Positions 1-64,000 of a DNA stretch of 64,000 nucleotides are shown here, one piece after another. Origin of the DNA: Gemmatimonadota bacterium (GTDB lineage: Bacteria; Gemmatimonadota; Gemmatimonadetes; Longimicrobiales; Gaopeijiaceae). The notes under the pieces are model-generated. The model was given only the letters and a program-made list of their open reading frames with translations, had not been told where the DNA came from and made no database searches. Every line of letters starts with the position of its first letter. Position 1 is the stretch's first letter. The DNA is taken from assembly GCA_034521595.1 (NCBI GenBank), contig JAXHMG010000003.1, forward strand, positions 2,432,001 through 2,496,000, written 5' to 3'. The translations under genes and the position numbers were made by a program.

Positions 1-520
1 CCCGCTCGAGAGGATGCCAGGACGCACCGGCATCACGGGTGCGGTAGACACGCATGCGCGCCTCCGGTGTGCAGCGGAAGCCATCCGACTCCAGCGGCAC
101 GATGTAGACCGTGTCCGGGTCGTGCGGATGCGCGGCCATCGCGAAGCCGAAGTCCGAGGGAACACCGTTCGCGATATCGACCCACTCCTCTCCCAGTCGT
201 CACTGCGGTAGAGGCCCCAGTGGTTCTGCAGGAAGAGTCGCTCCGGCCGGTCGGGATGGTGCACGACCTTGTGCACGCACTGCCCGAACTCCGGATGCGG
301 ATCCGGACGGCCGGTGCTCGTGCTCGAGGAACCTACGCACCGGAGCCCACGTGTCGCCCCGAGATCGTCGGAGCGTCGCAGCGTCGTCCCGAAGAACGGG
401 CTCCCGGGGGCCACCCAAAGCGCAGCGTGGCCACCGCGCTGGTCGACGGCGAGCGCGTAAGCCCCCTCACCGGGAAAGTGCGGGCCATCCACCACCCACG
501 CCGGCCCGACCCGACCGGGC
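1..520 (-). pseudogene. Degraded BNR/Asp-box (sialidase-like) beta-propeller protein; runs off window edge
   Basis: Minus-strand pieces DGPHFPGE..ALAVDQR..GSPFFGTTLRRSDDLG, PEFGQCVHKVVHHPDRPERLFLQNHWGLYRSDD and WVDIANGVPSDFGFAMAAHPHDPD..CTPEARMRVYRTRDAG. Frameshift at about 195, apparent internal deletions, no clear start. Confidence 0.65.
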
Positions 521-532
521 GGAAGAGCGGAT

Positions 533-886
533 TCAAAGGATGGCGCGCACCTCTTCGACGGGGCGCGCCAAGACCGCTCGATCGCCCCGCTCGACGATCG
601 GACGTTGGAGGAGCTCCGGGTGATCGACGATCGCCTGCAGGATATCCGCGTCCGAGTGCGTCTCGTCACCCAGATCGAGCTCCTTGTATGCCTTTTCGCG
701 CTTGCGGAGCACGTCGCGGGGGCGAAGCTCGGCCTTCGCGAGCAGTCGCTCCAAGGTCGACCGACTCAACGGATCGATCATGTAATTCACGCGCTCGAAG
801 TCGATACCCTCCTCGCGCAGGAGGCTCACCAGCTTGCGGCACGTCGTGCAGGTGGGCTTTTCGTACACGGTGATGGTTTCGCTCAT
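533..886 (-). CDS. ArsC/Spx family arsenate reductase (glutaredoxin-type)
   Basis: MSETITVYEKPTCTTCRK...HPELLQRPIV...ARP. Confidence 0.85.
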   Translation of the reverse strand: MSETITVYEKPTCTTCRKLVSLLREEGIDFERVNYMIDPLSRSTLERLLAKAELRPRDVLRKREKAYKELDLGDETHSDADILQAIVDHPELLQRPIVERGDRAVLARPVEEVRAIL

Positions 887-992
887 GACTGATCCCCGTC
901 CGTGAAACCGTGAGTGTCGGATCTCGATCCCGAACCGCTCCAACCCGATGTACTCGGCCTGGCGTTGATCGCACATTAAGGTAAGATCTCCC

Positions 993-2483
993 ATGCCGAA
1001 CGACGCCCTCCACGACCTCGAGCTCCTTCTCCGGTCCCGCCACGGGCTCATCTACCTCGACACCGCCGAGACGGTTCGAGCCGGCACCTTGCTCCAACAC
1101 GTCGCGGACCGACTCAGCCTTCCCTTCTTCCGGTGGACACGCTCCAACGGCATTCAACGGGAAGGGCGGTCCGAGGGCGTGTATGACACCAGGGATCCGG
1201 CAAAAGCTCTCCGGCACGTCTCGGCCGCGGGGCTCGAAGCCGTCTACCACTTCGAGGCGCTGGCTCCGAACCTCGACGGCCAGGCCCTTCTCGTCGCGCT
1301 GGCCCGGGACGCCGCCCGCAGCCTCGAAAGGCTCGACGGCGGCATCGTCCTGACCGGAGACGGCCTGGTGCTTCCCCCTCCTCTCCGCGAAGTGGCGGCT
1401 CACGTGACGCTACCGGGCCCTTCCGACGAAGAGCTCGCGGCTCTGCTTGCCGAGATCACCCGTGATCTGTCGCGCGTCCAACACGTGGAGGTCACCCTCT
1501 CGGCGGCGGAGCGCACAGCGTTGGTCCGGCACCTGTCCGGGCTCACGCTCATGGAGGCCGAAAAGGTCCTGACGAAGGCGATCGTGGAGGACGGCGCGCT
1601 CACGTCGGGCGACATCGGTCACGTCCTCGAAGCCAAGCGCCGCATCATCGAGCGGGAAGGCTTGCTGGAGTACTATCCGACCGAGCACGCTTGGGCCGAC
1701 ATCGCCGACCTCGCCGGACTCAAGTCCTGGCTTTCGAAGCGGGCCGCCGTCGTACGCGATCCGGATCGGGCGCGGGAGTTCGGACTGGCGTTTCCCAAAG
1801 GTATCCTCTTGCTCGGGGTGCCGGGGTGCGGCAAGAGCCTGTCGGCCAAGGCCGTCGCCAGCGAGTGGGGGCTCCCGCTCCTCAAGCTCGACCCTTCCAA
1901 TCTGTACAACAAGTACATCGGCGAGAGCGAACGGAACTTCAAGCGCGCCGTGCAAGCAGCCGAGCGGATGGCACCCGTGGTGCTTTGGATCGACGAGCTC
2001 GAGAAGGCCTTCGCATCGGGGGGAAGCGAAGACGGAGGCGTCGCGCAACGGGTCCTCGGCAGCTTCCTCTCCTGGATGCAGGACCGCTCCGGCAACGTAT
2101 TCGTGGTGGCCACCGCCAACGATATCGGCCGCGTGCCGCCGGAGCTCCTACGCAAGGGGCGGTTCGACGAAATCTTCTTCGTGGACCTCCCCGGAGCGCC
2201 CGTGCGTCAGGAGATCTTCCGTGTCCACCTCGAGCAGCGCGACCGGAACCCGGACGCGATCGATCTCGAGGCTCTGGCCGCGCGCACCGAGGGGTTCAGC
2301 GGCTCCGAGATCGAGGAGGTGGTCGTCTCGGGACTCTACACGGCTTTCGCCGAAGGGACCGTGCTCGACACAGCCACGCTCGCGCGTGAAGCGGCCGCCA
2401 CACGTCCCCTCGCCGTCACGATGCGGGAACGGATCGATCGCTTGAGGACCTGGGCGGAGGACCGGGCCGCACGGGCGAACTGA
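993..2483 (+). CDS. AAA+ ATPase (Ycf46-like)
   Basis: Walker A GVPGCGKS, Walker B WIDELEK, second region of homology [17 protein letters not shown]. Confidence 0.9.
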
Positions 2484-2546
2484 ACACGACCGCCCCGGAG
2501 AGCCCACCCCGGCGTGCCGCCACCGCCGCGGCACGCCGGGCGGGAT

Positions 2547-3797
2547 TCAACGGGCGCCGGAGGCCTCTCCCGCGTCCCCTTCCGATTGGTCGCCGCCCGC
2601 GACCGCGGTGGGTTCCGTGATACGGATGACGCCCGCTCCGGCTATCGCTCCGGACGGGTCGCGCCCCCAGCAGTGCACGACACCGTCCCCGGTCAGGCCG
2701 CAGGTCCGGTACGCGCCGGCGGTCAGGTCCGCGAAGGCGTGCTCGCCCGTGACCGGTGTGGGCTCCATGCGGGCGTCCGTGCTGCCGTCGCCGAGCTCGC
2801 CGAAGCCGTTGAAGCCCCAGCAGTACGCGGTATCGTCGGTGGACAGCCCGCATGTGTGCAAGGACCCGACCGCGAGTGACTCGAACCGGACATCTCCGGC
2901 CACCGGTGCGGGCTCCGAGCGCGGCTCGTCCGTCCCATCGCCCAGGGCACCGTGTCCGTTGGAGCCCCAGCAGTGGACGACACCATTCGCGGTCAAGCCG
3001 CAGGTTCGGTTGAGACCGGTGTCGATCTCGTCGAACCTCACATCACCCTGGACCGCGACGGGCTCCGACGAAGGCCCGGACTCCTCGGTGCCGAGCTCAC
3101 CGAAGTCGTTGCTTCCCCAGCAGTAGGCGCGTCCCTCACCGTCCAGGGCGCACGTATGGTCGCCACCGGCGGAGATGGTGGTGAAGCTGTGTCCACCTGC
3201 GACCGCCGCGGGCTCCAGGCGCGCCTCCGTGGTGCCGTCACCCAGCTCTCCGGAGTGGTTCCTGCCCCAGCAGTAGGCGTCTCCGCCTTCGGTGAGCACG
3301 CAGGCGTGCTGATTCCCCACCGCCACGGACGCGTAGGACCTCTCGCTCGCCACCGGAGTGGGCTCGAGACTCGGCTCACCCGCGGGCTGGCCCGGTGCCC
3401 GGGCGATCTCCATGCCCCAGCACCGGAGCTCGCCGCCTTCGAGCGCGCACGTCCGCTTGTGACCCGCGGCGAGGGCCGAATAGGTCCCCCCACCGGCGAC
3501 CTCGACCGGCGCGGGCTGCAGCTCTCCCGTCCCGTCACCGACCTGCCCCTGGTCGTTCGCGCCCCAACACTGGACCGTGCCGGATTCGAGGAGACGGCAC
3601 ATGTGATCGAAACCACCGGTCATGCCCGAGCCCACGACATCCGCTGCGCGCGCAGTGACGTGATCGACGGGATCGACCGCTCCCACGACCTCCACGGCAT
3701 CCGAGCTGGTCGCGGCTCCGGGGTCCGGAGGTGGAGACCCCGCGAGGACGAGAGTCAAGGGGATCAAGGGTAGCCAAGATATCCATTCCGCGCGCAT
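2547..3797 (-). CDS. Secreted RCC1-repeat beta-propeller protein
   Basis: Signal-like N-terminus; about 7 repeats of HTC..xxG.xYCWGxNxxGELG. Confidence 0.85.
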   Translation of the reverse strand: MRAEWISWLPLIPLTLVLAGSPPPDPGAATSSDAVEVVGAVDPVDHVTARAADVVGSGMTGGFDHMCRLLESGTVQCWGANDQGQVGDGTGELQPAPVEVAGGGTYSALAAGHKRTCALEGGELRCWGMEIARAPGQPAGEPSLEPTPVASERSYASVAVGNQHACVLTEGGDAYCWGRNHSGELGDGTTEARLEPAAVAGGHSFTTISAGGDHTCALDGEGRAYCWGSNDFGELGTEESGPSSEPVAVQGDVRFDEIDTGLNRTCGLTANGVVHCWGSNGHGALGDGTDEPRSEPAPVAGDVRFESLAVGSLHTCGLSTDDTAYCWGFNGFGELGDGSTDARMEPTPVTGEHAFADLTAGAYRTCGLTGDGVVHCWGRDPSGAIAGAGVIRITEPTAVAGGDQSEGDAGEASGAR

Positions 3798-3907
3798 GTG
3801 CCGCTCCGAGGTTGAATGACTCGACATCGAATCGGTCTTGCCACCGGTCGCCGGAGGGAGCCCTCCGGGCCGGGTCCGAATCGAATCTTTCCAGTCGAAT
3901 TATAGTG

Positions 3908-5098
3908 TCAAGGCCTACCCGGTCGATCCCAGGCCCTGCGACGCATCACGAGTCGCGGTCCGTCCTCCTCGACCTTCCGGAAACCGAGTAAGTGAAAAAA
4001 CTGTTTAGCGTAGAAGCGCGCGACCCGGCGGTCGACGGCAACGGCATGCGGATCGTTCGGTACGCCGTGCACCCCCGGCAGGAGACGTGCGATGCGGTCG
4101 GCTCGTGCTCTCCGGAGGCCGGTCGAGACCGCCATCCGGAAAGGGTTGAAGTCCCGTACCAGGAAGAAACCGTCCTCCCCCTGATGTTGGTAGAGAGGCA
4201 GCAGCAGGCGTCCGTTCATGCCGGCATGCACCTCCCCCGTACGATCTCGAGCGATGAGGTCTCCACGCGCCACCGGATCGAAGTTTCGATACCCGGGCTC
4301 CATCTCGAAGCCGTCCCCGGTACGCACCGGGTGCCGGTGCCGCATCTCGAGCGCCCGAGGCAAATGGGCCGAAGCCTCCGCGAGGACCCGCTCACCGTGC
4401 TCGGCCGCGTCCCCGGCCTCCCGAGCCAGGACGCCGAGATTGCTCAGGGCGACCCAGATCGCGGCCTCCGCACGCTCCACGGCTTCCGGAGCATCGTGCC
4501 GGCCCGTCTCCAGCGTCACGGCGATCAAGCCACGCTCGCTGAAGAACTGCGCGAGCGTCCCGTCGACGAGCTCCTCGAGGCCGAGGACCATCGGGACAGG
4601 GAAGCCCGCCGCGAAGAATCGCTGCGGCAAGGTGTCCCCGAACGCGGAGAAGAGGCCGCCGGGGCCCGAGGTCGTGTGAAGGTCGAGAAGATGCACGGGC
4701 CCTCGCGCCTCCGCCACCGCACGGTCGATCTCCGCTAGCAACTCGGCTTGCTCACGCGCTTCGGCCTCTCCACCACCGCTTCCGCGGGAGCGCACTCCGC
4801 TGACCTGGTCGTCGGTCCAGGCCCGATTCAGGTCGTGCTCCACGAACCGCACTCCCCGTTCCAACGCGATCCGGTTCCCGACGAGGCCCAGGAACGCCCC
4901 ACCGCTCAAGACTCCGGCCCGGTCCAGCCGACGCCCGACGCGATGGATCGCGTGCACTCCTGCCGGCTCGTTTCCATGGACGCCTCCGACGCAAACGAGC
5001 GTGGGACCGGGCGCATCTCCCCGAGCGGTGGCCAGCACACGCTCCACGGGCTCGCTGTCTCGCGCCGGTTCGTGTCGTTCCGCGGTCACTACCATCAT
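3908..5098 (-). CDS. Succinylglutamate desuccinylase/aspartoacylase family (M14) peptidase
   Basis: GGVHGNE, DLNR, DLHTT zinc-carboxypeptidase motifs. Confidence 0.88.
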   Translation of the reverse strand: MMVVTAERHEPARDSEPVERVLATARGDAPGPTLVCVGGVHGNEPAGVHAIHRVGRRLDRAGVLSGGAFLGLVGNRIALERGVRFVEHDLNRAWTDDQVSGVRSRGSGGGEAEAREQAELLAEIDRAVAEARGPVHLLDLHTTSGPGGLFSAFGDTLPQRFFAAGFPVPMVLGLEELVDGTLAQFFSERGLIAVTLETGRHDAPEAVERAEAAIWVALSNLGVLAREAGDAAEHGERVLAEASAHLPRALEMRHRHPVRTGDGFEMEPGYRNFDPVARGDLIARDRTGEVHAGMNGRLLLPLYQHQGEDGFFLVRDFNPFRMAVSTGLRRARADRIARLLPGVHGVPNDPHAVAVDRRVARFYAKQFFHLLGFRKVEEDGPRLVMRRRAWDRPGRP

Positions 5099-7011
5099 TC
5101 GCCTCTCAGGCGCTCATCGAGAAGGTCGTAGGCGATCGGGAGAAAGTCCCGCTCGCTCACGATGCCGACCAGCTTCCCGTCCGATACGACGGGAAGGGTT
5201 GATACCCGGTGCTGACGCATGAGGTCGATGGCGTCCATCGTGCGGGTTTCGGGCCCGACCGAGACCGGGTCCCGCTCCATGATCTCCTTGGCGGCCGGGA
5301 TCGGTTGGGTGGAGCGGTCGAATCCCTCCGCTGTGAGGCGCAACACGGACCGATACGAAACGATTCCTACGAGCGAATGGCCGTCGTCCTCGACGAGGAC
5401 GTGCCGGATCTGATTGCGGTCCATGAGGAACGCCACCATGTCCACGAGCTCGTCCTCGTGCACCGTGAACAGCGACGTGGTCATGAACTGCTCGACGCGC
5501 AGGTAGCTCAAGCGGCCTTCCCCTCCTTCCTCGAGGTGCGCGAGACTCCATAGGTGCACCGGATCGCCACTCTTCTGACGCACGACCATCCCCGCCGTGA
5601 GCGCGGTCAGCCATTCGGCTCTCGTGCTCTGCTGGTCCATCTCCTGCATCGAGTTCAGCATCCAGCGCGCTCCGGTCAGGCGCGCCTCGACTCGGTCTCG
5701 CACCACCCCGAGGTACCGGTCGATTTCCGACCGCGACACCCCGGCCCCTTCGAGTCCGCTCCGCGCCAGAGGCAACATCTCTTCGAGAATGAGCTCCTGG
5801 GCTCCGATCACCCGCCCGTCCAGCCACCGGAACCCGGCCTTGAGCCCGTGGCGAGCCGCGGCGAGAAAGTTCGCCTTCGCGTCTTCGAACGGGATGCGGT
5901 CCGCGATATCGCCGTACTTCGCCCTCGCCCCCAAGACCGCTCCGATCCAGAACGCCGCGTTCGCGACCTCGTCCCGGATCGTGGGGCCCGAGGGAAGCAC
6001 TCGGCATTCGATGCGCACGTGCGGCTTCCCGTCCGTCACACCATAGCACGGACGGTTCCAGCGATATACGGTGCTGTTGTTGAGCTGCAGCGCCTGCAGG
6101 GCCGGAGCACCGCCGGCGTCGAGCACCTCGAACGGGTCCTCGTCGACCTCGCGAGTCAGGAGCACGCGGAACCGCGCGATATCCTCCTGAAAGAGCTCGA
6201 CGATCGAGTCTCGGATCCAGGATTCCCCGAATCGGACACGCGGAGCCAGGTCCCGCATGTGCACCGAGCCGCTCCGGGTGTCGATCGACTGTTGGAAGAG
6301 CGCGATGCGCGTCTCGTGCCAGAGGTGCTTGCCGAACAGTAGGGGCGAGTTCACGGCCGCGGCCATCACGGGAGCGGTCACGAGTTGCGCGATGTTGTAA
6401 ACTGGCGCGAAGTCTTCGGGATCGACCTGAAGGTGGACCTGAAAGCTCGTGTTGCACGACTCGAGCATGACCGAATCGTGCTCCATGTTGAGCTCGTCGG
6501 CACCTTCGATCCGGAGCTTGTAGGGCGCTCCGTTCCGCATGGCCGAAAGCGCTGCGTCGAGTGCCTTATAGCGGCTCATCGGCGTACGGTTCGCCAGGCT
6601 CACGTCCGATTTCGACAGCGTCGGCAAGATGCCGGTCAGCACGACCTCGGCCCCGACCTGACGCGCGGCTTCGCGGACTTCTCCCACCACGGCCTCGAGC
6701 CGTGCTTCCAGGTCACCGAGGCACCCCCCCTCGAGGAGGTGCGGCTCCACGTTGGCCTCGAGGTTGAACAGCGCCAGCTCCGTCCCAAAGGGCCCGTCCA
6801 ACCGCTCGAGAACCTCGAGCGCCGCGGGCGTCGGCCGCCAACCTTCGTTGACGAGGAACATCTCCTGCTCGACACCCGTGCGTCGAACCCCCGACTCGAT
6901 CAAACCGTCGCTCAGCATCCGCTCCAACGCGCGCAGGTCGCGCAGCAGCGCCTTGGAGAAAGCCCGCGTCTGTTCCGGTGTCGTCCGGGTTCCCGATACG
7001 TCCTGGCCCAT
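5095..7011 (-). CDS. Glutamate-cysteine ligase family (GCS2-like) protein fused to a C-terminal CBS pair
   Basis: GVEQEMFLV, ELALFNLE, SFQVHLQ, YRWNRPCY, RIECRVLPSGP; two CBS domains (IRHVLV, VSTLPVVSDGKLVGIVSERDF). Confidence 0.85.
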   Translation of the reverse strand: MGQDVSGTRTTPEQTRAFSKALLRDLRALERMLSDGLIESGVRRTGVEQEMFLVNEGWRPTPAALEVLERLDGPFGTELALFNLEANVEPHLLEGGCLGDLEARLEAVVGEVREAARQVGAEVVLTGILPTLSKSDVSLANRTPMSRYKALDAALSAMRNGAPYKLRIEGADELNMEHDSVMLESCNTSFQVHLQVDPEDFAPVYNIAQLVTAPVMAAAVNSPLLFGKHLWHETRIALFQQSIDTRSGSVHMRDLAPRVRFGESWIRDSIVELFQEDIARFRVLLTREVDEDPFEVLDAGGAPALQALQLNNSTVYRWNRPCYGVTDGKPHVRIECRVLPSGPTIRDEVANAAFWIGAVLGARAKYGDIADRIPFEDAKANFLAAARHGLKAGFRWLDGRVIGAQELILEEMLPLARSGLEGAGVSRSEIDRYLGVVRDRVEARLTGARWMLNSMQEMDQQSTRAEWLTALTAGMVVRQKSGDPVHLWSLAHLEEGGEGRLSYLRVEQFMTTSLFTVHEDELVDMVAFLMDRNQIRHVLVEDDGHSLVGIVSYRSVLRLTAEGFDRSTQPIPAAKEIMERDPVSVGPETRTMDAIDLMRQHRVSTLPVVSDGKLVGIVSERDFLPIAYDLLDERLRGE

Positions 7012-7051
7012 TCCCTCTACTCGATGGAGTACGTGATGTCTCGAAGCGCGG

Positions 7052-7600
7052 TCACCCGATGATCCGGGCGTACATATCCACGAAGTCGTGGGCTGCGGAA
7101 CGGCGTTCGAGCACCTCGTCGGGCCGCATGCCCAACGCGGTGCTGAGGACGCGAACATTGATGAGCGTCACGATGGCTTCTTCCGTCAGCCCGATCTCAC
7201 TCCACTCACTCGCCGGTCGAGCCTGGTACTGCTCGTATACCGACGCGAGTAGACCGGACGCCGGGGCCTGCGCGAACGGCACATGGAGCTGCGCCGCTCC
7301 GACCTGATACCGGCGCGTGAGCTCCACCCAGCTCTGCCCCGAGCTCCGCAACGCCACGAGCGCCTCGGGTGAGATGCCCGCGCGTGTCGCCACGAAGAGG
7401 GCGACCGGGATTTCGTCCGGACGGAGATTCCAGTCGGCGAGGATCGACACCTCTGCGGTGGGAAGCTCGAAATATTCCGCCACGGCTCGGAAATAGGCCG
7501 TCCTCGCCGAGATGTCCTGTGCGCCGACCTCCCCGGCGGCCGTCGCCGTCATCAGGAGGATCGTCGCCAGGACGCTCCCGCCTCGCTTGATCCGCTCCAC
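7052..7600 (-). CDS. Exported hypothetical protein
   Basis: Signal peptide ending VGA-Q; helical body; GGAGG RBS upstream. Confidence 0.7.
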   Translation of the reverse strand: MERIKRGGSVLATILLMTATAAGEVGAQDISARTAYFRAVAEYFELPTAEVSILADWNLRPDEIPVALFVATRAGISPEALVALRSSGQSWVELTRRYQVGAAQLHVPFAQAPASGLLASVYEQYQARPASEWSEIGLTEEAIVTLINVRVLSTALGMRPDEVLERRSAAHDFVDMYARIIG

Positions 7601-7830
7601 CGTGTATCGCCTCCGCGCGGTGCCATGACGTCATGTCGGCTCGCCTCACGTCCGACCTCCCCCGAGATAGCGGCACGCCCCCTGCCAGCGCAAACCCCGG
7701 GCCGCCGCTTTTCGACCTCCTCGACCGGCACGAACCCAGTGAACGGCTCGTGGGTTCCTCCGTAGCCTCATGAGCGCAATCCCACGAAGCGACACATGTC
7801 ACTCTGGCAGGAATCTACCTGCTCACCGCA

Positions 7831-7846
7831 TGGCACGACTCTTGAT
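7831..7846 (+). promoter_or_regulatory. Candidate sigma-54 promoter
   Basis: TGGCACGACTCTTGAT versus consensus TGGCACG-N4-TTGCW (one mismatch at the -12 element), about 55 nt before ATG 7901. Confidence 0.4.
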
Positions 7847-7900
7847 AGCCGTGTCATACAGCCTCGTGGTCCAAATACCCGTGAACCCAGGGAGGCACCG

Positions 7901-8197
7901 ATGACACACGACGATAAGCGTATCGATAAACGCATAGACGAGCCACGGCTGCAGACTCAGGAACGAGATCCCGAAAACGACGTCGTCCAGGACAGCCACG
8001 TCGTGTTCGACTTCACGGGCCTCGAGCGTCCGGACGTGGGCGACTTGGCCCTGATCCTCACGGCACGCTTCGCCGCGGGCCCGGAGGAGCACGTGTGGCT
8101 ACGCGCCCTGCCCTCGCAGACTGCGAGGGTGCTCCAGGAGATGCGCTTGGACCACCTGTTCCTCGAGTACCCCACCGAGCCGGAGCACCTCAACTGA
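7901..8197 (+). CDS. Small hypothetical protein, possibly STAS-like
   Basis: GGAGG RBS; VVFDFTGLERPD..DLALIL..RVLQEMRLDHLF resembles the STAS pattern. Confidence 0.6.
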   Translation: MTHDDKRIDKRIDEPRLQTQERDPENDVVQDSHVVFDFTGLERPDVGDLALILTARFAAGPEEHVWLRALPSQTARVLQEMRLDHLFLEYPTEPEHLN

Positions 8198-8220
8198 GTT
8201 GAGCAAGCTTCAGCCAGCCG

Positions 8221-8270
8221 AACGCCACGAGCCCCGGCCCGCTCAAACGCGGGCCGGGGCTCGTGGCGTT
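8221..8270. terminator. Perfect 22-bp inverted repeat between convergent genes
   Basis: AACGCCACGAGCCCCGGCCCGC-tcaaac-GCGGGCCGGGGCTCGTGGCGTT. Confidence 0.75.
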
Positions 8271-8311
8271 CCGACGCCGTCCTCGGAAGGAGACATACCC
8301 GGAGGACGGAG

Positions 8312-9409
8312 TCAGGAGGAAGGGGAGGCTTCGTCCAAGCGGCGCAAGAGTGTTTCCAGCACACCTTCCTCGACCGGCCCTCTCAGGATCAACCACCCCT
8401 CCCCACGAGGCACGACCAACTCCTCCTGCTCGGGCTCCGGGGGGGCGACACCGTCGGGATCGAATCCCTCCGGGAGGTGAATCAGCTCGAGCGTCCCACC
8501 GTCCTCCAACCGCTGGAGCACGCGCACGCCCGCGGGCACGACCCCTTCCTCGCGCCACACGATGGAGAGCACCTCGAGTCCCGGCACCACCAACGACCCC
8601 GGATCCGACGACGTCTCATCGCGCCCTGATCTCACACCCAGCCCGTCTCGCAAAGCTTCCAAGCTCCTGGAGTCCAGAGCGTCCCCGGCTCCGTCCGAGC
8701 GTGTCGCGAGCGCGAGGCCGGGCTCGCTCGACCTCGCCTCGGCCTCCGCCGTGAGCGGAGCGTCACCGGCCTCGTAAGCCAGCTCCGGAGGTGGCTGGAG
8801 TGTTCCAGCAGGTTCATCGGTGTCCGCGACATCGACATCCGCGACCTCCACGGCGGCCAGCACCGGTGTGACGTCCAGGGTCGGCGCCCGTAGCGGGGCC
8901 GGGGGCGACGGCACGGCCGCCGCGTCCGCTTCGGCCTCGGACGTGACCACCGGCTCAGCAGTGCCCGGCGCCTCGGCGGTCACTTGTCCTTCGGTGCGCG
9001 CGGCCGTCCCCGATCGAGCGCGGTCGCCGGACGTGGTCCGGGCGGCGGTCGAAGGCGCTCCGGGCTCCGGATCCGCGCCACCACGCAGCATCCACCCGAC
9101 GCCCAGCGCCAGAACGACCGACGCGGCCCACCCGAAACGGTAAAGACGAGAACGGGCTCGGGGAGACTCCACCCCGGATGAGCCCGCACGCCGCTTGAGC
9201 TCTTCGAGAGGCGGCGGGGCCGGGCTCAGGTTCGGCTCGGCGAGGATGGCGTGCGCCGACTCCCGAAGCGCACGGGCCTCACGGAGGGCTTCGGCGCACT
9301 CCGGGCACCGGTCGAGATGGGCACGAATCCTCCGAGCCTCGCCGCCGGAATACTCGTCCAGGGCGCCGTCCAGGTAGGCGTGCAGCGCGCCCTCATCGAC
9401 GTGCGACAT
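8312..9409 (-). CDS. Zinc-finger (zf-HC2) membrane anti-sigma factor
   Basis: MSHVDEGALHAYLDG..HLDRCPEC, TM segment WAASVVLALGVGW; overlaps the sigma factor stop. Confidence 0.85.
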   Translation of the reverse strand: MSHVDEGALHAYLDGALDEYSGGEARRIRAHLDRCPECAEALREARALRESAHAILAEPNLSPAPPPLEELKRRAGSSGVESPRARSRLYRFGWAASVVLALGVGWMLRGGADPEPGAPSTAARTTSGDRARSGTAARTEGQVTAEAPGTAEPVVTSEAEADAAAVPSPPAPLRAPTLDVTPVLAAVEVADVDVADTDEPAGTLQPPPELAYEAGDAPLTAEAEARSSEPGLALATRSDGAGDALDSRSLEALRDGLGVRSGRDETSSDPGSLVVPGLEVLSIVWREEGVVPAGVRVLQRLEDGGTLELIHLPEGFDPDGVAPPEPEQEELVVPRGEGWLILRGPVEEGVLETLLRRLDEASPSS

Positions 9410-9944
9410 GCGCCTCCTCCTCTTCTCGATAGGCCTTGGCCAACCTCTTGCGTGCCCGGGCCAGCGTCGTTCCGATCGCGCCCACCGCGAGTCCCGTGTG
9501 TTCGGCGATGTCGGTGTAGCTCTGGCCCGCGTCCCAGAGCAGAAGCACGTCACGGTCCCGCTCCGACAGTGACTCCAGCGCTGCCTTGACTCGGCGCCAG
9601 CGTGCTTCTTCGTCCAACTCGGCCGCCGGATCCGACGACGGCCCCGACGCGACCTCACGCTCGCTCTTGAGCAAGGCCAGATGCTTTTTCCTGCGCAGGA
9701 CCATTCGCGCTTCGTCGCGAGCCAGGTTGGCGGCGACCTGGAAGAGCCAGGCTCTGGGCCGCTCCGGGTCGTGTCGGAGCGCACGCACGAACGCCTCCTG
9801 CGCCAGATCCCGGGCACGCTCGCCGTCCCAGACCTTGCGGTGCAGAAAGCGTACGAGATCCGGAAAGGTGCTCCGGTAGATCTCGTTCCAGTCGCTCGCC
9901 AATCGAACCTCCGCGGTTGCGCTCGGACCGTCGCGAACGGGCAC
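9393..9944 (-). CDS. ECF RNA polymerase sigma-70 factor
   Basis: ARDLAQEAFVRAL, WLFQVAANLARD, SYTDIA..GTTLARARKRL; exact start uncertain. Confidence 0.9.
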   Translation of the reverse strand: MPVRDGPSATAEVRLASDWNEIYRSTFPDLVRFLHRKVWDGERARDLAQEAFVRALRHDPERPRAWLFQVAANLARDEARMVLRRKKHLALLKSEREVASGPSSDPAAELDEEARWRRVKAALESLSERDRDVLLLWDAGQSYTDIAEHTGLAVGAIGTTLARARKRLAKAYREEEEAHVARR

Positions 9945-10118
9945 GGTCGGTAGGGCTCGGGGCTACGTAACCGACCTACAGTCACGCACCGAGTCGTCCC
10001 CGTGGCCGTTCTTACCCCTTCTGTGACGTTCGAGATCACACCCCTTGCACACGGGGTGCGTTCTGCGCTGATTCTTCGGGAGCGTGCAGCTTACCGGACG
10101 AACCCCTGGAGGTGGCCC

Positions 10119-11258
10119 CTGAAGATCGTGGTGCTCGGAGGCGGTCGAGTTGGACATGCGATCGTACGTGACATGGCCGCCGAAGACGATTTCTCGGTCC
10201 TGGTGGTGGACGTTGACCCGGTGACCGTCGAGCAGCTTACGGAGTTCGGAGCGGACGGTATCGTCGCCGACCTTTCACGACCCGACACGGTCGCCCGTGC
10301 GGTGGCCGCTACCGACGCCGATCTCGTGGTCGGCGCGGTGCCCGGATTCATGGGATACCAGACCGTCAAACGCGTTCTCGAAGAGGGACGCCCCGTCGTC
10401 GACATCTCGTTCTTCCCGGAAGACGCCGCGGAGCTCGAACCATTGGCCCGTAAGGCGAAAGTCCCCTGCCTCGTGGACTGCGGGATCGCTCCGGGCCTCA
10501 CGAACATGGTACTCGGACGGCTCGAGGCCGAGTTGGACGAAACGCGATCCTACCAATGCCTCGTCGGAGGGCTCCCCGTCGAAAGGACGTGGCCGTGGGA
10601 ATACAAGGCGCCGTTCTCGCCCGGAGACGTCATCGAGGAATACGTGCGTCCCGCCCGGCTGCGACGGGAGGGCAAGGAGATCACCCTGCCGGCGCTCTCC
10701 GAGCCGGAGCTCGTGAGCTTTCCCGGACTCGGCACGCTCGAAGCATTCAACACGGACGGCCTGCGGTCGCTTCTGCGCACGTGTAAGACCCCGAACATGG
10801 TGGAGAAGACCATGCGGTATCCCGGGCACGCCGAGCGCATGCGTGTCCTCCGGGAAGCCGGCTTTTTCTCCAAGCGCCAGATCCAGGCGGCATCGGGGGC
10901 GGTCCGGCCCAGGGATGTGACCGAGGCCCTCCTCTTCAGCGCCTGGCAGTTCGAAGAGGGGGAGCCCGACCTCACCGTCATGCGGATCGTCGTCGACGGA
11001 GTGAAGGACGGTCGAGACGTACGTTACACGTACAATCTCCTCGACTACTACAACCCCGACACCGAAACGTCCTCCATGGCCCGCACCACCGGCTATACCT
11101 GCACCGCCCTGGCCCGGCTCATCGCGAGCGGGCTCTGGACCGAGCCGGGCCTCGCGGCCCCGGAAGTAGTCGGTCGCAACGAGGAGTGTTACCGCAGCGT
11201 CCTCGAGCACCTGGAAGCCCGGGGCGTCCATCTGTTCGAGCGAGTGGACGAGTTCTAA
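10119..11258 (+). CDS. Saccharopine dehydrogenase / lysine 6-dehydrogenase family
   Basis: Rossmann KIVVLGGGRVG, DCGIAPG, EAFNTDGLRSL, KTMRYPGH, SMARTTGY; likely CTG start after GGAGG. Confidence 0.88.
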   Translation: MKIVVLGGGRVGHAIVRDMAAEDDFSVLVVDVDPVTVEQLTEFGADGIVADLSRPDTVARAVAATDADLVVGAVPGFMGYQTVKRVLEEGRPVVDISFFPEDAAELEPLARKAKVPCLVDCGIAPGLTNMVLGRLEAELDETRSYQCLVGGLPVERTWPWEYKAPFSPGDVIEEYVRPARLRREGKEITLPALSEPELVSFPGLGTLEAFNTDGLRSLLRTCKTPNMVEKTMRYPGHAERMRVLREAGFFSKRQIQAASGAVRPRDVTEALLFSAWQFEEGEPDLTVMRIVVDGVKDGRDVRYTYNLLDYYNPDTETSSMARTTGYTCTALARLIASGLWTEPGLAAPEVVGRNEECYRSVLEHLEARGVHLFERVDEF

Positions 11259-11358
11259 CAGAGGCGGGAGGCTCCACCACGCCGAAGGCGGACCTGGACG
11301 AGGACGATCTGGTTTTGGTTGCAGGCGACGGCACGACAGCACAATCGGAGCTCCCGGA

Positions 11359-12012
11359 GTGAACCCGCCGAGCGAGGAGGCCACGGGACGGCCGGCACCG
11401 GACGGCGAAGGATCACGTCGCTGCTTCTGGGTACCGCCCGACAACCCCGTGTACGCCGCCTACCACGACGAAGAGTGGGGCTTTCCTGTCGCCGAGGACC
11501 GGCGCCTCTTCGAGAAGATCTGCCTGGAGGGATTCCAGTCGGGGCTGTCCTGGTGGACGATCCTCCGGAAACGCGAAGCCTTTCGAGCAGCTTTCGCCGA
11601 ATTCGACTTCGAAAAGCTGGCTCGCTTCGGGCAGGCGGATGTCGAGCGCCTCCTGGGCGACGCCCGAATCGTGCGTCACCGCGGCAAGATCGAAGCGACG
11701 ATCAACAATGCGCGCCGCGCGTGCGAGATGGTCGAGCGGGAGGGCTCGCTCGCGGCCTACGTATGGCGGTTCGAGCCCGATCCGAAGACCCGTCCGGCAC
11801 GCATCACCGAAACGGACGTCCGAGCGATGACGAGCTCGCCGGAGTCGGTCGAGCTCGCGAAGGATCTCAAGAAACACGGATGGCGCTTCTTCGGCCCCAC
11901 GACGGCGTACGCGTTCATGCAGGCGATGGGCCTCGTGAACGATCACACCGAAACGTGCGCCGTGCGGGCACGGGCCGTGGACGCTCGAGCCCGCTTCTCG
12001 CCGCCACGCTGA
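11359..12012 (+). CDS. tag: DNA-3-methyladenine glycosylase I
   Basis: YHDEEWG, LEGFQSGLSW, GPTTAYAFMQAMGLVNDH..C. Confidence 0.93.
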   Translation: MNPPSEEATGRPAPDGEGSRRCFWVPPDNPVYAAYHDEEWGFPVAEDRRLFEKICLEGFQSGLSWWTILRKREAFRAAFAEFDFEKLARFGQADVERLLGDARIVRHRGKIEATINNARRACEMVEREGSLAAYVWRFEPDPKTRPARITETDVRAMTSSPESVELAKDLKKHGWRFFGPTTAYAFMQAMGLVNDHTETCAVRARAVDARARFSPPR

Positions 12013-12025
12013 GCCGGCGCGGGAG

Positions 12026-12066
12026 CTGGAGCGCCGCCCCGGCTCGAGGACGGCGCGGCGCTCCAG
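12026..12066. terminator. Inverted repeat between convergent genes
   Basis: CTGGAGCGCCGC...GCGGCGCTCCAG. Confidence 0.55.
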
Positions 12067-12076
12067 TCACCCACGC

Positions 12077-12676
12077 TCACCGCTCCTGAATACCCACCTC
12101 GGCATCAGCCGGCACGACGTTGAAGAAGATCCACATCCCGAGGGCCGTATGCCCGGGGATGGTACATACCATCGAGTAGTTCCCGGCGGACTCCGCCACG
12201 AACGTGATGGTCTCGGTCTCACCCGGCATGGTCGCGTCCACCATCGACGTGGGGTTCTCGGTCGCCGCTCCCTCGAAAACCGGCTCCGGAGACGGCGCGG
12301 CCGAAAAGTCCTCGGTCTCGTCGGAAATGACCACGCTGTGAGGCATGTTCGGATCCTCGTTCACCAGCGTGATGGTCACCGTGTAGCCCTCCGGAACGGT
12401 GATCGCCATCGAGCCGTTGATCGCGCCGTTGTAGTTCCAGTAGTTGTTGTCCGGAACCGACCCGGCGGTGATCGTCAGGTTCACCGTCTCGGCGTCCCGG
12501 TCGATCGCGTACCAGTCGGGCATCGTCATGGGGCCGGAAGGCATGGCCGGTGCCGCCGCTTCCGGAGCTGCCTCGGCATCGGTCGAAGGCGCGTCACCGG
12601 AATCGGCGGACTCGCCCCCACCGCACGCCGCAATCGAAACGACCGCCAGGGTCGGAAAGAGCCTGAAAAATCTCAT
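12077..12676 (-). CDS. Sulfocyanin-like blue-copper (cupredoxin) lipoprotein
   Basis: Lipobox IAAC; type-1 copper ligands MPH...CTIPGHTALGM. Confidence 0.85.
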   Translation of the reverse strand: MRFFRLFPTLAVVSIAACGGGESADSGDAPSTDAEAAPEAAAPAMPSGPMTMPDWYAIDRDAETVNLTITAGSVPDNNYWNYNGAINGSMAITVPEGYTVTITLVNEDPNMPHSVVISDETEDFSAAPSPEPVFEGAATENPTSMVDATMPGETETITFVAESAGNYSMVCTIPGHTALGMWIFFNVVPADAEVGIQER

Positions 12677-12962
12677 CTTCGCTCACTTCCCTCTCAGGGT
12701 TGGAGGTCCCGCTCCGCCTCCTCGGGACCGTGGCACTCCCCCCAAGATACTTCCTTTTCCCCTCCACCGGGATCGGCATGCCGGGCAACCGGGCGCCGCG
12801 ACGACCCGTCCGATGCCGAGCGCCTGAGCCTCCACCGGGTTCCGCCCCCCGAGCCGGATTGGACGGCGGACGCTGTGACGCTGGACAACGGGCCGGCCGC
12901 CCCCCATGCTCGAACAACAGCGGTCCGCCGGGAGATCGCACCAGACCAAGGGGAGACGAACG

Positions 12963-13358
12963 ATGACGAGACGGATGAAGACGGTGCCGGTCGCGACGAC
13001 CCTGGCGCTCCTCGTCATGGCGGGCGCATGCGCCACAGCATCCAGCGGGTCGGGTAGGGGAGCCCCCGACACACTCACCCGCGAGCGGCTCATCGAGACC
13101 CGGCAGGGCAACCTGTACGACGCGATCCAGTCGCTCCGGCCCCGCTGGCTGCGGGCGCGTGGGACCTCTTCCTTCTCGGGTTCTTCGGAGGTGCAGGTGT
13201 TCCTGAACGAAGCGCCGTACGGGACGGTCAGTGATCTTTCGAGCATCCCCCTCGACGCCGTACAGGACGTACGCTTCATCCAGGCTTCCGAAGCGGGTAG
13301 CCGGTACGGCACGGTCGCGGGAAGCTCCGGCGTCCTGCTCGTGCGTACCAGCTCATAG
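12963..13358 (+). CDS. Small lipoprotein resembling a TonB-receptor plug domain
   Basis: Lipobox AGAC; NLYDAIQSLRPRWL..VFLNE..ASEAGSRYG..GVLLVRT. Confidence 0.7.
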   Translation: MTRRMKTVPVATTLALLVMAGACATASSGSGRGAPDTLTRERLIETRQGNLYDAIQSLRPRWLRARGTSSFSGSSEVQVFLNEAPYGTVSDLSSIPLDAVQDVRFIQASEAGSRYGTVAGSSGVLLVRTSS

Positions 13359-13440
13359 AAGAAGTCCCGTGCTCGCGTCGGAGATGCGCTCGACCGCCGC
13401 GAACGGCGCGGCGTCCGGCTCACCTGTCCGTGCCGGGACC

Positions 13441-14658
13441 ATGCCGGCACTCGTCCTCTCCACCCTGCTCGTGGCAGCGGGGGCCTGTGCCGACGTCTCC
13501 TCCGTCGGCTCCTCGGGGCCGACGTTCACCGACAGCGCGGGCGTCCGAATCGTCGGATACGACGGGATGCCGGAGCCCGTCAGGACCGTCGCGCTATCGG
13601 AGGAGCCGCTGTTCCGGCACGGGCATCGCGACGGGGACTATCCGTTCCAGGCGATCGTCCAAGGTGCGCTCGACGGAGACGGGCGCGCGGTGGTCTTTGA
13701 CCGGGGCAGCCAGGAGCTCGTGCGGGTCTCCACGGACGGAGCCATCGACACGGTGCTCGCCCGGAGCGGACAAGGCCCGGAAGAAGTCACCCAGGTCATC
13801 TCCGTCGTCCCGTTGGACGATCGGGTGATCCTGGTTCAGGACCGAGCCAACGGCAAGATCATGCGTCTCGAGGAGGGTCGCCTGCCGGAGTCTCACTCCA
13901 CCATGACCGTGCCGGAGATCGGTCGTCGGATGAGGCTCGTGGGCATCGACGACGGCGGATCTCCTCTGCTCATCACGAGCGCGTTCAACACGGGGTTCGA
14001 GGAACCCTGGCTGCAGGGTCACATGGCCCGGCTGGACCTCGCGGCGATGGAGGCGGATACCGTGGCGACCTACGATCTGGCCCGACGCCGTCCCCGGAGC
14101 GGTCCGACCAACCCTTTCGGACACTTCGGACGCGCGGCGGTGAGCGGTCCCTCGTTCGTCTCGGCGCGCTCGGACATACCGGAGCTGACGTGGCGAGATC
14201 CCGACGGCACCGTCCGCCAGATCCTGCGGTGGGCGCCGGAGCCGCGGTACCCGGACGAGGCCGACTGGCGGGAATTCACCGAGGGATTCACGGAGAACAT
14301 GCGCCGAATCAACCCTCAGATGTCGCAGGACGAGGCCCGCCAGTTCGCCGAGCGGCAGCTCGAGCGGTTCGAGCTCCGGACGGACGAGCCGTATCCACTC
14401 TTCGCGGACCTCCGCGGCGACGACCAAGGCCGTGTTTGGATGGGGGTTTTCCATCACGGAGGGATGATGGGCGTCCCGGCCTATGACCTGATCGCGTCGG
14501 ACGGAACATGGCTCGGACGTCTGGAGCTGCCATCCGGGTTCCGTGTGCTCGACGTTCGGGACCGGCGCGTGCTCGGCGTCCTGCCGGACGAGCTCGAGGT
14601 CGAGAGCGTCGCGGTCTACGAGCTCGTCATGGAGCCGCGCGACACCGCCGAGCCCTGA
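13441..14658 (+). CDS. 6-bladed beta-propeller-like lipoprotein
   Basis: Lipobox AGAC; TDSAGVRIV, RSGQGPEE, DDQGRVW, DELEVESV. Confidence 0.7.
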   Translation: MPALVLSTLLVAAGACADVSSVGSSGPTFTDSAGVRIVGYDGMPEPVRTVALSEEPLFRHGHRDGDYPFQAIVQGALDGDGRAVVFDRGSQELVRVSTDGAIDTVLARSGQGPEEVTQVISVVPLDDRVILVQDRANGKIMRLEEGRLPESHSTMTVPEIGRRMRLVGIDDGGSPLLITSAFNTGFEEPWLQGHMARLDLAAMEADTVATYDLARRRPRSGPTNPFGHFGRAAVSGPSFVSARSDIPELTWRDPDGTVRQILRWAPEPRYPDEADWREFTEGFTENMRRINPQMSQDEARQFAERQLERFELRTDEPYPLFADLRGDDQGRVWMGVFHHGGMMGVPAYDLIASDGTWLGRLELPSGFRVLDVRDRRVLGVLPDELEVESVAVYELVMEPRDTAEP

Positions 14659-14909
14659 GATTCGCCTTGCCGTGGTTCATCTCTCCACGAAACGACGATG
14701 GGACCGACCGGCGCCGCTTCGAGCCCGAGGGCTTCCGACGATGGTCACTGTGACAGGGTCGGGCAGCTCCCGTGCCGGGCTCCTGTGTGAAACACTACGC
14801 GCTCGGATCAGTAGGGGATGAGCACACCTGACGGTGCTCCGCCTCTGTCACCGGCCAGGCGACCGCGCCGAAGGGATTGCAACATTTGACACAACCGGCA
14901 GGAGGGATA

Positions 14910-15119
14910 ATGCCTGATCTACCCTGGGGCGTGATCGCCCTGGTCGGCCTGGGCGTCGTCGCCGTCGCCAACGCGCTGCGAGCGCGGCGGACCGGCAACG
15001 CGAGCTGCCTGGGTCACCTGTTCGTGCCGGCGAAGGAGATGACGTTGCCGGAGCGCATCTTGAATCGCGGCGGGATCGCCGTCTTCGCAGTCAGCATCGT
15101 GCTGAGCTTCGTCCGGTGA
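14910..15119 (+). CDS. Small two-TM membrane protein
   Basis: GGAGG RBS; two hydrophobic segments. Confidence 0.55.
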   Translation: MPDLPWGVIALVGLGVVAVANALRARRTGNASCLGHLFVPAKEMTLPERILNRGGIAVFAVSIVLSFVR

Positions 15120-15143
15120 CCCTCCTCCGACCCAAGGGACACG

Positions 15144-16118
15144 ATGCAATACGTGAAGCTCGGCAGCACCGGCCTCGAGGTCTCCCGTCTCTGCCTCGGG
15201 ATGATGAGCTACGGCGACCCCGAGTGGCGCCCGTGGATCCTGCCCGAGGACGACGCCCGCCCCTTCGTGCGTCGCGCGGTCGAGGCGGGAATCAACTTCT
15301 TCGACACCGCCGACATGTACTCGCTCGGGGTGAGTGAGGAGGTGACCGGCAAGCTACTCGAGGAGCACATCCGGCGGGACGAGGCGGTCATCGCCACCAA
15401 GGTCTACCACCCGATGTCGGACCGGCCCAACCGGGGCGGTCTGTCGCGAAAGCACATCCTCGACGGTGTCCGGGACTCCCTGCGCCGGCTCGACACCGAC
15501 TACATCGACCTCTACCAGATCCATCGCTGGGACGACACGACGCCCATCGAGGAGACGCTGGAGGCGCTCCACGATGCGGTACGGCTGGGCTACGTACGGT
15601 ATGTCGGCGCCTCGAGCATGTTCGCCTGGCAGTTCGCCCGGTCGCTCTACCTCGCCGAGCTGAAGGGCTGGAGCCGGTTCGTCTCCATGCAGAACCACTA
15701 CAACCTCCTCTACCGTGAGGAAGAGCGGGAGATGATGCCGCTGTGCCGGGAGGAAGGGATCGGCGCGATCCCGTGGAGCCCGCTGGCGCGCGGCTGGCTG
15801 ACCCGGCCCGCGGCCCGGAAGGACGAAACGTCCCGGGGCGAGAGCGACGACTTCGCCCGCCGGCTCTACGACTTCCCGGAGGCCGACGACATCATCGGGC
15901 GGGTCGGGGAGGTGGCCGAGGCGCGAGGAATCAGCCGGGCCCAGGTGGCGCTGGCGTGGCTCCTCGGCCGGCCGGGCGTCACCGCGCCGATCGTCGGCGC
16001 CACGAAGATGGAGCACCTCGAGGATGCCCTGGGCGCGCTGGACGTCGAGCTCGACGACCAAGAAGTCGCCGCGCTCGAGGAGCCGTATCCTCCGCGTCCG
16101 GTACGCGGGCATCGGTAG
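15144..16118 (+). CDS. Aldo/keto reductase
   Basis: FFDTADMYS, IATK, IDLYQIHRW, PWSPLARG, APIVGA. Confidence 0.93.
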   Translation: MQYVKLGSTGLEVSRLCLGMMSYGDPEWRPWILPEDDARPFVRRAVEAGINFFDTADMYSLGVSEEVTGKLLEEHIRRDEAVIATKVYHPMSDRPNRGGLSRKHILDGVRDSLRRLDTDYIDLYQIHRWDDTTPIEETLEALHDAVRLGYVRYVGASSMFAWQFARSLYLAELKGWSRFVSMQNHYNLLYREEEREMMPLCREEGIGAIPWSPLARGWLTRPAARKDETSRGESDDFARRLYDFPEADDIIGRVGEVAEARGISRAQVALAWLLGRPGVTAPIVGATKMEHLEDALGALDVELDDQEVAALEEPYPPRPVRGHR

Positions 16119-16129
16119 GAACGGGAGCC

Positions 16130-16924
16130 ATGCCCGCGCCACCTGTCCACGTCGGGCCCGCCCACTCGGTCGGTCCCTTCCGCATCCGGCGCATCGACTA
16201 TGCTCCGGGCCTGCGGCAGCCGGCGCACGCGCACGAGGGCGCGAGCCTGACGCTTCTTCTCGCCGGGGAGATCCGGGAGACGACCGGTCAGCGCGAAGAG
16301 ACGGGATCGGCCCTGAGCGTGGTCGTCAAGCCCCCGGACGTCCGGCACGCCGACGAGGTGGGTCCGCGCGGAGCCCGGACGCTCCAGGTAGCGTTCGGTC
16401 CCGCGACGGTCGAGGAGCTGCGGGAGCACGGAGCGGCGCCGGAACGCTGGTTCTGGCTCCACGGCGGGTGCGGGGCGTCTCTTCTTCTGGAGCTCGCCGA
16501 GGCCCTCCACGAAGGATCGCGGCCGGCCTCCGAGCTGGAGGATCGCGTGATCGAGGCCCTGGGCGGGGTGCGTAACCGGTCGGACATCCGGGAGAATGAC
16601 GATTCCGTCTGGCTGCGCCGCGTGAAGGAAGCGATCGAAGACGATCCCTTCGGGGAGTTGAGCGTCCGCGACCTGGCCCACCTCGTGGGCGCGCATCCGG
16701 TTTCGGTCTCCCGGGCGTTCCGACGCGCGTTCGGTGTGACGATCACCGAGCACCGGAGGCGGACCCGGCTGCGGCGCGCCGCAGCGCACATCACCGCCGG
16801 CCGGGACTCTCTCTCGGGCGCTGCGCACGCCACCGGCTACGCGGATCATCCCCACATGTGCCGCGAATTCCAGGTGCTGGCGGGCCTGAGCCCGTCCGCG
16901 CTCCGGCGCCTCGCGGCCGGATAG
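16130..16924 (+). CDS. AraC family transcriptional regulator
   Basis: Cupin HAHE; HTH region HPVSVSRAFRRAFG..GYADHPHMCREF. Confidence 0.88.
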   Translation: MPAPPVHVGPAHSVGPFRIRRIDYAPGLRQPAHAHEGASLTLLLAGEIRETTGQREETGSALSVVVKPPDVRHADEVGPRGARTLQVAFGPATVEELREHGAAPERWFWLHGGCGASLLLELAEALHEGSRPASELEDRVIEALGGVRNRSDIRENDDSVWLRRVKEAIEDDPFGELSVRDLAHLVGAHPVSVSRAFRRAFGVTITEHRRRTRLRRAAAHITAGRDSLSGAAHATGYADHPHMCREFQVLAGLSPSALRRLAAG

Positions 16925-17002
16925 CTCCGTTCAAGCCCTCCTCGCGCCCTCGCGGCAGATTCTGGACGAGAATCGAATGTCCGCGGAAGCTTGGAGGGGA
17001 CC

Positions 17003-18556
17003 ATGGCCCGGAAGTCGGGACGACGGTGGGGAAGAGCTCGTACACGGTTCGAGATGATGACGGTGGCGCTGCTCCTGACGACGCCCTCGGGCGCGGGCGC
17101 TCAGGCCGTGATCGGCGGTGAGTGGAGGGACGACGTGGCGGCGTTCGCCCAGCGGGTCGTCGAAGCCGGACTCACCCCCGGCATGGGGCTAGCGGTCGCG
17201 GTCGGCGACCGGGTGGCGTGGGCGGAGGGCTTCGGGAGCGCCGATCTCGCCGCGGCACGCGCGGTCACGCCCCGGACTCCGTTCTACATCGCTTCGAGCA
17301 CGAAATCGCTCACCGCGACCGCCGTCGTGCTCGCAGCCCACGCGGGAGACGTGGACCTCGATTCTCCCATGACCCGCTACCTGCCGGAAGCCCGGCTCCC
17401 GAGTGGCATCGACGCTTCGTCGATCCGGGTCCGGGATCTGCTCACCCTCACGCACGGTCTTTCGGGGAGCGGTCCCATCGTCCTACGCACGGCCTTCACC
17501 GGCGAGTTCACCCGTGCGGAGCTCCTGGAGCTCCTACGCTACCACGAGCCGACCGGGGAGCAGGGAGAGTTCTCCTACAACAACCTGGGCTACAACCTCC
17601 TCGGAATGGTCCTCGAGGCCGTCTACGACGAAAGCTGGAAGGACGTCGTCGACCGGCTCGTCCTGGAGCCGCTGGGTATGCGCTCCACCACCGCGTATCG
17701 GTCGCGGCTCTCGGACGATCACCTCGCCCTTCCGCACGAGCTCCTTCCCGAAGGCTTCGCCCGTCTCCCCACCACGAAGCGGGACGCGAACCTTCACGCC
17801 GCGGGGGGTCACTTCGCCACGGCCGAGGATCTGGCTCGTTACCTGGCGGCCCACCAGAGCGGCGGGCGGCTCGAGGGGCGCCCGGTTCTGCCGGAGGCGC
17901 CGCTCCGGAGCACGCACCGTGTGCACGTGGAGCAGGACCGGACGTTCGGCCCGTTCCACCGTCACGGCTGGGGCTTCGGCTGGGACATCGGCACCTATGA
18001 CGGCGACACGCTCGCGCACCGGTTCGGAGGCTTCTCCGGGTATCGCTCACACATGTCGTTCATGCCGGAGCACGAGCTGGGCGTGGTGGTGCTGGTGAAC
18101 GGCGACGGATCGGCGAGCCCGGCCGCCGACCTCGTCGCCACCTACGCCTACGACCGGCTGCTGGGAAAGCCCAACCTCGACGAACAGTACCGCGAGCGCC
18201 TCGACGACCTCGTCACGGACGCAGGGGAAGCCCGAACGGGAATCGCCGAGCACCTGGCGGAGCGGGCAGCGCGCCGGGCGCCGCTGGCTCACCCGCTCGA
18301 GGCGTACGCGGGCATCTACGAAAGCCCTCGGCTCGGCCGCATGGAATGGCGTGTGGTGGCCGGTGGCTTGGAGATGTGGATGGGTGTGCTCCGGAGCCGC
18401 GCCGAGGTCTTCGACGCGCCCGAGAACCGGCTCCGCGTGGAGATCGCCGGGTCCGGCCGGGTGGTCGCCTTCCGGTTCGAAGGGGACGGGCCGGCACGGA
18501 GCGTGACGCTCCTCGGCACGGGGGCGGAGTTCGTCCGGGTGAACGACCCACAGTGA
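17003..18556 (+). CDS. Exported serine hydrolase (beta-lactamase/PBP family) with DUF3471-like C-terminus
   Basis: FYIASSTKS (SxxK), YNN, LEAYAGIYESPRLG. Confidence 0.85.
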   Translation: MARKSGRRWGRARTRFEMMTVALLLTTPSGAGAQAVIGGEWRDDVAAFAQRVVEAGLTPGMGLAVAVGDRVAWAEGFGSADLAAARAVTPRTPFYIASSTKSLTATAVVLAAHAGDVDLDSPMTRYLPEARLPSGIDASSIRVRDLLTLTHGLSGSGPIVLRTAFTGEFTRAELLELLRYHEPTGEQGEFSYNNLGYNLLGMVLEAVYDESWKDVVDRLVLEPLGMRSTTAYRSRLSDDHLALPHELLPEGFARLPTTKRDANLHAAGGHFATAEDLARYLAAHQSGGRLEGRPVLPEAPLRSTHRVHVEQDRTFGPFHRHGWGFGWDIGTYDGDTLAHRFGGFSGYRSHMSFMPEHELGVVVLVNGDGSASPAADLVATYAYDRLLGKPNLDEQYRERLDDLVTDAGEARTGIAEHLAERAARRAPLAHPLEAYAGIYESPRLGRMEWRVVAGGLEMWMGVLRSRAEVFDAPENRLRVEIAGSGRVVAFRFEGDGPARSVTLLGTGAEFVRVNDPQ

Positions 18557-18617
18557 GCTGCTTCCGGCCGCCCCACGGAGCGCCGTCGCGGCGCCGTGCC
18601 GCGTCCTCGCACCCTTC

Positions 18618-19523
18618 TCAGACGCTCGATCCGGATTTCGTCCGGTACACCAGCACCACTCCCGCGCCGGCCACGACGAGACCCGCCAGGTCCGTCGCGG
18701 TCACGGCGTCGCCGAACGCCAGCCAGGCCATGATCATCGTCACCGGCGGGCTCAGGTAGAACAGGCTCGCCACGCGCGTGGCGCTCTCGCGCACCAGCAG
18801 CCGCCACATCGCCCAGTAAGCACCGAGCGACACGGCCAGGATGAGCCACGCCATGGTCGCCACGAACGGTGCCGTCCACTGCACGGCGAATCCCTCCCAC
18901 AGCCATGCCGGCAACAACAACGCCAAGGCCGTCGCCGCGGCCTGATAGAACAACGCGACGTCGTCCGGCACGCGGTGCTCCGAGCCCGAGCTGTGCCAAC
19001 GCCGCTGCATCAGGCTCGCCACCGTGATCGCCATCACTGAGCCGAACGGGATCAGATAGCCGAGCGCCGGCGTCACGGCATCCTGGGAGAGGCGCGCGCC
19101 CACCGCGATCACCACGCCGCCGAACCCGAGCACCAGGCCGAGCCACTGCCGCGCGTCGGTGCGCTCGCCAAGGACCGGGCCCGACAACGCACCGGTCACC
19201 AGCGGCTGCAACGCGGTCACCAGCGCGACGATGCCCGCCGGCACGCCCATGTCCAACGCCACGAGCACGCAGCCGAGCCACACACCGTGCGCGAGCACCC
19301 CCACGAGCGCGGTATGGCTCGCCGCGGCCCCGCCCAGCCAGCCCAAGCGTCCACGCAATGCCAGCCACAGCCCCAACAACCCAGAGAGCGCGGTGTAACG
19401 CCAGAACAGCAAGGTCCACGGCCCGGTGAACGGAAGCCCGTACTCGGCCCCGATGAAACCGGAGTTCCACAGCAGGACGAACACGAGCTCGAGGCCGAGG
19501 ACCCGGCCGAGGAAGGAATTCAT
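18618..19523 (-). CDS. DMT/EamA family transporter
   Basis: FVLLWNSGFIGA, about 10 TM segments, SLFYLSPPVT. Confidence 0.88.
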   Translation of the reverse strand: MNSFLGRVLGLELVFVLLWNSGFIGAEYGLPFTGPWTLLFWRYTALSGLLGLWLALRGRLGWLGGAAASHTALVGVLAHGVWLGCVLVALDMGVPAGIVALVTALQPLVTGALSGPVLGERTDARQWLGLVLGFGGVVIAVGARLSQDAVTPALGYLIPFGSVMAITVASLMQRRWHSSGSEHRVPDDVALFYQAAATALALLLPAWLWEGFAVQWTAPFVATMAWLILAVSLGAYWAMWRLLVRESATRVASLFYLSPPVTMIMAWLAFGDAVTATDLAGLVVAGAGVVLVYRTKSGSSV

Positions 19524-19772
19524 GGGGATGCCGTTGATGTAGGGTCGGGACGGTTGGAAATGGCCGTGACGCTCGAGCCGGGGATCCGCCCGGCATCGCC
19601 TTCGCGCTACGGGGATAGGACGGTGGGGGAGGATTATTGATTCGGCCCGCTGACGGCGCAATGCGCGAGTCCGGCGCCCACAGCGTAGCGCACCGCCTTC
19701 CGCTAGGGCACAACACTCCCGCGCGTGGGTAACAGCTTCAAGCTGAGAGCATTTCTCCGCGCTGGAGCATCC

Positions 19773-20333
19773 ATGGCCGGGCCCCACGTTATCGAATACG
19801 TCGTCAGACCCGATTGCACCGTCGTGGACGTGCAGGGCGAATGGGACACGTTCGCCACCGAAAACGACGCGGCGGATCTAACGGTGTCCGCTGTCGTGGG
19901 GCACGACCTCCGTGAGTTCCTGGGCGGCGCCGAAACCCGCCTCATCTATCAGGCTCTCATCGAGCGCATTTTGGGGACCGGGCGCCTCGTCCGCTTTCCC
20001 TTCCGCTGTGACAGTCCGGATGCTCGGCGTTATATGGAGATGGAGATCGAGCGGCCCGATCCCGACCTCATCCGTTTCAGAAGCCGGATGATTCGTGAAG
20101 AAGACCGCCCGGCCCAACCTCTCTTCAACACGAAAGTCGCGCGCAGTGACGAGCTGCTCGTCACGTGTAGCTGGTGCAAGCGCGTGAAGACCGAGGGCGA
20201 TGTCTGGGTGGAAGTCGAGGACTACGTGGCATCGTCCGGACTCATGGAAGCGGACGTGCTCCCGCGGCTCACCCATGGCGTGTGCCCGGATTGCGAGGAG
20301 AGCATGGACGCGCTGATCGAATCGGCGGAGTGA
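19773..20333 (+). CDS. PAS-like protein with C-terminal CxxC/HGxCxxC zinc-binding motif
   Basis: WDTFATEN, FRCDSPDARRYM, CSWCKRV..LTHGVCPDC. Confidence 0.65.
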   Translation: MAGPHVIEYVVRPDCTVVDVQGEWDTFATENDAADLTVSAVVGHDLREFLGGAETRLIYQALIERILGTGRLVRFPFRCDSPDARRYMEMEIERPDPDLIRFRSRMIREEDRPAQPLFNTKVARSDELLVTCSWCKRVKTEGDVWVEVEDYVASSGLMEADVLPRLTHGVCPDCEESMDALIESAE

Positions 20334-20373
20334 GAGAGCCGACGGCGGACGCGCGACGAGCGGTCCGTCCCGT

Positions 20374-21987
20374 TCAGGCCCCGAGGGCGATGAGCGAAAG
20401 ATACATGCCCTGGACGACGAGGATGACCATGATGAGGGCTACGGGATAGACCGAGGAGTAGGCCACGACCGGTCGCTCCGAGGTGTCCACCTGACGGATG
20501 ACATCCAATCCGGGGGTGAACGTCATTCCCCCGCAAATCACACCGAAGCACTCGCTGACCGAGATCTTCAACAGGTAGTGGCCCACCAGAAAGCTGACCG
20601 TCATGGGGACCAGGACGAAGAGGAGCGCGAAGGCGGCGTAGTAGATCGCGTTCACATCGAGGAGCTCGACGAACCTCTGCCCCGTATCGAATCCGACCTG
20701 AACGAAGAACAGGGCGAGCCCCAGCTCTTTGAGCACTTCCGTAGCGGTCCGCGGAAAACGCCCGATGAAGTTCCCGATCCGACCGAAGTGACCGAAGACG
20801 AGACCGGCGACCAGGGCCCCTCCGGCAAGCCCGAGCGAGAAGTTTCCAAGGGCGGGAAGGGGAATGATGATCCCCCCGATGGCGAAGGCCAGGAACAGGG
20901 CGGCCGCCAACGAACGGATGTCGACCCGGCGCTGCACGGCCTGGTGCTCGTGGCCCAGGAACATCTCGAGCTGTTCGAGCTGGTACGTCGTCCCCACCGC
21001 GACGACCACGTCACCATGCTCGAGCACCTGGTCGAAGTGGGGAACGAATTCCACGTTCGCTCGAATGATCCGGGTGATCGAGACATTGAATCGAAGGCGG
21101 ATGCCCAGATCGCTGAGTGAGCGGTTGATGACTGACGTGTTCTCGACCACGATCGACCGGGTATCGAGCTCGGGGTCGTCCTCGAAGTGGTCGTGGACCT
21201 CTTCGCCGAAGGCGGTGCCCACTCTTTCGATGTCTTCCGCGAGCCCCTCCAGGCGAACGACGTCCCCCTTCTGAAGGACCGTGGTTCCGCTCGCCGTCCT
21301 CAGGGTCAGGTTGCGGAGGATTCCCGAAATGACCACGTCACTGTGCTGAAGCTCGTCGAGGTCTTTGATCTGCGTTCCGTGATAGCCTTCGTTGGTGACC
21401 CGGTAGACCCGCGCTTCCATCTTGGAATGGGATCTCGCTTCCGCCTCCATCTTGGGGCGAAGCAAGCGAACCGCGACGCTGATGAAGAGAATGACGCCCA
21501 GCAGTCCGAAGGGATACGCTACGCCGTACCCGAAGATCACTTCCTCCTCGGGGCTGAACTGGAGCGCGCTGACCAGAGCCGGGCTGGATGTGAACGCTCC
21601 GGCGAAGAGGCCCAACCCGATTCCGACCGGCACACCGCCGAGCTTGAGGATGAGGACGGTGTTCACCCCGGCGATGCCGAGAAGGACGATCACGTTTTTT
21701 ATGAACCTCTTCCCGTGCTGCTTGAAGGCTCGAAAGAAGCTGGGGCCCGCTTCCAGTCCCACACTCAGCAGGAAGAGCACGATTCCCAGATCCTGGAGAA
21801 TCGGAATGGGAGAGAATTGATATAGATAGCCCGCCGCCATGGCCACGATCAGGACACCGCTCGAGCCGAACCCGACGCCCTTGACCCGGAAGTTCCCGAA
21901 GGTGATCCCAAGAAGGACGATGAGGAATGTGACGACCAGCTCGCTTCTCTGGAAGAAGAACTCGAAGGGGATCACATCGTCCTGCAT
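20374..21987 (-). CDS. AspT/YidE/YbjL family transporter with TrkA-C domains
   Basis: GLEAGPSFF, GAFTSSPAL, YGVAYPFG, two RCK_C domains, GGMTFTPGL. Confidence 0.88.
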   Translation of the reverse strand: MQDDVIPFEFFFQRSELVVTFLIVLLGITFGNFRVKGVGFGSSGVLIVAMAAGYLYQFSPIPILQDLGIVLFLLSVGLEAGPSFFRAFKQHGKRFIKNVIVLLGIAGVNTVLILKLGGVPVGIGLGLFAGAFTSSPALVSALQFSPEEEVIFGYGVAYPFGLLGVILFISVAVRLLRPKMEAEARSHSKMEARVYRVTNEGYHGTQIKDLDELQHSDVVISGILRNLTLRTASGTTVLQKGDVVRLEGLAEDIERVGTAFGEEVHDHFEDDPELDTRSIVVENTSVINRSLSDLGIRLRFNVSITRIIRANVEFVPHFDQVLEHGDVVVAVGTTYQLEQLEMFLGHEHQAVQRRVDIRSLAAALFLAFAIGGIIIPLPALGNFSLGLAGGALVAGLVFGHFGRIGNFIGRFPRTATEVLKELGLALFFVQVGFDTGQRFVELLDVNAIYYAAFALLFVLVPMTVSFLVGHYLLKISVSECFGVICGGMTFTPGLDVIRQVDTSERPVVAYSSVYPVALIMVILVVQGMYLSLIALGA

Positions 21988-22286
21988 GGAGACGCACCTC
22001 GCGCTGAATCAACATGAGCGACAAAGCATGGCCGAATCGGACTACGGGAGCAACGAGCTCATCGTGCAGGAGGGCTGACTTCGTCGTCCCGGAGGGTTGT
22101 CCAACGTCTTGAACCGCCCCGGGTTCACCATCTTCGGACCATGCGTTCGCGAAGATTCCCGAGTTGCGCTGGGAAAATCCGCCGGACGGATGAGGCCGGG
22201 GCTCCGAGCCATATCGTCGCTGCGACCGGGGCACGCGCCACGACGCCCGCAGGAACCTGGGACGCGCTATCCGGTTGGGTTGGTGT

Positions 22287-22865
22287 ATGGACACCCTACC
22301 GCTGCCCCCCATCCCTGCGCTGACGGTCGCACTGAAGCCGCTCGCGATCCTTTCGTCGGTGCTTCTCGCGGCCGGCTGCGGTGCGTCGGAGAATCCGGAC
22401 CGGGGTGAGGACGAAGGCGGAGGCGTGACAGCGACGCGAGCCGGCCCGCTCGCGGGCCTTACCCTTCCCGACCTCGACGGCGTCGAGCGTCCGCTCAGGA
22501 CCCGTGCCGACGAGATCACGGTCGTCAACTTCTGGGCGACTTGGTGCCTTCCCTGCCTCGACGAGCTTCCGGAGCTCGTGGCGCTCGACCGTCGGTGGGC
22601 GGAGGACCGCGTACGCGTCGTCGGCGTCGCGGTCGAATCGGGCGCGGCCGCCGACATCCGGGCTTTCGCCGACGAGCAGGGGATGGAGTACACGCTACTC
22701 ACCGCCGATCAGCGGTGGGGGCGCAAGCATTTCGGTGTCTTCGGGCTGCCGGTGACGCTCGTCGTGGACCGCTCTGGCGAGGTCCGGCACACTCTGATCG
22801 GACCCCAGACGAAGACGGACTTCGAGGCAGCCGTCGCTCCGCTCCTCGAACCCGGAGAAGGGTGA
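22287..22865 (+). CDS. TlpA/ResA-like thiol-disulfide reductase lipoprotein
   Basis: Lipobox AAGC; VNFWATWCLPCLDELP; GLPVT. Confidence 0.88.
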   Translation: MDTLPLPPIPALTVALKPLAILSSVLLAAGCGASENPDRGEDEGGGVTATRAGPLAGLTLPDLDGVERPLRTRADEITVVNFWATWCLPCLDELPELVALDRRWAEDRVRVVGVAVESGAAADIRAFADEQGMEYTLLTADQRWGRKHFGVFGLPVTLVVDRSGEVRHTLIGPQTKTDFEAAVAPLLEPGEG

Positions 22866-22920
22866 AGGAAGCGGCGGCGGGCCCGCGCGTGGTGAGGGGA
22901 CGAAGGACCGGTGACGGAAG

Positions 22921-25248
22921 GTGAAAATGCCCAAGGACAGAGCATCTGTGATTGATCGCAGTGTGAAGTGGCGAACGCGACCTGCAGCACGTCCCGGTGA
23001 GGGTGGCGTGCGCTTCCCGACGGTCCCCGCATCTCTCGTCGTGGCTACGGCCGCACTCCTCGGAACCGCCGCCCCGCTTTCCGCCCAACATCCGGAGCCC
23101 GGCGCCTCGGGCGCGGAGTCGGGAACGCCCGAGTTGCGGAACGAGCTGGCGAACGCGACGAGCCCTTACCTTCGCTCGGCGGCCGAACAGCCCGTCGCCT
23201 GGCAGGAGTGGGGCCCGGAGACCTTCGAGCTCGCGCGCAGGCTCGACCGCCCGATCTGGCTCGACGTCGGCGCGATCTGGTGCCACTGGTGCCACGTCAT
23301 GGACCGGGAGAGCTACGAGAACCCGGAGATCGCCGCGCTGATCAACGAGCACTTCGTTCCCGTCAAGGTCGACCTGGACGAGCGACCGGACATCGACAAC
23401 CGGTATCAGGCCGCCCACATCGAGCTCACCGGACGAGGCGGTGGGTGGCCGCTCACGATGTTCTTGACCCCGGACGGAGAGCCGTTCGGGGGAGGGACGT
23501 ACTTCCCGCCCGAAGCCCGTGACGGACGGCCCGGGCTGAAGGACATCGTGCCCGAGGTCGCTGCCCGGTTCCACGAGGACCGCGGAGAGGTGACGGAAAC
23601 CGCCCGCGAGACCCGCGAGCGCTTGAGCGAGCTCGGGAGGGCCGCCGACGCGGACGGCGATCTGGAGCACGACGTCGTCCGGGACGTCACCGAGATCGTA
23701 GAGAAGCAGTTCGATCGAGACCACGGAGGGTTCGGCAACAGCGAGGCGGCGAAGTTCCCGCACGCCGAGGCGATCCGGCTCGCCCTCGCCCGCGCGTACC
23801 TGAGGGACGACGAGGACCTACAACGCTCGGCGCTCGAGACGCTCGAGGCGTACGCCCGCAGCGGGATGCGCGATCACGTGAACGGCGGCTTCTTCCGCTA
23901 TAGCGTGGACCGGGCGCTCACCGTGCCACACTTCGAGAAGATGGACTACGTGCAGGCGGCGATGCTCCAGGCGTACCTGGACGCGTATCGTTGGACGGGT
24001 GAAGAGGGGTATGCGGCGGTCGCGCGGGACATCATGCGTTACGTCGACGCCACGCTCTCCGACCCCGAGCGCGGCGGCTTTTTCGCGCACCAGGACGCCG
24101 ACGTGTCGCTCGACGACGACGGGTCCTACTACACGTGGAGCTTGGCCGACCTCGAGGCGGCCGTGCCGCCGGAGGAGTTCGAAGCGATGCGCCTCTACTA
24201 CGACGTCGAGGAGGACGGCGAGATGAGCGAGCATCCGGACCAGAACGTCCTGCGCCTGGAACGGACCGTGGGCGAGGTTGCCGATGAGCTCGGCATCGCT
24301 CCCGAGGAGGCCGAGCGGCGGATCCGCAGTGGGACCGAACGGCTCGAGGCCGCACGAGCCGAATGGGAAGCTCCGTTCGTGGAGACGACCGTCTTCACCG
24401 ACCGCAACGCCATGCTGATCTCGGCATACCTCGACGCGTACACGACGCTCGGGGATGCCGGGGCCCGGGACTTCGCCCTCGAGACGCTCGACCGCATCCT
24501 GGAGCACGCCGTGCTGCCCGACGGCTCGGTCCGGCACGCCATGGCGGGGGAACAGAGCTACGTTGACGGCTTCATGGCCGACTATGCCGGCATCTCCGAC
24601 GCTCTTCTCGACGCGTACCAAGTCACGGGGGAGAGCCGCTACCTGAGGACGGCGGAGCGTGTGATGGAGCGTGCCGTCGAGGTGTTCTGGGACGACGAGA
24701 ATGGCGGGTTCTACGACCGGCCGGAAGACCCGGACGCGCCGGCGCTCCTGGCCGACCGCGTGAAGGACTTCGACGACGCCCCCCTCCCCGGGGACAACGC
24801 CGTGGCGGCGCGCGCCCTGAACAAGCTCTACCTGCTCACGAGCGCGGAGCGTTGGCGGGAGCTCGCCGCCCGGACGCTGGCGGCCTTCGCGGGCGCCGCT
24901 CGGGAGCGGGGGGTGTTCGTGGCGAGCTACGCCCTCGCGGCCGAGGCGCACCTGAACAAGCCACCCCGGACAGTCGTGATCGGGCCGGCCGGCGACACGC
25001 GCACGGACGCGCTGGTCGAGGCGGCGTGGCGGACGTTCCGGCCCGGCCGGACCGTCGCGAGCTACGATCCCACGACGGTGGAGCTCGAGACCCTCCCTCC
25101 GGCCGTGGCCGGCGCGGCGCGCGTGTTCGGTAGCGATCCCACGCCACGCGCCTACGTCTGTGTTGGCGAGACGTGCGCACCGCCGACCACCGATCCGGAG
25201 ATGGTCACCGAACTCGTGCGGGAATACGGGTTGTCGGGGTCGCGCTGA
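22921..25248 (+). CDS. YyaL/DUF255 thioredoxin-domain protein with six-hairpin glycosidase-like fold
   Basis: SPYL, WCHWCHVMDRESY, ERPDID, GGWPLT, VPHFEKM; real start may be GTG at about 23008. Confidence 0.88.
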   Translation: MKMPKDRASVIDRSVKWRTRPAARPGEGGVRFPTVPASLVVATAALLGTAAPLSAQHPEPGASGAESGTPELRNELANATSPYLRSAAEQPVAWQEWGPETFELARRLDRPIWLDVGAIWCHWCHVMDRESYENPEIAALINEHFVPVKVDLDERPDIDNRYQAAHIELTGRGGGWPLTMFLTPDGEPFGGGTYFPPEARDGRPGLKDIVPEVAARFHEDRGEVTETARETRERLSELGRAADADGDLEHDVVRDVTEIVEKQFDRDHGGFGNSEAAKFPHAEAIRLALARAYLRDDEDLQRSALETLEAYARSGMRDHVNGGFFRYSVDRALTVPHFEKMDYVQAAMLQAYLDAYRWTGEEGYAAVARDIMRYVDATLSDPERGGFFAHQDADVSLDDDGSYYTWSLADLEAAVPPEEFEAMRLYYDVEEDGEMSEHPDQNVLRLERTVGEVADELGIAPEEAERRIRSGTERLEAARAEWEAPFVETTVFTDRNAMLISAYLDAYTTLGDAGARDFALETLDRILEHAVLPDGSVRHAMAGEQSYVDGFMADYAGISDALLDAYQVTGESRYLRTAERVMERAVEVFWDDENGGFYDRPEDPDAPALLADRVKDFDDAPLPGDNAVAARALNKLYLLTSAERWRELAARTLAAFAGAARERGVFVASYALAAEAHLNKPPRTVVIGPAGDTRTDALVEAAWRTFRPGRTVASYDPTTVELETLPPAVAGAARVFGSDPTPRAYVCVGETCAPPTTDPEMVTELVREYGLSGSR

Positions 25249-25495
25249 AGGGAGGGGCGAAGGGGCGCACGTCCCGCTGGTTCCGACACACGCCTCCTCT
25301 TCAACGGCGCCACAACGCCTTCAACATCCGCCATATCTTGGGTTTGCGGGCCTCGGCGCGCCACCCTTCTTCGGCGAGCTCACGGATTCGTGCAAAACCG
25401 GGTCGCGGGAGGTGGGTTTCGAGACGAGCAGGCCGGTCGCAGCGAGCTCCGGACTCGTGCGTGCCTTCCCAGGGTCATGCCCACCGGGCGCGCCC

Positions 25496-26115
25496 TTAGC
25501 GGCGGTCGGCGGCGGCGGCGTGGTCGTGCATCCCGGCCTTCCACCAGCGCAGGAGGGCCGCACCGACCAGCCCGACCAGGAGTAGGGGGCCGACGAGTCG
25601 CAGGTTCCCGGTGACCCAGGCGATCACCGGCTCGACGTCGGCCGCGAAGATCCATCCCAGGCTCGTGTACACGGTGCCCCAGAGAATCAAGGCGGTGCCA
25701 TCGACCAGGAGAAACCGCCGCGGGCTGATTCCAGCGAGCCCCGATGCCGCGGCGAGCATGGCGGAGACCCCGGGATGAACTTGCCGAGCAGGAGGTATCC
25801 GGCTCCGACCCGTGAGATCCGCGAGCTCACGGCCAGGACGCACACCTTCGGATTCGACGACAGTCCGCACGCCGAATCAACGATGGCGCTCCCCCGCCAG
25901 CGAGCCAATCCGAACCACGCGAGGTCCGAGGTCAGGCCTCCGGCCACAACCGCGGCGACCACCCCGAACGGATTCAGGACACCGGACGCCGCGATCGCTC
26001 CGGCTGCCACGACCAGCGGGGTGCTGGCCACCGGAAGTCCCGCGAACTCGGCGATGCCGAGCACGTAGAGGGCTACGTATCCGTGCGACCCCATGAAGGC
26101 GATGAGTGCGTCCAA
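25496..26115 (-). pseudogene. DedA/VTT family membrane protein, frameshifted
   Basis: EFAGLPV..GKFIPG then frame switch to VSAMLAAASG..FLLVD..LW at the G-run 25768-25771. Confidence 0.7.
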
Positions 26116-26282
26116 TTCAGCGCTTGCCCGTGTCTCGAGATGGGAGGGATCCTCACGAGCCAATCGCTTCCGTGCCTTGGCGGTTCCACCGCCGAATCGC
26201 TCCGGGTGGCTCCGGGGAGCCCGTCCCCGGTCGGACGGATCTGCCGGGCTCTACGAGAGTGTCAAATTCTCAACCGTTGTTT

Positions 26283-26489
26283 TTAGCCGAGATCAAACCG
26301 GTGGTGACACCGAAGGTCTTCGGGAATGCCCTTCGATGCCTCGCCGATGATCTCCAGGCGACGAGTGACTGAGTCCTGCTTCTCGACGTCTTCGGTAAAC
26401 GACTCGAGGGTCAGACCAGCCGTGTACCGCTGCAGAAGCTCGATCGCTTCGAGGATCTCCTCGAGCAGGATCTTCACACCTCGACTCAT
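26283..26489 (-). pseudogene. Truncated HepT/DUF86 (HEPN) toxin
   Basis: LEEILEAIE..QDSVTRRLEIIGEASKGIPEDLR then divergence; no RX4H active site. Confidence 0.75.
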
Positions 26490-26600
26490 AGCAGCGGCAC
26501 GACCTCACCCATGATCCGGCCCCGGAGCTTCGGATGAAGCGATTGCGGTATGGCCACATCGACGTCGCGGCCGAGGAGGCCGATGCCCTGGTGAGCAAGC
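26486..26600 (-). pseudogene. 3' remnant of minimal nucleotidyltransferase (MntA) antitoxin
   Basis: LLGRDVDVAIPQSLHPKLRGRIMGEVVPLL*, 4-nt overlap with the HepT start. Confidence 0.65.
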
Positions 26601-26609
26601 CGGGATCGC

Positions 26610-27017
26610 TTAGCTCGGGGACAGGAGTTGGAGCGAGGGGAAGTACGTGAGGTAACGCGAGCGTTCACGGCTGAGGAGGGTCATCCCGGCAATCGCCGCG
26701 TGGGCCCCGATATAGAAGTCCGGCAGGGGCGAGCGTCGTTCGCCTCCCGCGCAGCGGTACTTCACGAAGCTCTTTCCGGCCAGAAAGCCCGCCTGGAAGG
26801 GGAGGGCATCTCGCCGGAACGTCGAGGCTGGCAGGGCGTCGTCCAAGTCTTCGATCCTGTTGAACCGGATCGATACTTCCGCGTAGATAAGCGGATTGAT
26901 GACCAGGGTGGAACGTTCCGCCTGCTGATCCAACGCGGCGGATGACCATTTGAACCACCGGGGATCTTCGGTCAGGACGTCCAAGATGACGTTGCTGTCG
27001 ACCAGGGTCTCGCTCAC
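26610..27017 (-). CDS. vapC: VapC PIN-domain toxin
   Basis: LVDSNVILD, IYAEVS, PDFYIGAHA. Confidence 0.88.
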   Translation of the reverse strand: MSETLVDSNVILDVLTEDPRWFKWSSAALDQQAERSTLVINPLIYAEVSIRFNRIEDLDDALPASTFRRDALPFQAGFLAGKSFVKYRCAGGERRSPLPDFYIGAHAAIAGMTLLSRERSRYLTYFPSLQLLSPS

Positions 27018-27244
27018 GGAGCCTCGTCGCGAGTGAGCGCCATGATCTCGTCGGTGGTCATTGGCACATCGCCGCGCCCGCGGAGACTCTCGACAACGCG
27101 CCGGCCGCGCCGACCGGTCTCGGCCTTGGTCACAACCACGACATCACCACGCACCTCGAACTCGACCTCGGTGTGCGGCAGGAGGCCGAGGCGCTCGCGG
27201 ATGTCCTGGGGAATGGTGACCTGGCCCTTCGTGGTAATTTTCAT
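27014..27244 (-). CDS. AbrB/MazE/SpoVT family antitoxin
   Basis: MKITTKGQVTIPQDIRERLGL..MTTDEIMALTR; overlaps vapC start. Confidence 0.9.
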   Translation of the reverse strand: MKITTKGQVTIPQDIRERLGLLPHTEVEFEVRGDVVVVTKAETGRRGRRVVESLRGRGDVPMTTDEIMALTRDEAP

Positions 27245-27583
27245 ACAGCCTCCGGGTGGTATTACTACGATGCGTAATACCATTCTGGGGAGGGCGCTAG
27301 GTCAAGGCCGCAGGTCTGGTGTGGAAAGGGCTCGCGCGTGCGCACCGGTGCTCGGTGGGGAGACACCGAGACCCTCTAACCCTGATGCTACCGACCCGCG
27401 TAACCTCCATAAAACCGGCAGAATGCCCGAGTGCGGACGAAGCGACGTGTCCACACCACGTAGGCTTGCTCCGTCCGAGGGCTGTAGTGCCGAGCTCGGA
27501 GCGCGGCTCGGAGGCGGTGGAGCAGTGTCGCACCGTGCAAGGGACTGCGGGATAGCGGGATGGGCCTCCGTGACGACGCTCAG

Positions 27584-27978
27584 GCGCTCCGAGGCCTTCG
27601 GCCCCGAAACGCCTCTCCATGCGCCCGGCAGGATGGCCGTCGCTCCGCGACGGCGCGTCGCGGGAGTACCCTCCTCGGCTCTATCTCCACCGTACGGGCC
27701 CGCTCGGCTCGAACAAGGCCCGTCTCCAAGCGCCAAACACAAGAAAACGCGCTCCGAGGCCTGCGGCCCCGGAGCGCGTTTTCATGCGCCCGGCAGGATG
27801 GAGCTGCGGTCGCCTCCGGCGATCCTCGCTCGTCTCGCGGAACACCAGCCCAGGCCCTAACGGGAACAACCCCGCAGGCCGCTCGGCTCGAACAAGCCTC
27901 GCCTCCAAGCGCCAAACACAAGAAAACGCGCTCCGAGGCCTGCGGCCCCGGAGCGCGTTTTCATGCGCCCGGCAGGAT
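27584..27978. repeat. Tandem direct repeats of tRNA-Arg 3' end plus terminator (2 near-identical ~100-bp units, 1 degenerate)
   Basis: CATGCGCCCGGCAGGAT at 27618, 27783 and 27962; 27701-27799 nearly identical to 27880-27978. Confidence 0.9.
27923..27961 (-). terminator. Rho-independent terminator of tRNA-Arg (duplicated at about 27744-27782)
   Basis: AAAACGCGCTCCG..CGGAGCGCGTTTT followed on the minus strand by CTTGTGTTT. Confidence 0.8.
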
Positions 27979-28037
27979 TCGAACCTGCGACCTCATGCTC
28001 CGGAGGCATGCGCTCTATCCAACTGAGCTACGGGCGC
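27964..28037 (-). tRNA. tRNA-Arg(CCG)
   Basis: GCGCCCGTAGCTCAGTTGGATAGAGC..CATGC-CT-CCG-GA-GCATG..GGTTCGAATCC..GGGCGCA; CCA not encoded. Confidence 0.96.
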
Positions 28038-28119
28038 GGCGGTGTGAAGACGGGTAAGCTAACGACCCCGGAGCCTGGGCTCCACCGTCTGCGGGTGCTT
28101 CGTCCACGCCCGTCCGGCG

Positions 28120-29199
28120 TCAGCGCCCGTACTTCAGCGTGCCCTCGTAGGTGCTGAGGCCCGAATCGTCGTGCACGGTCATGGTGGCGGGCCGGGTGCT
28201 TCCCATCCGGCAGGCTCCGACCTCGCCGTCGCGGTTGATCGCGACGAACTTCTCGCCCGGCGTGAAGTCGATGCCGACATTCGCGTAGTTCTCCATGATG
28301 AGGTCGGCGGTGTCCTCGCACGCCTGCTGGGGAGTTCGTCCCTGCCGCATACGCATGACGATATGGTACGCCGCGCAGGACTTGATCACGTCCTCGCCCC
28401 TGCCGGTGACCCCGGCCGCCCCTACGGCGTTGTCCACGTAGAGCCCGGCTCCGATGATGGGGGAGTCGCCCACGCGTCCCGGCACCTTCCAGCTCAGGCC
28501 ACTCGTCGTGGTGATCCCGGCCACGTTCCCGTCCGCGTCCACGGACAGCACGTTGGTCGTGCCCTGCTCGAACTCCACCGCACCGTCGATCCCGGGCGCC
28601 AGGTCCGTGCCCCGAAGGTGATCCGGCGGGCCCCAGTCGTCGTCGGGATTGAGCTCCTCACGCCAACGGAGCCAGATCTCCCGGGCTTCCGGGGTGAGGA
28701 GCTCCTCCTCTTCGAAGCCGAAGGATCGGGCGAACTCCAGGGCCCCTTCTCCCGTCAGCATGACGTGATCGGTCCGCTCCATGACGAGCCGGGCGACGGA
28801 GGAAGGATTCTTGATCCGTTCCAGGCCGGCCACCGAGCCCGCGTTGTAGGTGCGGCCGTCCATGATCGACGCGTCGAGCTGGACGACCCCGTCGGCATTG
28901 GGGAGGCCGCCGTAGCCCACCCCATGGTCGTCGGGGTCGACCTCGATGACGTTGGCGCCCCGCTCCACGGCGTCGAGCGCCGACCCGCCCGAAGAGAGAA
29001 GCTCCCAGGCCTGGGTCATGGCGTTCCGGCCGGTGTCGTTGGTGTGGCTGGTGATGATCAGAGGCACCCCGGCGCTCGGGCGCCGGGAACCGGAGACGAA
29101 CGCTTCCGGGCTTTTCCCGAACACTGCGAAGCCGGCACCGGCCGCCAGGCTTCCGCGCACGAACTGCCTGCGATCGACGTTCGAGTTCTCGTCGCTCAT
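28120..29199 (-). CDS. Tat-exported N(4)-(beta-N-acetylglucosaminyl)-L-asparaginase (Ntn hydrolase)
   Basis: DRRQFV Tat motif; GYGGLPN..QLDASIMDG; catalytic GTT; GRVGDSPIIGAG; TGRGE. Confidence 0.9.
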   Translation of the reverse strand: MSDENSNVDRRQFVRGSLAAGAGFAVFGKSPEAFVSGSRRPSAGVPLIITSHTNDTGRNAMTQAWELLSSGGSALDAVERGANVIEVDPDDHGVGYGGLPNADGVVQLDASIMDGRTYNAGSVAGLERIKNPSSVARLVMERTDHVMLTGEGALEFARSFGFEEEELLTPEAREIWLRWREELNPDDDWGPPDHLRGTDLAPGIDGAVEFEQGTTNVLSVDADGNVAGITTTSGLSWKVPGRVGDSPIIGAGLYVDNAVGAAGVTGRGEDVIKSCAAYHIVMRMRQGRTPQQACEDTADLIMENYANVGIDFTPGEKFVAINRDGEVGACRMGSTRPATMTVHDDSGLSTYEGTLKYGR

Positions 29200-29367
29200 C
29201 GGTTTCCTCCTGCCATCGTAGTGATCGGCACCCGGTACGGGCGCTCGCCCCGAACGCAAGGCTAGGGGGGCGGAAGAGGAGGGGCAAGCGAGCAGTGAGT
29301 CAACGGGCCCACTCGACGGAGTCGGGCGACGAACCGGGCCCGTGATCGCACGCAATCGATACGAAAC

Positions 29368-29400
29368 GGCGCCCCCCTGCAGACGAAGCCGGGGGGCGCC
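29368..29400 (-). terminator. Putative rnpB terminator hairpin
   Basis: GGCGCCCCCC...GGGGGGCGCC immediately 3' of rnpB. Confidence 0.6.
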
Positions 29401-29405
29401 GAAAT

Positions 29406-29774
<369 letters not shown>

Positions 29775-29887
29775 GTGAGGTACAACCCCCGGACCATCGG
29801 AGAAGATCCCGGAGAGAACCGCTCGGCCCTCACGCCGGGCGACGCGCCCGTGTGGTGCGACAGACAGGGTGGACATAATTTCGTGAG

Positions 29888-30469
29888 ATGACCGACACGA
29901 CTCCGATTCGTCCAGGATCGCGCGCCCGCCGCGTGGTCCTCACCCTCACGGTCGCGGCACATGCCGCAGTATTCGCCGCGCTTCCGATGCCGGTGGACGC
30001 CCAGGCGCCACCCGCCGGCGAGATCGCGGAGCCTACGGTGGTCTACCTCGTACGACACGCGGAACGGGCCGAGGACGGCACGGACGACCCTCCGATCTCG
30101 GAAGCCGGCCAGGCACGGGCGCGGCTGGTCGCGCGCCTCCTGGCCGACGCGGAGGTCGAGCGGATCCATTCCACCCGCTACCGACGCACCCGGTCGACGG
30201 CCGCACCGCTCGCTGAAGCCCTGGGGCTCGAGGTCGCGCACTACGACACTGAGGACCTGAACAGGTTCGCGGCGCGGCTGCGCGCGCAGGGCGGACGGCA
30301 TCTGGTGGTCGGCCACAGCAATACGACGCCCGAGCTGGTGACCGCGCTCGGAGGCGATCCGGGGGCATCGATGCACGAGGCGGAGTACGACCGGCTCTAC
30401 ATCCTCACCCTGACCCCGGACACGACGTCGACGGTGCTGCTCCGCTTCGGCGCGGCGCCACCGCACTGA
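29888..30469 (+). CDS. Exported histidine phosphatase (phosphoglycerate mutase family)
   Basis: YLVRHAER, RTRSTA, VVGHSNT; signal peptide. Confidence 0.88.
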   Translation: MTDTTPIRPGSRARRVVLTLTVAAHAAVFAALPMPVDAQAPPAGEIAEPTVVYLVRHAERAEDGTDDPPISEAGQARARLVARLLADAEVERIHSTRYRRTRSTAAPLAEALGLEVAHYDTEDLNRFAARLRAQGGRHLVVGHSNTTPELVTALGGDPGASMHEAEYDRLYILTLTPDTTSTVLLRFGAAPPH

Positions 30470-30486
30470 CCTCGCACGCCGACCGG

Positions 30487-31938
30487 ATGCGCTGGGACGC
30501 GGTCGTCGTCGGAGCAGGGCCGAACGGGCTGTCCGCCGCGATCACGCTGGCCGCGGAGGGGCTTTCGACCCTCCTGATCGAGGCGAACGACGAGGTCGGA
30601 GGGGCGGCCCGCACCGCACCCCTCACGCTCCCGGGCTTTAGCCACGACGTCGGCTCGGCGGTCTACCCGATGGGGCTCGCCTCCCCGTTCTTCGCCTCCC
30701 TCCCGCTCGACGAGCACGGCCTGGATTGGGTCCATCCCGACCTTCCGCTCGCGCATCCGCTCGACGGGGGCCGGGTGGCGACCCTCCACCGCTCGCTCGA
30801 CGACACAACCGAGGCCCTGGGAGGCGCCGGTCCGGCCTACCGGGAGATGGTCGAGCCCTTCGTCGAGGCCTGGCCCCGCTTCCGGCGGCACGTGCTCGAC
30901 ACACCGTTCCGAGTTCCGACCGCCCCACTTCTGATGGCCCGCTTCGCGACCCGCGCCTTCCGACGCACGACGCGGCTGGCCGGGGGCCTTCCGACCCCTG
31001 GCGCACAGGCCCTGCTGGCAGGCAATGCCGCCCACGCAGGCGCACCTCTGGACACCTTCCCACCTTCGGCCGTGGGGCTGGTCCTCATGATCGCCGGACA
31101 CGCCGTCGGCTGGCCGGTGGCGCGAGGTGGGGCAGGCGCGATCACCGAGGCGCTCGCGGCACACTTCCGGTCGCTCGGCGGAACGATCGAGACCGGCCGC
31201 GCCGTGACGTCCCTCGACGATCTTCCCGAGGCCGAAGCGGTGGTCCTCGCGCTCACGCCCGCCCAGATCGCACGCATCGGGGGCGACGCCCTCCCGGCCC
31301 GGTACCGCACCGGGCTGGAGCGCTGGCGGTACGGCCCCGGTGCCTTCAAGGTGGATTGGGCGCTCGACGCGCCAATCCCGTGGACGTCCGATGCGTGCCG
31401 CCGTGCGGGCACCGTGCACCTCGGCGGCACCCTCGAAGAGATCGCGGCGGCGGAAGGGGCTCCGGCACGCGGCCGGCTCGCAGAGAACCCGTTCGTCCTC
31501 CTCGCCCAACCGTCACTCTTCGATCCCTCGCGCGCACCGGAGGGCCGGCATACGGCGTGGGCCTACTGCCACGTACCCAATGGGTGGCGCGGGGACGCCA
31601 CGGAGGTGATCGAACGGCAGGTCGAACGGTTCGCCCCCGGCTTCCGCGACACCGTCCTCGAGCGGTGCGTGCACGGTCCCTCCGACCTGGAAGCGTGGGA
31701 CGGCAATCTCGTGGGGGGCGACGTCAACGGCGGGGCGCTCACCCCGCGGCAGTGGCTCGGCCCCGAGCGCTGGAGCTTGCACCCTTGGTCCACCCCCGTC
31801 GCGGACCTCTACGTCTGCTCGGCCGCCACGCCACCGGGCGGAGGCGTCCACGGGATGTGCGGACACCATGCCGCACGCTCGGCGCTCCGGAGCTCGTTCG
31901 GCATCCACGCCCCCACGGTTTTCGGATCGCCCTCGTGA
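30487..31938 (+). CDS. Phytoene dehydrogenase-like FAD/NAD(P) oxidoreductase
   Basis: VVGAGPNGL, PGFSHD, TPPGGGVHGMCG. Confidence 0.88.
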   Translation: MRWDAVVVGAGPNGLSAAITLAAEGLSTLLIEANDEVGGAARTAPLTLPGFSHDVGSAVYPMGLASPFFASLPLDEHGLDWVHPDLPLAHPLDGGRVATLHRSLDDTTEALGGAGPAYREMVEPFVEAWPRFRRHVLDTPFRVPTAPLLMARFATRAFRRTTRLAGGLPTPGAQALLAGNAAHAGAPLDTFPPSAVGLVLMIAGHAVGWPVARGGAGAITEALAAHFRSLGGTIETGRAVTSLDDLPEAEAVVLALTPAQIARIGGDALPARYRTGLERWRYGPGAFKVDWALDAPIPWTSDACRRAGTVHLGGTLEEIAAAEGAPARGRLAENPFVLLAQPSLFDPSRAPEGRHTAWAYCHVPNGWRGDATEVIERQVERFAPGFRDTVLERCVHGPSDLEAWDGNLVGGDVNGGALTPRQWLGPERWSLHPWSTPVADLYVCSAATPPGGGVHGMCGHHAARSALRSSFGIHAPTVFGSPS

Positions 31939-31984
31939 GCATACCGTAGGGCGCCGCGCTCGCCCACCGTCCGGAGACCCTCTC

Positions 31985-34276
31985 ATCGACACGCACGCAC
32001 CGTCCTCGAACGGAAGCGGAATCACGCTCGCGTTCTTCACGGCCGCCATCACGGTCTCCGCCGCGCTTCTCTTCGTCGTGCAGCCGATGGTCGGGAAGAT
32101 GATCCTGCCTCAGGGGGGCGGCAGCCCGCAGGTCTGGATCACCGCGCTGGTCTTCTTCCAGTCGGCGCTTCTGGCCGGCTACGCCTACGCCCACTACAGC
32201 GTGCGCTGGCTGGGACCCCGCCGGCAGATCTTCCTGCACGCCGTGGTCCTGCTGCTTCCGGCGCTCGTCCTCCCCATCGCGCTCCCCGAGTTGCCGGCTC
32301 TGGAAGGCGCGCCCCCGTCCCTCTGGATCCTGGCGCTCCTGACGGTAGGGGTGGGGGCTCCGTTCTTCGTGGTCGCCTCCGCGAGTCCGTTGCTCCAGAG
32401 CTGGTTCGCCAGCACGAGGCACATGTCGGCCGGGGATCCGTATTTCCTGTACGCAAGCAGCAATGCGGGGAGCCTGGTGGGGCTCCTCGTCTACCCGTTC
32501 GTGGTCGAGCCGCTGCTCCCGTTGAGCACCCAGTCCACGGCCTGGGCTCTCGGGTACGCGCTCTTCGTAGTCCTCGCGGCCGGATGCGCCATGGCGGCGT
32601 TGCGTTCGGGAAAAGCGGGATTTGCGCGGACCGGCCCGACCACGGAGGTGAAGGCGAACGGCGAAGCAACCCCGACCGCCCTACCGGAGCACCCGGAGCC
32701 CGCCCCCGGCGACCGTGCGTTCTGGCTCGCCGCCTCGGCGATCCCTTCGGCGCTCCTCATGGGCGTCACGCACTTCATCACGAGCCGGGTGGCGCCGGTG
32801 CCACTCCTCTGGGTGCTGCCCCTCGCTCTGTACCTCATCACCTTCATCGTCGCGTTCTCCCGGTTCCGGACGGTCTCGACGGAGCGGGTATCCCGCCTTC
32901 TCGCCATCCTGGGGGTCTTTCTCGCGCTGGCGCTGCTCGCCCGCCTCGGCGACCCGATCTGGCTCATCGTGATCCTGCACTTGGCCGTGCTCACGGTCGG
33001 CGCCCTGCTCTGTCACCAGCGGTTGGCCGACCGCAGACCGGACCCGCGGCACCTCACCGAGTTCTACCTCCTGATCTCGCTCGGCGGCGTCCTGGGTGGT
33101 GCGTTCAGCGCCCTGATCGCGCCCGTGGCCTTCAACGACATCGCGGAGTATCCGATCGCGGTCGCGCTGGCCGCCCTCCTCCGGCTTCCGATGCGCGGCA
33201 CGCGTACCAGGGGTGACGAGGGCGAAGCACCCTCCGAGGCATCCGTCCCTCTTCGCACCCGCGCCCTCGATTTCGCGCTACCCGCGGCGTTGGGCGTGTA
33301 CATGCTCGTCGGCGACCGATTCGTGGCCCCCATGGAATCAGTTCCGGACGGGGTCGTCGTCGTGGTGCTCGCCTTCGTGCCCAGCATCCTGGTGTTCACC
33401 TTCGCGCCGCGGCCGCTCCGGTACGTGCTCGGCCTCTCGCTCCTCTTCTTCTTCGCCCAGTCGGGACAGATGTACCGTGGGAACGTCCTCCACCAGGAGC
33501 GCACCTTCTTCGGCATCCACCGGGTCGTTACGGATCCCGACGAGTCGCTGACCATGCTCTACCACGGAGCCACGGCGCACGGAATCCAGAGCCGCGACCC
33601 CGGGCGGGAGGACGAGCCCCTCGCCTACTACCACCGGAGCGGCCCCGCGGGTAGCATGGTCGCCGCCCTCGCGGAGCAGCCCGACCGCCGGGACATCGCG
33701 CTGGTCGGTGTCGGCACGGGAGCGCTCGCCGCGCTGGCCGGCCCCCACCAACACCTCACCCTCTACGAGATCGACGCGGAAGTTATCGAGATCGCCGAGA
33801 ATCCGCGCTACTTCACCTTTCTCGAGGAGAGCCCCGCGTCCTACGAGACCGTCATCGGAGACGGCCGCATCCAGCTCGCGGAGTCGGAACGGCGCTTCGA
33901 CCTCATCGTGCTCGACGCCTTCACCGGCGGCTCCATCCCCGTCCATCTCCTGACGCGGGAAGCCGTCGAGCTCTACCTCGACCGACTGCGACCCGGCGGC
34001 ATCCTCCTCTTCCATGTCTCCAACAGGCATCTCGCGCTCGCGCCGGTGCTCGCCACCCACGCCCGCGATCTCGAGCTCTTCGCGTACGAGCGCGTCGACG
34101 CGCGCACGGATCTCGAGGAGGGGATCTTCGGCTCGCACTGGGTGACCCTCGTACGACGTCCCGAGGCGCTGGAAGGCGTTCCCGACACGGGCTGGCGCGA
34201 GCTCCGGGCAGCTGCGGGCGCGCGGGCCTGGACGGACGACTTCTCGAACCTGCTCACGGTGCAGCGCTGGTTCTGA
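31985..34276 (+). CDS. Fused membrane (MFS-like)/spermidine synthase-like protein
   Basis: LLFVVQPMVGK, DPYFLYASSNAGS, VGVGTGA, YEID, GDGR, LDAFTGGSIPVHLLT, WTDDFSNL; start uncertain. Confidence 0.85.
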   Translation: MDTHAPSSNGSGITLAFFTAAITVSAALLFVVQPMVGKMILPQGGGSPQVWITALVFFQSALLAGYAYAHYSVRWLGPRRQIFLHAVVLLLPALVLPIALPELPALEGAPPSLWILALLTVGVGAPFFVVASASPLLQSWFASTRHMSAGDPYFLYASSNAGSLVGLLVYPFVVEPLLPLSTQSTAWALGYALFVVLAAGCAMAALRSGKAGFARTGPTTEVKANGEATPTALPEHPEPAPGDRAFWLAASAIPSALLMGVTHFITSRVAPVPLLWVLPLALYLITFIVAFSRFRTVSTERVSRLLAILGVFLALALLARLGDPIWLIVILHLAVLTVGALLCHQRLADRRPDPRHLTEFYLLISLGGVLGGAFSALIAPVAFNDIAEYPIAVALAALLRLPMRGTRTRGDEGEAPSEASVPLRTRALDFALPAALGVYMLVGDRFVAPMESVPDGVVVVVLAFVPSILVFTFAPRPLRYVLGLSLLFFFAQSGQMYRGNVLHQERTFFGIHRVVTDPDESLTMLYHGATAHGIQSRDPGREDEPLAYYHRSGPAGSMVAALAEQPDRRDIALVGVGTGALAALAGPHQHLTLYEIDAEVIEIAENPRYFTFLEESPASYETVIGDGRIQLAESERRFDLIVLDAFTGGSIPVHLLTREAVELYLDRLRPGGILLFHVSNRHLALAPVLATHARDLELFAYERVDARTDLEEGIFGSHWVTLVRRPEALEGVPDTGWRELRAAAGARAWTDDFSNLLTVQRWF

Positions 34277-34332
34277 GTCCGCCGGCGCCTCGACCACGGG
34301 CTGCTAGTGTCAGTCGTCGTTCCGCACCGCCG

Positions 34333-35349
34333 TCACGCCCACCCCTCGCTCGCGAACCGCTCCCCGTCCTTGGCCACGATCAGGCCTTCCGCGCCGGGGA
34401 CCCGCTCCAGCATGGCGAGGCCCGCTTCGGGGCCGAGCACGAGCAGGGCCGTCGAGAGGGCATCGGCGTCCATGGCGGTATCGGTCACCACCGTCACGGA
34501 GCTCGTGTGCTCGGGGGAGCGGCCGGTGCGCGGGTCGAGGATGTGGTGGTGGCGCCGGTCCTGGGTAAACGCCTGCATGTAGTCGCCGGACGTCGCCACG
34601 GCCTGCCCTCGCAGGCGAAGCTGCGCGAGAGACCGAGCCGGCTCGTCCGGGTCTTCCACCGCGATCGTCCACGGATCGTCCCGCACGGCCGTCCCTCCCG
34701 AGGCGATGTCACCTCCAGCGTCGACCATGATGCGCTCCGCCCCGGTCGCCGCGATCTCGGCCACGGCCCGGTCGACCACGAACCCCTTGGCGATGCCGTC
34801 CAACGTGAGCGCCATGCCGGGCCGTGTGAAGCGCACCTGCCCGTCACGCACATCCACCCCGTCGAAGCCGACCGCCCGGAGCGCCCGCTCGATCTCCTCC
34901 CGGGTGGGTAGCGAACCGTCCCGTTCGTGGCGGCGCTCGTAGGCGCGCAGCAACGGCGCCACGGTCGGGTCGAACGCTCCGCCGCTCCAATCGTGCATCG
35001 TCCGGGCCCGCCGGAGCACCGCACGGAGCTCGTCCGGCACCGGCGCGAGCATGCCGTCACGGTTGAGCGCCGACATCGGCGTGTTCGCGGCATGCCGGCT
35101 GAGGATGCCTTCGAGTCGCTCGATCTCCGCGAACCCGCTCCGCACGATCGCACGCGCGTGGCCGCCGTCCTCGTGCACGGCCGTGATCGTGACCAGCGTC
35201 CCGAGCCGTGGCCGGGTCTCGGTGACGCGTCGCAATCCGGCGCGCCGGAGAATCTCCAGCGTGAGTCCACCGCCCAGCGCCAGCGCGGCACCGCCGACCG
35301 CGGTGATCCGCAGCACGTCGCGGCGCGTCAGCTCACGAGGCTCAGACAC
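34333..35349 (-). CDS. apbE: FAD:protein FMN transferase
   Basis: TRRDVL Tat motif; GAFDPTV, LDGIAKGF, DAGGDI, VATSGDY, HHILDPRTG, ADALSTA. Confidence 0.93.
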   Translation of the reverse strand: MSEPRELTRRDVLRITAVGGAALALGGGLTLEILRRAGLRRVTETRPRLGTLVTITAVHEDGGHARAIVRSGFAEIERLEGILSRHAANTPMSALNRDGMLAPVPDELRAVLRRARTMHDWSGGAFDPTVAPLLRAYERRHERDGSLPTREEIERALRAVGFDGVDVRDGQVRFTRPGMALTLDGIAKGFVVDRAVAEIAATGAERIMVDAGGDIASGGTAVRDDPWTIAVEDPDEPARSLAQLRLRGQAVATSGDYMQAFTQDRRHHHILDPRTGRSPEHTSSVTVVTDTAMDADALSTALLVLGPEAGLAMLERVPGAEGLIVAKDGERFASEGWA

Positions 35350-37591
35350 CAGCGCTCTCCCGCTGCCGTCCGTCCTTCAGCTGCACCAGCCTGGGGCGGA
35401 CGTCGGCCATGTCGTGCCGGCACACGCCGACCTTCTCGATGAGGTTCGTCTCGCACCGATTGCACCGCACGCATTCCTTGAAATCGATCTTCGGCCCCTC
35501 GATGGCACCGGTCGGGCAATCGTTCTCGCAGACCTTGCACACGTCGCACTGCTCCACGCGCCCGATCCGGCGAAGAGAGAGAAACGACGCCACGGCGAGC
35601 CCGGCGCCGAGCGGGCACGCGTACCGGCAATAGAAGCGTGGGACGACGGCCGAGGCAACGAGGAACGCGCCGGCGATCATCCACAGGAAAAACGATGGGC
35701 TCAAGAAGAAGACCGTGCCGAACGGCTCGAAGTACTGATAGAGGCTCGTCCGGCTCCCGAGTAGCGCCGGCACGAGGATCAGCGCCAGAATCACGTACTT
35801 CGCCTTGAGGGCGGGCAGGTGGATACGCCGGGGCACGTCGATACGGAAGCGGCGCGGCACCACCCGCTCGATCATGTCCTGGAGCGCTCCGAACGGGCAG
35901 AGCACGCCACAGAAGACCCGCCCCCACACCAACGTCGTCACCACCGTGACGACCACCATGATGAGGAGCGGAAGGTCTCGCAGGAACACGTCAGGCCCGA
36001 CCCAGATGGCGGCGGTGACGTGCGAGATCGACAGAAAGCTCCCGTCCAGAAAGCCGAGAAACGCGATCGTCGCCGCCAGGGCCGCGTAGCGTAGCGCCGT
36101 GTTCTTCAGGAAGAAGGCGACGAGCGCGAGCCCGAGCACGAAGCTGAGCCCCACGACCCGCGACCAGTCGGTTCCGGCCAACGTCCGTGCCAGCTCGGAC
36201 TCCTCTTCCACCGTGGAGAAGTCGAACGCCCCCTCTTGCGTCCGTGGAGGGGGCGAAGAATCCGTCGGGCCGGTGGACGTCGCCTCACCGCTCGCGGCCA
36301 TCCCGGTCCCTGCGGAGTCGACAGGCTCTTCGTCGAACTCCTCCTCCTCCGATGTCCCGGCAACGAGCTCGGCGTCGGGCGCGCCCGTAGGTTCCGCATC
36401 GGTCGATGGCTCGCCCGGGGAAGGTGCCGTGGCACCTTCGACCGCGGCGTCCGCGCCGGGTTCGTCGACCGAGTCCGCCGTCGGCTCGGGGGCTTCCACC
36501 GCGGGAGCATCGGCTACGGAGGGCTCGGTCGCGGCGACAGCCGCGGATTCGGGGGAAGGAGGAGCCTGCTCATCGAGGGCATCGAAGTAGGTCAGGTAAT
36601 GGCCCTCGTGGTCGTCCAGGTCGTACATCATGGTGAACGGCCGGGTCACGTCGATCCGGTCGTCGAGCATGAACACCCCGGCCATCACCGCCTCACCGTC
36701 CACCCGTCCACCCCGCGTCATCCCCAGCGAGTAGATCTGGCTCCTCGGCAGCTCGAGGGTGTCACCACCCTGCTCGACGTACCAACCCTCCCGCACGAAC
36801 AGGCGCAGCCGCGGTCCCTCGAGCGCGTACATGAGGTAGGTGGGGTCCTCGACGTTCTGCCGTTCGGCCGCGGCGTGGAGGCGCGGCACGTCTTCCTCGC
36901 CGACAAAGAACTCGGCGATCGAGTCGTTGGGCAGGTGTGTCATCGAGATGTCGAGGTAGCCCTGATCGTCCTCGATGAGCATCCGCTTCAACACCCCGCG
37001 GGAGCGCATCTCGAACCACGAAAGCTCCTCGAGGACGATCGGGCCCTGCTCGACGTCCCCCAAAACTTCCTCGCCGTACGCCTGAGCCACCCGCCGACTC
37101 GCGTTCCGGATGCCGCGAGCGAGCGCCCGCGTGCTGATCGTCGCGCGCGTGACACCATCCACGTCCCCGTTCACCTCGAACGGGTCCGCGACGCTCTTCC
37201 CGGCGAACTGCTCCTGGACGCCGTCTCGTCGAAGAAAGTCCCCCATGCTGCTCCGGTAGGACTCGTAGTACTCCGTCACGCGCGCCCCCGTGAGGCGGCC
37301 GTCCACCCCCAGTCCCACGATCGCCCGCACCGGTCCGCTGTAGCCTTGTTGTTCCGGAGGAATGTCCCGCGTTAGAAACACGAAGCCGAGGAGCTCCTCG
37401 CCGTCGTAGGCCCGGATGACCGGTGGGTCGCCCCTCTTGCTCTCGAAACGGTCCGCGCCCGGCATGACCTCTTCGAGTCGGTCCCGGGAGATCCCCGAGA
37501 CCGACTGTGCCCCGAGGTCCACGGCGAGAACCGCGCAGAGGAGCAGCAGCGCGCACGGCACGCGCGAGGGAAACGGTAGGTGAGAGGCCAT
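35342..37591 (-). CDS. NosR/NirI-like membrane protein: FMN-binding domain, TM core, 4Fe-4S clusters
   Basis: GYSGPV, DGVTRATIST, GRVFCGVLCPFG, RFYCRYACPLG, CDVCKVCENDCP, CVRCNRC. Confidence 0.85.
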   Translation of the reverse strand: MASHLPFPSRVPCALLLLCAVLAVDLGAQSVSGISRDRLEEVMPGADRFESKRGDPPVIRAYDGEELLGFVFLTRDIPPEQQGYSGPVRAIVGLGVDGRLTGARVTEYYESYRSSMGDFLRRDGVQEQFAGKSVADPFEVNGDVDGVTRATISTRALARGIRNASRRVAQAYGEEVLGDVEQGPIVLEELSWFEMRSRGVLKRMLIEDDQGYLDISMTHLPNDSIAEFFVGEEDVPRLHAAAERQNVEDPTYLMYALEGPRLRLFVREGWYVEQGGDTLELPRSQIYSLGMTRGGRVDGEAVMAGVFMLDDRIDVTRPFTMMYDLDDHEGHYLTYFDALDEQAPPSPESAAVAATEPSVADAPAVEAPEPTADSVDEPGADAAVEGATAPSPGEPSTDAEPTGAPDAELVAGTSEEEEFDEEPVDSAGTGMAASGEATSTGPTDSSPPPRTQEGAFDFSTVEEESELARTLAGTDWSRVVGLSFVLGLALVAFFLKNTALRYAALAATIAFLGFLDGSFLSISHVTAAIWVGPDVFLRDLPLLIMVVVTVVTTLVWGRVFCGVLCPFGALQDMIERVVPRRFRIDVPRRIHLPALKAKYVILALILVPALLGSRTSLYQYFEPFGTVFFLSPSFFLWMIAGAFLVASAVVPRFYCRYACPLGAGLAVASFLSLRRIGRVEQCDVCKVCENDCPTGAIEGPKIDFKECVRCNRCETNLIEKVGVCRHDMADVRPRLVQLKDGRQRESAGV

Positions 37592-37872
37592 GGTGATTGG
37601 CGGCGACCCGGATACATGGACACGAACGACGGGTTCGGACCCCGCAAGGACACCCTGAACCCGGCGGCTGCTGACGGACCGCGGGGACTGACGGGTGCTT
37701 CCGGCTCCGTAACCGACGGCCGCGGGCCTTCCAACCTGGAACCGAGCCCCCACAGCGTACCGACCCGCTATACCGCGACGCAACACGTCGATCAGGCCGT
37801 GCCCTGTCGAAGTCTCCGGATCGTGCGCATAATGATGCTCGATGTGGTGTAGGGTATTGGACTCCAAGGAGG

Positions 37873-38727
37873 ATGAATATGAAGAAGTGGTCCCGCGCGC
37901 CGTTCGCGCTGATCATGGGCGTCAGCGTCGCGGTGACGCCGGTGTCCGCGCAGCAGGAGCGCCACGACATGTCGACGTTCGAGCGTCCGATCGAGATGGC
38001 GGACAACGTCTGGATCGAGGAGCTCACCATGCCCGAGGTTCGGGACCTGCTCCGGAGCGGCACGAACACCGCGCTCATCCTGACCGGCGGCATCGAAGAG
38101 AACGGGCCATACCTGACCACCGGCAAGCACAACCACGTGCTCCGCGTGACGGGAGAGGCCATCGCCCGAAAGCTCGGGGATGCGCTCATTGCTCCGATCG
38201 TCACCATCGAGCCCGGCAATCCGGAAAATGCCGACACACCCGGCGGAATCCGCTATTCCCAGGAAACCTATCGGGCGGTGCTGCGCGACTACGCGATGAG
38301 CCTCAAGGCCCAGGGCTTCACCCGCATCTTCATGATGGGCGACAGCGGCGGCAACCTGCGCGGCATGGAAGAAGTCGCCTCGGAACTCAGCGAGAAGTGG
38401 GCTAACGAGGACGTGCTCGTCGCCCACGTCGACGAGTACTACAACTACGATGACGTGCTGCAGTACCAGATCGACGTGCTCGGCGTCCCCGAGACACGGT
38501 ACGCGGACGGGTTCCACGACAACTACTACATCACGTCGATCATCATGAACGACGATCCCCGGTTCGTCCGCTTCGAGGAGCGGCTCGAGGCCGACAAGGC
38601 CTCGATCAACGGGATCCCGATCTCGCCGATCGGTGAAACGCTCGAGCACGGACGCAGGCTGATCGACTTCCGTGCGGACGCGACAGTGGAGGCCATCCGC
38701 GAGCTCATCGCGGAGCACTCGCACTGA
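37873..38727 (+). CDS. Exported creatininase family amidohydrolase
   Basis: Signal VSA-Q; IEELTMPEVRD, GGIEENGPYL, GDSGGN, GFHD. Confidence 0.85.
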   Translation: MNMKKWSRAPFALIMGVSVAVTPVSAQQERHDMSTFERPIEMADNVWIEELTMPEVRDLLRSGTNTALILTGGIEENGPYLTTGKHNHVLRVTGEAIARKLGDALIAPIVTIEPGNPENADTPGGIRYSQETYRAVLRDYAMSLKAQGFTRIFMMGDSGGNLRGMEEVASELSEKWANEDVLVAHVDEYYNYDDVLQYQIDVLGVPETRYADGFHDNYYITSIIMNDDPRFVRFEERLEADKASINGIPISPIGETLEHGRRLIDFRADATVEAIRELIAEHSH

Positions 38728-38784
38728 CGGGTCGGTCGGGAGCGGGCGGTTCCCCTCGAGGAGCCGCCCGCTTCACGACTGTTG

Positions 38785-41700
38785 CTACGACACCACCCCT
38801 CCGGGCTCGATGCGCACCCGGGCCCGCCCGGCGCTACAAGGCCACAGTGGCGTGACCGACAGGCCCTGCACGGAGGATTCCGCCCCTCGCTCGGACTTGG
38901 ACATCGTGCGGATCTCGTAGCGCCACCAATCGGCGGGCTCCGGATCGGTCACGAGCGCCACGTCCCGGGAAAGGGAGAGCTCCGGCGCGAACCACGCGTC
39001 CTCCGGAAACGCCGCCGGATCCCACCGGTACGCGATCTCCAGCGCCCCGTCTTCCTCGAACGTCAGCTCCTTCATCAACGCACCCCGGCCCTCGAACGAG
39101 AGGGCGATTCGGACCACTCCATCCGCCGTCTCGTGCGCGTGCTCCGGCCGCTCCGACGACCAGACCCTGAGCGGCTCGTAGTCCGCGATCTCGTACGTCT
39201 CCCGGTCGAGCGCTCCGTCCAACACACGCTCGACGGTCAGGGCCCGGTCCTCCGCGTCGTAGGGGGGGAGCTCGGTGAAGCCCAGCCGTTCCTCCATATC
39301 GTGGATCGACGGCATGCCCTCATCGGGGGCGGCCTTGTCGTGACGGTCGCTCGAGCCGCCCCCGCCGCTGTCGCGCCCTTCCGACCCGGATACGCCGACG
39401 CTGCCGCTCCCCGCATCCTTGTCGGTGTCCGCTCCAGCCCGGTGGTAGCTTTCCCAGCGCCTCGTGAGCACGTCGCCGAGGTTCAGGCGCGCGGCGAAGC
39501 TCGTGAGCTCGGTGACGGCACCGCCACGGTCCAGATCGACCATGCTCGAAAAGGCATGGGAGTGCACCCAGAGCTCCCGGGTGCCGTTTCCACCCACCGC
39601 CAACCCTTCGAGCTCGAGCGGTTCCCCCACCCGTAGCGCCTCCTCGGCCTCGGCGAGGCTGGCCCATATCGCTTCTCGAAGGTGCTTCAGGTACAACCCG
39701 CCGAACACTCCGTGCCAATACGCGTCGTTGCACCGCGCGCGACCGACGGCATGGCGAACGGCGGGGGGAGCGTCGCGTTGGCGCGCCAGATCGGCGAGGA
39801 GCGAGGCCTTCCTGTGCATGCGTCCCGACTCGGGATACATCGACATGAAGTTGCGCCAGTGCCCGCCCCGCACGAACCGGGCACCGACGTCCGCGACGCC
39901 GATGCGCTCGAGGGTCTCCTCGATCCCTTCCAACGCCACGGCGGAAGCGGCCGGCAGCGACCACCCTTCCATCTCACGGTACGCCGCGGAGGGCAGGTAG
40001 GACGGACCGGCGTGCGGCACGGTCTCGACGGCCTCTCCGGCGCCGAGCATCTCCACGACGCCTTCGTCCACCAGCCGCGTCATCGTGTCGAGGAAGTCCT
40101 CCAACCAGCCGGACTCCCAGACCCACTCGGCGGTCCCTGGCCATCCACCGAACTTCTCCCCGTCGTCAGCGAGGATGGCGAGCGGGTAGTCCTCGCCCCG
40201 CAGCCCACGCACGTAATCCTCGAGCTCCGAGACCGGTCGGAACGGGACGAGATACCGCAAGCGCTCGTCGATCGGGAGAAGCGCCATGCCGTGGCCACCC
40301 GCTTCCGTGGTGTGCGGGCGGTGAAGGGTCTCCGGGGGATGACCCGCGACGAGGAAGTGCCGGTCGTCCACGAAAGCATGGCGAACCCCCGCCCCAACCA
40401 GATCCTCGGCCAGATCGGGCTCCCACACACGCTCGGTGAGCCAGAGCCCCGAGGCTTCGACACCGAACCGACGCTCCACCCACTCGCTCATCCACTCGAT
40501 CTGCTCGAAGCGCTCGGTCCGTGAGAGCGCCGGCAGAACGGGCTCGTACAATCCGGACAGAAGCATCTCGACTTGGCCTTCAGAGGCCAGATCGCCGATC
40601 CGGTCGAGAAGCGGGTGGCGGGCCCGCTCGAGCCACTCCAAGAGCGGCCCCGACACGTGCAGGGAGAGCGGAAGAAGCTCGCGGTCGGCCAGACGCTCGA
40701 GAAAGGGCAGGTAAACCTCGTCCGTATGGCTCCGGAAGACCGAATCGAAGTTTCCCACGGGCTGGTGAAGGTGCAGGCCGAACACGAAACCGACGGGCCT
40801 CCGCCCCCCGAGCGCTCGTGGTTGGAAGGACGACTCGCCGAAGCCCAGCGCATGCGCCACCCGCCGGCTGGACTCGTCCGGGCCCGCCGGAACGCGGGAT
40901 GTGTGGTGCGCGAAGAGGGTCTGTGCGGCCCGGAGCGTTTCGTGGTCCTCCGGCCTCAGGGCGTGCGCGCGGGCGGAGGCTTCACGGGCCGCTTCCGGCC
41001 CCGGAGCACGCAGAAAGCGCCGTACGGCCGTGAGCAAGGGCGCATCCCGCACGCGAGTGCCCTTGCGCGCGTCCGAGCCCGACGGGGTCCGGGCGGGCTC
41101 GCCACCCGACACGAATTCCGGGGCTACCTCCGCGCTCGTTCCTGTTATGGGGCGCCCGCGCCGGACACCCTCGTCCCAGATCCGGCGCCCGTCACCCACC
41201 GCCGGATCGTTGCTCTCGGCTTCCGCGAGGCGAGCGCGCAGACGCTCTTCCCACGCCCCACCGGCAAGCCCGAGCAGGTCCAGCGCGTGCGCCGCGTACC
41301 GCAACACCTGCAGGGGCTCGAGCCTCGCCAGGTCGTCGAAGAACCATCCACACGAGGTGAACATCCGGAGCGCGTCCACCTCCGCCTCCAGCAGCGCGAC
41401 GAGCCGCTCGATCCCTTCCGCGTCGAGCCCGGGGCGTGCTCTGTCGCGCACGAACGCGCGCTTGTCGGCCAACGTTCCCTCGAGGACCCGGCCGTACGCA
41501 TCCCGGAGAGCCCACGGATCGTCGAGCCAGACGGACGCTTCCTCCTCGAACAGGGCATGAATATCACCTGCGAGCTCGTCGAGCGCGTCCCGCAGCACCT
41601 TGCGCCACGCCTGCTGCGTGTCTTCGTGGGGCGCGACCTTGCACCCACATGCGGCTCGCCAACGCTCGACGCCGTGCGCGCACGACCAGGAGCTCGGCTC

Positions 41701-42585
41701 GACCAACGTCACTTCCTCCACGGGCGGATTACGGCGCAGGAACGAGGCGTAGCTCTCGAGGCGAACGTCGCCCCGACGCTCGAGCCCCGACAGCGTCGCG
41801 GCGAGCGCCATGTCCGACCACGGGTGGTGGTGTCCGAACGTCTCGCCGTCGGTCGCGAGCGAGACCAACCGCGTGTCCGGAGCTTTCGCCTGATTCGCCA
41901 AGTCACGGATCCACGCGTCGGCGTCGCCGAGCAGCGAGCCGAACGCCACGCCGTGCGAGAGCGCTCCGTCGTAGATGAAGACCGCGATCGAGCGGCCACC
42001 CCCAAGGGAGACTTTGCCCGGCATGCCGTCCGCCGGTGGCGTCTCCACTTGGTCCGGGGCGAGCACGGTGAAGGCGATCCCCTCGTCGGCGAGCACCTCG
42101 AGGGTCTCCGTGTCCACGGCCGTCTCCGGGAGCCACATCCCCTCGGGCTCCCGTCCGAATCGTCTACGAAAGTCGGCGATGCCCCACCGCACCTCGGTCA
42201 CCTTGTCACGGCGCGACGCCAGGGGGAGGATCATGTGGTGATATGGTGCGGCCAGGGCGTTGCCCGTGCCCGCACGGCCCACGCTGCGCGCATCGGCCTC
42301 CAGGAACGCGGCGTACGTCGCGGGTGCCTCCCGCGCGAGCCATCGAAGCAGGGTGGGGCCCGCATCCCAGCTCATCCATTCGAGGGTGTTGAGCACGTCG
42401 CGGATGCGCCCGTCTCGGTCCAGGACCCGCGCCTCCGTCACCGGACGATAGCATTCCGCCAGGATGCGCTCGTTCCAGTCGTGATACGGCGCCGCGGACA
42501 GTTCCCGGGGGACCCGCCCGGTCACGGGATCCTCCCGCGGCGGCTGATAGAAATGGCCGTGCACGACCACCGATGGACGGCTCAC
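38785..42585 (-). CDS. Tandem GH57 fusion (DUF3536-type GH57 plus 4-alpha-glucanotransferase-type GH57)
   Basis: HGHFYQP/WLPETA/ATDGETFGHH and HLHQP/WLTERVW/ADDGEKFG, NDAYWHGVFGGLY. Confidence 0.88.
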   Translation of the reverse strand: MSRPSVVVHGHFYQPPREDPVTGRVPRELSAAPYHDWNERILAECYRPVTEARVLDRDGRIRDVLNTLEWMSWDAGPTLLRWLAREAPATYAAFLEADARSVGRAGTGNALAAPYHHMILPLASRRDKVTEVRWGIADFRRRFGREPEGMWLPETAVDTETLEVLADEGIAFTVLAPDQVETPPADGMPGKVSLGGGRSIAVFIYDGALSHGVAFGSLLGDADAWIRDLANQAKAPDTRLVSLATDGETFGHHHPWSDMALAATLSGLERRGDVRLESYASFLRRNPPVEEVTLVEPSSWSCAHGVERWRAACGCKVAPHEDTQQAWRKVLRDALDELAGDIHALFEEEASVWLDDPWALRDAYGRVLEGTLADKRAFVRDRARPGLDAEGIERLVALLEAEVDALRMFTSCGWFFDDLARLEPLQVLRYAAHALDLLGLAGGAWEERLRARLAEAESNDPAVGDGRRIWDEGVRRGRPITGTSAEVAPEFVSGGEPARTPSGSDARKGTRVRDAPLLTAVRRFLRAPGPEAAREASARAHALRPEDHETLRAAQTLFAHHTSRVPAGPDESSRRVAHALGFGESSFQPRALGGRRPVGFVFGLHLHQPVGNFDSVFRSHTDEVYLPFLERLADRELLPLSLHVSGPLLEWLERARHPLLDRIGDLASEGQVEMLLSGLYEPVLPALSRTERFEQIEWMSEWVERRFGVEASGLWLTERVWEPDLAEDLVGAGVRHAFVDDRHFLVAGHPPETLHRPHTTEAGGHGMALLPIDERLRYLVPFRPVSELEDYVRGLRGEDYPLAILADDGEKFGGWPGTAEWVWESGWLEDFLDTMTRLVDEGVVEMLGAGEAVETVPHAGPSYLPSAAYREMEGWSLPAASAVALEGIEETLERIGVADVGARFVRGGHWRNFMSMYPESGRMHRKASLLADLARQRDAPPAVRHAVGRARCNDAYWHGVFGGLYLKHLREAIWASLAEAEEALRVGEPLELEGLAVGGNGTRELWVHSHAFSSMVDLDRGGAVTELTSFAARLNLGDVLTRRWESYHRAGADTDKDAGSGSVGVSGSEGRDSGGGGSSDRHDKAAPDEGMPSIHDMEERLGFTELPPYDAEDRALTVERVLDGALDRETYEIADYEPLRVWSSERPEHAHETADGVVRIALSFEGRGALMKELTFEEDGALEIAYRWDPAAFPEDAWFAPELSLSRDVALVTDPEPADWWRYEIRTMSKSERGAESSVQGLSVTPLWPCSAGRARVRIEPGGVVS

Positions 42586-44123
42586 GACTCACGCTCCTCT
42601 TCCCCACCACCGCCTTCAACGATCCAACGGCGATGGTTCCGGGCCGCCTCGTATACATCCCCGTACTCGGCTGCCGACCGGTCCCAGCTGAAGTCCCGCT
42701 CCATCGCCGAGCGCACGCGCTCCTCCCACGCCGCTCGGTTCCGGTAGAGGTCGATCGCGTACCCGACGACTTCCTCGAGCGCCCACGGCTGGTACTCGTC
42801 GAACAGGAAGCCGGTGATGCGGTCCTCGACGGTGTCCGTCAGCCCTCCTACCCGCCGCGCGACCGGCAGGGCTCCGTACCGTTGCGCTCGCATCTGAGTG
42901 AGACCGCAGGGCTCGTAGAGGGAAGGCATCAGCAGAAAATCCGCTGCCGCCAGGAGCTTGTGCTCACGCTCCTCCGTGAACGAGAAGCTGTGCCCGATCC
43001 GGTCGGGCGCTTGGGTCGCCAGCCGGGCGATCGCCTCCTGGTAGCGCGCCTCGCCCTCGCCCAGAAACGCCCACTGCGCGTCCAGCCTCGGGATCATCTC
43101 CGCACCGAGGATGATGTCGAGTCCTTTCTGCTCGACGAGGCGCGCGCTCATCGCGAACAGCGGAGCGGTGGGATCCGGGGTGAGCCCCAGGCGCTTCTGG
43201 AACCACACCTTGCAACGGTCCTTTCCCGAGAGGTCCTCGGCAGTGTAAGGCGCTTCGATGGCCGGGTCGCTCGCCGGATTCCACACCTCGTAGTCGATCC
43301 CGTTGAGGATGCCCACGAACCGGTCCTGGAGCTGGTTGAAGGTGTCGTGCAGACCGAAACCACCCGTGTGGGTCCGGAGCTCGTGCGCGTGTGTCGGGCT
43401 GACCGTCGTCACCATGTCCGCGAAGACCAGCCCACCCTTGAGCAGGTTCACGTTCCCGTACCACTCCATCCGGTCCAACGTGAAGAGCTCCATGCCGAGA
43501 CCGAGCTCGGCCAGGGCCTCGGGAGGATAATGTCCTTGGTAACCCGCGTTGTGGACGGTGAGCACCGACGCGACGTCATCGTAGAACGGGTCGTCGGCCA
43601 GGACGGTTCGGAGGTACACCGGCGCGAGCGCGGTATGCCAGTCGTGGGGATGGATGAGCACCGGCGCGTCCCCGAAGCGGGGAAGGCACTGGAGCACGGC
43701 CCGACAAAAGAAGGAGAAGCGGAGGTGGTTGTCCGGATAGTCGTGCCCCTCGCCGTAGAGCCCCGGTCGGTCGAAAAACCCGTCGTGCTCCACGAAATAC
43801 ACGCTCGGACCCTCCTCGCCCACCGCCGCGTCCTCGAAGATCCTCGCCCACTCGGGCCCTCGCGACGTCGGCACCTCGAACCCGTCCCCCACCGCGCGGA
43901 GCTCCGCGGCGGACTCACGCACCCGACGGTATAGGGGCATAAAGACCGAGGTCTTCCGTCCCGCCCTGGCTTGGTAGGTCGCGATTCCCCGCACGGCCTC
44001 CGCCAGGCCGCCGGTACGGGCATACGGCCAGTATTCGGTGGCCAGGTGAACCACGGCGTGGCCCTCGCTGGATCGCCGCGTGTTCTGGACAGAGGAATGG
44101 GCGTCGGCGGCTGCTGGTGGCAT
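42582..44123 (-). CDS. glgA: Glycogen synthase
   Basis: RTGGL, HPHDWHT, TVHNAGYQG, GILNGID, PSLYEPCGLTQM, VGGLTDTV. Confidence 0.93.
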   Translation of the reverse strand: MPPAAADAHSSVQNTRRSSEGHAVVHLATEYWPYARTGGLAEAVRGIATYQARAGRKTSVFMPLYRRVRESAAELRAVGDGFEVPTSRGPEWARIFEDAAVGEEGPSVYFVEHDGFFDRPGLYGEGHDYPDNHLRFSFFCRAVLQCLPRFGDAPVLIHPHDWHTALAPVYLRTVLADDPFYDDVASVLTVHNAGYQGHYPPEALAELGLGMELFTLDRMEWYGNVNLLKGGLVFADMVTTVSPTHAHELRTHTGGFGLHDTFNQLQDRFVGILNGIDYEVWNPASDPAIEAPYTAEDLSGKDRCKVWFQKRLGLTPDPTAPLFAMSARLVEQKGLDIILGAEMIPRLDAQWAFLGEGEARYQEAIARLATQAPDRIGHSFSFTEEREHKLLAAADFLLMPSLYEPCGLTQMRAQRYGALPVARRVGGLTDTVEDRITGFLFDEYQPWALEEVVGYAIDLYRNRAAWEERVRSAMERDFSWDRSAAEYGDVYEAARNHRRWIVEGGGGEEERES

Positions 44124-44242
44124 GGCGGAGGCTCGGCTGACGGTGGACCCGGCGGACGTGTTGCCACAACATACACTTGTGGAGGGGCCAGTTCGAACCC
44201 CTCTTACCCACCGTTTCCCTTTTCGTCGATGTCGGAGCCCTC

Positions 44243-46465
44243 GTGACCGTTCTCTCCGAAGAAGTCGTCGATGCGCTCGCCGCCGGAACGCTCGATACGC
44301 CTTTCGACGTGCTGGGCATCCACCCGGCCCCGAAGGAGCGGGGAAAGCGTTCGGACGGCAAGGTGATCCGGGCGTTCATTCCGTGGGCCCGGTCGATCCA
44401 CGTCGTCCGCGGCGACACGCGCATCCCGATGGAGCGCCTCCACGCGTCCGGGCTGTACGTGGCGTCCTTCGACGACGAAGCGTTCTTCCCCTACCGGCTC
44501 TCCGTCGAAGACCCGAACGGGCGCGAGTGGGAGATCGACGATCCGTACCGGTTCCCCCCGGGGCTCGACGAGTCTCGCGTGCGCGCCTTCCTCTCGGGGC
44601 GCGAGCGACGCGTGCACCAGGTTCTCGGAGCGCGGCCGATGGAGCTGGACGGGGTCGCCGGCACGCTCTTCGCCGTATGGGCACCCCATGCCCGGGCCAT
44701 ATCGGTCATGGGAGACATGAACGGCTGGGACGGACGCTGTCACCCGATGCGCTTCCGTGGCGACACGGGTGTCTGGGAGCTGTTCATTCCCGCCGTCGGG
44801 CGAGGAGCTCGCTACAAGTTCCGGATCGTCGATTGCCACGGCGCCGTATTGGAAAAGACCGACCCTTGCGGCCGCGCCGTCGAGCTGCGACCGGCGACGG
44901 CCTCGGAGGTATGGCGAGAGGACCGGTATCACTGGGCCGATGACGATTGGATGGAGGAACGCACGCGCTGGGACGCGGACCGCTCACCGATCTCGGTCTA
45001 CGAAGTCCATCTCGGGTCTTGGCTCCGGAGGGACGACCGTCCCGGCGAGGATCCGGGCTGGCTGACGTACCGGCAGCTCGCCGACCGGCTCGTGCCGTAC
45101 GCGGCCGACATGGGCTTCACCCACCTCGAGCTACTCCCCGTGCTGGAGCATCCGCTGGACCAGAGCTGGGGCTACCAACCGCTCGGCTTCTTCGCGCCCA
45201 CCTCCCGGTTCGGGACTCCCGACGACTTTCGGTACTTCGTCGACCGGGCGCATCAGGCCGGTATCGGCGTCATCCTCGACTGGGTTCCGGGGCACTTCCC
45301 GGAAGACGCGCACGGCCTGGTCCGCTTCGACGGGACGGATCTCTACGAGCACGCGGCCCCGGGTCAGGCACGCCACCCGGACTGGGGCACGCTGTCCTTC
45401 GACTTCGAGAGTCCGGCCGTGCGGTCGTTCCTGATCTCCAGCGCGCTGCACTGGCTCGAGGACTATCACCTGGACGGACTACGCGTGGACGCGGTCGCCT
45501 CCATGCTCTACCTGGACTACTCCCGCCGCGAGGGCGAGTGGACCCCCAATATCCACGGCGGTAGGGAGAACCTGGGTGCCGTAGCCTTCCTGAAGGAGCT
45601 CAACGACGCGGTGCACGCGGAGTGCCCCGGAGCACTCACCATCGCGGAAGAGTCCACGTCCTGGCCCCAGGTGTCGCACGGCACGGACAGGGGCGGCCTC
45701 GGCTTCGACCAGAAGTGGAACATGGGGTGGATGAACGACACCCTGGAGGTCATGGAGACGGATCCGCTCTACCGGAAGTACCGCTACGGAAGCTTCACCT
45801 TCTCGCTGCTCTACGCCTTCAGCGAGCGCTTCGTTCTCCCGTTCTCGCACGACGAAGTGGTCCACGGGAAGCTGTCCATGCTCTCCAAGATGCCGGGCCC
45901 CAACGTGGAGAAGTTCGCCAACCTGCGGGCCCTTTACGGCTTTCAGTGGGCACACCCCGGGAAGAAGCTCCTTTTCATGGGATGTGAGCTCGGGCAGTGG
46001 ACCGAGTGGAGCGTGGACGGGTCCCTCGACTGGCCCTTGCTGGATTTCGAAACGCACGAAGGACTCCGCCTGCTCGTCGGTGATTTGAACCGACTCTACC
46101 GCGAGGAGCCGGCTCTCCACGTCCAGGACTTTCACCCGGACGGCTTCGAGTGGCTCGACTGTGAGGACGCGAACCGCGTCCTCCTGGCTTGGGTGCGGTG
46201 GGCCCCCGAGTGGCGGGACTACATCGCCGTCGCCGTCAACCTGACGCCAGTGCCCCGGCCGGACTTCAAGCTTCCGGTTCCGTTCTCCGGGCGTCACCGG
46301 GTGGTGCTCAACACGGACGCGCCGGAATACGGGGCCGACGGCGGGCTGTTGGTTCCGCCCACGCTCGACACCCGTGCCGAGTCGTACAAAGGACGCGAGC
46401 ATGTGCTCGACCTGCCGCTGCCCGGCCTGTCGACCATCTACGTCAAGCCCGACGAGCCAGGCTGA
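44243..46465 (+). CDS. glgB: 1,4-alpha-glucan branching enzyme
   Basis: YEVHLGSW, SWGYQ, DWVPGHF, DGLRVDAVASML, AEEST, SHDEVVHGK. Confidence 0.95.
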   Translation: MTVLSEEVVDALAAGTLDTPFDVLGIHPAPKERGKRSDGKVIRAFIPWARSIHVVRGDTRIPMERLHASGLYVASFDDEAFFPYRLSVEDPNGREWEIDDPYRFPPGLDESRVRAFLSGRERRVHQVLGARPMELDGVAGTLFAVWAPHARAISVMGDMNGWDGRCHPMRFRGDTGVWELFIPAVGRGARYKFRIVDCHGAVLEKTDPCGRAVELRPATASEVWREDRYHWADDDWMEERTRWDADRSPISVYEVHLGSWLRRDDRPGEDPGWLTYRQLADRLVPYAADMGFTHLELLPVLEHPLDQSWGYQPLGFFAPTSRFGTPDDFRYFVDRAHQAGIGVILDWVPGHFPEDAHGLVRFDGTDLYEHAAPGQARHPDWGTLSFDFESPAVRSFLISSALHWLEDYHLDGLRVDAVASMLYLDYSRREGEWTPNIHGGRENLGAVAFLKELNDAVHAECPGALTIAEESTSWPQVSHGTDRGGLGFDQKWNMGWMNDTLEVMETDPLYRKYRYGSFTFSLLYAFSERFVLPFSHDEVVHGKLSMLSKMPGPNVEKFANLRALYGFQWAHPGKKLLFMGCELGQWTEWSVDGSLDWPLLDFETHEGLRLLVGDLNRLYREEPALHVQDFHPDGFEWLDCEDANRVLLAWVRWAPEWRDYIAVAVNLTPVPRPDFKLPVPFSGRHRVVLNTDAPEYGADGGLLVPPTLDTRAESYKGREHVLDLPLPGLSTIYVKPDEPG

Positions 46466-46489
46466 CCGACGGCCGACGGGACACGCTTG

Positions 46490-48694
46490 CTACGGCCCGT
46501 CTCCCGACGCGACTCCGGCCTTTTCCGAGCCCACCCCGACCGGTGGATCGTCTTCCTCCAGAACACCCTGCAGGGCGGGCGCGTAGAATTTCGATGCGTA
46601 GTCCTGTACCATCCGCCGCGCTGTGAAGGACTGGCCGGCCGAACGCAGGGCGTGCTTCATGTAATGCACGAATTTGCGCGGGACCCCGTCCTCGTCCTCC
46701 TCGTAGTAGAGCGGCACGACCTCGCGCTCGAGGATCTCGAAGAGCGCTTCGTGATCCTGAGCATCGACCTCCTCCTCGGTGCCTTCGGCTCGAGGGAGCG
46801 CCCAACCGTTGTCGCCCGTGAAGCCCTCGGCCCACCATCCGTCCAGCGTGCTCAGATGCGGCACGCAGTTCAGGGCGGCCTTCATGCCGCTCGTGCCCGA
46901 CGCCTCCATGGGGGCACGGGGCGTATTGAGCCAGACGTCGACCCCCTGGACCAGCCGGTGAGCGACGTGGAGCTCGTAATCCTCCATGAACGCGATGCGC
47001 CCCTCGTATCGAGGATCCCGAGTCGCCTGCCACACCTTCTGGAGAACCCGCTTCGCCGTGTCGTCGGCGGGGTGCGCCTTACCGGCGAACACGAGCTGAA
47101 CCGGCCTGCGCGGATCGGTCAGGAGCCGAGCCAGGCGCTCCTCGTCCATGAACAGCAGGTGCGCGCGCTTGTACGTGGCGAAGCGCCGCGCGAACCCGAG
47201 CGTGAGGGGCTCGGGCGCCAGTAACGTCCCACGTCCCACCAGCTGCGACGCCTCCTTCCAGAGGTCCCGCCACCGGGTGCGGGACTCCTCACGGCAGAAG
47301 TGCAACAACACCTTCTTCAGCTCGACGTGTGCCTCCCAGAGCTTCCTGTCGTCCAGCTCGAGCACGCGGTCCCACAGAGTCGGATCGTCGAGGTGGGATC
47401 CCCAATCGGCCCCCAGGTGCTCGTCGAGCAGCTCCATGTATCGATGAGACATCCAGGTGCCCAGGTGCACTCCGTTCGTGACGCCCTGGATCGGCACGTG
47501 TGCCACGTCGCGGCCGGGCCACAAGCACGTCCAGAGCTTGCGGGTGACGTCCTTGTGTAGGGCCGACACGCCGTTGACGTGTCCGGCAAGGCGAATCGCG
47601 GCGGCCGTCATGTGGAAGCGGTTGTGATCGATCTCCGGGTGATTGCCGATCGCCCCGAAGCTCTCCCGGTCCATTCCGACGGATTCGTGATACTCGCCGC
47701 ACACGGAATCGATGAGCTCGGGGGGAAACATGTCGTGGCCTGCGGGAACCGGCGTGTGCGTGGTGAAGACGGACCGCGACCGCACCGCTCGCACCGCTTC
47801 GTCCAGGCTCGCTCCGTCGGCCACGTGCTCGCGAAGGCGCTCGACCATCATGAACGCGGCGTGCCCTTCGTTCGCATGCCATGCTCCCGGCTCGATACCG
47901 AGCGCGCGAAGCACGCGTACGCCCCCGACTCCCAGGATCCATTCCTGCTTGAGTCGATGCTCCCGCCCACCACCGTAAAGCTGATACGTGAGCTCTCGGT
48001 CCTCCGGGTCGTTCTCCGGAAGATTGGTATCGAGGAGCACGAGCTTCGACCGTCCCACCCTGAGCTCCCAGGCTCCGATGGCCACGTCCTGGCCACCGGT
48101 CTCGAGCACCGTCAGCGTGGTTTCACCCTCCGGCCCGGAGAGCCTCACGAGCGGCATGACGTTGGGGTCGAACTCTTCGTCCGATCCCTCCTGCCACCCC
48201 TCCAGATTCAGGTGCTGGTCGAAGTAGCCCTTCGAATAGAGGAGTCCGACGCCCACCAGCGGCACGCCCAGATCCGACGCGGCCTTACAGTGGTCTCCGG
48301 CCAGGACGCCCAACCCCCCCGAGTAGATCGGGATGGAGTTGTGGAGTGCGAATTCCGCGCAGAAGTAGGCGACGGGCGCGGAGCCCAGGTTCGGGAACTG
48401 GTGCCGGAACCAGGTGTCCTCCGATTCGAGGGCGTGGTCGATCTCTTCCGCCACAGCATCGAGCTCTTCGAGGAACTCGGGATCGTTCGCGAGGTGCGCG
48501 AGCCGGCCCGGATCCATCTGCCGAAGGAGCGCGACCGGATTGTGCCGGAGCGCGGACCAGAGCACCGGGTCGAACTCGTTGCGGAAGAAGCTCCGAGCAC
48601 GCCGGTTCCAGCGCCAGATCAGGTTGAGCGAGAGTCGTTCGAGATCCTGCACACGTTCAGGCAGGAAGGGGATCTTGCCGGTACCGTCATTCAT
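46490..48694 (-). CDS. glgP: Alpha-glucan (glycogen/starch) phosphorylase
   Basis: YSGGLGVLAGDH, NEGHAAF, FARRFATYKR, EASGTSGMKA, STLDGWW. Confidence 0.95.
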   Translation of the reverse strand: MNDGTGKIPFLPERVQDLERLSLNLIWRWNRRARSFFRNEFDPVLWSALRHNPVALLRQMDPGRLAHLANDPEFLEELDAVAEEIDHALESEDTWFRHQFPNLGSAPVAYFCAEFALHNSIPIYSGGLGVLAGDHCKAASDLGVPLVGVGLLYSKGYFDQHLNLEGWQEGSDEEFDPNVMPLVRLSGPEGETTLTVLETGGQDVAIGAWELRVGRSKLVLLDTNLPENDPEDRELTYQLYGGGREHRLKQEWILGVGGVRVLRALGIEPGAWHANEGHAAFMMVERLREHVADGASLDEAVRAVRSRSVFTTHTPVPAGHDMFPPELIDSVCGEYHESVGMDRESFGAIGNHPEIDHNRFHMTAAAIRLAGHVNGVSALHKDVTRKLWTCLWPGRDVAHVPIQGVTNGVHLGTWMSHRYMELLDEHLGADWGSHLDDPTLWDRVLELDDRKLWEAHVELKKVLLHFCREESRTRWRDLWKEASQLVGRGTLLAPEPLTLGFARRFATYKRAHLLFMDEERLARLLTDPRRPVQLVFAGKAHPADDTAKRVLQKVWQATRDPRYEGRIAFMEDYELHVAHRLVQGVDVWLNTPRAPMEASGTSGMKAALNCVPHLSTLDGWWAEGFTGDNGWALPRAEGTEEEVDAQDHEALFEILEREVVPLYYEEDEDGVPRKFVHYMKHALRSAGQSFTARRMVQDYASKFYAPALQGVLEEDDPPVGVGSEKAGVASGDGP

Positions 48695-48895
48695 CGGATG
48701 TACGTCCGTGACCCGTAAGCCGGGCCCTGTGGGCGGAAGGTGCGGTGGAATCTCGTCGGCGGTCGACCTCCTGTGAAGGCCCGCGTGAGGCCCGCGGAGG
48801 CCACGGTGCATGGACACCGCACGTCTCCCGGCAACGTCGGACTCCCCACACTGACTCCACCTACGGTTTCTCCGCCGAGCACGCCGAGCTCAGGC

Positions 48896-49411
48896 CTAGC
48901 GGCCGAAGTCCAGGATCCCGAGCAACCAGGACAAGGGAAGGCTGAAATTCGGGTCGGTACGCTGACGTTCACTTCCGGATCCCGATAGCGTGGCCTGGAA
49001 GAGCGCGTAGGTTCCCGCGACCCCCGCGACCGCCAACGCTCCAGCCGCGATTGAACGCTCCCGTGAAAGGGTCTTCACCTGCATCTGTCGGATATCCGCC
49101 TGCGGGATGCGCAACGTGTCCACCAGGGTCTCGCTGTGACCGGGCCCCAGGTGGCGTGCCGGCACGCGGGCCCTGAGCAAGACGTCACTCGTGTCGTGCG
49201 AGAGTACCTGTCCCGTCACATCCGAGAGAGCCAACGCGCGCCGTTCCATCAGGTTGTCCCGGCCCGCGCCCGTGAGCTCCACCCGCACGTCCTGGCCCAA
49301 GGCGGGTTCCGGCGCATCGACCGCCTGATACGTGAAACAAGCCGTTCCGAGCGGGACGATACACGTCAGGGCGATGAGCCTCGTCCACCACAACCGCGAA
49401 CCGTTCTTCAT
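48896..49411 (-). CDS. Hypothetical lipoprotein
   Basis: GTAC lipobox; C-terminal hydrophobic helix. Confidence 0.65.
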   Translation of the reverse strand: MKNGSRLWWTRLIALTCIVPLGTACFTYQAVDAPEPALGQDVRVELTGAGRDNLMERRALALSDVTGQVLSHDTSDVLLRARVPARHLGPGHSETLVDTLRIPQADIRQMQVKTLSRERSIAAGALAVAGVAGTYALFQATLSGSGSERQRTDPNFSLPLSWLLGILDFGR

Positions 49412-49494
49412 ACGAGCACTCCGACCGACCTAAAAGGAATCACGCTCGCCGTGGTCCGGCCGAACCGTTCGGCGTGAGCACCCTAGATACCCGA

Positions 49495-49524
49495 ACGGCC
49501 TCCCGGCGTTCGCCGGGAGGCCGT
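49495..49524 (-). terminator. Hairpin downstream of the susD-like gene
   Basis: ACGGCCTCCCGGCG-tt-CGCCGGGAGGCCGT. Confidence 0.7.
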
Positions 49525-49558
49525 GGGCATGGAGCTCGGACTCAGGGTCCGGTGCAGC

Positions 49559-50944
49559 TCAGCAGGTACCGAGAATAAAGCAGTTCGAAACCCGCTCACC
49601 CTGACCGATCACGAACACCTGACCGGGATTGGTGACGGCATCGGACGTGCTGCTCCAGCGCGGGGCGGTCACACCGAAGCGGTACATGTCCCACAACCGA
49701 CGCGTGACCATGTTGTACAGGTTCACGCGCCGCTCGTGCTGGAGAACCTCCAACGGCTCGGGATGGAGGGGGTTGTCGACATCATACTCGTCATGCGGAT
49801 GATCCGGATTCTTCATGGCCCGCACGTGGTTCAGATGCGTCTCGGCGATATCGTCCTCACCGTCGGCGATGGCCGCCTCGGCCAGGATCAGGTGGAGCTC
49901 CCTGGCCGTGACGACGTCGACTTCGGGGTAGAGGAACGCATCCACGAACTCCGTGATGCGCGCCTGGAGCGCCTGGTCCGGCATGTCGTCGATCGGGTCG
50001 AGCAGCGAGATCGCCGCTTCATCCGTATCGCCGTCGCCGTCGGCATCGTCCTCATCCTGCGCAACCGACTTTCCGCTCCCACTGATCACGACGTACTCGT
50101 CGGCCGGCACGAACTCCTGCCGGGAGTTCACCCAGGACCCCTGGGGGCTTTCGCTCGTCGACGATTGGAAGCGGAATCGGTATGCCCAATCCTCGTCCAC
50201 TCCGATCGCGTCGATCACGTCCTGAGCGTAACCATTGGCGGTCGCGTCGTTCACCAGCGGATCCGCCGTCGGGTCACCCTGCATCTTGGGCCACATGGCC
50301 CGCCCCCAGTGCGCGCGAGCCAACAGCGCGCGGATGGTGGTCGCGTCGCTGCCGCTCGCGAGCGCGAGCGCCGACTCGAGCCGGTCGATCGCGGTATCGT
50401 AGACCGACTGCATGTTGTCTTCGCCGACCGGCGGCCCCACCTCGATGCGGTCGGAGAACGCGAAGTCCTCCATGTTGTCCGCGATCGTCATGTGCATGAT
50501 GCCGGAGTACATGTTGGCGCGCATGACTTGCTCATCGTCCGCGCCGAACTCCACCGCGAGGCGCAGCGCCTCTTCGGCCGTCCAGGTCGCTTCCGCGAAT
50601 ACGTCGGTGAGAGCGTCACTTCGCCCGGACGGCGTCGTGATGATTCCCCGGTCGAGCTCGGCCGCCCAGTTCTGGGAGCCGGTATGCGTGAGCTCGTCGC
50701 TCAGGGCCGTCGTCGAGACGGCCGCGTCTCCGACCGCCTCCGAGGTGAGCTGCAACGCCCCGTTGACCAGGGCCGAAACCGCCTCCGCGTTCTCGAGGTC
50801 CGACTGAACCACGTTGTTGGGGTTTTCTACGTCTAGCAAGCTGTCACAGCCGGTCGCGCCCACGGCGAATGCCGCAGTCAGAAGCCCCGCGCTCAGGCGG
50901 TTCAGCTTCCGCCGGCTTTTGTAGCCAGTTTGTACGGATTGCAT
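49559..50944 (-). CDS. RagB/SusD-like nutrient-binding lipoprotein
   Basis: ATGC lipobox, LLDVENPN, LLARAH, ELHLILAEA, HERR..RRLWDMYR. Confidence 0.85.
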   Translation of the reverse strand: MQSVQTGYKSRRKLNRLSAGLLTAAFAVGATGCDSLLDVENPNNVVQSDLENAEAVSALVNGALQLTSEAVGDAAVSTTALSDELTHTGSQNWAAELDRGIITTPSGRSDALTDVFAEATWTAEEALRLAVEFGADDEQVMRANMYSGIMHMTIADNMEDFAFSDRIEVGPPVGEDNMQSVYDTAIDRLESALALASGSDATTIRALLARAHWGRAMWPKMQGDPTADPLVNDATANGYAQDVIDAIGVDEDWAYRFRFQSSTSESPQGSWVNSRQEFVPADEYVVISGSGKSVAQDEDDADGDGDTDEAAISLLDPIDDMPDQALQARITEFVDAFLYPEVDVVTARELHLILAEAAIADGEDDIAETHLNHVRAMKNPDHPHDEYDVDNPLHPEPLEVLQHERRVNLYNMVTRRLWDMYRFGVTAPRWSSTSDAVTNPGQVFVIGQGERVSNCFILGTC

Positions 50945-50961
50945 ATGAGATTCTCCGTTGA

Positions 50962-53900
50962 TCAGAAGCCGATACGAACGCTGAACGTGTAGCGCGTGGG
51001 CACACCCGGACGCCAACCGTCGATGCCGTACACGAAGTTGCTCGTGTCACCACTCGGGCTCGTGACGACGTTGCTCTCCGGATCGATGCCGGAATACTTC
51101 GTCCACAGCTTCAGGTTACGGCTCGCAGCCGTGACGGTCATGCGGTCGATGCCGAGGCCTTCGATGGCCGAACCCGGGACCTGATAGGTCAGGCCGAGCT
51201 CACGCCACCGGATGTAATCGGCCTCCTCGATCTTGTTCGTTCCGTCCCAAGGAGACAGCCCCGCGTGCTCTCGCCACTCGTTCGCGGCCGCCACCTTTTC
51301 GTCCGGTGACGCGTCCGGATTCGTGAGCGTGGACTCGATCTCCGCCGTCTCCCGGGTGTTCCGCCCCAACAGCCAGTGGGAGGCGCGGAACTCGCCGCTC
51401 AGGTTCTGGCGATGGAAGTTGCCGAACGCGTAGTCGAATTGAGTGGTCAGGCGGAAGCTTCCCAGAAAGGAGAGCGTCCCTCCGAAGGAGCCCGACCAAT
51501 CCGGCATGGGCTTTCCTCGGAAGAACTCACCGTCCGGCCCTTGACCACCCGTCGCCGGGAGAAACGCGAGATCGTCGGGGCTCACCGAGGGATTGTCCAC
51601 GAAGAACTGCCGCAGCTCGTCCTCGGAGTCCGGTTGGCCGTCATTGTCGTTGTCGTAGGCAGTCTCACCGGCCTGCGGCTCATAGATCTTGCGGCTGAAG
51701 AACGAGCCCGGTGCGTGCCCCTCCACGATCCACGTCCGGTACCGATAATACCCGACCTTGATCGCGGGGGCCTCGCCCATGTCCGTGACCTCTTCCTCGG
51801 TGTACGCAGCGTTCACGAACATGTCGAAGCCGGCGTTCGACGTGTTGAACAGCGTGCCGTTCATCCCGAGCTCGAATCCGGTCGCCTTCATCTCACCCAG
51901 GTTGAAGAGCTGGGTCGACGTGAAGCCACCCGACGGCGGGAACTGCCGCGGGACCAGCACGTCGCTGACCGTTCTGTCCCAGTACGTCGCGTCGAGCGAG
52001 AAACGGTCGTCCAGAATACCGAAGTCGCCACCGACCTCCCACTCGGTCGAAACCTCCGGCCTCAGGTCTTCATTACCGAGGTTGTCCGGCCCCACGCCGG
52101 GGCCTTCCACCGAGGGAACCGGTTGGAACGTGGTGAACTGGTCGAAAGCGCCGGGCTGCAATCCGGACCGTCCGACCGCTGCACGGAACCGGACCGAGCT
52201 GAACGGCCCGATACCGTCCATGCCGGCCATATCGGTCGGCACGACCGACACACTGACCTTCGGGTACAGCTCTCCGCCCGCGGTCTCACCGAACGCGCTA
52301 TGCTTGTCGTACCGCGCGCCGAGCGTGGTGAAGATGAAGTTGTTGAAGCCCAGCTGTTCCTGGACGTAGACTCCGGCGTTCACCTCCTGGTTGACCGTCT
52401 CGCCCGCGCTCGGCTCGGAAGCCGCCCCCGTGACCTCGAGGCCCGGTGCAGGAAATGCGAACCCGCTGCTGAAGTTCTCGTGGTACTCGTTTTGGAGGAG
52501 CTGCGCGCCCAGGATGAACGACGACGTGATATTTTCGGTCAACTCGTTGTCGTACACCGCCTTCGCGTCGAATGTGATGTTCCGCCGGTTGTGCGTGCTG
52601 AAGTCGCGCTCGCCCTCGGGGGCGGTGTTGGCGAAGTCATCGACGTTCCAACCGAAGCGCTGAAAGTCGATCTCCTCCGACGACACGATGTCCACGCCGA
52701 TGGTCGCATCCAGCGTCAGTCCCTCGAGCGGATTGTACTGCGTGTTGACGCTTCCGGCGAACCGCTTGGTCTCTTCGAACTGCTCGATGTTGAACATCTC
52801 GCGGATCGTCGCGAAGGTCCCCGTTCCCGTCGGGTTGTTCTCCCGAGCGAGCTCCGGCTTCGCCATGATCGACATGGAGAAGGTTCCGGTCGTGTTGTTC
52901 CCGTTGGTCGGGACTTCGTGGTAGCGCTCGGTATACATCGAGTTGAAGCGCAACCGGAGATCTTCGGTCGGGAAGAAGGTCAGATTGGCGGTCGCCTGCT
53001 TCTGCTCGTCGACATCCTGAGCCGGACCCCACTGCTCACCGCCGAAGGCGCCGTCCTCGTAGGCGTACCGGCCGGAGACGTAGTAGTTGATGGATTCGGT
53101 ACCGCCACGCACCGACAGGCTGTAGGCCTGGTTGAATCCGGTTTCGAAGAGCCCGTCGAGCAGCGGCGTGTCGAAGACCTCGTACCGACCGAGGGAACCG
53201 AGCCCCCAGTGGTCCGCAACGGCGTCCGCGTGCTCCTGACTGCATCCATCGCCCGGCCACAGAGCCGAGCCGGCCTGGCTGCAAACGAAGCCGGAGTGCT
53301 GCGCGTACCGCTCCATCGGCATCTGAGAGAAGCCGCCCTCGGCGGTCATCTCCCACTGCGGGTCCCCTGCCTGGCCCCGCTTGGTGAAGATCTGGATGAC
53401 CCCGTTGGACGCTTCGGTCCCGTACAGGGTGGCGGCCGCCGCACCCTTCAGGATCTCCACCCGCTCGATCGACTCGGGGTTGATGTCATCGAGGCGGGAC
53501 GCCGCGCCCGCGTCTCCGTCGTCCACGGCGTTAGAGACCCTGATGCCGTCGACGTAGACGATCGGGTTGTTGCTCTGGGTGAGCGACGAGGTGCCACGGA
53601 TACGGATCTCGGAACCTTCACCGGCCATGCCGCCGCTCTGTGCGACCGACACCCCGGCGGTGCGCCCCTGCAACTGCTCGGAGAAGTTCGCCGTGGGCGC
53701 GTCCTGGAGCTGCTCCATGTCAACCGCCGAAACGGTGTTGCCGAGACGGCGACGCTCGGTGGCCTGCCCGGCCCCGGTAATGACGAGCTCGTCGAGCTGA
53801 ACCGCGCTCGTGGAGAGCTCGAAGTCGAGCTGGGCGGTCTCACCGTCCGCGACCGTCACGGTCTGCTCGGCCGAGCCGTAACCCACGCGGTCCACCGAGA

Positions 53901-54150
53901 CGGTGACCTCGCCGGCCGGCACCTCGAGAAGAAGGTAACGCCCGGACGAGTTGGTGAGCGTCCCGAGGCTCGTGCCTTCGACGAAAACCTGCACGGCATC
54001 GAGCGGGCGCATGCTACTGCCGTCGACCACGGTACCCGTGATCGACCCTTGCTGCGCGGCCACGGCGCCCGGCAAGAACGCCAGGACGGCGGCCGTCAGC
54101 AACGCCCGTGATTGCCCTCGTGCTGCTTGGACAAACGCGTCATGAAACAT
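50962..54150 (-). CDS. SusC/RagA family TonB-dependent outer membrane transporter
   Basis: Carboxypeptidase-like N-domain, LDELVITG, IRIRG, IERVEILKGAAAATLYG..NGVIQI, terminal Phe. Confidence 0.93.
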   Translation of the reverse strand: MFHDAFVQAARGQSRALLTAAVLAFLPGAVAAQQGSITGTVVDGSSMRPLDAVQVFVEGTSLGTLTNSSGRYLLLEVPAGEVTVSVDRVGYGSAEQTVTVADGETAQLDFELSTSAVQLDELVITGAGQATERRRLGNTVSAVDMEQLQDAPTANFSEQLQGRTAGVSVAQSGGMAGEGSEIRIRGTSSLTQSNNPIVYVDGIRVSNAVDDGDAGAASRLDDINPESIERVEILKGAAAATLYGTEASNGVIQIFTKRGQAGDPQWEMTAEGGFSQMPMERYAQHSGFVCSQAGSALWPGDGCSQEHADAVADHWGLGSLGRYEVFDTPLLDGLFETGFNQAYSLSVRGGTESINYYVSGRYAYEDGAFGGEQWGPAQDVDEQKQATANLTFFPTEDLRLRFNSMYTERYHEVPTNGNNTTGTFSMSIMAKPELARENNPTGTGTFATIREMFNIEQFEETKRFAGSVNTQYNPLEGLTLDATIGVDIVSSEEIDFQRFGWNVDDFANTAPEGERDFSTHNRRNITFDAKAVYDNELTENITSSFILGAQLLQNEYHENFSSGFAFPAPGLEVTGAASEPSAGETVNQEVNAGVYVQEQLGFNNFIFTTLGARYDKHSAFGETAGGELYPKVSVSVVPTDMAGMDGIGPFSSVRFRAAVGRSGLQPGAFDQFTTFQPVPSVEGPGVGPDNLGNEDLRPEVSTEWEVGGDFGILDDRFSLDATYWDRTVSDVLVPRQFPPSGGFTSTQLFNLGEMKATGFELGMNGTLFNTSNAGFDMFVNAAYTEEEVTDMGEAPAIKVGYYRYRTWIVEGHAPGSFFSRKIYEPQAGETAYDNDNDGQPDSEDELRQFFVDNPSVSPDDLAFLPATGGQGPDGEFFRGKPMPDWSGSFGGTLSFLGSFRLTTQFDYAFGNFHRQNLSGEFRASHWLLGRNTRETAEIESTLTNPDASPDEKVAAANEWREHAGLSPWDGTNKIEEADYIRWRELGLTYQVPGSAIEGLGIDRMTVTAASRNLKLWTKYSGIDPESNVVTSPSGDTSNFVYGIDGWRPGVPTRYTFSVRIGF

Positions 54151-54320
54151 AGGGCCTCCCCTATCAAGGAGTGGTTGGGCCATGCTCGGCCCTTCGGTTA
54201 CAGGCGGTCGCTCACCGCCCGAGCTGTGTACCTCGAGTACCTGCACGTGGGCACGCGACCCGCACCCAGCTCTGGGAGCCTCGAGTGTCGAGTGCGCGCA
54301 GCGCGGATCACCCGGTGCGC

Positions 54321-54349
54321 AGCTTTGGCTCTGGAAGCGGCTGTGTCAA
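54321..54349 (-). promoter_or_regulatory. Candidate sigma-70 promoter of the susC-like gene
   Basis: TTGACA-N17-AAAGCT on the minus strand, about 170 nt upstream of the ATG. Confidence 0.45.
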
Positions 54350-54420
54350 GGAATCGTGCAGAGCAACGCACGGGGACCGGAGCTATCGATCGGACGCATG
54401 CCCGTCGACCCTCCGTGCCA

Positions 54421-54660
54421 TCAGCCTCCGAGAGCCCGGTCGATCATGCGCTGGATGAGCTCCGGCCTCAGCGCCCGCGGATCGGTATAGGTGGGCCAGG
54501 GGGCCCGGAAGGTGACCGCCTCGCACGTGAACTCGAATCCGGCCGGAACGTCGCCCTGGTCGGGTTGGTCACACCCGACCACACGGGCGTCCCGGCCGGC
54601 GGATCGCCACACGATCCGCCACGTGACACCGTCTCGGTCACGAAACTCGAAGTCCGTCAC
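54421..54660 (-). CDS. Small hypothetical protein
   Basis: GGGGGA RBS, GTG start; FEFRDRDGVTWRIVW..GFEFTC..LIQRMIDRA. Confidence 0.55.
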   Translation of the reverse strand: MTDFEFRDRDGVTWRIVWRSAGRDARVVGCDQPDQGDVPAGFEFTCEAVTFRAPWPTYTDPRALRPELIQRMIDRALGG

Positions 54661-54760
54661 AATCCCCCCAGAGTGAAGCGTCGCCCGTTTCACTAAAGTG
54701 AATCGACGACGCCTGTTTGTCACGAGTCTCGTTGCAGCACGGGCGCGGACGACCCCTCTG

Positions 54761-54795
54761 AAAAAGGCCCGGGAGCCGCTGTGCGGCCCCCGGGC
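54761..54795 (-). terminator. tRNA-Lys terminator
   Basis: GCCCGGG..CCCGGGC stem followed by TTTTT on the minus strand. Confidence 0.7.
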
Positions 54796-54799
54796 GCAG

Positions 54800-54872
<73 letters not shown>

Positions 54873-54931
54873 ATCGGGAGCCCTTTAAGGTACGTTCGGG
54901 GAACACCCGGTCAAGCTTTCGCGCCCACCGG

Positions 54932-55324
54932 TCACGGTGAGGGGCCGTCACCGGCATCGTCCCGAAGCAAGGAGGCTCCCGGCTGGAGCGCTCGCGCCCG
55001 GTCGAGTGCCTCCGCGGCGGCGCTGTCGTTGCCGAGTGCCCCTTCCGCCATGTACACGCCGAACCAAGCCGCGGCGACCGCGTCGTCGATCTCGACGGCA
55101 CGCCGGTAATGCTCCACGGCCGCCTCGGGCGCTCCGGACCGCATCGCGACGTTCCCGCTGTCGAGTTGGGAGACCAGGGCCTGTGGCAAGGCGTCTCTCG
55201 CCTCCCGCACGGCGTCCGGCGTAACCGAATCCGTGCGCTGATCATCCTCGCGACATCCCCCGAAGACCACGATGACCGCGACGATCGCCATGACGCTACG
55301 GAGCGCACGAACCTGCTCGAGCAT
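54932..55324 (-). CDS. TPR-repeat lipoprotein
   Basis: FGGC lipobox; AVEHYRRAVEIDD..AAWFG..ALDRARALQP. Confidence 0.8.
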   Translation of the reverse strand: MLEQVRALRSVMAIVAVIVVFGGCREDDQRTDSVTPDAVREARDALPQALVSQLDSGNVAMRSGAPEAAVEHYRRAVEIDDAVAAAWFGVYMAEGALGNDSAAAEALDRARALQPGASLLRDDAGDGPSP

Positions 55325-55327
55325 TAG

Positions 55328-56776
55328 TCAGGATCCTCCCACCGGGTTACCCACGTGACACGCGAGACATGTTCGCGGCGAAGTCGCCCACGCACGCTCC
55401 GCGTCGAACGACGGACCATGCGGGCTGACCCTGAACGAGCCCAGAACCCCGTGACACTGCACGCAGTCGCGTTGTTGGTGGCACGAAGCGCAGCTCTCCA
55501 GGTTCTGCCGGGCCGCCTGTCCGTGGCGAAGGAGCCAGACGGGCTCGGCGTCGTGGTACCCGGATCCGAGTCGGCCGGAGCTCTCGAATCCGCTTTCCAG
55601 ATGGCAGGCGCGACAGAATGCGGCCGTTTCGTGGCAGGTAGCGCACTCGTCCGCGCGACCGAACGCAGCGGCCGCGTGCGTCCCCACGAAATCCGCGGGG
55701 TGATAGCTGTCCCCGGCGGGAGCGTCGTGACAGTCCGTGCAGTACCCGTCGGTGTGGCAAGTGCCGCACGTCGATTCGTCGGCCGCCGCCAGAGTCGAAT
55801 GAGCCTCCATGAAGAACGGCGACTCGTGGGTCCCCGGAGCCGACGCGGTGAGCCCCACGCCTGGAGCGTGCACGTCGGCACGCCTCGGCAGGGCGTCGAC
55901 CACGGCCGGCGCCGCGCTCACGTGACACGCCCGACAGTCCTCGGTCGTGTGGCAGGTGTTGCAGGATCCGGCATCGGACACGGGAGCGTGTCGTTCGCTC
56001 CATCGCGCTCGAGAATGTGACTCGGGAACCGGATAGGCCGCGGTCACCGGTGGGAGCTCGAGGTCGGGGGGGGCGGAGGGCATGGCCGCCACTGCGGGTT
56101 GGCCCGCATCCACGTGACAGGAGACGCACCGCTCTTCGGTATGGCACGTCGCACACCGGGCTGTGCCCTCCGAGGCGGAGGCGCCGTGGTCGCTCGCGAC
56201 GAATCCCCCGGTCAGGTGATCCCTCGGAACCGGAAGGCCGGTGATGCGCTCTACGGAGAAGCGACTGTCCGACAGTGGGACGTGACACATGGCACATTCA
56301 GCCGTGCCTTCGGGGACGGACTCGAAGTGACCGTCCGGCTCGCCGGCATGGCATGCGAAGCATGCGCTTTCGACCACCCGAGCCTCGACGTCCATGCGCG
56401 CGGCATCCGGCTCCGCGTGACAGCTCTCGCAGCTTCGGGGCGGCTCCCCCGCCGTCTCGAGATCCGCCGCGTGCGTGGCATGGTCGAATAGGACGTTGCT
56501 CGAGGTGTCGCTCGGCCCGGACCAGGATACCGCCGGGAGATCCACGTCGTCGTGACAACGGGCGCAGAGCTCCGCCTCCGGGTAGCCGGGAGCATCCCCG
56601 GCAGCGGGGGTGGTGTGGCATCCGGTGCAGACCGGGAAGAGTCCCGCGTGTTCCTCGTGGGGGAAGGGCTCCTCCTGGACGCTGCCGACCCCGGCCGATA
56701 CGACGCCCGTCAGAGCCACCGCGCCCACCACACCGACGCCGAGCGCGCCCAGCCGCAAGCTTCGAATCACGCTCAT
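55328..56776 (-). CDS. Exported multiheme cytochrome c (16 CxxCH)
   Basis: Signal/TM N-terminus; 16 CxxCH motifs counted; FPHEEH and FDHATH distal-His motifs. Confidence 0.92.
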   Translation of the reverse strand: MSVIRSLRLGALGVGVVGAVALTGVVSAGVGSVQEEPFPHEEHAGLFPVCTGCHTTPAAGDAPGYPEAELCARCHDDVDLPAVSWSGPSDTSSNVLFDHATHAADLETAGEPPRSCESCHAEPDAARMDVEARVVESACFACHAGEPDGHFESVPEGTAECAMCHVPLSDSRFSVERITGLPVPRDHLTGGFVASDHGASASEGTARCATCHTEERCVSCHVDAGQPAVAAMPSAPPDLELPPVTAAYPVPESHSRARWSERHAPVSDAGSCNTCHTTEDCRACHVSAAPAVVDALPRRADVHAPGVGLTASAPGTHESPFFMEAHSTLAAADESTCGTCHTDGYCTDCHDAPAGDSYHPADFVGTHAAAAFGRADECATCHETAAFCRACHLESGFESSGRLGSGYHDAEPVWLLRHGQAARQNLESCASCHQQRDCVQCHGVLGSFRVSPHGPSFDAERAWATSPRTCLACHVGNPVGGS

Positions 56777-58215
56777 CGCTGACCACCGCGTCGTCCGGAC
56801 AGACCCGGGTCTTCGCCCAACGTGACACGCAGCGACGACCACCCACGGTTCTGACTCCATGGCCGGTCGCCGCCATCGTCCGCATATCGATGCCGAAGCA
56901 CCGAGTAACCGCCCCGGAAGGAGAGGCGGTCCGTCAGTTGGGTGCCCGCCGACACACCGCCTCCCCATGCGCGCCCGTCACCGAGCCGGTACTGCTCGAT
57001 TTGCTGGAGCGTACGGGCGGAAATCGTGACGAACGTGTCGTCGGACGGCGTCCACGCCAGCCGGGTCTCGCCCGACGACAGGTAGCCGCCGGGGCCCCAT
57101 TCGAGCTCGTATGACACACCCGCGGACCAGGCGTCGCCCGGCGTCCACGTCGCTTCCAGGCCTGCGCGGCGTCCGCTGTCCTCGAGCGGTCTCAGAACGA
57201 CCGTCGTGCCCGCGGCTCCGTATCGTCGGACTCCGACGGATCCCTCGACCCGCCACGCATCCCGCGGAGCCCAGCCGACGCGGACCGTGCCTTCGGTATA
57301 GGCGACCGGCTCGAACAGGCCCCAGATGGTGGAAAGAGAGAAATACGGAACGTACCGGGCCGCCGATGCCTCGATCATGCCGCGAGCTCCGTCGAACGGA
57401 CGGGACAGGGTGAGGTGCCCCTTGCCGACCTCCCGCCGGGCGACATCGTAGTCCAACGAGCCCCGGAGCGTCCCGACGGACGAGCTCCAGCTCATATCCA
57501 GCGACGCGCGTTCCGAAGCGAGCCCGGAACGGTCGGCGAGGATCTCGCGGTGGTAGCGGGCCGTCATCGACAGGGCCGAGATGCGTCCGCGGGCGGATGC
57601 ACCAACGAGGTACACACTCTGGTCCGGCAGGAAATCCTCCAGGCCTCGCAACGCCTCATGGGCGGGATCGCGCAATCCCCTGGCGAGACTCCGTCCGCCG
57701 TATGCTTCAACCCGGATCCGGGGTCGGCTCCAGCGCACCATGCCACCGTCGAAGGACGGGAAGCCGAGTCCCGAACGCACTTCCTGACGCCCCACGCGCA
57801 CGGTGAGCTCTCCCCGCGCCAACGCCGCGTAAGCGAGCATGGCGTCGAAGGGATCGTCGGCCCGCGGCCATTCGAAGGCTCCTGCGACACGCTGTCGGGC
57901 ACGGAGCTGAACGGTCGCGCTCAGCCCCTGGACGCCCAGCCCCCAGGCGGTGAAAAAGAGGTCCTGGTTCGCGACGACCGCCAGCTCTTGATCCGCGCTC
58001 GTGTAGCACGGAGCGTCCGACGGACACGTGGCGGCGACCCGCTGGACCGGCCGCATGTCGACGAGCTGAGCCGAAGACCCGACCCACCCTCGGCCCTTCT
58101 GAGCCTCCGCTTCACCAGCAGCCCCCCCGGCGAGGGCCGCAACCGCAGCGATGCACCCGACCCACCGCCACGATGCGCCGACGCGGGGGCGCACGACCGC
58201 ATCCTTCCTGCTCAA
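56773..58215 (-). CDS. Putative outer-membrane beta-barrel (porin)
   Basis: Signal AEA-Q; amphipathic strands rich in Y/W/G/R; no CxxCH; overlaps cytochrome genes on both sides. Confidence 0.7.
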   Translation of the reverse strand: MSRKDAVVRPRVGASWRWVGCIAAVAALAGGAAGEAEAQKGRGWVGSSAQLVDMRPVQRVAATCPSDAPCYTSADQELAVVANQDLFFTAWGLGVQGLSATVQLRARQRVAGAFEWPRADDPFDAMLAYAALARGELTVRVGRQEVRSGLGFPSFDGGMVRWSRPRIRVEAYGGRSLARGLRDPAHEALRGLEDFLPDQSVYLVGASARGRISALSMTARYHREILADRSGLASERASLDMSWSSSVGTLRGSLDYDVARREVGKGHLTLSRPFDGARGMIEASAARYVPYFSLSTIWGLFEPVAYTEGTVRVGWAPRDAWRVEGSVGVRRYGAAGTTVVLRPLEDSGRRAGLEATWTPGDAWSAGVSYELEWGPGGYLSSGETRLAWTPSDDTFVTISARTLQQIEQYRLGDGRAWGGGVSAGTQLTDRLSFRGGYSVLRHRYADDGGDRPWSQNRGWSSLRVTLGEDPGLSGRRGGQR

Positions 58216-59936
58216 GGGGCCCCCACCCGGAACCCCGGACCGGTCATTGCGTGGCATTCCGCGCAATCGCCTTCGGGGCGGTGGTCGCGCTGATCCTGAT
58301 GGCAGACCAGACAGACGGAACGGGTCCGCTCGACGCTCTCGAACGGCGCATCCTGGTGGCAGCCGCTCCCGCCACACCCCACGTGCGCCGTTTCCACGCT
58401 ATGTGCATCCGGCGCGGCGGGCTCGTGGCACGACGCACAGTCGTTACCCGGATCATGGTGCGCCTCGTGACACGACGCGCAGTCCGCGCCGCTCGCGGAG
58501 CGGGTTGGATCATCCGTGTGGCAGGTCGCGCAGCGCTCGCCGGCATGGACGGCATGATCGAACGGGAGGCCGCGTCCGGGGCGCTCTCCGACGGACAACA
58601 CGAGCGTTCGCGTCACCTCCAGGGTCTCGGAGGTGCCGCCCGTCTCGGCATGGCACGTGGCGCAGTCTCCGGCCTCCGGCTCGGTATGATGACAGCTTCG
58701 GCAGTCCGTCACGGTCGTGACCGTGAGCGACCCGTGCTCGGGCTCACTCGCATGGCACGCGGCGCACTCGACGTCCCGGTGCTCGGTATGCTCGAACGGG
58801 GGCTCTTCCTGGCGGGCAGCGCTCGGGCTCCGGGAAGGCGAGACGGTCGTGGGGGACGAGCCGAGCGCCGCATGCGCGGCAAGGAGAACCGCGTCGCTCC
58901 GGGTGGATCCGGCGGCACTCCCCACGGTTCCGGGGTGGGGGCGCGTGCCGGATGGATTCCCGGCCCCGGCCGACGTTTCCGTGTCATCGAAAATGTCCGT
59001 GTGGCACGCGAGGCAGTTGTCGCCGTCCACGTGAAAATCGTGGGCCTGGTGACAATACATGCAATCCGAGGCCACCCCTTCGTCCAGACCCCGGTGAAAG
59101 GGTGTGAGCGCTTCAGCGTCCGTGTGACACCCGGCGGACGCACAGCTCTCGGCAGCCTCTTCGGGCGTCGCCTGCTCGTGGGGATTGTGACACGATGCGC
59201 AGGTGCCCTCGTGCGGATCGTCGTCCGGCATCGTCGCCATCGCCTGCATGGCGTGGCAGGAAAGGCACGTATCCTCGTTCGGGGCGAGCGCGGCCAACGC
59301 CGCTTCCGAACCCTCGGCGTCCACGGTCGTGTTGAAGCCGTGACAGGCCGCGCAGTGGATCGTCAGGTCACTCATTCCCCCGAGCTCGATCCCGGTGTCC
59401 TCGTGACATCCGGCTTGCGCGCACGTCCGGTCGCTCGCCGCGAACTCGTGCAGCGAGCTCGAATGGCACTCCACGCACTGCAACCCTTGAAGCGCGGGGT
59501 CGTCGGATTCGAGGTGCGCCCGGTGGCCCGCTGTCGCCGCCACGACCTCCCATCGCTCGGGGTCGCCCTCGATGTGGCAGTCGGCGCACAACCCGTTCGG
59601 CACTTCGGCGTGCACTGAAATCTCGTCGGGATTCTCGACGAACTGGGTGAGCCCCATGCGGCTCCGCTCGATCAGGTTCGGCTGATGGCAGTCCTTACAG
59701 CTGAGATCCTGGTGGGCGCTCCGGGCGAACCGTTCGTACGGTTCCGCCATGAGATGGCACGACAGACAGAAATCGTTGTCGTGCTCGACGAAGTCGTAGG
59801 TCTGGTAGGCGTAGTAACTCCCGGTCCCGGCCAGCGCCACCACGAGCACGCCCACGCCCGCGAGCGTAGGCAGCGACAACGTGGCGAGCCACCGGGCAAT
59901 ACGGCCCCGAGCCGGAGGAGGAGGGTCCGGAGGCAT
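58212..59936 (-). CDS. Membrane-anchored NapC/NirT-like multiheme cytochrome c (17 CxxCH + 3 CX4CH)
   Basis: N-terminal TM then YDFVEHDNDFCLSCHLM..YERFARSAH..CKDCH, the NapC/NrfH-type start. Confidence 0.9.
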   Translation of the reverse strand: MPPDPPPPARGRIARWLATLSLPTLAGVGVLVVALAGTGSYYAYQTYDFVEHDNDFCLSCHLMAEPYERFARSAHQDLSCKDCHQPNLIERSRMGLTQFVENPDEISVHAEVPNGLCADCHIEGDPERWEVVAATAGHRAHLESDDPALQGLQCVECHSSSLHEFAASDRTCAQAGCHEDTGIELGGMSDLTIHCAACHGFNTTVDAEGSEAALAALAPNEDTCLSCHAMQAMATMPDDDPHEGTCASCHNPHEQATPEEAAESCASAGCHTDAEALTPFHRGLDEGVASDCMYCHQAHDFHVDGDNCLACHTDIFDDTETSAGAGNPSGTRPHPGTVGSAAGSTRSDAVLLAAHAALGSSPTTVSPSRSPSAARQEEPPFEHTEHRDVECAACHASEPEHGSLTVTTVTDCRSCHHTEPEAGDCATCHAETGGTSETLEVTRTLVLSVGERPGRGLPFDHAVHAGERCATCHTDDPTRSASGADCASCHEAHHDPGNDCASCHEPAAPDAHSVETAHVGCGGSGCHQDAPFESVERTRSVCLVCHQDQRDHRPEGDCAECHAMTGPGFRVGAP

Positions 59937-59959
59937 GCGGCGTCACCCGGAAAACGCGG

Positions 59960-61390
59960 TCACCGACTCCCTCGGACCTCGCTCGAGCGTGCCGGAGCAC
60001 CGAGGCCGTACCTAGACTCCACCTCGTCGATCGTGGCTTGGAGCAATGCCTCGATGAGGAACGGGTTGTGCACCGCCGCCCCAGGCGAGCGCGCGAGCTC
60101 GAGGTTGAACTGCGCCCCTTCACCCACCGTGTACCGGTCGTCCGTCTCGTCGAACTCGCTTTCGGGGATCTGAGCGATGAGGGATTCGAGATCGTCGGCG
60201 TCGCCGGCGATCCGGTTCTCTGCATTGATTTGCAGGTTACGGGCAACGTCCGCGGACCCGTGGCAACCCGAAGCCGTGCACCCCTGGTAGGAGCGTTCCT
60301 CCGGCTGACATCCGTCCGCGCCGGTGGGGATGCCGTCCGCGTCCACGCATGGCGTCGCCTCGAACGAGTGCCCCGTCGACTGGAAGACGAGCTCCTCCGT
60401 GTCCTGGTCGACGATCTCGAACGACTGCACGTGACACGACGCGCAGAGGCCCGGGTTCGCTTCCGGAGTCCCGTGCGTGCCGACGAGGCGCCCGCCCGGG
60501 AAGCTCATATCGGACGGCCACCATCCGGCCACGCCGAGCAGCGTGGGGCCCTCCGGAGCATGCGGGCCCCGGAACGTGGTGGGATCGGGGGTCCCGCGCT
60601 TGTTGTGGCACATCATGCAAAGGTTCTGATCTTCGTTCGGCACGTTCGTGGCGAACCTGAGCTGCGCCGGGTTGTCCGAGCCGTGAGGATCGTGACAGAC
60701 CGCGCAGGTGATCGAAAGGTGCTCACCGTCTTCTGCGACGTCGTCCTGTTCGAGGTACGTGGTGTTCACCCCGAACATCTCGAGGGCACCCTCGCCCGTG
60801 TGGCAACTGGAACAATCCGCTCTACCGGCCGGATAGGAGTTGAACTGTCCGTGGCCGGATTCCGACCATTCGTCGGCGAACGGATGGTGCGCGCCCTGAT
60901 GGCACTCGGCGCAGCCACTGGTGAGATCCAATCCCACGTCCATGGGAGCGGAGGGGACCGTGGCATCGTTCGGGTCCTCGACGTGAGCGAGCCCTGGGCC
61001 GTGACACGCCTCACACTGAACGTCCTCGTAGCGCGCTTCACCGGTCGCTGCGTGTCCCATCGTGCCCGTGGTCACGTTCCCCAGCTCGCCCACCGTGTGG
61101 CAGCCTTCGCAAAAGCCCTGGGCGTGCCCGCTGTCCTGCAGGCCATCCCAGGCCGACGCGTGGGCGGTTTCGACCCAGTCCTGCTGCGTGCCGATGTGGC
61201 AGTTGCCGCAGACCGTGAGCTTGTCATCGCTGTCGCTGTAGCCGAGAAAGGACCCGGCGGCGTCGAGCGGATCTTCGAACAGCTCACGGTCCCGGAAGAC
61301 CACTTGCTCGTCGACGCAAGCGGCGGTCGCGACGAGGGAGCCGGCAACGATGCTCAACAAGGCCACGCGCATGATTCGAGTCGGCATCAT
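59960..61390 (-). CDS. Multiheme cytochrome c lipoprotein (8 CxxCH + 1 CX4CH)
   Basis: TAAC lipobox; WVETAH, VQCEACHGPG, ITCAVCHDPH; helical C-terminus AVHNPFLIEALL. Confidence 0.9.
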   Translation of the reverse strand: MMPTRIMRVALLSIVAGSLVATAACVDEQVVFRDRELFEDPLDAAGSFLGYSDSDDKLTVCGNCHIGTQQDWVETAHASAWDGLQDSGHAQGFCEGCHTVGELGNVTTGTMGHAATGEARYEDVQCEACHGPGLAHVEDPNDATVPSAPMDVGLDLTSGCAECHQGAHHPFADEWSESGHGQFNSYPAGRADCSSCHTGEGALEMFGVNTTYLEQDDVAEDGEHLSITCAVCHDPHGSDNPAQLRFATNVPNEDQNLCMMCHNKRGTPDPTTFRGPHAPEGPTLLGVAGWWPSDMSFPGGRLVGTHGTPEANPGLCASCHVQSFEIVDQDTEELVFQSTGHSFEATPCVDADGIPTGADGCQPEERSYQGCTASGCHGSADVARNLQINAENRIAGDADDLESLIAQIPESEFDETDDRYTVGEGAQFNLELARSPGAAVHNPFLIEALLQATIDEVESRYGLGAPARSSEVRGSR

Positions 61391-61671
61391 CCGGCTCCAC
61401 TCCTTCGGCTGCGGTCAGGTGGCGGTTGGCACGGGTTCCCGTGCCACGACGTGGCGTCGGCAGCCCGGCGGCGTCCGAAGCCTCCGGGATTTCCCTGATT
61501 CGACCGGGGGGAGGGTGTCCGTGATCTTACGGACCCGGCACACACTATGTTGGCACGGCGGGAGGCACGGCCGCAAGGGCCACGCCCGTTCGCATGGAGC
61601 ACGGCCCGAGCCGGGCGGCGCGATTTACCAGCTAAACCGCGCCGTCCCTGCTCGAACGGAGCGTCGGCCGC

Positions 61672-62856
61672 CTAAAAGGCGCTTAGGCCCGTGACGGCCT
61701 GACCGAGGATCAGCGAGTGGATGTCGTGCGTCCCTTCATACGTGTAGACGGACTCGAGGTTGGCCATGTGCCGCATCGAATGGTACTCGACGAGGATGCC
61801 GTTCCCTCCGAGCAGTCGTCGTGCCTCGCGCGCCACATCCGTGGCCATGTCGCAGTTCGCCCGTTTCGCCAGGGACACCTGCTGAGGCGTCATCGTGCCG
61901 TCGTCCTTCATCCGGCCGAGGCGGTAAGACAGGAGCTGACCTTGCGTGATGCTCGTGAGCATGTCGGCCAGGCGAACCTGCTGGATCTGCTTTCCGCCGA
62001 TGGGCGTGTCGAACATGACCCGCTCCTTCGCGTAGGACCGGGCCTCGTCGAAGCAGGCCATGGCCGCGCCGACGACCCCCCAGGCGATCCCGTAACGCGC
62101 CTGTGTCAGACACATCAGTGGGTGCTTGAGTCCTCGCGTGCTTTCGGGCATGAGAGCGTCGTCCGGCACCTCCACGTCCTCGAGCACGAGCTCGCTCGTG
62201 TCGGAGGCCAGAAGGGACAGCTTTCCCTTCTGGTCGCGTGCGCTGAATCCCGGGGTGTCGGTGGGCACCACGAAGCCCCGGATACCTTTCGGATCCCCGA
62301 GCTCACCGGTCTGCGCCCAGACCACGGCCACGTCCGCCATGGACCCGTTCGTGATCCACATCTTGGCCCCGTTGAGCACCCACCCGTCCGACGTCTTCTT
62401 GGCCGTCGTGACCATCCCCGACGGGTTGGAGCCGTAGTCGGGCTCCGTGAGCCCGAAGCACCCTACGGCCTCACCGGTGGCGAGCTTCGGCAACCAGGTG
62501 GTGCGATGCTCCTCGCTTCCGAACGCGAAGATCGGGTACATGACCAGCGCGCCCTGAACCGAAACGAACGAACGGATCCCCGAGTCGCCCCGCTCGAGCT
62601 CCTGCATGATGAGCCCGTAGGCCACGTTGTTCAGCCCCGCGCATCCATACTTCTCGGGCAGGTTCGCCCCGAGGACGCCCAGCTCCCCGAGCTCGGGAAT
62701 CAGCTCCTTCGGAAAACGCCGTTCCGTGTATGCCTCTCCGATGATCGGCATGAGCCGGTCGTCGACCCAGGAGCGGACGGTATCCCGCACCATGCGCTCT
62801 TCGTCGGAGAGCAGGGAGTCGATGTCGTAAAAGTCGATACCTTCGAAGCGCGCCAT
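61672..62856 (-). CDS. Acyl-CoA dehydrogenase (glutaryl-CoA dehydrogenase-like)
   Basis: ELERGDSGIRS, GCFGLTEPDYGSNP, KMWITNG, VYTYEGTHDIH. Confidence 0.92.
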   Translation of the reverse strand: MARFEGIDFYDIDSLLSDEERMVRDTVRSWVDDRLMPIIGEAYTERRFPKELIPELGELGVLGANLPEKYGCAGLNNVAYGLIMQELERGDSGIRSFVSVQGALVMYPIFAFGSEEHRTTWLPKLATGEAVGCFGLTEPDYGSNPSGMVTTAKKTSDGWVLNGAKMWITNGSMADVAVVWAQTGELGDPKGIRGFVVPTDTPGFSARDQKGKLSLLASDTSELVLEDVEVPDDALMPESTRGLKHPLMCLTQARYGIAWGVVGAAMACFDEARSYAKERVMFDTPIGGKQIQQVRLADMLTSITQGQLLSYRLGRMKDDGTMTPQQVSLAKRANCDMATDVAREARRLLGGNGILVEYHSMRHMANLESVYTYEGTHDIHSLILGQAVTGLSAF

Positions 62857-63018
62857 CTCAGAACCTTCCGCGTCCAGTGAATCAATCGAGTGCGACCGTC
62901 GTCATACGAGTGACGTTCAAGATAACTCGGCGCCGCTCTCGAGCGACCCCGAGCCCCCTGGTCCAGCCGCGGCAGCGGGCCGGCGGCCGCAGACGCTTCC
63001 GTCCGCCGGCCCCGAGCC

Positions 63019-63396
63019 TCAGGCCGGGTGATCCGTGGGAGGCGCATCGGGGGGCTTCGCCTCGACGGCCCGTCGGTTCCTGAAGCGCATCACACCGTAC
63101 GCGAACTCCCGCGCGACCTTCTGACCGAGCCAGATCGCCGCGGCCACGGTTCCGATCCAGGCGCCGAGGAGCATGCGGGTGGCTCCGACTCCGAGCCAGA
63201 TGTAGAGGGCGATCGCCGCGCCGAAGAGCACACCACCCAACCACCCCCACCACCCCGCCCGGTTACGGGCGTCCCGGCGGCACTCCTCGCACCAGAGAAG
63301 CCGGTCGAGGTGCATCACGTCGTAAACCTCGAGGCATCGGACGCACGTCACCTCCTCGGGGTATCGATCACGCCAGGTGGGTGGATCGGAGGCCAT
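63019..63396 (-). CDS. Small membrane protein with CxxC..CxxC zinc ribbon
   Basis: CVRC..LDRLLWCEEC then two TM helices. Confidence 0.7.
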   Translation of the reverse strand: MASDPPTWRDRYPEEVTCVRCLEVYDVMHLDRLLWCEECRRDARNRAGWWGWLGGVLFGAAIALYIWLGVGATRMLLGAWIGTVAAAIWLGQKVAREFAYGVMRFRNRRAVEAKPPDAPPTDHPA

Positions 63397-63404
63397 GACG
63401 CCCG

Positions 63405-64000
63405 TCAGCTCCCTTCCATGGCTTCGAGCAGCGCGTCGGTGTAGGCCACGGTGCCCGCCGAGCCGCCCATATCCCTGGTGCGTGGCCCACCGTCCCGCAC
63501 CACGGTGTCGACGGCCGCCCGGATACGCTTCGCCGCGTCCCACTCCTCCAAGTGCTCGAGCATGAGACAGGCCGAAAGCAGGAGTCCTGTGGGATTGGCC
63601 ACGCCCTGCCCGGCGATGTCGGGTGCGCTCCCGTGCACGGCTTCGAACATGGCGGCGTCCTTCCCGATGTTCCCGGCGGGAGCGAAGCCCAATCCGCCGA
63701 TCAGGCCGGCCATTAGATCGGACAGGATGTCGCCGAACATGTTCTCCATGACCAGGACGTCGAACTGGTACGGGTCGAGCACGAGCTGCATCGCCGTGGC
63801 GTCGATGATGCGGTCTTCCCACTCGATATCCGGGTACTCCTTCGCCACCTCGGCCGCGACTTCCAGGAACAACCCCTGGGTATACTTCAGGATGTTGGCC
63901 TTATGAGCCAACGTCACCTTCTTCCGGCCGTGCGCGCGGGCATAATCGAATGCGTAACGACACACGCGCTCGGCTCCGAAGCGCGTAACGATCATCACCG
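63405..64000 (-). CDS. Isocitrate/isopropylmalate dehydrogenase family (NAD-IDH-like), 5' end outside window
   Basis: [34 protein letters not shown]. Confidence 0.9.

Follow-up and report, generated by a model that had tools for sequence, protein, structure and literature searches.

We find that five adjacent genes of a Gemmatimonadota genome probably encode a porin-cytochrome conduit that connects the quinol pool of the inner membrane with the outside of the outer membrane. The genes, g1–g5, are co-oriented on the minus strand of the window, i.e., the whole stretch of 64,000 nt of DNA that was analyzed. An initial annotation had proposed a candidate trans-envelope conduit with four roles in one operon. 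This proposal is supported: each role can be assigned to a gene as suggested, and the synteny of the set extends across the phylum. The ORF positions also bear out its five genes and their coordinates. Counting of haem motifs gave 9, 20 and 16 for g1, g2 and g4, respectively, which adds up to 45 (about 45 had been estimated) and is, as claimed, unlike the decahaem MtrA and MtrC. No haem motif is found in g3 or g5, and no CXXCK motif in any of the five proteins. The suspected origin of the DNA is supported as well, as all organism names on homologues of the barrel protein g3 are Gemmatimonadota or Longimicrobiales.

The gene for g1 (59960..61390, minus strand, 476 aa) has an AGGAG 9 nt before its ATG and is separated by 23 nt from g2 (58212..59936, minus strand, 574 aa). 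The genes for g3 (56773..58194, minus strand) and g4 (55328..56776, minus strand, 482 aa) overlap in an ATGA at 56773-56776, and the gap between g4 and g5 (54932..55324, minus strand, 130 aa) is 3 nt. These junctions had been described correctly. A further overlap between g2 and g3 (TTGA at 58212-58215) is doubtful, because it requires that g3 starts at TTG 58215 (480 aa), while a strong Shine-Dalgarno site, AGGAAGGA, is located 7 nt before GTG 58194 (473 aa). The 473-aa form is the one present in the protein database and the ESM Atlas. The start at GTG 58194 thus appears more likely from the sequence and would replace the overlap with a gap of 17 nt. A terminator-like hairpin (54767..54795, minus strand) follows 137 nt after the g5 stop, with 13 pairs, 12 of them G-C, and then CTTTTT. 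The case for a terminator rests on its position and stem strength, since the region has 2 such sites, no more than shuffled sequences (mean 2.3).

The initial annotation predicted a beta-barrel of 481 aa between the cytochromes, and structure prediction indeed gives one. The AF2 model of g3 (pLDDT 82.9, pTM 0.75) is a plug-less outer-membrane barrel of 22 strands, with its long loops and its short turns at opposite ends. The nearest folds are the plug-less barrels of TonB receptors (FyuA, Z 20.8, rmsd 4.4, 380 aligned) and MtrB (Z 18.2, rmsd 4.7, 369 aligned); the match to TonB receptors spans the barrel part only, e.g., residues 137-651 of FyuA. Different from TonB-dependent receptors, g3 has no match to the models of the plug (PF07715) and the TonB_dep_Rec barrel (PF00593). 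A search of Pfam and NCBIfam gave no match at all at E ≤ 0.1, and a profile of 40 barrels of the g3 family found no PDB sequence at E ≤ 1, MtrB included. PF11854 (MtrB_PioB) is not found in the whole genome at E ≤ 0.01. As the family lacks a Pfam or NCBIfam model, such barrels may escape tools built on named families. The signal peptide of g3, read from the translation, ends in AEA before a Q. With a pI of 9.5 the barrel is basic, and the cytochromes, at 4.3-5.05, are acidic, which we count in favor of a conduit.

The exported cytochrome g4 was confirmed to have 16 CXXCH motifs, which are kept in 42 of 42 orthologues; in 43 sequences, 15 further histidines are invariant as well. Its profile matches HmcA (1.2e-11) and OmcA (1.6e-7) in the PDB. 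Complex prediction covered the g3–g4 pair and placed g4 inside the barrel. Three runs scored 0.76, 0.73 and 0.37 (median 0.73), whereas the best of three controls scored 0.00. The mark used for this score is attained by 58 of 80 solved complexes and by 2 of 110 mismatched pairs. Contacts are seen on 21 of the 22 strands, spaced at every second residue, and g4 therefore lies in the lumen of the modeled barrel. The interface comprises g4 residues 258-473, and 97 of its 101 residues are at position 316 or beyond, where 7 of the 16 haem motifs lie. The models thus place the C-terminal seven-haem third of g4 within the g3 barrel, as a prediction. The interface residues of g3 are more conserved than the rest of the protein (0.689 vs. 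0.492), and none of 5000 permutations reached that value.

The model of the pair has its weak points. One run scored 0.37, the contacts common to the runs amount to at least 14% (partner pLDDT at least 71), and the haems are lacking in the models. Part of the pass could also be learned likeness, since a solved porin-cytochrome complex (6R2Q) exists.

At 52 Gemmatimonadota loci the genes come in a conserved order. Adjacency was seen for g4 at 50 of 51 loci, for g1 at 44 of 44 and for g2 at 42 of 46 (39 full length); g5 is found at 35 of the 40 loci with room for it downstream of g4. A sample of 401 genomes of the phylum has the barrel itself in 181. In a tree of 61 barrels labeled by full, short or absent g2, the variants are scattered, and we make no evolutionary claim from it because several of the “short” labels are contig truncations. 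The conservation bears on the view that the five proteins form no functional complex. They would then be neighbors by descent; the barrel would be a general porin, and the cytochromes would store electrons in the periplasm or act in detoxification. A high complex score alone is indeed no proof. However, order and haem counts are conserved over the 52 loci, the barrel recurs in a large share of the genomes, the genes are tightly spaced with one overlapping pair and a strong hairpin after the last gene, and the predicted interface residues are conserved. We therefore regard the absence of a complex as very improbable.

The second cytochrome, g2, had been described as a 20-heme, inner-membrane-anchored and NapC/NirT-like protein. 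The first two attributes stand. It has 17 CXXCH and 3 CX4CH motifs, all invariant in 35 of 35 orthologues, and a single hydrophobic window at the N-terminus (residues 16-40) with no other helix. Of a NapC/NrfH-type head, the helix and the first haem motifs are thus there. The NapC/NirT likeness is below the curated cut-offs (PF03264, 18.1 bits vs. 24.1; TIGR03153, 32.8 vs. 134.2; TIGR02161, 17.5 vs. 310.6). It comes from a short match to NrfH (2j7a_C, 5.3e-7, best stretch only 35 residues), after which the profile search of the PDB gave c3, PpcA and ActA; MtrA is touched weakly (6.2e-4), and TIGR03508 gives 28 bits against a cut-off of 192.2. These weak matches hint at an NrfH/NapC-like head in front of c3/c7-type modules. 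Both g2 and g4 have 26-28 residues per haem. Such wire-like ratios speak for a conduit, in which g2 would be a quinol-linked wire that spans the periplasm.

The nine haems of the lipoprotein g1, as annotated, are borne out by 8 CXXCH motifs and 1 CX4CH motif together with a lipobox, in which Cys25 and Asp27 are invariant in 43 sequences. The same 8+1 motifs are found in 36 of 42 orthologues, 9+0 in five and 7+1 in one. The best PDB matches of the family profile, over ∼365 positions, are 6qvm (1.8e-16) and OcwA (6i5b, 4e-11), followed by MtrA (1.9e-5) and c554 (1.7e-3). The c554-like N-terminal module PF13435 is matched with 21.3 bits (cut-off 20.8). Scores against the MtrC family TIGR03507 (13.6 bits, cut-off 209.3), the MtrA/DmsE-type TIGR03508 (48.6 bits, cut-off 192.2) and the GSU2203 family NF041028 (32 bits, cut-off 325) are all far lower than required. 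The structure model of g1 is poor (pLDDT 67.6), with a C-terminal helical bundle of residues 380-405, 422-433 and 443-461 (pLDDT 85-96). Foldseek with this model found nothing at E ≤ 0.001; its top matches were 6QVM and 6I5B, with weak E-values of 1.5e-3 and 1e-2 and a low identity of 18-19% in the structural alignment. Judged by its profile, g1 is homologous to the Gram-positive surface reductase OcwA and not to MtrC. The proposed surface lipoprotein cytochrome would be of the OcwA/NrfA type rather than MtrC-like. The homology to two surface cytochromes for extracellular electron transfer (EET) in Gram-positive metal reducers counts in favor of a conduit. In our proposal, g1 may be exposed on the cell surface as its outer terminal cytochrome.

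We also considered an export signal. The conserved C-V-D-E of g1 resembles Bacteroidota export signals, and six of the six SusD-like lipoproteins of this genome with a recognisable lipobox (of nine SusD_RagB matches) have Asp at +2. In a rough scan of the genome, 16 of 61 roughly predicted lipoproteins had at least two acidic residues at +2 to +5. Acidic positions behind the Cys are thus frequent in this genome, and we dropped this signal as too weak.

Eight conserved non-motif histidines face nine haems in g1, which leaves one haem without a conserved distal His. This is compatible with an open catalytic haem and hence also with an enzyme for a soluble substrate, a point that we count against the conduit. 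In a periplasmic respiratory module of this kind, g1 would face the periplasm and reduce or oxidise a soluble N or S compound at its open haem, fed by g2 as NrfA is by NrfH, with the barrel as a mere substrate channel and g4 as an electron store or adaptor. The NrfH-like head of g2 and the membership of g1 in the NrfA/c554/MccA/OcwA superfamily would fit, and OcwA itself is described to turn over nitrite and hydroxylamine (PMC6703420). On the other hand, the NrfA-type CXXCK active-site haem is absent from g1, and a soluble substrate needs neither 36 extra haems nor a dedicated 22-strand barrel. The predicted insertion of g4 into the barrel, for which all controls scored 0.00, argues in the same direction, and so does the barrel–g4 pair, which is the most constant part of the cassette. 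The conserved surfaces of the barrel are the lumen and the long loops; within the g3 family, loops on the long-loop side (0.62) are more conserved than strands (0.555) and turns (0.365). Finally, no protein of the operon matches a family of characterised periplasmic terminal reductases at the curated cut-offs of Pfam and NCBIfam. A periplasmic module is therefore improbable in our view, and we keep the conduit as the preferred reading.

The last gene encodes a small TPR lipoprotein, g5, in agreement with its annotation. Its TPR matches are just under the curated cut-offs (TPR_2, 26.5 vs. 27), it has weak likeness to PilW, LapB and SycD, and its lipobox is kept in orthologues.

We propose the following path for the conduit. 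The protein g2 would be held in the inner membrane by its one helix, exchange electrons with quinol through the NrfH-like tetrahaem head and carry them over the periplasm along its 16 further haems. The N-terminal nine haems of g4 would accept them there, and the C-terminal seven would thread the lumen of the 22-strand barrel. At the outer face, g1 would receive the electrons. Its acceptors would be insoluble or large, e.g., humics or oxides of Fe(III) or Mn(IV), and its open haem might also serve small substrates. Assembly or docking of the complex may be assisted by g5.

The genome is 93% complete, and only g1, g2 and g4 exceed five CXXCH motifs among six ORFs that have at least three, a point in favor of the conduit. 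It encodes two haem-copper oxidases, ACIII and SusC/D pairs. By its gene content the host looks like an aerobic heterotroph, which counts against the conduit. The oxidases and ACIII make oxygen an available sink if electrons flow inward. In this reading, extracellular or outer-surface donors (a cathode, a partner cell, reduced humics, Fe(II) or Mn(II)) would feed electrons by way of g4 and g2 into the quinone pool or on to the oxidases, the direction proposed for MtoAB, PioAB and PCC3. In principle, haem wires and proteins of the NapC/NrfH type can work both ways. The porin-cytochrome clusters of oxidisers are described to look alike (PMC5566968), and a Gemmatimonas MAG is said to carry an “mto-like” system (PMC6137239). 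However, no RuBisCO large subunit is found in the 93%-complete genome, so iron lithoautotrophy is not supported, while there is room for mixotrophy. The nearest relatives of g1 serve metal reducers as terminal reductases, and MtoAB, PioAB and similar oxidiser systems, as described in PMC5566968, are usually without an outer lipoprotein cytochrome. We thus consider inward flow unlikely, and the conduit would rather work outward.

The operon is flanked by genes for an acyl-CoA dehydrogenase and a SusC-like receptor. A candidate operator, CCGTA-N4-CACGG (61519..61532, minus strand), is located 129-142 nt upstream of the g1 start and is an imperfect copy of the palindrome TCCGTA-N4-TACGGA. A relaxed form of the pattern occurs within 300 nt upstream of g1 at 19 of 44 loci, the window included (background in the same loci, 0.014 per 300 nt), and TCCGT and ACGG are invariant in an alignment of 16 sequences. 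Perfect CCGTA-N4-TACGG sites number 4 in the genome with 3.6 expected, and thus give no sign of a larger regulon. Another, perfect palindrome, TGGCACGGG-AA-CCCGTGCCA at 61427-61446, was rejected as it is not conserved (TGGCAC upstream in 1 of 43 loci). Sigma-54 control was rejected too: with two patterns, none of 44 loci has a -24/-12 consensus in the 300 nt before g1. A scan of 54200-62000 for sigma-70-type promoters gave 0 sites, and the organism may use another promoter type. No RNA run was among the sequencing runs listed as matching the operon, and the good DNA matches among them came only from salt-pan metagenome runs of one study, possibly the source sample.

Gemmatimonadota are widespread in soils and sediments, and we know of no member tested for extracellular electron transfer. 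The annotation called the lineage one not known as a model for EET; it is not wholly unmentioned, as EET-like clusters get passing mentions in print. Our broadest proposal, to which we give somewhat less than even weight, is that about half of the Gemmatimonadota possess a path of 45 haems that is specific to the lineage and hard-wired all the way from quinol to the surface. It would consist of a quinol dehydrogenase fused to a periplasm-spanning wire with no soluble shuttle, a 16-haem wire through a new family of 22-strand barrels, and a catalytic nonahaem cytochrome of the Gram-positive metal-reducer kind displayed as a diderm surface lipoprotein. If true, an abundant, largely aerobic phylum of soil, sediment and salt pans would take part, so far unrecognised, in the redox chemistry of minerals, humics or electrodes. 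As the cassette is conserved and holds the genome's only large multihaem cytochromes, it is a target of knock-out size for finding out if minerals and humics are respired or oxidised by the phylum. It would also be a compact porin-cytochrome design from non-Mtr families (22-strand barrel, OcwA-type outer cytochrome, quinol dehydrogenase with its own wire), useful for comparing conduit evolution and for bioelectrochemical engineering.

The proposed conduit follows the plan of MtrCAB with CymA (6R2Q), in which a quinol dehydrogenase of the NapC/NrfH type is combined with a haem wire within a barrel and with a lipoprotein cytochrome on the surface. In structure g3 comes close to MtrB, the profiles of g1 and g2 touch MtrA weakly, and the cytochrome passing through the barrel lumen, here as a prediction, is a shared mechanism and not shared ancestry. 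MtrB has 26 strands, in contrast to the 22 of g3, which also lacks a MtrB_PioB match. Different from MtrCAB, MtoAB and PioAB, the operon has no decahaem MtrA/DmsE-type or MtrC/OmcA-type protein, and different from CymA, the putative quinol dehydrogenase of g2 is fused to 16 more haems, so that a soluble periplasmic shuttle seems unneeded.

Of the two surface-cytochrome homologues of g1, OcwA of Thermincola potens (6I5B) is a terminal reductase at the cell surface (PMC6703420), and the other, from Carboxydothermus ferrireducens (6QVM), is an S-layer cytochrome with 11 haems. OcwA shares with g1 the nine haems, the c554-like N-terminal module and the C-terminal helical bundle. Both homologues sit on Gram-positive cell walls, whereas g1 is a diderm lipoprotein whose gene is near a barrel gene.

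PCC3 and PCC4 likewise combine a porin with very haem-rich cytochromes of low residue-per-haem ratios that are proposed to span the whole envelope. As described by He et al. (2017, PMC5566968), their definition includes, as a conserved component, an inner-membrane protein of five helices that carries two HX13H motifs, and their haem numbers (medians 34 and 21 for PCC3; 4, 5 and 10 for PCC4) differ from the 9, 20 and 16 found here. The five-helix protein is absent from the operon, since each of its proteins has at most one N-terminal hydrophobic segment.

Compared by description, the Pcc system of Geobacter (OmbB-OmaB-OmcB) is closer. Its porin-like protein has 18-22 predicted strands and its periplasmic cytochrome 5-14 haems (Shi et al., 2014, PMC4245776, where similarity was defined by BLAST E < 0.01). 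The 22 strands of g3 fall into this range, while the 16 haems of g4 are outside theirs. In both systems the porin gene is directly followed by the gene for a periplasmic multihaem cytochrome (g3 then g4), and the outer-membrane lipoprotein cytochrome has atypical haem motifs (CX4CH in g1). The operon differs in that its lipoprotein cytochrome is of the OcwA/NrfA type and that a 20-haem inner-membrane cytochrome and a TPR lipoprotein belong to it. By strand number, gene order and haem motifs, the architecture is thus nearer to Geobacter Pcc than to Mtr.

The minus strand carries five ORFs in head-to-tail order from position 54932 to 61390. The first, g1 (59960–61390), encodes a lipoprotein cytochrome of 476 aa with eight CXXCH motifs and one CX4CH motif. 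It is followed by g2 (58212–59936), which encodes a membrane-anchored cytochrome of 574 aa with 17 CXXCH and three CX4CH motifs. The barrel gene g3 spans 56773–58215 at its longest sensible start and carries no haem motif, g4 (55328–56776) encodes an exported cytochrome of 482 aa with 16 CXXCH motifs, and g5 (54932–55324) encodes a small TPR lipoprotein of 130 aa without haem motifs. The motifs of g1, g2 and g4 add up to 45, in agreement with the initial annotation, and the junction spacing it gave also stands, with gaps of 23 nt between g1 and g2 and 3 nt between g4 and g5, and an ATGA overlap between g3 and g4. The TTGA overlap it placed between g2 and g3 is possible with a TTG start at 58215. 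A GTG start at 58194 is likelier because a AGGAAGGA site lies 7 nt 5′ of it and the g3 protein is entered as a 473-aa form in the protein collection as well as in the ESM Atlas. This start removes the overlap and thus leaves 17 nt between g2 and g3.

An AGGAG is found 9 nt ahead of the g1 ATG, and upstream of g1 there is an acyl-CoA dehydrogenase gene, then a 15-nt inverted repeat. A perfect 9+9 palindrome, TGGCACGGG-AA-CCCGTGCCA, is located at 61427–61446, 37–56 nt ahead of the g1 start. Its first half resembles a −24 element of a sigma-54 site, but no −12 element follows and we rejected this assignment; the palindrome is kept in only 1 of 43 orthologous loci. A different candidate operator, TCCGTA-N4-TACGGA, is seen ∼104–142 nt 5′ of g1 in many orthologous loci (L031–L081). 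Its relaxed pattern occurs in 19/44 loci, where the background rate is 0.014 per 300 nt, and its geometry is 5-N4-5, as in Crp/Fnr-type boxes. The copy in the window (61519–61532, minus strand) has one half-site altered (CACGG). At the other end, a terminator-like hairpin of 13 pairs (12 of them G-C) with a T run is found on the minus strand at 54795–54767, 137 nt past g5. The region holds two such sites, no excess over the shuffle mean of 2.3, so only position and strength argue for this hairpin. Next comes a 100-aa ORF without a Pfam family (54421–54723, minus strand), between the hairpin and a SusC-like gene. The latter belongs to a SusC-like/SusD-like pair directly downstream of the operon (49559–54246), which combines a lipoprotein with a TonB-dependent receptor bearing a carboxypeptidase-regulatory domain. 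The genome has nine SusD_RagB matches, and Asp directly follows the lipid-modified Cys in all six that have a recognisable lipobox.

To follow the cassette across genomes we used two strict peptide patterns, which retrieved 52 loci from a species-representative genome collection, all of them in Gemmatimonadota-lineage MAGs. The gene order was kept across these loci, in line with the operon proposed in the initial annotation. When counts were restricted to contigs with room, g4 came immediately after the barrel gene in 50/51 loci (the exception, L082, has g4 as split matches), g1 was upstream of the barrel in all 44, g2 lay between g1 and the barrel in 42/46 (full length in 39), and g5 followed g4 in 35/40. 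Another 18 stretches from relatives agree, including variants with a short or absent g2. The barrel itself has 363 relatives at E ≤ 0.001 among scored candidates in 90% clusters, and 255 representatives at 50% identity, 183 at E ≤ 1e-10. All organism names attached to these relatives are Gemmatimonadota or Longimicrobiales, and in the Atlas, too, the clusters closest to g3 and g4 are Gemmatimonadota. In an even sampling of the phylum that included the window's own genome, the barrel was found at E ≤ 1e-10 in 181 of 401 genomes and 80 of 147 genera; its share was 117/166 genomes in one family and 11/69 in the window's own. We conclude that the cassette is real and its gene set strongly conserved.

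The g3 protein gave no Pfam or NCBIfam match at E ≤ 0.1, and a profile of 40 family members found nothing at E ≤ 1 among PDB sequences. AlphaFold2 with the 40-member alignment yielded a model with pLDDT 82.9 and pTM 0.75, in which DSSP assigns 22 long strands behind the signal peptide, bearing out the beta-barrel predicted earlier. A structural search of all against representatives placed TonB-dependent receptor barrels without their plugs on top (FyuA: Z 20.8, rmsd 4.4, 380 aligned; BtuB: Z 20.6), with MtrB of the Mtr complex at rank 11 (Z 18.2, rmsd 4.7, 369 aligned). Foldseek was led by OccK/OprD-type porins and AlgE, with MtrB at rank 39. On one side of the modelled barrel the connections are 22, 10, 7, 23, 5, 4, 17, 14, 2, 6 and 8 residues long, and on the opposite side they are short (2–6 residues); in the model this is the usual outer-membrane arrangement. 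The conservation is unusual, since mean identity is higher in the long loops (0.62) than in the strands (0.555) and the short turns (0.365), and loops 147–153, 178–200 and 289–305 are almost invariant. The first long loop holds an invariant Cys pair, C64 and C70 (window about 58005–58026), which may form a disulfide.

As g3 and g4 are the most constant part of the cassette, we predicted their complex from g3 residues 37–480 and g4 residues 31–482, with a separate alignment for each. Three runs scored 0.76, 0.73 and 0.37, and the median of 0.73 against 0.00 for the best of three controls is in accordance with the pairing of cytochrome and barrel suggested initially. The score mark is reached by 58/80 solved complexes and 2/110 mismatched pairs, rates that are only rough here because custom alignments were used. 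The partner's pLDDT did not fall below 71, and the runs had 14% or more of their contacts in common. On the barrel, confident contacts involve alternate residues of 21 of the 22 strands, as would be seen for a partner held within the lumen, and they also span all of the conserved loop 290–304 and loop 335–346. In g4, 97 of the 101 interface residues lie at or beyond residue 316, in a stretch with seven of the 16 haem motifs; the other nine precede it. The g3 interface is more conserved than the rest of the protein (0.689 vs. 0.492; matched by 0/5000 permutations). Within g4 residues 316–482 interface and remainder are equal (0.657 vs. 0.657), so the difference at the g4 interface reflects a better conserved C-terminal third as a whole. 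In TonB-dependent receptors a plug of about 150 residues fills the 22-strand barrel, which makes it geometrically plausible for such a barrel to take up a slim haem wire with a cross-section like that of the plug. The model is haem-free and one of its three runs is weak. Because a porin-cytochrome complex (6R2Q) has been solved, the score may in part come from likeness learned from it; this is countered by the absence of sequence similarity between g3 and MtrB. The prediction supports binding of g3 to g4, with g4 modelled within the barrel. We regard it as very improbable that the five genes form no functional complex at all.

The g4 N-terminus is hydrophobic, with A-x-A-like sites in orthologues, and looks by eye like a cleavable signal peptide. 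None of the 16 motifs varies across 43 sequences, nor do 15 additional His, which is expected if the haems form a bis-His wire. One part of g4 resembles the 16-haem HmcA (1.2e-11) and another OmcA (1.6e-7). The cytochromes are acidic (pI 4.3–5.05) and the barrel basic (9.5). At 28 residues per haem g4 is nearly as dense as g2, with 26. The latter has a single hydrophobic helix (residues 16–40) followed by a conserved GGYYAY and no further hydrophobic segment, and all of its 20 haem motifs are invariant in 35 sequences. In profile searches its head matched NrfH (2j7a_C, 5.3e-7; best stretch just 35 residues) and the remainder showed likeness to c3, c7/PpcA and ActA modules. On the curated NapC/NirT and NrfH models g2 scores below the cut-offs. 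An NrfHA-like enzyme module confined to the periplasm, in which the barrel would only let substrate through, would account for the NrfH match; g4 is predicted inside the barrel, and we consider such a module improbable. In 11 of 52 loci (L042, L049, L050, L053, L054, L058, L062, L067, L076, L081 and L082) an extra gene like the C-terminal third of g2 (∼315–573 of the query) follows g4, at a distance of 0.1–3 kb 3′ of g4 or g5; no such gene is present in the window. Full-length g2 gives way to a short g2-like gene in L051, L067, L068, L019, L026 and L029.

The lipobox of g1 has invariant Cys25 and Asp27, with Val26 and Glu28 at least 90% conserved (43 sequences). The g1 family profile matched 6qvm, an 11-haem cytochrome from the S-layer of Carboxydothermus ferrireducens (1.8e-16 over ∼365 positions), and 6i5b, which is Thermincola potens OcwA (4e-11). 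Matches to MtrA (1.9e-5) and cytochrome c554 (1.7e-3) were weaker, and g1 passes the Pfam Cytochrome_C554 cut-off (21.3 vs. 20.8). There are 50 residues per haem, eight conserved non-motif His for nine haems (seven invariant, one at least 90%), and no CXXCK in g1. Its model is poor as a whole (67.6), with long C-terminal helices (380–461) at pLDDT 85–96. OcwA is described as a terminal reductase of the cell surface with nine haems, two of them open; its haem core combines c554-like and NrfA-like parts, and a helical bundle forms the C-terminus (PMC6703420). The conserved C-V-D-E of g1 is similar to the acidic signals for lipoprotein export described in Bacteroidota (PMC5080379). We did not count it as evidence for export, because acidic residues after the lipid-modified Cys are common in this genome's predicted lipoproteins (16/61). 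Tandem second copies of g1 occur upstream of the cassette in L036 and L063, and partial copies in L051 and L057. The lipoprotein g5 has TPR matches slightly under the cut-offs and is weakly like PilW, LapB and SycD-type TPR proteins.

Taken together, the operon probably encodes a trans-envelope porin-cytochrome conduit from quinol to an acceptor at the outer face. Folds, motifs, synteny and the predicted insertion of g4 were computed; we infer the coupling to quinol, electron transfer from g2 to g4 and from g4 to g1, a surface-exposed g1 and the direction of flow. Quinol would reduce the g2 head, and electrons would cross the periplasm along the g2 wire to the N-terminal nine haems of g4. The C-terminal seven haems of g4 would carry them through the g3 interior, and g1, at the outer face, would pass them to the acceptor. 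Identical hardware would serve inward flow from Fe(II), Mn(II) or reduced humics, a direction we hold to be unlikely, though less so than the other alternatives. The genome (3.49 Mb, 93% complete) encodes two haem-copper oxidases, and no RuBisCO large subunit was found in it at that completeness. It has six ORFs with at least three CXXCH motifs, three of them in the operon and the others with 5, 3 and 5; one of these is an ACIII pentahaem protein adjoining its molybdopterin subunit. This gene content suggests an aerobic or facultative heterotroph that has a single dedicated conduit and is not a cytochrome-rich specialist. The locus is best matched by DNA runs from salt-pan metagenomes, possibly those of the source sample. 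The genome's best molybdopterin-oxidoreductase match, outside the window (C3:1829545–1830813), contains one in-frame TGA and may be a selenocysteine formate-dehydrogenase-type enzyme.

None of the passages that we examined from full-text papers describes the cassette, its barrel family or its components, and a full-text search joining Longimicrobi- names to multihaem proteins gave no paper; most subscription journals lie outside this corpus. The excerpt of one survey reports porin-cytochrome conduits in 36 MAGs, 23 of them from Gammaproteobacteria, Acidobacteriota and Planctomycetota, and its full listing may include Gemmatimonadota (PMC13264449). Another, as far as its text was accessible, gives one CbcL-type and two ImcH-type homologues and no CymA for Gemmatimonadetes (PMC6295460), and the phylum is named among holders of multihaem or iron-cycling genes in passages of two more (PMC9769843, PMC8478452).

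Functionally, the cluster resembles MtrCAB-CymA of Shewanella and Pcc of Geobacter. Compared with Mtr, g3 lacks an MtrB_PioB match, and no such barrel was found genome-wide; the cluster has no decahaem proteins, and the MtrC and DmsE models score far under their cut-offs on its proteins. The five-helix inner-membrane protein by which PCC3/PCC4 are defined is absent from the cluster as well. The likeness to Pcc lies in an 18–22 strand porin, a porin gene followed by a periplasmic cytochrome gene, and a lipoprotein cytochrome with atypical motifs, features taken from the accessible part of the Pcc description (PMC4245776). This fit concerns the architecture as described for Pcc, and the 16 haems of g4 exceed the 5–14 reported there for the periplasmic cytochrome. 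Relative to Mtr, Pcc and PCC3/PCC4, the new elements are the g3 barrel family, a TPR lipoprotein as constant fifth gene, an OcwA-type cytochrome, probably outer, in a diderm, and a putative quinol dehydrogenase head fused to a stretch with 16 further haems. Most likely, the cassette represents a novel version of the porin-cytochrome conduit.
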